A stretch of 28,304 nt of DNA, from positions 1-28,304 of IMG/VR virus record IMGVR_UViG_3300027668_000074. One strand, given 5' to 3'. Both the position numbers and the translations under genes were made by a program. Source of the stretch: a virus (taxonomy: Duplodnaviria; Caudoviricetes). Of this stretch, positions 1 through 28,304 are shown piece after piece. The notes under the pieces were generated by a model, which did no database searches, had not been told where the DNA came from, and saw nothing but the letters and a program-made list of their open reading frames with translations. The first letter of the stretch is position 1. Each line of letters begins with the position of its first letter.

Positions 1-475
1 AACCTGTGTACAATCCATTTGTAACACTTTCCCAAACTTTGTCGTCTTCAATCTTCATAGAAATAACCCAGCTACCAACAGGAGCATCTAAATCATAAAT
101 AGCAGATTTGTCTTTTACTTCATCTTCGACTATCCAACTTTCAAAAACTGTTAGATTATTTGCTTTCATTTCATGCTCTAATGTTGCATTAGATTGGTTT
201 CCTTTTTGAAAGAATAATTCGCTTGCTCTTCTAATAGTATCTTTTGAAAAATAAACGTAATATGTTTCTTCGCCATCACGTCTAAAAATTGGTTTTGACG
301 GAATTAAGGCAGCCCCCATTACAATTCGTTTTTCTTCATCTACTTTTGCCAATTTAATTTCTTGGTCTTTTAAAGCCACCCATGAACTTTCAATTGCTGG
401 CATGGAAACTAAGGAAACTGCATCTACTCCAGAAACCTCGTTCTCTTCGTCTAATAATAATTCTATAATTTTCAT
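1..475 (-). CDS. XkdF-like putative prohead serine protease (3' end truncated by window edge)
   Basis: Not in ORF track; manual translation from ATG 475: MKIIELLLDEENEVSGVDAVSLVSMPAIES...KRIVMGAALIPSKPIFR...ATLEHE...VFESWIVED...PVGSWVISMKIEDDKVWESVTNGLYTG, the XkdF-like pattern that usually continues FSIEG. Confidence 0.85.
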   Translation of the reverse strand, partial: MKIIELLLDEENEVSGVDAVSLVSMPAIESSWVALKDQEIKLAKVDEEKRIVMGAALIPSKPIFRRDGEETYYVYFSKDTIRRASELFFQKGNQSNATLEHEMKANNLTVFESWIVEDEVKDKSAIYDLDAPVGSWVISMKIEDDKVWESVTNGLYTG

Positions 476-487
476 TGTTTTTTGTTT

Positions 488-3379
488 TTAAAAAGTGGCT
501 TGATTTATAGTGTTATTTTGTAATTGTTGGGCGTTAGTAACTGCTCCAGCTACAACAAAGGCTTGTATTGGTGGTTGACTTGACAAAGCCCCAGCAATTT
601 GATTTGTTCCGCTAACTCCAACCACGTTGAAACTAGGTGGCTGACTTGGGCTTGTACCGCCACCGCTAGATGAAGGAGAACCGCCACCGCCAGTACTTCC
701 AGAAGGCGAAGTAGGTGTAGTTGCTGTTGTTTTTGAAGGTTGATATTTTTGTGCTGCTATCATTGCAATTTGCGCTGCTGATGTGGTTATAGCAAAAGCA
801 AGAGAGGCAATACCAGCTGGGTTTGGAACAGGGCCAATTGCAACTGGAGCCATAGCTAAAGATGAAGTAATTGCTTTTCCAGCATCAATTACAGCCATTC
901 CTAACTGTAAAGCTTTATTAAATTTAAATTGTTTTCTAGCAGCTGCTTCCTCTTCTTTGCTTCCTTTTTCAAGGTTTTTCATTTTATGAGCAAAAACTGC
1001 ATTTCCTAAAGATTGAATTGAATTTAAAGCGCTAGCTGCCATGTCCAAGCCATCATTAGCAGCTTGCAGTTTAGCTTGTCTTTCTTCTTCTCTAGCATTA
1101 TCATCGTATTCTTTTCTTCTTACAGCATACCCATTTTGAATTTCTTCAATTCTGTTTAAATGTTCATTTTGTAGCTCTTGTTCTAAAATGTTATTTCCAT
1201 TTGCTAATTCAAACTTTTTATCATATTCTTGAGCTAATTCTAAAAGTTCTTGCTCTTCTGCTGTATTTCTAATTCTTTGTAATTCTTGAAATTGCTTTTC
1301 AGCTCTTTGTAATTCAATTTGGTCGTCTGGTTCGTCAACTTTTTTAGCTTTCTCCTTTTTTTTGGTAACCTTCTCTACTTCAATTCCTAAAGATTTAAGT
1401 CTTTTTATTTCTTCATTTATTACCGCAATTTTTTTGTTTTTTACAATTAATTCTGATTCAGTTGTTGCCTCAGTATCTGTTATCAACTTAAGCTCTTGTT
1501 GTTTTAAAAGAATTAAATCTTTTGTCTTTTTTACAACTTCATCTGTTGCTAATGCGTTTAAGTCAAGTTCATTTGTGTTTTCATTAGTTTTTTCAGATGT
1601 TTTGTCCGTTGTAATACCAAGACGCTCCATTAAAGCATTTTTAGCTTTTATTAAACTGTTTCCTTTTTCTTGCTCTTCTTGAAAATCTTTTTCAGCAGAA
1701 TTTAAAGATTCTATTTTAAAAAATAAATTATTTTGTTCTTTGCTTAATTTTGATAATCCATCAATTTTAAGTTTATTTTGTCCATTTCCTTCTACTCGTA
1801 ATTTATTTTCTCTTTTTTGTATTTCGTTTAATTCTTTTAAAACTTCGTTTGGAGAAGTTGCTTTAATTTCAATACCTAAATCAGAATATTTCTTTCTTAA
1901 TTTAGCAGTATATTCAAGTGCCTTTGCTTCTTTTTCTAAAACATTGTTTAATTCGTCAGCAGTTTCTTGAGCTTGTTCTTGAATTTCCTCTTCTCTTTCT
2001 TGTATTAATATTTTATTAATTAATGACTTGTTTATTTCTTGTATAGCTGCATTTAAATCTTTATTGCTTACAGTTTCAGCATTTATGTTTTTTAAATAAT
2101 TTGGATATTGTTTTTGTAATTCTAAAACCAAAGATGTTCTTTCTTCTTGTGTAGTATTTACATTTCCTAATTCTGCTTGAACCCTGAATAAAGATGTTCT
2201 TTCTTTTTCTAAAGATTCAGATAGTTTTTCAGTTGGCGTTATGAAATTTAAAAGAGATGTTGTTGCTTGAACGATGCCTCTAGCAATGCTACTAAACAAT
2301 CCTTCCCCATCTTCAATAGATAATAAAAACCCTTCCCATGCAGAACTCAATTTAGTTGTGTCTCCAGCTAAGTTGTCTAGCCTTACTTCTGCCATTCTTT
2401 TCGCAGCTCCAGCAGAGTTTTCAAACGACTTTGTTAATGCTTCAATTTGTGGTCTTTTGTTAGCTAAAACCGATAAAGCTTTTCCACCTACTTCGCCAGC
2501 CAACTCCATTGCAGTATTCAAACTGTTTGAACTATTTTTAATTTTATCTAAAGCCTCATTTAATGGTATTCCTTTTTTATTTAAATCTATAAACGCTTTT
2601 GCTAATCCTGTCCCAGCTCTACTTCCTTTTATTCCGTTATTTGCTAAAACAGCCAACAAAGCAGAGGTTTCTTCTACGCTTCTATTTGTTGCTGCTGCTG
2701 CTGGTGATACGTTTTTAAAGGCTTCTGTTAAACTAGAGAAGTCTAAAGCACTTTCTGAAGTACTTGCAGCCAATACATCAACAACCCTTTGAGTATCTTC
2801 GGCTTCTAATCCAAAAGCATTTACTGTTGAACCAGCCAAAGTCGCAGCTTCTGCCAGCCCCACTTCCATTGAGGCTGCTAAATCAAGAGTTGCCTTTGTG
2901 GAAGCTAATATTTGTTTTGTGCTGAAACCCATTTTTGCAAACTCCGTTTGAAGTTCACCAACTTCAACTGCTGTAAACTGAGTTGTAGAGCCAAGATTTT
3001 TTGCAGAAGAGGCTAGAGCATCTATTTCGGAGGTTGTAGCTCCAGAAACAGCTTTTAGAGTTGACATTTGCTTAGCAAATTCCGCCCCTTTTCTGGTAGC
3101 CATAACAAATAAAGAACCAAGCCCAGCAATTGCACCAACTGCTCCACCAATAGCTAAAGCTTTAAAAGAAGTTCCGAGGTTTTTAACTTGACCTACTGCG
3201 CCTTGTATAGACGAAGGCAAAGCATTAAAAGCAGAATCAACTCCCTTTATACTTTTAGTTGCTGACTTTCCAGCATCTTCAGTATTTTTCTTAAACCCTT
3301 TTACGCTTGCATCTGTCTTTTTTATAGCAGCATTTGCATCGCCAGTCTTAATTACTAAATTGACTACTTTTGTTTCCAT
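488..3379 (-). CDS. Tail tape measure protein (TP901-like core)
   Basis: 963 aa, Ala-rich helical; core 'LGSTTQFTAVEVGELQTEFAKMGFS', 'LANNGIKGSRAGTGL', 'RLDNLAGD...LSSAWEG'; coiled coils and hydrophobic C-terminal segment. Confidence 0.92.
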   Translation of the reverse strand: METKVVNLVIKTGDANAAIKKTDASVKGFKKNTEDAGKSATKSIKGVDSAFNALPSSIQGAVGQVKNLGTSFKALAIGGAVGAIAGLGSLFVMATRKGAEFAKQMSTLKAVSGATTSEIDALASSAKNLGSTTQFTAVEVGELQTEFAKMGFSTKQILASTKATLDLAASMEVGLAEAATLAGSTVNAFGLEAEDTQRVVDVLAASTSESALDFSSLTEAFKNVSPAAAATNRSVEETSALLAVLANNGIKGSRAGTGLAKAFIDLNKKGIPLNEALDKIKNSSNSLNTAMELAGEVGGKALSVLANKRPQIEALTKSFENSAGAAKRMAEVRLDNLAGDTTKLSSAWEGFLLSIEDGEGLFSSIARGIVQATTSLLNFITPTEKLSESLEKERTSLFRVQAELGNVNTTQEERTSLVLELQKQYPNYLKNINAETVSNKDLNAAIQEINKSLINKILIQEREEEIQEQAQETADELNNVLEKEAKALEYTAKLRKKYSDLGIEIKATSPNEVLKELNEIQKRENKLRVEGNGQNKLKIDGLSKLSKEQNNLFFKIESLNSAEKDFQEEQEKGNSLIKAKNALMERLGITTDKTSEKTNENTNELDLNALATDEVVKKTKDLILLKQQELKLITDTEATTESELIVKNKKIAVINEEIKRLKSLGIEVEKVTKKKEKAKKVDEPDDQIELQRAEKQFQELQRIRNTAEEQELLELAQEYDKKFELANGNNILEQELQNEHLNRIEEIQNGYAVRRKEYDDNAREEERQAKLQAANDGLDMAASALNSIQSLGNAVFAHKMKNLEKGSKEEEAAARKQFKFNKALQLGMAVIDAGKAITSSLAMAPVAIGPVPNPAGIASLAFAITTSAAQIAMIAAQKYQPSKTTATTPTSPSGSTGGGGSPSSSGGGTSPSQPPSFNVVGVSGTNQIAGALSSQPPIQAFVVAGAVTNAQQLQNNTINQATF

Positions 3380-3513
3380 TCATTCATTTTTAATTGTTCT
3401 AACCCCTCTTTAATAGTCATTGGAACTTTGTTAATTCCTAAAGCAATGTTTATATTTTTATCGTAAAGTTTGTTTTCTCTGCAAAATTTTAATATTTCAA
3501 TAATGTCCTTCAT
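3364..3513 (-). CDS. Small hypothetical protein (49 aa)
   Basis: Manual ORF MKDIIEILKFCRENKLYDKNINIALGINKVPMTIKEGLEQLKMNEWKQK; TAATG overlap with upstream gene, overlaps tape measure start. Confidence 0.7.
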   Translation of the reverse strand: MKDIIEILKFCRENKLYDKNINIALGINKVPMTIKEGLEQLKMNEWKQK

Positions 3514-5789
3514 TAGCTTGGTTCGTTTAATAGTTCAAAAGATGTTTCTCCAGATTGTAGTTTAGTAGTCATTTTATTTATAGTATAAGTTCTATCTCCT
3601 ATAATAATTAAATCATCTAAAGTCAATGTCAAAAGAACTTTCAAAGGCAATACAGCTTCCATTTTAAATAGTCTTGTTCTAGTGTTAAATACTCTTGTTA
3701 TATAATTTTCGTAATAAGTTTGAAAAAGACTGTTGTTATTACCGCTATAATCTGTTAATGTAAAGGTGTTTATTTCACTACCAAAGTTTAAATTATGTGT
3801 TGGTGCTGTTGATGAACTTCCAACTGTATTACATACGCTAGGCATCCAAAATGTTGGCAATGTAAATCTGCTTCCAGCTGGACCTAAAGTGCCATCTGCT
3901 GGTCTAGTTGCTCCAGTTATAAAATTTACTGCAGTACCTCTTGAACCTACATTTTGAAATATTCCATAAAAAATTAAAGGTGCACCAATAGATGGTTTTA
4001 ATTCTGTGTCCATAAATGTTCCAACTTGAATACTTGTTGGTGCTCCTTGATTATTTAATCTTTCAAACAGCATTTGTTCAAATGGGATTTTTATTTTATA
4101 AATGTTCTTTTTACTTACATCAGCAACATAATTTAATTCACCATATTTTTGGTTATTAGCTAATGCAAACTGTTCTGCTAATATTGATTTAGGTTCTGAA
4201 TATTCGAAATCAATTTCGCTAAATGGTATCGTTTCTGAGATAGTTTGTTTATCTGTTTTAATAAATTTTGTTAAATCTTGAGTTTGTCCACCAGCATAAA
4301 AAGAATCTATTGTTTCTATTATTATTTCATTATTATATTCTAAATAAGCAGTTAAATTATATTGCCTAAATAATCCATTTAAAAAATCTTTTATTTTAAT
4401 TTTTGGAATGTTATCTGAAATAATAACAAATTTTGTTGTAATGAAAGTTGATTGATTCGTATTCATTGTTCCAGATAAATTCACAGTAGCAGCATCTACA
4501 TAAGTTCTATTTAAACTTACAGAAAGAGATGCTCCAAAATCATCTTCACAAATTATCCTAACTGCAAATTTACTTGCTTCATTATTATTCTGCATACTCC
4601 ACATAAGTAAATCAACCCTATTTAATCTATTACCAGATGGAGAATTTGGAAGTAATGGATTTGTAAAAATGTTAATTGATAAACTTTGATTCCCAAAATT
4701 TCTTCTGCTTTCTGCAAAAACCTCCATATTATTTAATCTAATAATTTGAAGTGTGTACGGAACAGTTGTGCTACTTACAGAGGTTGTTACTGTGTAAACT
4801 GTATTCTCTGTGTCTACGGTTAAATCTGGTCTGTAATGAAATACTCCAGTAGGTAAATCAAAAAATCCTCTAAAATTAATATTACTTTGATAGTTTACAT
4901 CTGTTAAAGCTGTGCAGTCAGAGCCACTACAATTAAACATTGAACCACCTCCTGATGTAGTAGTGTTAAATAAAAAACTTTTCCTTAATATCATTGCTCC
5001 CTTTTCTCTGTGCAACCACATATATAAATTTGTCATTGCTGAAGAATCAAAAAACTTTCCAGCTTTAAAAACTATATTATATTGTTCTTGAATTGCCTTA
5101 AGAATTATTTTTAAAGTTATGGCTGGTTTTAAATCTTCTGGGAAGACTCCTCTTTTCGTGATGTTTTCAGGCTCAGCTCCTATTGATATATTTAATGGAT
5201 TACCTTGAGCATCACCATTAGAAGTGTCATAAACATAAGATGATGAATGAGATATTAAAGGATATATTATACCCTTGCTATAAGAAACGCTATCTACAGT
5301 AAAATCTAACCCTGTTTGTAATCCAGCTTTTACATTATTATCAGTTGCCTCGTGATTAAAATTATCTAGCCATAATAAATCACTCAATTGGTCCTCATTA
5401 ATAGCGTTTTTAAAGGCTACAGTATCACCAAAGAAAGTAACCTTATATAGTAATGGTTTCCCATTTTTTAATTCAACCTCGTTAAGTTGTATTTTTCCAG
5501 TTTTAAATTCAAAATGATTTAATTCTATTTTAGCATTTGAAAATACTTGATTATTAAAAGCGTCAATGTCTGGATTATACCAGTGTTTAAAAAATTTGTT
5601 GTTTGTTTTAGATGCTGGTAAATTAAAAGTCTTAGAATAGTCTGTGAATAGTTTTTCAATATCTTTTATATCTTGTATTACTGAAGTAATAGAAATTAAT
5701 TCTTCTTCCATTAAATCAACTCTTATAAAATCTTCAATAACTGTAGAATTAACTATGTCAGGTTGTATGTAAAGAATTACTTTTTGCAT
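3513..5789 (-). CDS. Putative virion tail/baseplate structural protein
   Basis: 758 aa, beta-rich; 'DYSKTFNLPASKTNNKFFKHWYN' N-terminal pattern of Bacteroidota phage tail proteins; next to tape measure. Confidence 0.65.
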   Translation of the reverse strand: MQKVILYIQPDIVNSTVIEDFIRVDLMEEELISITSVIQDIKDIEKLFTDYSKTFNLPASKTNNKFFKHWYNPDIDAFNNQVFSNAKIELNHFEFKTGKIQLNEVELKNGKPLLYKVTFFGDTVAFKNAINEDQLSDLLWLDNFNHEATDNNVKAGLQTGLDFTVDSVSYSKGIIYPLISHSSSYVYDTSNGDAQGNPLNISIGAEPENITKRGVFPEDLKPAITLKIILKAIQEQYNIVFKAGKFFDSSAMTNLYMWLHREKGAMILRKSFLFNTTTSGGGSMFNCSGSDCTALTDVNYQSNINFRGFFDLPTGVFHYRPDLTVDTENTVYTVTTSVSSTTVPYTLQIIRLNNMEVFAESRRNFGNQSLSINIFTNPLLPNSPSGNRLNRVDLLMWSMQNNNEASKFAVRIICEDDFGASLSVSLNRTYVDAATVNLSGTMNTNQSTFITTKFVIISDNIPKIKIKDFLNGLFRQYNLTAYLEYNNEIIIETIDSFYAGGQTQDLTKFIKTDKQTISETIPFSEIDFEYSEPKSILAEQFALANNQKYGELNYVADVSKKNIYKIKIPFEQMLFERLNNQGAPTSIQVGTFMDTELKPSIGAPLIFYGIFQNVGSRGTAVNFITGATRPADGTLGPAGSRFTLPTFWMPSVCNTVGSSSTAPTHNLNFGSEINTFTLTDYSGNNNSLFQTYYENYITRVFNTRTRLFKMEAVLPLKVLLTLTLDDLIIIGDRTYTINKMTTKLQSGETSFELLNEPS

Positions 5790-6956
5790 TTATCTAATGT
5801 TATTTACCAGATTAAATGATTTTTCAAAACTCATAGTGTAATTAATTAGCTTGTCATTTAATCCAGTTTTTCTTGTAAATGAACTTTCTTTTAAGTTTAC
5901 TGGGAATATTCTTGAAATTATACTTTCGCCTAATTCTAAAGGAGAAAGGTCTTGTAACCAAACATATTCAGATACTAATAATTCTTCAAAGTATGGATTA
6001 GTTAATTCATTAACAAAGCCACTATTTAACAAAATAGATTCTGTTGCGTTTGAATTAAAAGTTTTTTTAGAATGGTTTGTAGTGCTATAAGTGTTAAAAG
6101 AAACTGTTTCATCGCACGCACCTTCTCCACTCTCAGGCTCTCCTAATAGAACTGACCTAGCTTCAAAAATACTTGCATTAAATTGTTCTCTGGTTGCTGA
6201 TAAAGTTTCTATTGATTTTTTAAAAAAGAATAATTCTTGAAAAGCTCCCCATCTATTTAAGAAAACAATTTTGTAAACTTTGTATTTACATTCTTCAATA
6301 GGATTTAATTTTATTATTTTTGACCCTCCACTATAAATAACTTTTAATTCATTAGGATAATTTGAGGTACTTGTCCCTTTTGCAGCATATCTTATTTTTT
6401 GGTTTTGGTTTCCGTTATCTGAAAAGGTTTGAGTTAACAGAATAGTACTATTAAATTTCCATTCAACTGAATTTACTAATTCATTATTAACAGGAATTAT
6501 TACAGGTTCACCAAGTTTATAATCATAATAATTAGATGAAATCATTGCATAAGGCTCAACAGTATAATTTGCCCCATCTTTAAATTTATTATATCCCTCC
6601 TGTGCTAAAAATGAAGTTGTTGTTGGTGTTTCTATCATTGCTCCAGCAGAAGTTCTAGCAGATGTTACAACTGAAACCCACACAGATTGTGTTATGGCTG
6701 AATTAGAATAATTAGCATTATAAATTTGAATTATTGCATCGTTTACTAATTCGCTAATATCAAAAGAAACTGAGGTTTCTGTTCCTATTGGTTTTTTTTT
6801 TAAAGAATAGAATTGATAAATAGAATCACATTTAGGAACTGAGTCAAGTACTCCTGAATGTACACTTATAGTAATCTGAAAATAATAAAGATTTGGACTT
6901 CCTTGTCCAGGTGTTCTTATGAAAAATGGACTTCTTGTTCTTATTATTGTACTCAT
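5790..6956 (-). CDS. Putative virion structural (tail) protein
   Basis: 388 aa in tail cluster; 'FLNRWGAFQELFF', 'LNSGFVNE...FEELLVSEYVW', 'LINYTMSFE'. Confidence 0.6.
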   Translation of the reverse strand: MSTIIRTRSPFFIRTPGQGSPNLYYFQITISVHSGVLDSVPKCDSIYQFYSLKKKPIGTETSVSFDISELVNDAIIQIYNANYSNSAITQSVWVSVVTSARTSAGAMIETPTTTSFLAQEGYNKFKDGANYTVEPYAMISSNYYDYKLGEPVIIPVNNELVNSVEWKFNSTILLTQTFSDNGNQNQKIRYAAKGTSTSNYPNELKVIYSGGSKIIKLNPIEECKYKVYKIVFLNRWGAFQELFFFKKSIETLSATREQFNASIFEARSVLLGEPESGEGACDETVSFNTYSTTNHSKKTFNSNATESILLNSGFVNELTNPYFEELLVSEYVWLQDLSPLELGESIISRIFPVNLKESSFTRKTGLNDKLINYTMSFEKSFNLVNNIR

Positions 6957-6962
6957 TATATT

Positions 6963-7508
6963 TTAATTTGTTTCTTTAAATATTATGTCTAAGGCATCTT
7001 CTAGCATTGATACAGCAAATTGACTTCCGTATTTATCAATCCCAGCTTGTAATGGCTTACTAAAAAATCCAGTAGCTTTTAAACCTTTCTTTTTAATGCC
7101 TTGAGCCAGTACAAAACCAGTTGATTCATAAGTGATGTATCTTCCTTTTTTATCTCTAAACTTTAAACCTTTTCTTTTAGCAAACTTTGCAAATGTTCCA
7201 GTCGCTGCCTCTAATCCAATTAAATTGCTAGACTTTTTATATTTAAACTTTGTTTTTTTGTTTTCTACATAACTGGAATTAACTCCATGAACTCCCTTGT
7301 CTTGAAATTCTCCGTAATTATCCATACTAAAACCAACATTAAAACCACTTTCAAACCTTCCGCCACTATCTTTGTTCTGTTTTATAAGGTACTTAAGGCT
7401 ATTATAAAGGCTTTTACTGCCATTACTTTTGTTTTTGGATAAGTTGCCCCTTGACTGTTGAATAACGTACTTAGAATAAGTTTCTATGGTTCTTTTTAAT
7501 CTGCTCAT
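6963..7508 (-). CDS. Putative neck/tail-completion protein
   Basis: 181 aa, basic; 'SLYNSL', 'MDNYGEFQDKGV', 'IKKKGLKATGFFSKP' resemble HK97 gp10-like neck proteins; structural context. Confidence 0.55.
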   Translation of the reverse strand: MSRLKRTIETYSKYVIQQSRGNLSKNKSNGSKSLYNSLKYLIKQNKDSGGRFESGFNVGFSMDNYGEFQDKGVHGVNSSYVENKKTKFKYKKSSNLIGLEAATGTFAKFAKRKGLKFRDKKGRYITYESTGFVLAQGIKKKGLKATGFFSKPLQAGIDKYGSQFAVSMLEDALDIIFKETN

Positions 7509-7509
7509 T

Positions 7510-7962
7510 TTAACAATATGTCATATCATCAGCAACACCAACTTGAAAATTAACTTCCCATCCAGAAAGATTGTTTTCAAAACTTGGCAGCCTTTGAGCA
7601 TTTACAGCACCTTCTAATTCAAATTTGTTTCTGTATAAGTTAGCTTTCTTTAATACTCTCATAACTCTAGTGGCCAAAGCAAACTGAGTATTTTCAACAT
7701 CTTGTTGATTGTCGTTTCCTAAAAATAGGGTAGTGTCTGGGTCTTTGCTAAAATCTACTAAATCCATTAAGTAAAGGGTTACGTTAAACGTTACATAGTT
7801 TTCGTTTATCTCAGCATTATTAATTTCAATATGAGCTAATGGAAAAAGACTTTGTTTGCTTAAGTCAATTTCATCTATTGACCCATAACTTACATTACTG
7901 TTAAAAGGTTCTGCATTTACTGCCTCTTTTATACTATCTATTACTTTATAAAAACTCTTCAT
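7510..7962 (-). CDS. Putative tail terminator-like protein
   Basis: 150 aa, acidic; 'LFPLAHI', 'FENNLSGW'; size and position typical of tail completion proteins. Confidence 0.5.
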   Translation of the reverse strand: MKSFYKVIDSIKEAVNAEPFNSNVSYGSIDEIDLSKQSLFPLAHIEINNAEINENYVTFNVTLYLMDLVDFSKDPDTTLFLGNDNQQDVENTQFALATRVMRVLKKANLYRNKFELEGAVNAQRLPSFENNLSGWEVNFQVGVADDMTYC

Positions 7963-8216
7963 AATTGTTTTACATATAATGGGGTATTTTCTCCTAATTC
8001 AACATTTGCTAAGTCGTCCATATAATCAACTGATTCGTCAAAATTCCAGCCCTCTATATTTACTAAATGGTCTAAACATTTCCAATAATCATAAACAACT
8101 CTAACTGGTTTTGTAATTGTTGTTCCAACATAGCATTTATTAAAACTTCTAATTATTACAGCGTTTTCTCCGCCCTCAGTATCTAAAACTTGATTTATAA
8201 TATCTTCGTTTGTCAT
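7959..8216 (-). CDS. Hypothetical protein (85 aa)
   Basis: ATGA overlaps at both ends; 'RVVYDYWKC', 'GENTP'. Confidence 0.7.
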   Translation of the reverse strand: MTNEDIINQVLDTEGGENAVIIRSFNKCYVGTTITKPVRVVYDYWKCLDHLVNIEGWNFDESVDYMDDLANVELGENTPLYVKQL

Positions 8217-8470
8217 TTTTTGTTGCTCTTAATAATGCTTTCTTCTAATTCGTTTTTATCTTTTTCAAACGCCAGCATTAAAAAACATTTATGTGCTGGT
8301 AATTTTGTTATTTCTTCAATCTTTCTAACATCCCCATGACAGAGTGCATAGATGGAACTAAACCATCCATATTTTTGAGCAAAGCCTTCAGCTCTGGTGG
8401 GGATTCTACTTGACCCTGCTTCGCTAAAAATTTCGGGATAAGATTCAAATACTCTTTTTTTAAATTCCAA
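8213..8470 (-). CDS. Probable -1 frameshift extension (gpT-like) of the upstream chaperone-like gene
   Basis: 85 codons in the -1 frame of 8308-8949, overlapping it by 163 nt; only a TTG start, located inside a T9 run; stop couples by ATGA to next gene. Confidence 0.7.
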   Translation of the reverse strand: MEFKKRVFESYPEIFSEAGSSRIPTRAEGFAQKYGWFSSIYALCHGDVRKIEEITKLPAHKCFLMLAFEKDKNELEESIIKSNKK

Positions 8471-8949
8471 AAAAAAACCAACGCTCCAAAAACTATGTCT
8501 AATCTCATGTTTCTCATATCGTATTTAGTTGAACTTTCATAATCTTCAATCAAATACTTTTCTTTTTTAGTAAATATTATTGGCCTATATAAAACCCCCA
8601 TTGCCTTGTGCATTAAATTCCACTCAGTTAATTCGTCTACATCAGCAAACGCGCCCAAAGTAATTTTGTCTAAATCATATATAAAACCAAACTCTTTATT
8701 ATTTAATTTAAACCTATCTACAAAAGTTGTTTTATCAGTAAATAGCTTTTCTATTGAGTTTGTAATTTCATCAACGTCAGTAGCTCTTATATTTAAAACA
8801 TCTTTAAGAGTTACTTTACAAAATATTTCAATCATTTTTTGCTGTAGAAATAAACTCATTTCTTTTCCTTCAGCAACTTTTAACCATTGTTGATATTGTA
8901 TTAATGTTATTTCTTTTAAACTTGTTGGGATGCTTAGTGTTAGTTTCAT
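8308..8949 (-). CDS. Putative tail assembly chaperone (gpG-like)
   Basis: 213 aa upstream of neck/tail genes, carries slippery run GTT TTT TTT TGG AAT TTA AAA AAA; function inferred from frameshift architecture. Confidence 0.6.
   Translation of the reverse strand: MKLTLSIPTSLKEITLIQYQQWLKVAEGKEMSLFLQQKMIEIFCKVTLKDVLNIRATDVDEITNSIEKLFTDKTTFVDRFKLNNKEFGFIYDLDKITLGAFADVDELTEWNLMHKAMGVLYRPIIFTKKEKYLIEDYESSTKYDMRNMRLDIVFGALVFFWNLKKEYLNLIPKFLAKQGQVESPPELKALLKNMDGLVPSMHSVMGMLERLKK
8455..8479 (-). promoter_or_regulatory. Putative programmed -1 ribosomal frameshift site
   Basis: Minus strand GGTTTTTTTTTGGAATTTAAAAAAA; in-frame heptamers T TTT TTT, T TTA AAA, A AAA AAA. Confidence 0.65.
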
Positions 8950-8990
8950 ATTATTAATCCGTTTAATTTTTAGTATTGATATACACGTTT

Positions 8991-10163
8991 CTAAAATAAA
9001 TGATATTCGCCTCTGTTTGGGTTGTCTAAAACCATCATCATAGAATAACGAGCTGAATCGATTGCATGGTCGCCAGTCATGGGGTTTGGTTTTTGGAGTG
9101 AATTACCTAGTTTGTCTTTCATCCAGACATAGCCTTCCAGCTCTTTCTTTAGGTTCTTGCTTTTACTTGTTACAAATACCTCGTTTTGATTAATTAGATT
9201 AATGCCATAGACTATAGAATCCTTTCCTTTAGTTACTGGGAATATATTAACTCCGCTCAATCTTATTTCTGCAATAGATTTTGGTTCTGCTGAATCTGCA
9301 TAAATATTACAATCTATATTATTGTTTTTAATAAAGTTGGAAATATCTCTGTTAAGCATTCCTGTTTTATAAAGCACTTCGTCAAATATGTAACCATCAT
9401 TATACTTATATAATAAGCACATCGAACTTGGGTCAATTGAATAGCCAAAATCTAATCCAGCTCCTATTAATCTTGCTTCATTAGGAACAGAATTAATCTC
9501 TTTCCAATTAGGAATGCAAGCCCCTTCAAGTGAGCCAATTTCTCCCAACCCATAAACACGCCACCAATTCGCCCAGTAGCTGGAAGTTTTAGCTTTCTCT
9601 TTAGCTTTCTCTATTTCCTTAACAATTGATTCTGGTAAAGATTCGTTGTCCTTGTAGGTTAATGTAAGAAAGTCTGTATCTGGTTCGTTGATAAGTTCTT
9701 TGTCTGCCCAGAATAAGGAAGTAGGGTTGTAATCTAACCAAATACAATTTGAGGTTCTTATACTTAGTTGTTGATATGCATCAAAAGGAACGTTGTTCGC
9801 CTCATTGATATACAAATCTGTCCTTCTTGCTCCGCGTAATTTATCTGGCTGGTCAGTTGAAAAGAACTCAATATATGAGCCAGTATCAAACGTATATTTT
9901 AAAGTGCTTCTATTAAAAGAACTTTCATAAAACCTGTTTAATCCTTTAAGTATATTAATAAAATCTTTTAAAGCTCCTCTTCTTAAATGAGGAATTGATT
10001 CAGCAACAACGCTTATTTCTTTGTTTTCATTTGTTCCAGCATAATGAATTAATAAACAAAGAATACCAATTGTTTTTCCAGCAGATGTTCCGCCTCTTAC
10101 AATTTTAGTTCTTGATTCTAAATCTTTTAGTTTAAAAAATGCCTTTGTTCTTTTAGGTATCAT
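8991..10163 (-). CDS. terL: Terminase large subunit (PBSX/SPP1-like)
   Basis: Walker A GGTSAGKT, Walker B LYINEAN, coupling motif DYNP, nuclease motifs GLDFG, ADSAEP, DHAIDSARY. Confidence 0.96.
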   Translation of the reverse strand: MIPKRTKAFFKLKDLESRTKIVRGGTSAGKTIGILCLLIHYAGTNENKEISVVAESIPHLRRGALKDFINILKGLNRFYESSFNRSTLKYTFDTGSYIEFFSTDQPDKLRGARRTDLYINEANNVPFDAYQQLSIRTSNCIWLDYNPTSLFWADKELINEPDTDFLTLTYKDNESLPESIVKEIEKAKEKAKTSSYWANWWRVYGLGEIGSLEGACIPNWKEINSVPNEARLIGAGLDFGYSIDPSSMCLLYKYNDGYIFDEVLYKTGMLNRDISNFIKNNNIDCNIYADSAEPKSIAEIRLSGVNIFPVTKGKDSIVYGINLINQNEVFVTSKSKNLKKELEGYVWMKDKLGNSLQKPNPMTGDHAIDSARYSMMMVLDNPNRGEYHLF

Positions 10164-10474
10164 TATTCCATGAATAGTGGCCCATCTCTATTTACGTTTA
10201 CATCATTAGTTTGAACTGCTTTTCCGTAAGCCGAATCCATTAAAGATTCGTAAGCTCTTACATCACTTGCGCGCATCTTTTTAATTAAAGCCAGTGTTCC
10301 AATATCTTCTTGAGTTAGTTCTTCAATTTCTCCAGTTATGGGGTTTTTAAATTTCTCTGGAGTTTCCAGCCACTTCTTTGCAATTGTGCTTCTGTTCTTT
10401 GTTCCTACTGGTCTGCCAGCTGGGTTTCCAGATTCTCCTTTTTTAAAAGGTTTTAAATTTTCTTCGTTAGCCAT
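10163..10474 (-). CDS. terS: Terminase small subunit
   Basis: N-terminal 'NLKPFKKGESGNPAGRP' motif, 'LMDSAYGKAVQ'; TAATG-coupled to terL. Confidence 0.8.
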   Translation of the reverse strand: MANEENLKPFKKGESGNPAGRPVGTKNRSTIAKKWLETPEKFKNPITGEIEELTQEDIGTLALIKKMRASDVRAYESLMDSAYGKAVQTNDVNVNRDGPLFME

Positions 10475-10475
10475 T

Positions 10476-11309
10476 TTATTTTTTAATTGGGTTTATATTG
10501 TTGGCTCTTTTTATTGCCCTTTGAGTTGAAACTTTTTGAAGCCTTTCAACTTCTTTTTTATAGGGGTAGCAATGCTTCATTTGTTCAAGAGAGTAATATA
10601 CTATTGAAGCCCTGTAGGGTTTTTCTTTTGTTTGGTATATTGGCATAACGCCGTGAATTTCTGTCTGCCCATCAAATATTGCTAAATATCCGTCCTCTTG
10701 AGATAAAGCAAAACCATATTCTGGAAATACTAATTGACCGCCAATTATTCCATCCCTAAGTATTAAAACATTAGATAAGTTTTTTTTAAAATTGCCTGAA
10801 TCTCTGTGGTATTTTATTGCGTGATTTACGTTTATATTGCAAGTTAAAAAAGGAGAGTTTTTGTCAATAGCATAATCTTTAACTACGCTTTCTTTAATTA
10901 CTTTAATATCTCTATTGTATTGCTCTGGTAAATATTTTTTATAAACTTCTATTAAATCAGACATAAAAGTAAACATTACATTTGTGTTTTGTTTTTCTTT
11001 TCTTGTATGCGAAGAAAACCTACAGAAGTCGTTTCTTCTTGCTATTCTAGGCAACGAACCGAAAATACTGCTCTGAGTTGGCAATCCTCTCGTTCTTGAG
11101 CTTTTAGAAAGTTTTGTTGAAATTGCTGCCTTTCTAACTGGTAATAATTTTTTATTTTCAATCTTAATATATACGCCTACAGCTTTTCCGTCTTTTACAA
11201 AAACGCAATCTTCTGAAATTACTTTGTTGTAATGTTCTTTTTTTGGAGTAGTTTTTAAAAGCTCCTTGCAGTCTTTTATTTTATTAAGATTTATCTTTTT
11301 CAATTTCAA
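10476..11309 (-). CDS. TET/JBP-like Fe(II)/2-oxoglutarate dioxygenase
   Basis: H168-R-D170 (YHRDSGN), GGQLVFPE, IFDG, H219 (IHGVMPI), R233-x-S235 (RASIVYY); TTG start. Confidence 0.8.
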   Translation of the reverse strand: MKLKKINLNKIKDCKELLKTTPKKEHYNKVISEDCVFVKDGKAVGVYIKIENKKLLPVRKAAISTKLSKSSRTRGLPTQSSIFGSLPRIARRNDFCRFSSHTRKEKQNTNVMFTFMSDLIEVYKKYLPEQYNRDIKVIKESVVKDYAIDKNSPFLTCNINVNHAIKYHRDSGNFKKNLSNVLILRDGIIGGQLVFPEYGFALSQEDGYLAIFDGQTEIHGVMPIYQTKEKPYRASIVYYSLEQMKHCYPYKKEVERLQKVSTQRAIKRANNINPIKK

Positions 11310-11871
11310 TTAGTTTTAAAATAAATTGCGAGTAATCTTCAAGCCCTAAATCTTTTACCTTTTTATTTAACCACTCTACAACCTTTTCAAATGTTTCGGA
11401 ATCATAAACTAAATACAGCCTTTTTATTTCTGAGTTCATAAAATTGTCAAGTTCAAGCTCTGGGTTTGCTCCATTATAGCTGTCTGTATTGCTAAGATTG
11501 TCTTGAAAAACAGGCATATTCAAACCCCAGTCTTCCAACTCTTTTGTCTCCCATTCATTGGCAACCATGTCCCAATCCCAATCTCCAAAACCTACGTTGT
11601 CCTTTACTATAAATTCTCTCTGTTGTTTCACTGTTAATCCGCTTGCTTTAATAATTGAAACTTCTTTTAATCCAGCCTCTTTACAAGCTTTTAATCTCAT
11701 ATTACCACCCAACACAATTAAGTCATCATTAACTACAATAGGTCTAATCTTAAGCATCTCTGGAAACTCTTTGATTGACTTAACCAGTTTATGAAATTTA
11801 TCATCCTTTATTAACCTAGGGTTGTCTGGATTTGATTTTATTTTATATAGTTTAATAGTTTCTGTTTTCAC
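11284..11871 (-). CDS. ParB/Srx N-terminal domain protein
   Basis: 'NPDNPRLI', 'RPIVVN...LGGNMRLKA', 'FIVKDN...GDWDWD'; start moved to GTG 11871 (GTGA overlap with upstream stop) instead of 11889. Confidence 0.88.
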   Translation of the reverse strand: MKTETIKLYKIKSNPDNPRLIKDDKFHKLVKSIKEFPEMLKIRPIVVNDDLIVLGGNMRLKACKEAGLKEVSIIKASGLTVKQQREFIVKDNVGFGDWDWDMVANEWETKELEDWGLNMPVFQDNLSNTDSYNGANPELELDNFMNSEIKRLYLVYDSETFEKVVEWLNKKVKDLGLEDYSQFILKLIEIEKDKS

Positions 11872-12059
11872 GAGCCACAGTTTAGGCAATCCTCATTGTC
11901 AATTTCACAATCTCTAACTGGTTCTTTCATTACATTAGCATCAATTATCACTTGTCTTAATTTATCTCCAAACACTTGGTTATTTGGGTTGAAAACATGG
12001 AGTGAATGTATTTGTCTCAATATTTCCAGATGTAGTTTTGCTTCTTTTTCAGTTATCAT
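11868..12059 (-). CDS. Small hypothetical protein with C-terminal CxxCGS
   Basis: 63 aa, ends RDCEIDNEDCLNCGS; coupled to ParB-like gene. Confidence 0.7.
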   Translation of the reverse strand: MITEKEAKLHLEILRQIHSLHVFNPNNQVFGDKLRQVIIDANVMKEPVRDCEIDNEDCLNCGS

Positions 12060-12171
12060 TTTTATTATTATTTATATATTTTATTAGCATTGCTAAATCC
12101 TTTTTTTGCTCTTGTTTAGTGAGGTATTTTTTAAGTTTAAATTTTAATTTCTTGGCGATGTTTCTGTTCAT
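12049..12171 (-). CDS. Small basic hypothetical protein (40 aa)
   Basis: Manual ORF MNRNIAKKLKFKLKKYLTKQEQKKDLAMLIKYINNNKNDN; ATGA overlap upstream, fills operon gap. Confidence 0.55.
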   Translation of the reverse strand: MNRNIAKKLKFKLKKYLTKQEQKKDLAMLIKYINNNKNDN

Positions 12172-12518
12172 ATTTCTTTTATTGGTAATAAAATACCCTT
12201 GCTTGTATTATTGTCTCCACCTTTTATGTCTCTTTTAGTGTTTAAATATTTTCTACACTTTTGTTTTAAATAATTAGTTGATACCAGTCTTATATTATGT
12301 TCATTTATCCATATAGCATACCAGTCAGACTCTGTGGTCGATAATCCGCTTTTCTTATTGCTTCTTAAATTGAAATATTCTATGAATACATTACCAGTTT
12401 TATGAGCCAGTAAATCTTTCTTGCATTCAATAGATTTATTTTCAAATACATAGGAAAGTTGCTTTTCAAAGACTTGCCCAACTTCTAAATCATGTGAAAA
12501 ATTACTGTTGTATTTCAT
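12168..12518 (-). CDS. Putative PD-(D/E)XK nuclease-like protein
   Basis: 116 aa; 'IECKKD...TGNVFIEY...SGLSTTESDWY', 'GGDNNTSKGILLP'. Confidence 0.6.
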   Translation of the reverse strand: MKYNSNFSHDLEVGQVFEKQLSYVFENKSIECKKDLLAHKTGNVFIEYFNLRSNKKSGLSTTESDWYAIWINEHNIRLVSTNYLKQKCRKYLNTKRDIKGGDNNTSKGILLPIKEI

Positions 12519-12864
12519 TTTTATAAGCTTTGTATAGTTCTTCGATATCAGAATACAATCCCTTCACGCATGAGCCGCAACTTGACTCTTTCTTGTTCCT
12601 ATTGTAAATCCTATTATGTATGTCAATCATTTTTCTTTGCTCGTCCCTTGTTATATGTGAAGTGTAGTTTTGAAAATACGTGTCGCACCATTCAAATTCT
12701 TCTGCATTGATACATTCTTGAGTTTTGTAGGGTAGAAGCTTATTAAGCTTTTCTCTTCGCTCATCACAACCGCAATCCTCTCCAAATATTTTTTTAACAA
12801 CTGATTTAATTCCTGTTTTTGTGGTGATTTTATCTATAGTATCCCCGAATCCTTTACTTTTCAT
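12502..12864 (-). CDS. Cys-containing hypothetical phage protein
   Basis: 120 aa; 'KGFGDTIDKIT..TGIK', 'DCGCDERREKLN', 'SCGSC' possible metal binding. Confidence 0.75.
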   Translation of the reverse strand: MKSKGFGDTIDKITTKTGIKSVVKKIFGEDCGCDERREKLNKLLPYKTQECINAEEFEWCDTYFQNYTSHITRDEQRKMIDIHNRIYNRNKKESSCGSCVKGLYSDIEELYKAYKNEIQQ

Positions 12865-13415
12865 CGTTTCATTTTATTTTTAATTTCTTTTTTGCAAGCG
12901 TTTATATGCTTCCAGACAGTCATGTAACTAATTGTCGTTGCCTTAGATAAATCTCTAATTGATTGGAATTTCTTTGTGTATAGTTTGAAGAGCTTTTTAT
13001 GAAACCAGTCAAACCCATTAATTATGTTGTCAATTTTTTCATAAAACTCAGCTGCACTTTCAAGGTCTTCGTTGTAATATTCGTTATTTGAGTATTGAAC
13101 CTTTTGAGTTTGCGTTGAAACATATTCAGTATTTGGTCCTGTTTTTAAAATAATGTGATTTGATTTATCTCTATAAATATTTGCAACTATATCCCTAAGT
13201 GTCATATAGATAATTCCGTAATGAGGTTTACCCTTTACTATTATATCTGCAGATTTTAATTTATTTTTATTTAATTTCTCGTAAATCTTTATATACATTG
13301 TCTGGACTACATCTTCTGGCGGAGATAATCTATAGGCTGGAAGCATTTTTTCTGTCATTAAAACCCAAGTCTTATGACTCTTGTGCAACCTCTCTAAAAC
13401 TTGATTATTTGTCAT
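12861..13415 (-). CDS. Sigma-70/ECF-like transcription factor
   Basis: Region-2-like 'EDVVQTMYIKI' and region-4-like HTH 'SIRDLSKATTISYMTVWKHINACKKEIK'. Confidence 0.65.
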   Translation of the reverse strand: MTNNQVLERLHKSHKTWVLMTEKMLPAYRLSPPEDVVQTMYIKIYEKLNKNKLKSADIIVKGKPHYGIIYMTLRDIVANIYRDKSNHIILKTGPNTEYVSTQTQKVQYSNNEYYNEDLESAAEFYEKIDNIINGFDWFHKKLFKLYTKKFQSIRDLSKATTISYMTVWKHINACKKEIKNKMKR

Positions 13416-13806
13416 TATTTAATTTTATATATTTCAATATGACTTCAACCAAATAAAGCCTTGACCATTTATAGCCTGACTTTTTTGCCATTTGTGTATT
13501 GAGAGTAATTTTATTGAATCTTTCTACTCCAATTTTGTGAATTAAATTGGTTCTGTATGGTAATAAATTAGCAGATAAATAGTAATTGCATTTAACGCAT
13601 TGTCCGTGAACATTGTCTTCGTTAAATCTTACTGAAGGGTGGTTACCAGCACTATAAAAGTGTCCAGCTTGGAGGGTGGTGTATTTGCCACAAGAAATAC
13701 AAGGTTTGTTTTTATCCCTGTTTCTAATAAACTTGTGAAAGTGTCTTACTGCAATAGTTTTTAACTGAGATGCAGACTTTAATAATAACTTTTCTTTTGT
13801 TGCCAT
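13405..13806 (-). CDS. ninG: NinG/Rap-family HNH-like endonuclease
   Basis: 'FIRNRD..PCISCG...AGHF....RFNEDNVHGQCVKCN'. Confidence 0.9.
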   Translation of the reverse strand: MATKEKLLLKSASQLKTIAVRHFHKFIRNRDKNKPCISCGKYTTLQAGHFYSAGNHPSVRFNEDNVHGQCVKCNYYLSANLLPYRTNLIHKIGVERFNKITLNTQMAKKSGYKWSRLYLVEVILKYIKLNNDK

Positions 13807-13829
13807 CGAAAAACGATAGCTAGGCGAAG

Positions 13830-13908
13830 CGAATATACAAAAAAATTATATATTTCTTATATTTATTTTATAAAAATTATATATTTCTTATAAATTTTAC
13901 TATATTTG
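13830..13908. promoter_or_regulatory. Divergent Bacteroidota-type -7 promoter boxes flanking a 21-bp direct repeat
   Basis: Minus TATATTCG 13837-13830 (towards ninG); plus TATATTTG 13901-13908; AAAAATTATATATTTCTTATA at 13841-13861 and 13872-13892. Confidence 0.55.
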
Positions 13909-13912
13909 ACTG

Positions 13913-14005
13913 GCTTTCTGGTCAAGGTTATTATTTTTTCTGTTTACAAAAGGGGTTTTATTATAGGGTTTATTGAATTACTTCCCTATTTTAAAGCCCC
14001 TTTTT
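13913..14005 (+). ncRNA. Candidate small RNA 1
   Basis: Follows TATATTTG box; U-rich linker; long terminal hairpin with G-U pair favouring + strand, then T5; ends approximate. Confidence 0.4.
13948..14005 (+). terminator. Intrinsic terminator-like hairpin (possibly bidirectional)
   Basis: AAAAGGGGTTTTA-TT-ATAGGG...CCCTAT-TT-TAAAGCCCCTTTTT. Confidence 0.65.
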
Positions 14006-14114
14006 AATTTGTTTCAAACCAAATAGTTGTTTCATCTCTAGCAACTTCGAAAGCATCTGTGCTATTTAAGATATAGTTTAAGGATTCTTCCCATCCGTTT
14101 AAGTAATATATCAT
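14004..14114 (-). CDS. Small hypothetical protein (36 aa)
   Basis: Manual ORF MIYYLNGWEESLNYILNSTDAFEVARDETTIWFETN; starts 5 nt after upstream stop, ends at hairpin. Confidence 0.5.
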   Translation of the reverse strand: MIYYLNGWEESLNYILNSTDAFEVARDETTIWFETN

Positions 14115-14119
14115 ATCTC

Positions 14120-14359
14120 TTATTTATGCTCTGCAAAATCTGTTGTATGCAGTTGTATTGATAATCCATTTGGGCAACATGGCGCTTCTAAATCAAGCTC
14201 TAAGCAATCCATGTACTTAGTACCATCTTCATGAACTTTTGGAGTTGGAACAAATAAATCTGGAGCTAGTAAGGTTATTAATTGTGCTTTGTCGATTAAT
14301 GTAGCATTTTCTAAAAAAGCATTTATCAATTCAAAGTTTGGTTCTTGTTGTTCTTTCAT
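14120..14359 (-). CDS. Hypothetical protein (79 aa)
   Basis: ORF track; TAATG coupling with upstream RHH-like ORF. Confidence 0.7.
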   Translation of the reverse strand: MKEQQEPNFELINAFLENATLIDKAQLITLLAPDLFVPTPKVHEDGTKYMDCLELDLEAPCCPNGLSIQLHTTDFAEHK

Positions 14360-14487
14360 TACTTTTTATTTTTAACATGTTCAGTTAATAATTCTTCAAG
14401 GTATAACTTAAATGTTTTTTTCTCTCTAATAGCTAGTATCTTTAATTCCATAGCTGTTTCTTCTTTAATGTCAATTAGTTTCTTCAT
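14359..14487 (-). CDS. Putative ribbon-helix-helix DNA-binding protein (42 aa)
   Basis: Manual ORF MKKLIDIKEETAMELKILAIREKKTFKLYLEELLTEHVKNKK: alternating N-terminal strand plus two amphipathic helices. Confidence 0.6.
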   Translation of the reverse strand: MKKLIDIKEETAMELKILAIREKKTFKLYLEELLTEHVKNKK

Positions 14488-14500
14488 TGTTATTGGTTTT

Positions 14501-14590
14501 AATAAAATGCAAGGTTTAAATCAGTTTGTCATTATCTCGTGGGATAGTCGATTTAAGTGCAGATTTTCGCCTGTCCCTTGCATTGTTATT
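14501..14590. other. Multi-stem structured element (candidate RNA motif)
   Basis: AATGCAAGG(14506-14514)/CCTTGCATT(14576-14584); inner TTAAATC/GATTTAA, TATC/GATA and CAG/CTG stems. Confidence 0.5.
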
Positions 14591-14596
14591 TATTTG

Positions 14597-14713
14597 TTAT
14601 AGTCTATCTTCCAAGTCACTTAGTAGGTCGAGCATTTCAGCTCTAACTAGTCCGTCAGATACATTCGATTCTATTAGGTTATACATTTCTTGTGTTAATT
14701 GTTCGTTAGTCAT
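14597..14713 (-). CDS. Small acidic hypothetical protein (38 aa)
   Basis: Manual ORF MTNEQLTQEMYNLIESNVSDGLVRAEMLDLLSDLEDRL with A-rich leader. Confidence 0.6.
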   Translation of the reverse strand: MTNEQLTQEMYNLIESNVSDGLVRAEMLDLLSDLEDRL

Positions 14714-14824
14714 AATATTTTGTTTTAAAAATTAAAAGGGTTTTGCTACTTTTCCGTTTATAAATATACTGTTCGTATATTGGGAATTTAACTCTGTTTT
14801 TTATCTTCTCCCTTTTAACTTTTA

Positions 14825-14971
14825 TTATCTTGATTTGATTTCTTTAATAACAAATTTTAATATTTTATTATTTATTTTATTTGGGGTTTCTTGTAAATGT
14901 TGATAATGTTCCCAAAGGTCTTTTATGCCCCAGTTTTTAAAAATATTTTGGCTTATTATTATTGATTTCAT
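14825..14971 (-). CDS. Small hypothetical protein (48 aa)
   Basis: Start moved to ATG 14971 (MKSIIISQ...), downstream of a consensus promoter and A-rich leader. Confidence 0.55.
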   Translation of the reverse strand: MKSIIISQNIFKNWGIKDLWEHYQHLQETPNKINNKILKFVIKEIKSR

Positions 14972-14994
14972 TTCTTTTAATTTTAATTTCAGTT

Positions 14995-15026
14995 CAAACA
15001 TATAACAAAATATATTAATAAACAAA
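14995..15026 (-). promoter_or_regulatory. Bacteroidota sigma70 promoter
   Basis: TTTG(15026-15023)-N20-TATGTTTG(15002-14995), matching TTTG-N19-21-TAnnTTTG. Confidence 0.7.
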
Positions 15027-15046
15027 TATATTTTAATATATTTTAA

Positions 15047-15142
15047 TTATTCCATTAATATTTGCCACATTCTTGTAAGAATAAACCCAAGAACTATTGC
15101 TAGTAAATGGGATATTAAAACCTGTATAAACAAAACTTCCAT
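15047..15142 (-). CDS. Small membrane peptide (31 aa)
   Basis: Manual ORF MEVLFIQVLISHLLAIVLGFILTRMWQILME; TAATG-coupled. Confidence 0.55.
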   Translation of the reverse strand: MEVLFIQVLISHLLAIVLGFILTRMWQILME

Positions 15143-15558
15143 TAAAATGGCAAATCGTTTGACTCAGCACCTACAGGAACAAATCCTTCCTTTTTTTCTA
15201 AATGTGTTGGTTCTTCTGGGTTTAATTGTGTAACTCCCCAGCATGAAACATTTGTGAAGTACCTTTCCCCAGCTTTGTTGCTGTTTAAATTGAGTTTAAA
15301 CTCATATATTCCATCAATTAACAAATCTTTTACTAAATCGCCCTTATCTTTTAAAAAGTCTATTTGTAAGAGTTTAGGATATTCACTTTTTATGTCACTG
15401 TTTTGGTCTATAATAATTGACCTTTTATAAAAACCGCTATCAAATTTTTCAGTTTCTTTTATTTCTTTTATTACTCCTCTTGTTTCTATTTTATTCATTT
15501 TTATTTTTATTGGTTTACATTGGTAATCTGACATCCATTGCCATTCTTTTTTTATCAT
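15142..15558 (-). CDS. DUF3127-like putative single-stranded DNA-binding protein
   Basis: 'SGFYKRSII..YPK..IDF.KDK', 'RYFTNVSCW', acidic tail ending NDLPF; alternative start 15498. Confidence 0.75.
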   Translation of the reverse strand: MIKKEWQWMSDYQCKPIKIKMNKIETRGVIKEIKETEKFDSGFYKRSIIIDQNSDIKSEYPKLLQIDFLKDKGDLVKDLLIDGIYEFKLNLNSNKAGERYFTNVSCWGVTQLNPEEPTHLEKKEGFVPVGAESNDLPF

Positions 15559-16049
15559 TTTTTATGTTGAGCACTTAATGATTCGTTTCTAAGGGAGGAA
15601 AATTCTGTCCTACTATTTAAATGCTTTGTAAAAAATCCTAATATTTTTGGTGGATTAAGTGATTCATATAACTCTCCGTATGTTCCATTTAAAATTTTGT
15701 CACAGGAAAACCTTATGTCTGAAATTTTTAATTGATTTAATGGGTATTTAACACATTCTTTAGAAACAAATTCAATTTGGATTTTACTCATTGGCCTTTT
15801 TAATCCAAGTATGTCATTAAGCCTAATTAATTCTAAAGAGATATATGCAATTGTTTTTTCTTCTCCGTAATTTGTTAACATATTAAGCATGGAAATAGAG
15901 GTTGAGTCTGCACAATCTTCAATGTTTTTTATTTCTGAATTATCGCTAGATAAACTTTTGAGCAAACTCCTGTTTGAGCTTGTCGTAATTTGATTCTTTT
16001 TTATTGCTTCCATTTTGTGTTTGGGGTTTAAAAATTCCTTTGTATCCAT
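15555..16049 (-). CDS. Replication-module hypothetical protein
   Basis: Follows initiator; 'GTYGELYESLNPPKILGFF'; likely start 16013. Confidence 0.6.
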   Translation of the reverse strand: MDTKEFLNPKHKMEAIKKNQITTSSNRSLLKSLSSDNSEIKNIEDCADSTSISMLNMLTNYGEEKTIAYISLELIRLNDILGLKRPMSKIQIEFVSKECVKYPLNQLKISDIRFSCDKILNGTYGELYESLNPPKILGFFTKHLNSRTEFSSLRNESLSAQHKK

Positions 16050-16653
16050 TAGCCATAGAGTATTCTATTGCTTCTACAGCCTCCGATTCATTATCGTAGT
16101 CTTCGCCTATCCTTTTAAGTAAAGCTTGCTCGCTAACTAAAGATTTAAATTTGAATTTATGTTGGTCAATCTTGTACTGTTTCCAGATTTTAATTATCTC
16201 TTTAAAACTGGAAGAGTCAAAAGGATAAACCAAAACTTTTTTTAATTCAAAATTTTTCTTTTTATTAATATCATTTACATTATCATCAACATCTACATCT
16301 ACATCTACATCTACATCTTCAGCTTGTTTGGGTTGTTTATTTAACCTTTGGGTTGTTTGGGTTGTTTTTTGTGCGTTTTTATTGCCTTTTGGTGCGCCTC
16401 CTTTTGTGCCATTTTCTACTTGCTTATGCTTATTGATATAAGCATCATACTTTTTTAAATCTCTTTTTAATTGTTGCTTAATAGGTATAAAGCACATCTT
16501 AGTTAACCTATCTGGATTCTCTGGCTCTAAGTCGTTGACATATCTAAACAAATGCTTTACAAGTTTCCCAGCTTCCTCGTTTGATAGTTCCTCAAAAGAC
16601 TCAATCCATTCACAATAAGCCACAAATGATTTTTTATTAGTTGCCATTTTCAA
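15946..16653 (-). CDS. DUF6291-type putative replication initiator
   Basis: 'KKSFVAYCEW...LSNEEAGKLVKHLFRY', 'NGTKGGAPKGNKNA', DVDVDV linker, C-terminal 'AIEYSMANGYKGIF'. Confidence 0.75.
   Translation of the reverse strand: MKMATNKKSFVAYCEWIESFEELSNEEAGKLVKHLFRYVNDLEPENPDRLTKMCFIPIKQQLKRDLKKYDAYINKHKQVENGTKGGAPKGNKNAQKTTQTTQRLNKQPKQAEDVDVDVDVDVDDNVNDINKKKNFELKKVLVYPFDSSSFKEIIKIWKQYKIDQHKFKFKSLVSEQALLKRIGEDYDNESEAVEAIEYSMANGYKGIFKPQTQNGSNKKESNYDKLKQEFAQKFI
16289..16367. repeat. In-gene repeats: (ACATCT)5 and 3x TTTGGGTTGTTT
   Basis: ACATCT x5 at 16289-16318; TTTGGGTTGTTT at 16327, 16347, 16356. Confidence 0.85.
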
Positions 16654-17086
16654 TATTTAATACTAAATTCTTAATGTCTTCATCACTAAAAAACATGATT
16701 TTGTTAGTAATATTTGAGATTACTTCTTTTTTCATCTTGCTTATATCTCCAATAGTTTTTACTTTATTGCTAGATTTTATTTTGTCAAAACATTCCATAG
16801 ATATTTCTCTAAAATTCTGGTGGTTTATCAAAAATTTATCGTGAAATAAACAAGCTCGTAAAACAGATTGTTTGTAGGTCACACCGTTAAATCCTCCTAC
16901 TTTAGCAATAGCCTTAAATTTTTCATCATTAAAAAATAATGCGTGTTTGCAATATATTTTATAAACAAAACTTTCTAAATAGTATTTTGAAACTTCTTTA
17001 CTTAGGACAACATCAACTACTATTTTGTAAATTTCTTTTATTGATAATAGATTTTGAGCTTTGATTATTTGTTCTTTTAATTCCAT
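16637..17086 (-). CDS. Hypothetical protein (149 aa)
   Basis: ORF in early operon with A-rich leader. Confidence 0.7.
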   Translation of the reverse strand: MELKEQIIKAQNLLSIKEIYKIVVDVVLSKEVSKYYLESFVYKIYCKHALFFNDEKFKAIAKVGGFNGVTYKQSVLRACLFHDKFLINHQNFREISMECFDKIKSSNKVKTIGDISKMKKEVISNITNKIMFFSDEDIKNLVLNIENGN

Positions 17087-17139
17087 TTTTTTTTAATATT
17101 TTAGGAGGGCTTCAAACTGCCTAGCCTCGCCCCCCATGT

Positions 17140-17691
17140 TTATAATTTTCTTACTATTATTGAATCTTTTGAATATTTCCATTTAGGTATATCTAGCATT
17201 TCTCCGCCAGCTAAAATCATCTGCTTATCTTGTACCATTGTTGTATTACTGTCAACGCCTATTCTAGCCACTTTAAGCAACTCCTTATATTTTTGTAGTT
17301 CATTATACTTTTCAACATATTGAGGCACGTCACTGTAATTTAAAGTCTTAGCTCCGTTTTTTCTTTTAAACTCAAATCCTTTATATTGAAAAGGTAAGTT
17401 GTTAGAAGTATGCATATCGCAAGCCTGCAATGCTAGGGGTTCAATTTGCAGAAGGGATTCTTCAATCACTTTTTTTAACTCTTTTAATCTTCCAAAAGCC
17501 TGTAATTCATAACCTTCTTCTGAGCTTTCTACTATTTCCATTATTTGATTAATCAACTCAAAGTTTAAATTAATTTGCTCCGTTTCTTCCTCTATTTCGT
17601 TTCCTATTTCTTCTTGCATTTTGTCATATAAATCTTCATTATGTTGTTCTGTATGTGAATCTCTTAATTCTGTTATTTTAATTGTTTTCAT
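17140..17691 (-). CDS. Hypothetical protein (183 aa)
   Basis: ORF in early operon; acidic N-terminus. Confidence 0.75.
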   Translation of the reverse strand: MKTIKITELRDSHTEQHNEDLYDKMQEEIGNEIEEETEQINLNFELINQIMEIVESSEEGYELQAFGRLKELKKVIEESLLQIEPLALQACDMHTSNNLPFQYKGFEFKRKNGAKTLNYSDVPQYVEKYNELQKYKELLKVARIGVDSNTTMVQDKQMILAGGEMLDIPKWKYSKDSIIVRKL

Positions 17692-17968
17692 CTTCTCTGT
17701 ATTTTAGTTCATATTGCATTATGTACTCCTTGCAGTTTTCAAGTAATTTCTTAGGTAAATAACCCACATAAGTAAAATCAGTCAGTTTTAAATCCTCTGG
17801 TAAATGATTCTCAAGAGCTATGAAATTTGTACTATGCCATTTTAAATCATTAATAGCCTTCACATACTTCTCTTTTCTTTGATTTATTATTACTTGTTTT
17901 GCCATTTCTAGTTCGTCCTTTTCAATTTCTGTTAAAAAGGGTGCTGGTATTGTTGTTTTTTCTGTCAT
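17678..17968 (-). CDS. Hypothetical protein (96 aa)
   Basis: ORF in early operon. Confidence 0.7.
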   Translation of the reverse strand: MTEKTTIPAPFLTEIEKDELEMAKQVIINQRKEKYVKAINDLKWHSTNFIALENHLPEDLKLTDFTYVGYLPKKLLENCKEYIMQYELKYREDENN

Positions 17969-17979
17969 TTTTTTTGTTT

Positions 17980-18363
17980 TTATTTACGTTTAAAGTCTTC
18001 TGATTCATCTTCGGACATAGCTCCTAGTTCGTACATACCTGAAATTTTAAGTATTGCTCTAGACATAGCCCTTTTTTCGGCCATCTCCATAACATACCAG
18101 CTAGTGCAATTCCCATTTTTATAATCTCCTTTTAAAGCACTTCCAAAAGTTTGAATAGTCCTGTTTTCTTTTGTTGCAGTTGCTTTTACAGCGCAAAATG
18201 TCGGTTCACATTTAACAACATCATAATTAATTTTAATTTTCTCAATAGCTTGTATTTTATCCATACCACTCCTAGTGATTATCATATAATGAGCGTGTTT
18301 AAAAACATCTTCTTGAGAAAGTTTATATTGCTTATATTTCTCTGTTAGTTTTTCTCTGTTCAT
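17980..18363 (-). CDS. Putative ssDNA-annealing/recombination protein
   Basis: 'IITRSGMDKI', 'MAEKRAMSRAILK', 'SEDESEDF' resemble annealase-type motifs; early operon position. Confidence 0.45.
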   Translation of the reverse strand: MNREKLTEKYKQYKLSQEDVFKHAHYMIITRSGMDKIQAIEKIKINYDVVKCEPTFCAVKATATKENRTIQTFGSALKGDYKNGNCTSWYVMEMAEKRAMSRAILKISGMYELGAMSEDESEDFKRK

Positions 18364-18566
18364 AGGTATTTTTTTATTTGATACATGGAAATTGTATGCC
18401 TATATCCATTAGATTTAAACTCATAAAGCCCTTGGTGTATCTTGTTTAATAATGTTCTGTAATCAATTCTCATAATTACTGAGGCTTCTCTACACGTTAA
18501 TATTGTAGCCTTGTCTTTTTCTTCTTGCATCATTTGTGCAATTTGTTTTACTAATAGTTCTTGCAT
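18360..18566 (-). CDS. Excisionase-like HTH protein
   Basis: 68 aa; 'ILTCREASVIMRIDYRTLLNKIHQG' winged-HTH pattern. Confidence 0.6.
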   Translation of the reverse strand: MQELLVKQIAQMMQEEKDKATILTCREASVIMRIDYRTLLNKIHQGLYEFKSNGYRHTISMYQIKKYL

Positions 18567-18745
18567 TATTTCTTTAGATTTAATGATAGCTCTCTAGCTA
18601 CATAATTGATGTGTTTTTGGGTTGTCATACTCCAGTATCCTAGCTGGTTTAAATTATTGCCTTTTATTTTAGCTACAATAGTTTTGTAACTCCAGACATT
18701 ATCTCCCTCTATTCTTAAATTTTGCTTGTATTTACTTAATTGCAT
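18566..18745 (-). CDS. Small hypothetical protein (59 aa)
   Basis: Manual ORF MQLSKYKQNLRIEGDNVWSYKTIVAKIKGNNLNQLGYWSMTTQKHINYVARELSLNLKK; overlaps both neighbours. Confidence 0.75.
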   Translation of the reverse strand: MQLSKYKQNLRIEGDNVWSYKTIVAKIKGNNLNQLGYWSMTTQKHINYVARELSLNLKK

Positions 18746-18963
18746 ATTGATTTTTGTTTAGTTATTAATTGTTTTTTCTTATTATAATTCTGCATAATAT
18801 CTACCACCTTACCTTGATGTTTTTCTGGTACTTGATAAAAACCTGAAAACCAATTGCATTGAACACTTCTGGGATTCATGTTAAAATATTCAGCAACCTG
18901 TATCGTTAGCTCTTTTTTGTTAGCAGCTAAATCGTATTCTGTTTTTATGCGTTTTTTATACAT
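18736..18963 (-). CDS. Cro-like HTH protein
   Basis: First gene of early operon, divergent from repressor; 'QVAEYFNMNPRSVQCNWF'. Confidence 0.55.
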   Translation of the reverse strand: MYKKRIKTEYDLAANKKELTIQVAEYFNMNPRSVQCNWFSGFYQVPEKHQGKVVDIMQNYNKKKQLITKQKSICN

Positions 18964-18982
18964 TTCTTGTAGTTTGTTACAA

Positions 18983-19012
18983 CAAATATATAATAATAAT
19001 AATAATAAACAA
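18983..19012 (-). promoter_or_regulatory. Early (lytic) promoter
   Basis: TTG(19012-19010)-N19-TATATTTG(18990-18983); spacer is almost entirely (TTA)6. Confidence 0.7.
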
Positions 19013-19107
19013 CATTTAATGTAATAAAACTTATATTATTTATAAGAAATGTCAGAATTATAGAGTGAAATTAATTTTTGGGCCAGTTTTGGTCATTTAG
19101 TACTTAG

Positions 19108-19131
19108 TAAATACCAGTTTTGTGGTATTTA
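19108..19131. promoter_or_regulatory. Candidate operator (inverted repeat)
   Basis: TAAATACCA-GTTTTG-TGGTATTTA, perfect 9-bp arms in the cro/repressor intergenic region. Confidence 0.5.
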
Positions 19132-19304
19132 TATTCATTATTATTAACGTTTGTTACTAATTTTTGGGAAAATTGAATAATTTTTTATATAATTGATATA
19201 AGGAATTACTGATAAGAAATATGTTAATTAACGTGTTTATTCCTAATTTATATATAGATGATGTTGTTTTGATGTATATTGCGCATACACCAACAAAAAC
19301 TAAA

Positions 19305-19859
19305 ATGAATAATTCAAGCGATAGAGTTATTGAACTGCTAAAGGAATTGAATATGTCACCTAATTATTTTTCAAGGCAATGTGGATATTCACAACCGACA
19401 ACCATTTACAATGTCTGTAATGGTGGCCTGCCTAGTTCAAAAACTATAAACAGAATATGTGATAAATTTGCTCAAGTAAATAGAGACTGGTTGTCAACTG
19501 GTTTTGGAAATATGTTTATTGATGCAACAATCAAAGCAAAAGAGCCTTTAATAAATGAGGACGATTTGACTACAACTGCTTCTCAGATAATTAACACTTT
19601 GCAACCAAAAATTCAAAATGTTATTGATACAATTGTTCCTAAAATGTTAAGACACGATTTAGTTACCAAAGCAGAAAAAGTTCTTTCTGACCTAAGTGGA
19701 GCGTTTGAAGAACTTAATCAAGTGAAAACAGTACTAGATTCCCAGACTGCGGAACTAGAGGCAATACATAAAAAAATAAACTCCATTGAAAGAATGGCAG
19801 CTATGAGAGTGATTAAAGAAGCTAGCAAAAAAAACAAGGGGGGTTTAGACCTTAATTAA
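19305..19859 (+). CDS. CI-like repressor (XRE HTH)
   Basis: 'RVIELLKELNMSPNYFSRQCGYSQPTTIYNV...PSSKTINRIC...VNRDWLSTGFGNMF'; start moved from 19221 to ATG 19305 (A-rich leader, TATATTGC box at 19275-19282). Confidence 0.8.
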   Translation: MNNSSDRVIELLKELNMSPNYFSRQCGYSQPTTIYNVCNGGLPSSKTINRICDKFAQVNRDWLSTGFGNMFIDATIKAKEPLINEDDLTTTASQIINTLQPKIQNVIDTIVPKMLRHDLVTKAEKVLSDLSGAFEELNQVKTVLDSQTAELEAIHKKINSIERMAAMRVIKEASKKNKGGLDLN

Positions 19860-19906
19860 TAACAGTTCCCAGCATATATTCGGAACAATACTAAAAATTA
19901 TAATAT

Positions 19907-20059
19907 ATGATAGACGTACATGAAATGGGCGCTTTAATAAGCGAAAACAAAGATAATTACACTCCAGAAGAGTACATGGTTTTGTCTGAAGAGTGGGATA
20001 AAGAATATAAAAACTACTTAATAAGAATTTTACCTGAAAATATTAAAAAATATTATTAG
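19907..20059 (+). CDS. Small hypothetical protein (50 aa)
   Basis: Manual ORF MIDVHEMGALISENKDNYTPEEYMVLSEEWDKEYKNYLIRILPENIKKYY; TATATTCG box at 19875-19882; overlaps int 3' end. Confidence 0.55.
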   Translation: MIDVHEMGALISENKDNYTPEEYMVLSEEWDKEYKNYLIRILPENIKKYY

Positions 20060-21257
20060 CCCATTTTTGTAATTCGCCTTCCTCAAATTTCTTATAAGTT
20101 TGAAGCGTCTTAGGGTCTTTTATAGATGTTATTTTCATAATCAAATGGTCTGGAACTCCTTGATTTGCTGCAATTGTAATAAAGGTTCTTCTAGCAGTAT
20201 GGCTTGAAACTCTTTCATAAAATGGTTTTATTTCTTCAATCTTTTTATTTCCGTAAAATATAGTCTTAGTTACTGGCTCATTAAATCCAGCAATTTCACA
20301 AACTTCCTTAATTGCATCATTAAACTTTTGATTGCTCACTTTAGGAAGCCTCCAGTCCCATTTATCCAACAATTTTTTTAATTTCTCTGTTATTGGTATA
20401 TAAAACTTTATGTCTGTTTTTTCAGCTCTTTTAATTATTACGTTACCAACAATATCTGACTTTTTAAACATTGTATAGTCTGAAAATCTTTGCCCAGAAT
20501 AGCATCCAATTAGAAATAAATCTCTGTATTTGTCAAGCCTTTTGCTAAGTTCTAAATCATGTAATATTTGAACTTTTTCTTTAGTTAAATAAACGTGGTC
20601 TGCCTCCCTATCCTTGACAGTTATCTCTTTATAGTTTTCTTGAACCTCAAAACCCCTTAATTTTACCCATTTTAAAAAGGTTTTAAGCCTTCTAATCCTC
20701 CTGTGAAGGGTTTTATCACTTAAATTAAAATTATCCCTTAAAAACAAGATTAAATCCAGCAGAAAATCTCTGTCAAAACTTTCAATATTTGTATATTGTT
20801 TATTAAGTAATATAAACTCATCTATTTGATTCTTTATAATGACATATTGAGCTATTGTGTTTTTCTTGAATTGTGATTGTTTAATTTTTCCATTTATAAA
20901 GTCATTATATAAGTATATGAAAGAACTACTGTTTTCAACTTTATTAATTTTATGTTTAAATCTTGAGTTTAACCTACTTTTTAGCTCATCCCTTGTAATT
21001 ATTCTTTTATCTATTTCAATGTTATTAATAGAAACATGAAGTTCTTCAATGTATCTATTTAATTTATTGGTTATTTGCTTTAATTCAAAACCAGCTGCTC
21101 CAGATTTAGATTTTGGCATTCTTGAAAAACTATTCCAGTTTATAGGATTTATAGAAATTCCAGTTGAATAAACGAGTCTTTTTTTTTCAGATTTGACGTA
21201 ATATCTTAACTTTATAGCAGATAATTTTTTGTCTGGTGTGTCTAGGTAGAAATACAT
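20043..21257 (-). CDS. int: Tyrosine integrase (Bacteroidota type)
   Basis: Arm-binding N-terminus 'YSTGISINPINW', 'GCYSGQRFSD', 'SSHTARRTFIT', C-terminal Tyr in 'KTLQTY'. Confidence 0.95.
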   Translation of the reverse strand: MYFYLDTPDKKLSAIKLRYYVKSEKKRLVYSTGISINPINWNSFSRMPKSKSGAAGFELKQITNKLNRYIEELHVSINNIEIDKRIITRDELKSRLNSRFKHKINKVENSSSFIYLYNDFINGKIKQSQFKKNTIAQYVIIKNQIDEFILLNKQYTNIESFDRDFLLDLILFLRDNFNLSDKTLHRRIRRLKTFLKWVKLRGFEVQENYKEITVKDREADHVYLTKEKVQILHDLELSKRLDKYRDLFLIGCYSGQRFSDYTMFKKSDIVGNVIIKRAEKTDIKFYIPITEKLKKLLDKWDWRLPKVSNQKFNDAIKEVCEIAGFNEPVTKTIFYGNKKIEEIKPFYERVSSHTARRTFITIAANQGVPDHLIMKITSIKDPKTLQTYKKFEEGELQKWANNIF

Positions 21258-21484
21258 TTCGGTAACTTATTCGGTAACGTATAAACTGTCTTATTCTACA
21301 CTTCATGTGTAAACTCTGCACAATAATAAACAAAAAACCTCTTAAATCCTTACCTAATCTACACATGATGTGTAAATGAGCGTAAAAAGGTTACACTCCT
21401 AGTGGGACAACAACTAACCCTCTTAAAAGTCTTATTTACAGATAGTTAAGGGGGTTCTTTTTTATTTCGGTAACGTATTCGGTA
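21256..21484. other. Putative attP site
   Basis: 21-bp direct repeats ATTTCGGTAAC(T/G)TATTCGGTA at 21256 and 21464 flank tRNA-3'-like ACTCCTAGTGGGACAACA (21395-21412); adjacent to int. Confidence 0.7.
21416..21463 (+). terminator. Intrinsic terminator after tRNA-like att core
   Basis: AACCCTCTTAA...TTAAGGGGGTT (G-U pair on + strand) followed by CTTTTTT. Confidence 0.7.
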
Positions 21485-21513
21485 CAGTTTTAATAATTTT
21501 TGTATCTTTACAA

Positions 21514-21606
21514 AGAATCTACATTTGGTCGTGGAGTTTCAATTTTATTGTTAAATTATTATTTTCTATTTAATAAAGCTCAACTTAAAAAGTTGGGCTT
21601 TTTTTT
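21514..21606 (+). ncRNA. Candidate small RNA 2
   Basis: Promoter-like TTTTTGTATCTTTA upstream, 5' hairpin TCTAC/GTGGA, U-rich linker, terminator; no ORF; ends approximate. Confidence 0.4.
21575..21606 (+). terminator. Intrinsic terminator
   Basis: AAAGCTCAACTT-AAA-AAGTTGGGC-T8. Confidence 0.8.
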
Positions 21607-21624
21607 ATGTCTTATTTTAAAATC

Positions 21625-21820
21625 GCCTTTTTTAGCCATTGTTTATGCCATAAATTAAACAGACCCCGAATACCCCCTTTTAAACCCCGAATACCCTAAT
21701 TCCCCATTTTTACCCCGATTTAGTTCCGAATATTTTTTATAACAAAAAAACTTGGCTATAGCGTGGCGGTGCTTGGCGTTTTAACAAAAAAACTGGGATA
21801 AAACAGGGATTGTCAGGGAT
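21625..21820. repeat. Phased C-tract/G-tract repeat array
   Basis: ACCCCGAATACCC at 21663 and 21684; TAACAAAAAAACT at 21740 and 21782; GGGAT at 21795, 21806, 21816. Confidence 0.7.
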
Positions 21821-21835
21821 GTTTAAAAATAAGCC

Positions 21836-21873
21836 AAAAAAAAGCCGCATTAAGGGTTTTCCTTTTAGCGGCT
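21836..21873 (-). terminator. Intrinsic terminator of lysis/late operon
   Basis: Minus strand AGCCGC-TAAAAGGAAAACCCTTAAT-GCGGC-T8. Confidence 0.8.
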
Positions 21874-21937
21874 AATTATATCGATATAATAGAAAAGAAA
21901 TCCGAAACTTTCTTTTACATTATTAAATATACAAAAA

Positions 21938-22693
21938 TTATAAATCCATCATGCAGTTTATAGCTGTTTTTCCGTTAATTATAACAGCGCAACCAATAGC
22001 TGGCTTTTTTCCAGCTTTAGCATAAGCCATAGCATAGCTAGAAAAGTCGATTCCGCAGCCTACCTGAGTTCCAAAAATTTTAAAGTTTCTTCCTACTGAA
22101 TATTCTGTATATGCTTGCGTGTGTAAATGCCCCTGAACTGTGCTTTGCATATCGGCTTTTGACTTTGTCCGTGCTGTTCCAGCTTCTCCATGAATGTATT
22201 GAACATTATCGTATTCAACGCGCTCTGTAAAATTCCAGTTAGGAGTTTCTAATACATCTTTATACGCTTTTATCCACTTACTAGGTATTGCAGAAGTTTG
22301 TGCCTTACGCATTATTAACCTATCATGATTGCCGATTATTACATCTGCCTCTCTAAAAGAAGTATAATATCTCCTTAATCTATCAATAGCAAGCTCTAAT
22401 TCTTGGCCGCCTGAATAGCCGTCAACATCTGTTTCATGGTAGCTACTGTAATGATTATCGATTACATCGCCAATAAATATTACTTGGTTACAATTCCATT
22501 TGTGGTAAGTATCTACGCAATGTTGATGATATTCTTCTAAATCAAAAGGGGAATGAAGGTCGCCAATTACTAAAATTCGTTTTTCTTTTGGCTTTTCCTT
22601 TTCTCTATAGTTATAAATAATTTCGTACTCTTTTTCGTTTAATCTTATTTTTGGATTTCCGTTGTCAGAATACCTTTCGTTAAATTTTTTCAT
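21938..22693 (-). CDS. Calcineurin-like metallophosphoesterase
   Basis: Motifs GDLH, GDVID, GNHD, HG, GHLH. Confidence 0.92.
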   Translation of the reverse strand: MKKFNERYSDNGNPKIRLNEKEYEIIYNYREKEKPKEKRILVIGDLHSPFDLEEYHQHCVDTYHKWNCNQVIFIGDVIDNHYSSYHETDVDGYSGGQELELAIDRLRRYYTSFREADVIIGNHDRLIMRKAQTSAIPSKWIKAYKDVLETPNWNFTERVEYDNVQYIHGEAGTARTKSKADMQSTVQGHLHTQAYTEYSVGRNFKIFGTQVGCGIDFSSYAMAYAKAGKKPAIGCAVIINGKTAINCMMDL

Positions 22694-23069
22694 TTGCGTT
22701 TTTTACTTTTTCAAGACTTCTCCCTCCAAAATACGCGCCTATAACTGTAATTAAAACTAACTGTAATAAATCTATCCAGCTTGCTTTAACTTCAAACGCA
22801 ATCACCCCCGCTTCTATAAAAATCATTAATACTGTAGAAATAACTAAAAATATTAAAACCATTGGTCTAACATTTTTGCTTAACCAACTATCACTAGAAG
22901 CATCTGCTTTCCATCTTTCAGTAACGTTTTTTTGTATTTCTATTTCGTGGTTTAAGATTGCTTTTTCAATCTCATTTTTAAGCTGTAATTTCTCTTCTTT
23001 TGAAGTAACTACTTCATCAATTATATTACCAGCCTGACCAACTAATTTTGCTAGTATATTACTTAGCAT
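22680..23069 (-). CDS. Holin (3TM, GTA-type)
   Basis: 'ERWKAD.SSDSWLSKNVRP', two TM segments, 'AYFGGRSLEK'; next to endolysin. Confidence 0.85.
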   Translation of the reverse strand: MLSNILAKLVGQAGNIIDEVVTSKEEKLQLKNEIEKAILNHEIEIQKNVTERWKADASSDSWLSKNVRPMVLIFLVISTVLMIFIEAGVIAFEVKASWIDLLQLVLITVIGAYFGGRSLEKVKNANEKI

Positions 23070-23553
23070 CTGCCTTTTTCTTCTTTTTAGCTTTAAAACT
23101 TTTAGGCTGAAAATCCCAATACTCCTCTATTGCATTAAAACAAGGACATGATTTGAGCCACTCGTCACTCGTAATTTCCCCATCTCCGTTTTTGTCAGGG
23201 CTCAAATCTCTATGCCCAACAATTTTTGCCTTTGGATATTTAGCCTTTAATAATTTTAAAAGTTTAATTATCAACTCTTTTTGTCTTGGCGTTCTTGTGT
23301 CTTTAGGCTTGCCATTTACGTCTAATCCGCCAGCGTAAGCTATTGCAATTGCATTAGAATTATGCCCACGAACTGAAGCTGGCATTTTTTCAATTGGCCT
23401 TCCTGTCATAAAATTTTGATGTTGAACTAAAAAATTGTAGCCAATATCTGACCAGCCTCTAGCTTTGTGCCAACTTCTAACTTGTTCAACTGTTACTGAA
23501 CGCCCTTCTTTTGTTGCAGTACAATGAATATGAATTTCTTTAATTTCTCTCAT
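23059..23553 (-). CDS. Endolysin, N-acetylmuramoyl-L-alanine amidase (T7 lysozyme-like)
   Basis: 'IHCTAT', 'RGWSDIGYN', 'GHNS.AIAIAYAGG', 'GHRD', 'KSCPCF'. Confidence 0.93.
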   Translation of the reverse strand: MREIKEIHIHCTATKEGRSVTVEQVRSWHKARGWSDIGYNFLVQHQNFMTGRPIEKMPASVRGHNSNAIAIAYAGGLDVNGKPKDTRTPRQKELIIKLLKLLKAKYPKAKIVGHRDLSPDKNGDGEITSDEWLKSCPCFNAIEEYWDFQPKSFKAKKKKKADAK

Positions 23554-23860
23554 CTCGTTTTTTTCTAGGTTTTAATCTGTTTTTAGCATTTAAAATTAAT
23601 TTTTCTTCCATTCTAGCCACTTTTACAAGTAATTGAGTGTTTTCTTCAATAAGCGTTTGAATTTTAACCTCTAAGCCGCTAATTTTGTCGGTCAAGGCTT
23701 GTATTTGATTTATAAACACTTCGTCTTCACGTTCATCTTTCTTGGCATTTAAGTCAAGTTTCTTTTTCCAAATGTTCCAAATCTCTTTTATTCCTAATGC
23801 AGAGATTAATGCTACTAGCATTGTGTGGTCTTCCATTCTTATCCTTTTTAAATTGTTCAT
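23540..23860 (-). CDS. Membrane-anchored coiled-coil protein (lysis accessory candidate)
   Basis: Hydrophobic 'MLVALISALGIKEIW' then coiled coil; start at 23860 (ATGA overlap) or 23836. Confidence 0.6.
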   Translation of the reverse strand: MNNLKRIRMEDHTMLVALISALGIKEIWNIWKKKLDLNAKKDEREDEVFINQIQALTDKISGLEVKIQTLIEENTQLLVKVARMEEKLILNAKNRLKPRKKRDERN

Positions 23861-24060
23861 TCTGGTTCTGGTGGTGTAGGGTCTGGATATATGTCGTAAT
23901 CTTCTAAAACTAGCCTCCACTCTTCTTGTGTGTAATATTTCTCTAAAATTGGCTGACCAGAAAGTATCGTACCTCCTATTTCTGCATAACCATAATTTAT
24001 GACTGTTAAATCATTGTTTCTAGCTATAAACCAAGTGTTTTTATCTACTGTTTCTTTCAT
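23857..24060 (-). CDS. Small hypothetical protein downstream of fibre-like gene
   Basis: Likely start MKETVDKN at 24060, 4 nt after upstream stop; 67 aa. Confidence 0.6.
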   Translation of the reverse strand: MKETVDKNTWFIARNNDLTVINYGYAEIGGTILSGQPILEKYYTQEEWRLVLEDYDIYPDPTPPEPE

Positions 24061-24064
24061 TTTA

Positions 24065-25624
24065 TTAATCGCTATATGTCCAGCCAGCACCCTCGGAGGC
24101 TGTTGCTGTTGTTAAAAAAGTTAGAGCAGCTCCAGAGTTTGCCCAACCAGTATTTGTCCAATCTGCGCCATATTTAATTAAATAAGTTTGCCCAGAAGCA
24201 TTGTCGCTAGTTCTTGCATTGTCAAAAGTCATATTAAGCTGGCTAGAAGCATTCACATTGAATGGAGCTTGATTTTTATAAACTTGAACCGCCCAACCTA
24301 CCAAAGTATCAGTATAATTTTCGGTGCTCATGCCGCTATTACTAAAACACCCTACCATATTTGCATTTTCGTTTCCAGTACCGCTTGTATTCCAATCTGG
24401 GCTAATAACCCAAGCACTAAGATTTTGATTAAATGCAGTTGCGTATAGAAAAACACCAGTAAATCCAGTTAAATAACTGCCTAATCCACAATTTGAAGTG
24501 TTCCAGCCAGAAATATCTCTATTAAATTTTGGTGCATACGAGAACATATTGTAAATAGATATGCAATTACTGGAAACGTTCCAAGTACTTAAATCAGCAT
24601 TAAAATTTGAGCAACCATAAAAACTACTCCTGAAATTAGTGACTGATGTAACGTCCCAAGCTGTATAACTTGAGCCAGTTGGCGAGTCTGCTGCTGATAT
24701 TACTTTAGTTGCACAATCAAGAATACTAGCTTTTACTCCATAAAACATATTTAACATTTTCAAAAGACTAGAAGTGTTAAATTTTGAAACTTTTATTTCT
24801 GTTAAACCAGCTTTGTCAACAAACATAAAAAGATTGCTAGAGATTGTCACATTTGAAGTGTCCCAACTTGATACATCAATCACGCCAGAAACGCTGCCAG
24901 CTGTAATAAAATTCCTGTTTGCATAAAACATACTAGTTAAATTCGTCGCATTACTAATATCTAAAGTTGGCAAACTTGGGTAACTAATGTTTTCTGTATT
25001 TTGATAAAAAGCAGAGACGAAAGTTGTTGGTCTTGAAGCAAGAAACTTAGGCTTGTCAGTTTCAATCCATTGACAATAAGGCATAAAAGAATTACCTCCC
25101 AAGCTATTTAATAATCCATCTCCCCATTGAACAAACTCACAAACCATATAGCCAGGTTTTATTGAGTCACCAGCTGCATTTGTTTGATATGGATAAAACC
25201 CCCAAATTTTTAGATTTGTAGCTTCGTCTTTTTTGCCTACTTTAACAGTGTAAAGAGATTTATTTACATCAGTGTATGTGTGTCCAATGTGTTGGTTATT
25301 TCCATTCCCTACATTTACTAATTCAATTGTCCCATCTCCCCAATCAATAGTAATATTTTCATTTGTATTTTGAGTTGCATTGAAGTAAAACTCAAATCTA
25401 TAAGGGTAATCTGTTTGTTTTGGGTCTTTCGTTACATCAATATTATATATTCTTTGTGTTAAGTCGCTAGAACCTCCAGAACAACCAGAAATATCAGTAT
25501 CTCCAGACCAGCTTGCAGCAACAGAGCTATCCTTTTGAGATTTACCCCAGTTGTTTGTAGTAGTACACGCAGCACTTCCAAATCCAATGGTATTATTTTT
25601 TGCTCCTTTTCCCCAGTCACTCAT
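24065..25624 (-). CDS. DUF285/BspA-like repeat protein, putative tail fibre/receptor-binding
   Basis: PKD-like 'IDWGDG...HTY'; repeats WDTSNVT, WDVTSVTNF, FNADLSTWNVS, FNRDISGWNTS, FNQNLSAW; 'ENYTDTLVGWA'. Confidence 0.75.
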   Translation of the reverse strand: MSDWGKGAKNNTIGFGSAACTTTNNWGKSQKDSSVAASWSGDTDISGCSGGSSDLTQRIYNIDVTKDPKQTDYPYRFEFYFNATQNTNENITIDWGDGTIELVNVGNGNNQHIGHTYTDVNKSLYTVKVGKKDEATNLKIWGFYPYQTNAAGDSIKPGYMVCEFVQWGDGLLNSLGGNSFMPYCQWIETDKPKFLASRPTTFVSAFYQNTENISYPSLPTLDISNATNLTSMFYANRNFITAGSVSGVIDVSSWDTSNVTISSNLFMFVDKAGLTEIKVSKFNTSSLLKMLNMFYGVKASILDCATKVISAADSPTGSSYTAWDVTSVTNFRSSFYGCSNFNADLSTWNVSSNCISIYNMFSYAPKFNRDISGWNTSNCGLGSYLTGFTGVFLYATAFNQNLSAWVISPDWNTSGTGNENANMVGCFSNSGMSTENYTDTLVGWAVQVYKNQAPFNVNASSQLNMTFDNARTSDNASGQTYLIKYGADWTNTGWANSGAALTFLTTATASEGAGWTYSD

Positions 25625-25628
25625 ATCT

Positions 25629-26135
25629 TTAATTTAAAACCCACCCTCCAAAATTATCTTGTGATTCTGGAGAAATATCTTCATTTGAATTAGTATAATA
25701 TTCACTAAACTTGCTAGAAGCATTATAATTCAAATAGTCAATTAACCTTGTACTGTAATATTGAGCCGAATCACGTTCTTTTTCAACTAAATAATCAATC
25801 TCATCTCTAGATAAACTTTGCGCGTTTTCAGCATTGTTTCTGTATATGCCACCATTTCCAATTGTTATGCTTAAATAGGGGAGCGCATACATCATTGAGT
25901 AGTGAATTAAACAAGGTTTAATATACGTGTCAACTAATTCTAAATAATCTCCTGTCAATGTGTTTCCAGTAATATCAGATTTTAGTTTTTCGTATAAATC
26001 CGTACCAATCAACCTTTGAACATCAATGTCCTGCGCCATCTGTATTGACGGAAGTAGCTTGTCCGTATCGACGTTCCCATTTGCCCCTGTAAAAGTCAAT
26101 AAATCCTTTCTTTGTATGAATAAAACTTTGCCCAT
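25629..26135 (-). CDS. Putative head-tail adaptor
   Basis: 168 aa helical protein directly after portal; 'AQDIDVQRLIGTDLYEKL', 'YIKPCLIHY'. Confidence 0.55.
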   Translation of the reverse strand: MGKVLFIQRKDLLTFTGANGNVDTDKLLPSIQMAQDIDVQRLIGTDLYEKLKSDITGNTLTGDYLELVDTYIKPCLIHYSMMYALPYLSITIGNGGIYRNNAENAQSLSRDEIDYLVEKERDSAQYYSTRLIDYLNYNASSKFSEYYTNSNEDISPESQDNFGGWVLN

Positions 26136-27911
26136 TTATTTTTTCTTTTTAGTTCTTGGGTTTTTATAACCATGATTAGGCATGTCGTAAGGTCGCATTG
26201 CTACTTTTTTGTCATTATCTTCGTATTTAGCAGCTTTTCTTTCTCCATCGGCTATTGGTAATGAATTAATCATTTTTCTAGCTTGCCCAACGCTAATTTT
26301 TTTGTTGTTTCTTCTTAAATATATGTTACGAATCCAGCCATGTTTACAGTTTGCTCCGCCCTTGTAGAGCCAAATATTATAAGTAGATTGACCAGTAGCT
26401 GCTAACTCAGAATTGGCAGAGCTTTCTTTGTCTAAATCTTCTTTTCTATAAACTTTTTTAGCTTTTACCATTTTTCGACAAAACTCTCTTCCGTTTTTGC
26501 TTACTTCTGCTGGAAAATACTTGTATCTAACCTTAAATAATGAGGTGTCCTGTTTGCTTTTTTTAGCTGGACTTGACTTTAAAACATTTGCAAACTCAAA
26601 ATGACTCAAAATACCATCTTCATTTTCTGTTGCTTCTTGTGTGTCAATTAGCTCATATCCTTCAATATCCTCGTCCTCGCCGCTTTTAATTAACTCTTCT
26701 GCTAATATGTTAAGTTCTTCATCTTTTAACCCTTTAAAACAAGTTTTATGAGACAGCATTTCAATCTCTGTTTCTTCATCTACCTTAACGCCAGTTTCTT
26801 CTTCAATTTCATCGTCATTTCCGACAATGTTTATGTCCATAAAATCCAATGGGTCTAATGTTTTAAAATATAGATTTAAAGCAATTCCGTTTGCTTCCAA
26901 TATCTCATCTAAACTTTCTATAATTAAATCTTGATAAGGCTTTATGGTTGTGTTGCTAAACAGTTTTTGAGCGTTTTGTATCTCTTCGGCATTGCTACCC
27001 AACCCACCGCCAGACAAATCTCTTAAACCAACTAATAATGGGCTGGTTATTCTGTGGGTTAGCATTATTTTTTTAGAACATTCCTCACTTAAAAAACTGT
27101 AATGCTCTGGAGCATTATTTAAAGGGATGTCATCGACTGTTGTCTTTTGCTCACTCGAATGATTGAATGCGACAATTACTTTTTCTCCAAAACCCCCAGA
27201 AAGTTTGTTCATTACTTGGGATTTTATGGATTGCATTTTTTCTTCCGATGGGATTCCGCTGTTGAAATTAATCACTTTAGTGCCAGAAAAAGAGTTTTGT
27301 GCATCGTTGATTAAATAATCTGAAATTTCGGATTCTAACGTGGCGTAAGAAGTAGTATAATCGGCTGGACTATAATAAAAATATCCAGTTACATATCTTC
27401 TTATAATAAAAACTTCGTTTCCTTTTCCTTTTGTGCCAAATACAGGAATTTTAGTTAACTCTGTTGTTCTGTTAACTTTACTCCAGTCAGAAGCATAATA
27501 ATAATTTAAAATATCTCCATTCTCATTGCATTTTTCAGCTCTTAATGTTTCTCTTGGAAAATGTTGTATTTTATCTATTTTACTGCCTTTGTAAGTTATT
27601 TGTAAAGCAGCTTCTCCCAGCATTTTTAAATCTAATGTTAGCTTTTTTAAATCTTTGTTTTTTAATAAACTTTTCATCTGAGCAAATTGCTCTGGCTTTT
27701 CGCTTGCATCTGTCGCCTCTAATCCTCTTCCAAATATTTGTTGTGATATTCCAGTAATAACACTTTGGTTTGTTGTGCTATTCATAAAACAGTCAATAAG
27801 GTTTTGGTAATAATTATTGTTATCGCCAATACCAATCCAATCTCTGTTTGTTTCTTCAGTTATTGTCGGTTTATCGTATTGCCCTAGTTCTATTAAATGT
27901 AAATTGTTCAT
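26136..27911 (-). CDS. Portal protein with C-terminal extension
   Basis: 591 aa; 'IGDNNNYYQNLID', 'IFGRGL', 'HRITSPLLVG', 'TIKPYQDLIIE'; acidic linker then Cys/His domain. Confidence 0.78.
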   Translation of the reverse strand: MNNLHLIELGQYDKPTITEETNRDWIGIGDNNNYYQNLIDCFMNSTTNQSVITGISQQIFGRGLEATDASEKPEQFAQMKSLLKNKDLKKLTLDLKMLGEAALQITYKGSKIDKIQHFPRETLRAEKCNENGDILNYYYASDWSKVNRTTELTKIPVFGTKGKGNEVFIIRRYVTGYFYYSPADYTTSYATLESEISDYLINDAQNSFSGTKVINFNSGIPSEEKMQSIKSQVMNKLSGGFGEKVIVAFNHSSEQKTTVDDIPLNNAPEHYSFLSEECSKKIMLTHRITSPLLVGLRDLSGGGLGSNAEEIQNAQKLFSNTTIKPYQDLIIESLDEILEANGIALNLYFKTLDPLDFMDINIVGNDDEIEEETGVKVDEETEIEMLSHKTCFKGLKDEELNILAEELIKSGEDEDIEGYELIDTQEATENEDGILSHFEFANVLKSSPAKKSKQDTSLFKVRYKYFPAEVSKNGREFCRKMVKAKKVYRKEDLDKESSANSELAATGQSTYNIWLYKGGANCKHGWIRNIYLRRNNKKISVGQARKMINSLPIADGERKAAKYEDNDKKVAMRPYDMPNHGYKNPRTKKKK

Positions 27912-27922
27912 TTTGTTTTGGT

Positions 27923-28279
27923 TTAGTTATCGGTGTAGTAAATAAATTCGTTTGCTCCTGTATCATGTTCAGTAAACAAACCATTTGTCATTTCATAGGT
28001 TTTTTCTGGCTGGTTAGTGCAGAAAATCATATCTCTAAAAATTAATTTATTGTCAGTTGTGTTTTTAATTTCTAAAGTGTAGAAAGAGTTTTGTAAAAAT
28101 GTTTGAGTTGTTACGTAAGTATTGTAAAATTTTAAAGCATTTATTGTTGGGTTAGAATCTGTAAAAAGGATTTTATTTTTATTCTCAGATTTTACTACTA
28201 GACTATAGGTTTTAGCTCCAGAAATATCTTCTCTAGGAATAAAATTCATTGTGCCGCCTGTTGTACTTAATATTTGCAT
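27923..28279 (-). CDS. Hypothetical structural-region protein (118 aa)
   Basis: ORF upstream of portal; 'FIPRE', 'FRDMIFCTNQ'. Confidence 0.7.
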   Translation of the reverse strand: MQILSTTGGTMNFIPREDISGAKTYSLVVKSENKNKILFTDSNPTINALKFYNTYVTTQTFLQNSFYTLEIKNTTDNKLIFRDMIFCTNQPEKTYEMTNGLFTEHDTGANEFIYYTDN

Positions 28280-28292
28280 CTTAATATTTTAA

Positions 28293-28304
28293 AAAAAAAG
28301 GGGG
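28293..28304 (-). terminator. Possible 3' half of an intrinsic terminator (truncated)
   Basis: Minus strand CCCC followed by T8 at window edge; 5' arm not visible. Confidence 0.3.

Follow-up and report, generated by a model that had tools for sequence, protein, structure and literature searches.

In E. coli, ParB-linked phage dioxygenases, among them the clade C1 pairs 5mYOX176/ParB176 and 5mYOX182/ParB182, convert thymine to 5-hydroxymethyluracil (5hmU) exclusively or predominantly in the presence of the cognate ParB (O'Toole et al. 2026, PMC13229309). Specifically, 5mYOX176 gave about 1% alone and 35% with ParB176 (Dataset S2 of that study); both ParB domains and the C-terminal extension of the enzyme were needed, a stable ParB-enzyme complex was not detected in vitro, and most of the tested ParB-linked pairs gave less than 5% 5hmU and several none. 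The same study described a variable insertion of 26–52 residues, the removal of which killed the tested enzymes, and reported that 5mYOX176 oxidises 5-methylcytosine (5mC) as well as thymine in vitro and that kinases and transferases occur in the gene clusters of clade C1, where terminases are also common neighbours (19.2% of mined contigs). Two further groups are the ParB-independent thymine dioxygenases of clade C2, which have a long insert and neither ParB nor C-terminal extension, and the phage 5mC dioxygenases of clades A/B, which neighbour a C5-methyltransferase (Burke 2021). At the level of gene order, PMC4738411 names a locus type described by Iyer and Aravind as ParB-terminase (ParB-Tls), in which a ParB-domain gene and a DNA-modifying enzyme immediately precede the terminase, and PMC4738411 and PMC8256090 cite their proposal that such loci have a role in packaging. 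Given these assayed enzymes and the named locus, the overall kind of the locus analysed here is known.

Organization of the locus

The window, i.e. the entire 28,304-nucleotide stretch analysed, is from a viral record that is 78% complete and contains the predicted order ParB, dioxygenase, probable terS and terL, all on the minus strand. The ParB-like helper gene (11284..11871) has a likely GTG start at 11871 and encodes 195 aa comprising a ParB N-terminal domain, a short acidic linker and a C-terminal dimerisation-like domain but no HTH. It overlaps the dioxygenase ORF (10476..11309, 277 aa) by 26 nt; 1 nt separates the latter from the probable terminase small subunit (10163..10474), which in turn overlaps the terminase large subunit (8991..10163) by 1 nt. 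The dioxygenase probably starts at a TTG at 11303, giving 275 aa as in database protein P0001, while 62 of 76 related ParB/dioxygenase pairs have an ATG start and a 14-nt overlap with ParB. ParB residues are numbered below from the open frame that begins at 11889 (201 aa); the N-terminal, NTP-fold domain (NBD) spans residues 7–124 (11518..11871, minus strand) and the C-terminal domain (CTD) residues 149–198 (11296..11445, minus strand).

PHROG ParB families match the ParB ORF (E 9e-21 and weaker), and the Pfam ParB_N match lies slightly below its cut-off (24.8 vs 26.3 bits). TerL matches Terminase_3 and 3C in Pfam. The call of terS stands in part: in its slot it is interchangeable with a family matching PHROG terS, but its own sequence matches DUF5681 only, and the name is taken from its position. 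Both terminase genes neighbour the exchangeable cassette described below and lie outside it. A temperate lifestyle, as originally predicted, fits the presence of an integrase gene and a divergent repressor-like gene.

Matches of the portal and TerL point to a Flavobacteriaceae host; because a GTDB scan gave one short contig only, no host prophage was assigned. The phage is marine-type. Among isolated phages, only the Nonlabens (Persicivirga) phages P12024S/L of the genus Inhavirus match the portal (36%). They have the same overall gene order and also a TET/JBP gene; however, their enzyme is 30% identical, belongs to the long-insert type, has TAGT and a methyltransferase behind it, and is located away from the terminase. 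A promoter scan gave a chance-level result (33 vs 37.2 expected), and a terminal repeat was not found in the window.

Assignment of the 277-aa ORF to a compact TET/JBP subfamily

The 277-aa ORF matches Pfam Tet_JBP (PF12851) with 64.6 bits (cut-off 34.9, E 8e-18) and contains the complete predicted Fe/2OG set H168, D170, H219, R233 and S235 (H168 to R233, 10611..10808, minus strand). H168, D170, H219 and R233 are invariant across 145 aligned homologues, down to about 27% identity. The structure model, which replaced an earlier fold from 21 close sequences with a pLDDT of 62, has a pLDDT of 96.7, and its top structural matches are TET2, CcTet, CMD1 and NgTET1 (Foldseek E 2e-11 to 1e-8). In the comparison by VIA Z, TET2, NgTET1 and CMD1 scored 18.2–18.9 and CcTet 16.0–16.3 vs at most 15.0 for FTO/AlkB; thus, the TET-type fold is nearer than AlkB/FTO or non-nucleic-acid oxygenases. 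A sequence search of PDB chains gave a best E of only 0.3 or worse. The label "queuine tRNA-ribosyltransferase" attached to the family in PHROG and RefSeq is ruled out by the Pfam match and the fold. By family profile and modeled fold, we assign the ORF to the TET/JBP DNA-base dioxygenases, as originally predicted.

The dioxygenase shares with the clade C1 enzymes the full Fe/2OG set and a C-terminal extension, here of 30 residues after C247 with a helix at residues 250–269 in the model (10503..10562, minus strand), and it lacks the features of clade C2. However, it is only 25% identical to 5mYOX182, and at the site of the variable insertion it has a 20-residue segment (residues 61–80; 11070..11129, minus strand) vs 37–61 residues in long-insert clade C1 enzymes. 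In a quick tree, with a sequence set chosen by one motif and comprising no 5mYOX67/79 sequences, it separated from nine long-insert representatives including 5mYOX175 and 5mYOX182 (SH-aLRT 100, long branches). Its closest described counterparts, at about 30% identity, are in actinophages, i.e. mycobacteriophage Nigel (gp1-gp2), Gordonia phage CaiB and Rhodococcus phage Tonitrus, where ParB is likewise followed by the dioxygenase, the pair preceding the terminase in Nigel and CaiB, and where the segment in Nigel is 18 residues long. Judged from sequence, the enzyme belongs to this compact, Nigel gp2-like subfamily in which the variable insertion is nearly absent. In the part of Dataset S11 of PMC13229309 that we covered, no compact-subfamily enzyme was found among the tested sequences.

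Because the actinophages add a P-loop kinase (Nigel gp3, matching Ploopntkinase3) or a kinase and ADDT (the ADDT gene being present in Tonitrus), neither of which is in the window, their loci are not identical to the one described here. Of note, RefSeq labels Nigel gp3 as terS, which would give the order ParB-TET-terS-terL, yet gp3 is the kinase.

We also considered that a compact enzyme might be weakly active or act on RNA or damaged bases, the cassette being carried along passively at a recombination hot spot. The insertion essential in tested enzymes is missing, the start codon is TTG rather than the ATG of most relatives, and many tested pairs were nearly inactive (PMC13229309). On the other hand, the catalytic residues are invariant in the 145 sequences, 218 clusters match with an E of 1e-30 or lower, and family members elsewhere are fused to or lie beside DNA hypermodification enzymes, including four distant homologues fused to a TAGT glycosyltransferase. 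We regard this explanation as most improbable.

ParB and its predicted docking to the dioxygenase

The window ParB is 44% identical over 194 aa to the tested ParB182. As in the clade C1 pairs, its gene overlaps that of the enzyme, and as in the published activators it has N- and C-terminal domains, here only ~25 residues apart, and no HTH. The similarity resides in the N-terminal domain (72/114 residues identical to ParB182), whereas the CTD is only 10/48 identical; in reciprocal profile searches among 92 sequences, it matches the CTD of tested-type ParBs weakly (E 5e-4 and 2e-4). The NTP-site residues of ParB176 correspond, as mapped by eye, to N23, R25, S38 and R65, of which N23 and S38 are invariant and R25 and R65 present in at least 90% among 51 sequences. 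In related phages, the N-terminal domain is common to ParBs linked to methyltransferases, Mom and glycosyltransferases. P12024L gp25, considered as a possible free-standing ParB C-terminal domain, gave E 0.05, the same level as a decoy.

The proposed partnership of ParB and dioxygenase is borne out by gene order: in a survey of 82 fetched loci, of which 81 were scored and six were at a contig edge, ParB lies directly upstream of the dioxygenase in all 75 loci with sequence there. A complex model of the ParB CTD dimer and the dioxygenase scored 0.71, with 0.00 for the best control, on a scale whose mark is attained by 116 of 157 solved pairs vs 2 of 215 mismatched pairs. Contact agreement between runs was at least 57%, partner pLDDT at least 69, and the interface places enzyme residues 250–269 on ParB residues 150–188. 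The model predicts that the ParB C-terminal dimer grips the last helix of the dioxygenase; by analogy with the published relatives, the enzyme would depend on ParB.

Exchange of a cassette with a border inside the ParB gene

Among 38 dereplicated loci, divergence of the dioxygenase correlated with that of the ParB CTD (rho 0.91; 0.87–0.93 in subsets) but not with that of the NBD (0.02) or terL (0.15). Along ParB, the sliding-window correlation jumps at residues about 116–127, placing the approximate left border of the cassette at 11510..11545 (minus strand). In a record with two phage copies (G005), DNA identity stops at this border and restarts at the dioxygenase stop; a second record (G007) has the same left break. 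We conclude that the mobile unit in the window's lineage consists of the C-terminal half of ParB and the dioxygenase, exchanged at an intra-ParB break. The split between NBD and CTD is not general, since both domains follow the enzyme in the long-insert set (0.77 and 0.81). It is important to note that co-inheritance of adjacent DNA is not proof of contact. Many other DNA-modifying genes occupy the slot between ParB and terS in related phages, and in G005 a C5-methylase takes the position of the dioxygenase as an alternative cassette.

Tentatively, and with rather less than even confidence, we propose that ParB serves as a socket: its N-terminal NTP-fold half would be a fixed part of the late operon, and cassettes of CTD plus enzyme would be swapped by intragenic recombination, the CTD dimer acting as a partner-specific adaptor that carries a dioxygenase, C5-methylase, Mom or glycosyltransferase along DNA; the insert-less dioxygenase would be switched on via its last helix, and bare 5hmU would be the final post-replicative mark. 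Our literature search, part of it loose, gave no earlier description of a break inside ParB and no assay of a Nigel-type enzyme.

The original prediction was that ParB may target the enzyme to the pac region or packaged DNA. A packaging mark of this kind, in which ParB would direct the enzyme to the pac site or to the DNA that enters the motor and terminase cleavage would be regulated by 5hmU, would agree with the overlapping genes, with the presence of a window-family terL within three downstream genes in 65 of 81 loci and with the proposal cited in PMC4738411 and PMC8256090. However, ParB has no DNA-binding domain, the enzyme tracks neither terL nor terS (0.23 and 0.07) and the NBD does not track terL (0.03). 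Moreover, the genes downstream of the cassette include two unrelated terS families, TerL proteins of 17–57% identity and gpA- and Terminase_6-type enzymes, and the related phage P12024L has its TET/JBP gene within the replication region, some 5 kb away from terL. We therefore consider a packaging mark quite unlikely; coupling to packaging beyond gene position is not supported, and the data differ from the ParB-Tls proposal in placing the exchange point inside ParB with no tie to a particular terminase.

Search for partner enzymes

In agreement with the predicted absence of partner enzymes from the 28 kb, none was found by Pfam in 39 of 59 ORFs of at least 60 aa (the other 20 being overlapping or antisense frames) or by six-frame searches for PF20691, PF18751, PF00145, PF18724 and PF01555; GATase was looked for only by Pfam on ORFs. 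Positive controls were detected for TAGT and ADDT, and the kinase search was run with no phage positive control. A broken ORF at 2–475 matches head-protease PHROGs and also, with E 2e-15, one that is annotated as "DNA methyltransferase"; because the gene of a relative at this position matches the XkdF protease family, we read it as a prohead protease and rejected the methyltransferase label. Among 10 near-complete relatives, none was above the cut-off for TAGT and none matched Ploopntkinase3 or ADDT; a C5-methylase was found in five and was absent from the other five, as from the window, and those five had none of the five modification families above cut-off. On these searches, we take the absence of partner enzymes to be a real trait of the window's lineage, which thereby differs from clade C1 in having no adjoining kinase, GATase or amino-acid transferase. 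Because no glycosyltransferase, kinase or amino-acid transferase was above cut-off in the 10 near-complete relatives, the modification probably ends with bare 5hmU.

Alternatively, 5hmU could be an intermediate modified further by an enzyme encoded in the missing region or in an ORF that escaped recognition, or in trans by the host or a co-infecting phage. The incomplete record, the many window ORFs with no family and the kinases and transferases of published clade C1 clusters would allow for this, as would related phages with the order ParB-TAGT-terS, a slot with no dioxygenase, and two loci (L081 and L082) in which FkbM methyltransferases come after the dioxygenase. By synteny, however, the gap is about 2.3–4.6 kb, from prohead protease to portal (eight records measured), and the equivalent stretch of relatives gave no modification-family match; together with the five relatives devoid of all five families, this makes further modification unlikely.

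Substrate, product and role

Thymine, one of the substrates originally suggested, is the likely substrate by analogy: the window has no C5-methylase, and compact-subfamily homologues lie beside thymine-hypermodification genes. The physiological substrate could instead be 5mC made by host or phage methylases, giving 5hmC. 5mYOX176 oxidises 5mC in vitro, the nearest solved folds are 5mC enzymes, and C5-methylases occur in half of the near-complete relatives, in one locus (L009) between dioxygenase and terS in a genome (G001) with little palindrome avoidance. Yet the C5-methylase also replaces the dioxygenase as an alternative cassette in G005, it is directly adjacent in only 1 of 81 loci, and the neighbours in actinophages are thymine-pathway genes. 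Because the fold lists contain no JBP catalytic domain, the fold ranking cannot separate thymine from 5mC. Taken together, we judge 5mC a very unlikely substrate.

Our preferred reading, which we favor by a modest degree, is a two-gene pre-terminase cassette. The TET/JBP dioxygenase would hydroxylate some of the thymines of replicated phage DNA, giving 5hmU, and the ParB-like protein would be its likely required activator, with the CTD dimer gripping the last helix of the enzyme. In the window's lineage, bare 5hmU would remain. Most speculatively, it may serve as a partial anti-restriction disguise, and the position ahead of terS may ensure that the cassette is expressed late, with no contact to the packaging motor implied. 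Because the window genome still avoids GATC (0 observed vs 49 expected) and CCGG (0 vs 8), protection would not be blanket. A consistent signature was not found in the dinucleotide ratios for TA, TC, TG and TT.

Implications

The locus differs from those of the tested enzymes in the compact insert-less enzyme, the partnerless lineage and the intra-ParB exchange; no new kind of system is established. How ParB activates such enzymes was left open in PMC13229309, where the enzymes could do without the NTP residues and attempts to trap a complex gave none. The window's lineage offers a handle on activation in the form of the predicted interface between enzyme helix 250–269 and the ParB C-terminal dimer, and in naturally occurring ParB chimeras, whose N-terminal domain has been shuffled but not their C-terminal domain. 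A further handle is the enzyme itself, which lacks the insert regarded as essential. If our reading is correct, the two genes would constitute a minimal path to 5hmU DNA and a useful reagent.

A TET/JBP dioxygenase between ParB and terminase genes

On the minus strand, a ParB-like gene (11284-11871), the 277-aa dioxygenase ORF (10476-11309), a 103-aa ORF (10163-10474) and terL (8991-10163) overlap as the original prediction had described; the 103-aa ORF does lie beside terL and is named terS by position only. The claim that the 277-aa protein is a TET/JBP dioxygenase with a full Fe/2OG set is borne out: it exceeds the Tet_JBP cut-off in a Pfam search, H168, D170, H219 and R233 do not vary in an alignment of 145 homologues, and its predicted structure (pLDDT 96.7) suggests a TET-type fold, with TET2, CcTet, CMD1 and NgTET1 ranking ahead of FTO and AlkB.

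The window, one linear virus record, has a GC content of 31%, a CheckV completeness of 78% and no terminal repeat. The portal matches only those of Nonlabens phages P12024S/L, which have a gene order in common with the window; by synteny the missing part is ~2.3-4.6 kb of head genes, and the CheckV value leaves room for a larger gap. The claim of a temperate phage is supported by two genes at 19221-21257, one for a tyrosine integrase and the other a divergent, repressor-like HTH gene. Because this pair was not seen as a common cluster among related loci, the temperate module may be specific to the window genome. Between the portal and lysis genes lies a 519-aa protein with DUF285 repeats (24065-25624), in a position occupied by LamG proteins in relatives. 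At 8213-8949, 213-aa and 85-aa ORFs overlap in different frames, a pair recurring in several relatives and suggestive of a frameshifted tail-chaperone-like gene.

Nigel gp2 and Cooper gp2 are the founding phage TET/JBP proteins; the label 'queuine tRNA-ribosyltransferase' on Nigel gp2 and its kin is a mislabel. We also rejected the annotation of Nigel gp3 (L083:1786-2382) as terminase small subunit, as it matches P-loop nucleotide kinase 3 (E 3e-72). In P12024L, the 71-aa gene gp25 (L280:16207-16422), with a 14-nt overlap with the TET/JBP start, is possibly a ParB C-terminal remnant.

Comparison with ParB-dependent thymine dioxygenases

According to the accessible text of O'Toole et al. 2026 (PMC13229309), which defines a class of ParB-dependent phage thymine dioxygenases, the activator ParB lacks a DNA-binding domain, both ParB domains are required, cognate pairs are favoured, and the variable insertion and C-terminal extension of the enzymes are both essential; in the same text, a stable ParB-enzyme complex was not detected and the majority of pairs were weak. 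ParB-TET/JBP starts are reported in CaiB and Tonitrus in the accessible text of PMC9302106 and PMC11955845. Contigs of 5mYOX182 and 5mYOX175, two enzymes of the published class, were recovered by motif scan and matched to the published list by contig name. The window ParB is 44% identical to ParB182 overall, with 72/114 identical residues in the N-terminal and 10/48 in the C-terminal domain, and the window enzyme is 25% identical to 5mYOX182. In a quick tree of 59 rows, which took in 30/40 dereplicated distant representatives, the window enzyme branches with Nigel gp2 and fusions to TAGT, a DNA glycosyltransferase family, apart from 5mYOX182. Because it retains the C-terminal extension, whereas the segment of the variable insertion comprises 20 residues compared with 37-61 in long-insert enzymes, the window enzyme appears from its sequence to work like the tested subclass while departing from it in one defining feature. 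Parts of our cassette findings may already be described in Iyer 2013 or the Burke supplement.

The dioxygenase tracks the ParB C-terminal domain

Across 38 dereplicated loci, the pairwise identity of the enzyme correlated with that of the ParB C-terminal domain (Spearman 0.91), with values of 0.02 for the ParB N-terminal domain and 0.15 for terL; p-values of these correlations are not independent because pairs have common ancestry. The correlation switches on near ParB residue 120 (49 loci), and terS, equally adjacent to the enzyme, gave 0.23 (n=17) and 0.07 (n=19). The relative phage record G005 contains two phage copies that share their ParB N-terminal half and are 78-97% identical by block; copy 1 continues into a C-terminal domain and dioxygenase, copy 2 into a different C-terminal domain and a C5-methylase, and identity returns at the stop. 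G007 has the same left break, with Mom. In both records, sister strains may have been joined during assembly; two alleles are evident either way. At 42 long-insert loci both ParB domains track the enzyme (0.77, 0.81), which counts against the generality of the split.

Neighbourhoods and the slot before terS

The enzyme fetched 82 loci, 81 of them scored (identity 52-100% for most, 45% at the edge). ParB lies immediately upstream in 75/75 loci having sequence there, and terL of the window's family is at most three genes away in 65/81 (7 end too early, 9 differ). A recognised modification gene stands directly 3' of the enzyme in 3/81 loci (one C5-methylase, two FkbM); the scan of following genes covered 150 representatives, leaving out 28 of 172 listed. 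Among 10 relatives at least 90% complete, none had TAGT above the cut-off (G004 gave one weak match) or matched Ploopntkinase3 or ADDT, the thymine-hypermodification families; C5-methylase occurred in 5/10, N6/N4-methylase in 2/10, and none of the five modification families searched in 5/10.

Among the best 80 of 591 ParB-fetched loci (not dereplicated, our own tally), we counted 33 ParB-N6/N4-methylase fusions and 18 loci with a TET/JBP gene, 4 of them direct and 14 behind a kinase, a glycosyltransferase, FkbM or an unknown gene. TAGT with no slot dioxygenase accounted for 10 loci (7 by scan, 3 by assignment as twins), C5-methylase for 7, an ABC-type ATPase for 4 (two with a confirmed GNAT domain) and Mom for 3; the remaining 5 were other or unresolved. 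These varied occupants mark the position ahead of terS as a slot for DNA-modifying cassettes in general.

ParB-TAGT-terS cassettes without a slot dioxygenase (loci L088, L114, L120, L125, L129, L138, L158) have a DNA-type glycosyltransferase and no visible enzyme making its acceptor base. A third TET/JBP type (L091, L113, L123, L124, L126), with a medium insert and the C-terminal extension almost absent, is still ParB-linked and follows a kinase, FkbM or TAGT gene. The ABC-type ATPase is the gene after ParB in L084, L108, L116 and L137, fused to GNAT acetyltransferase in L116 and L137. The gene after ParB at L127:5528-6259 had no Pfam match; by eye we take its product to resemble a TGT/DpdA-type protein, in which case deazaguanine modification would join the slot's repertoire.

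Proposed mechanism and role

Most likely, the ParB and enzyme genes would be co-expressed late, ParB would dimerise and grip the enzyme by its last helix, and some thymines would become 5-hydroxymethyluracil (5hmU) through Fe(II)/2OG chemistry. Such binding is supported, though not shown, by a model in which the enzyme is in complex with two ParB C-terminal domains: it scored 0.71 (best control 0.00), and the mark is one that 116/157 solved and 2/215 mismatched pairs reached, counts only roughly valid here. At least 57% of contacts agreed between runs, and partner pLDDT was at least 69. We favour thymine over 5mC as the likely substrate because C5-methylase is not constant and genes of the enzyme's compact subfamily adjoin thymine-pathway kinases and ADDT; the missing partner genes point to bare 5hmU as end product.

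The interpretation in the original prediction stands in part. That 5hmU is a packaging mark, as it had suggested as one option, is less likely, because neither ParB nor the enzyme follows the terminase, although a ParB-terminase locus and a packaging proposal are found in the accessible text of PMC4738411 and PMC8256090.

Several 4-mer palindromes are avoided in most of the 12 relative phage records; G001, with a C5-methylase inside the cassette, retains GATC, GGCC and most CCGG. 5hmU can block some restriction enzymes. Observed/expected counts in the window are 0/49 for GATC, 0/8 for CCGG and 10/26 for GGCC, and protection would be incomplete since GATC and CCGG are still absent. We suggest that partial anti-restriction is the likeliest role of the cassette.
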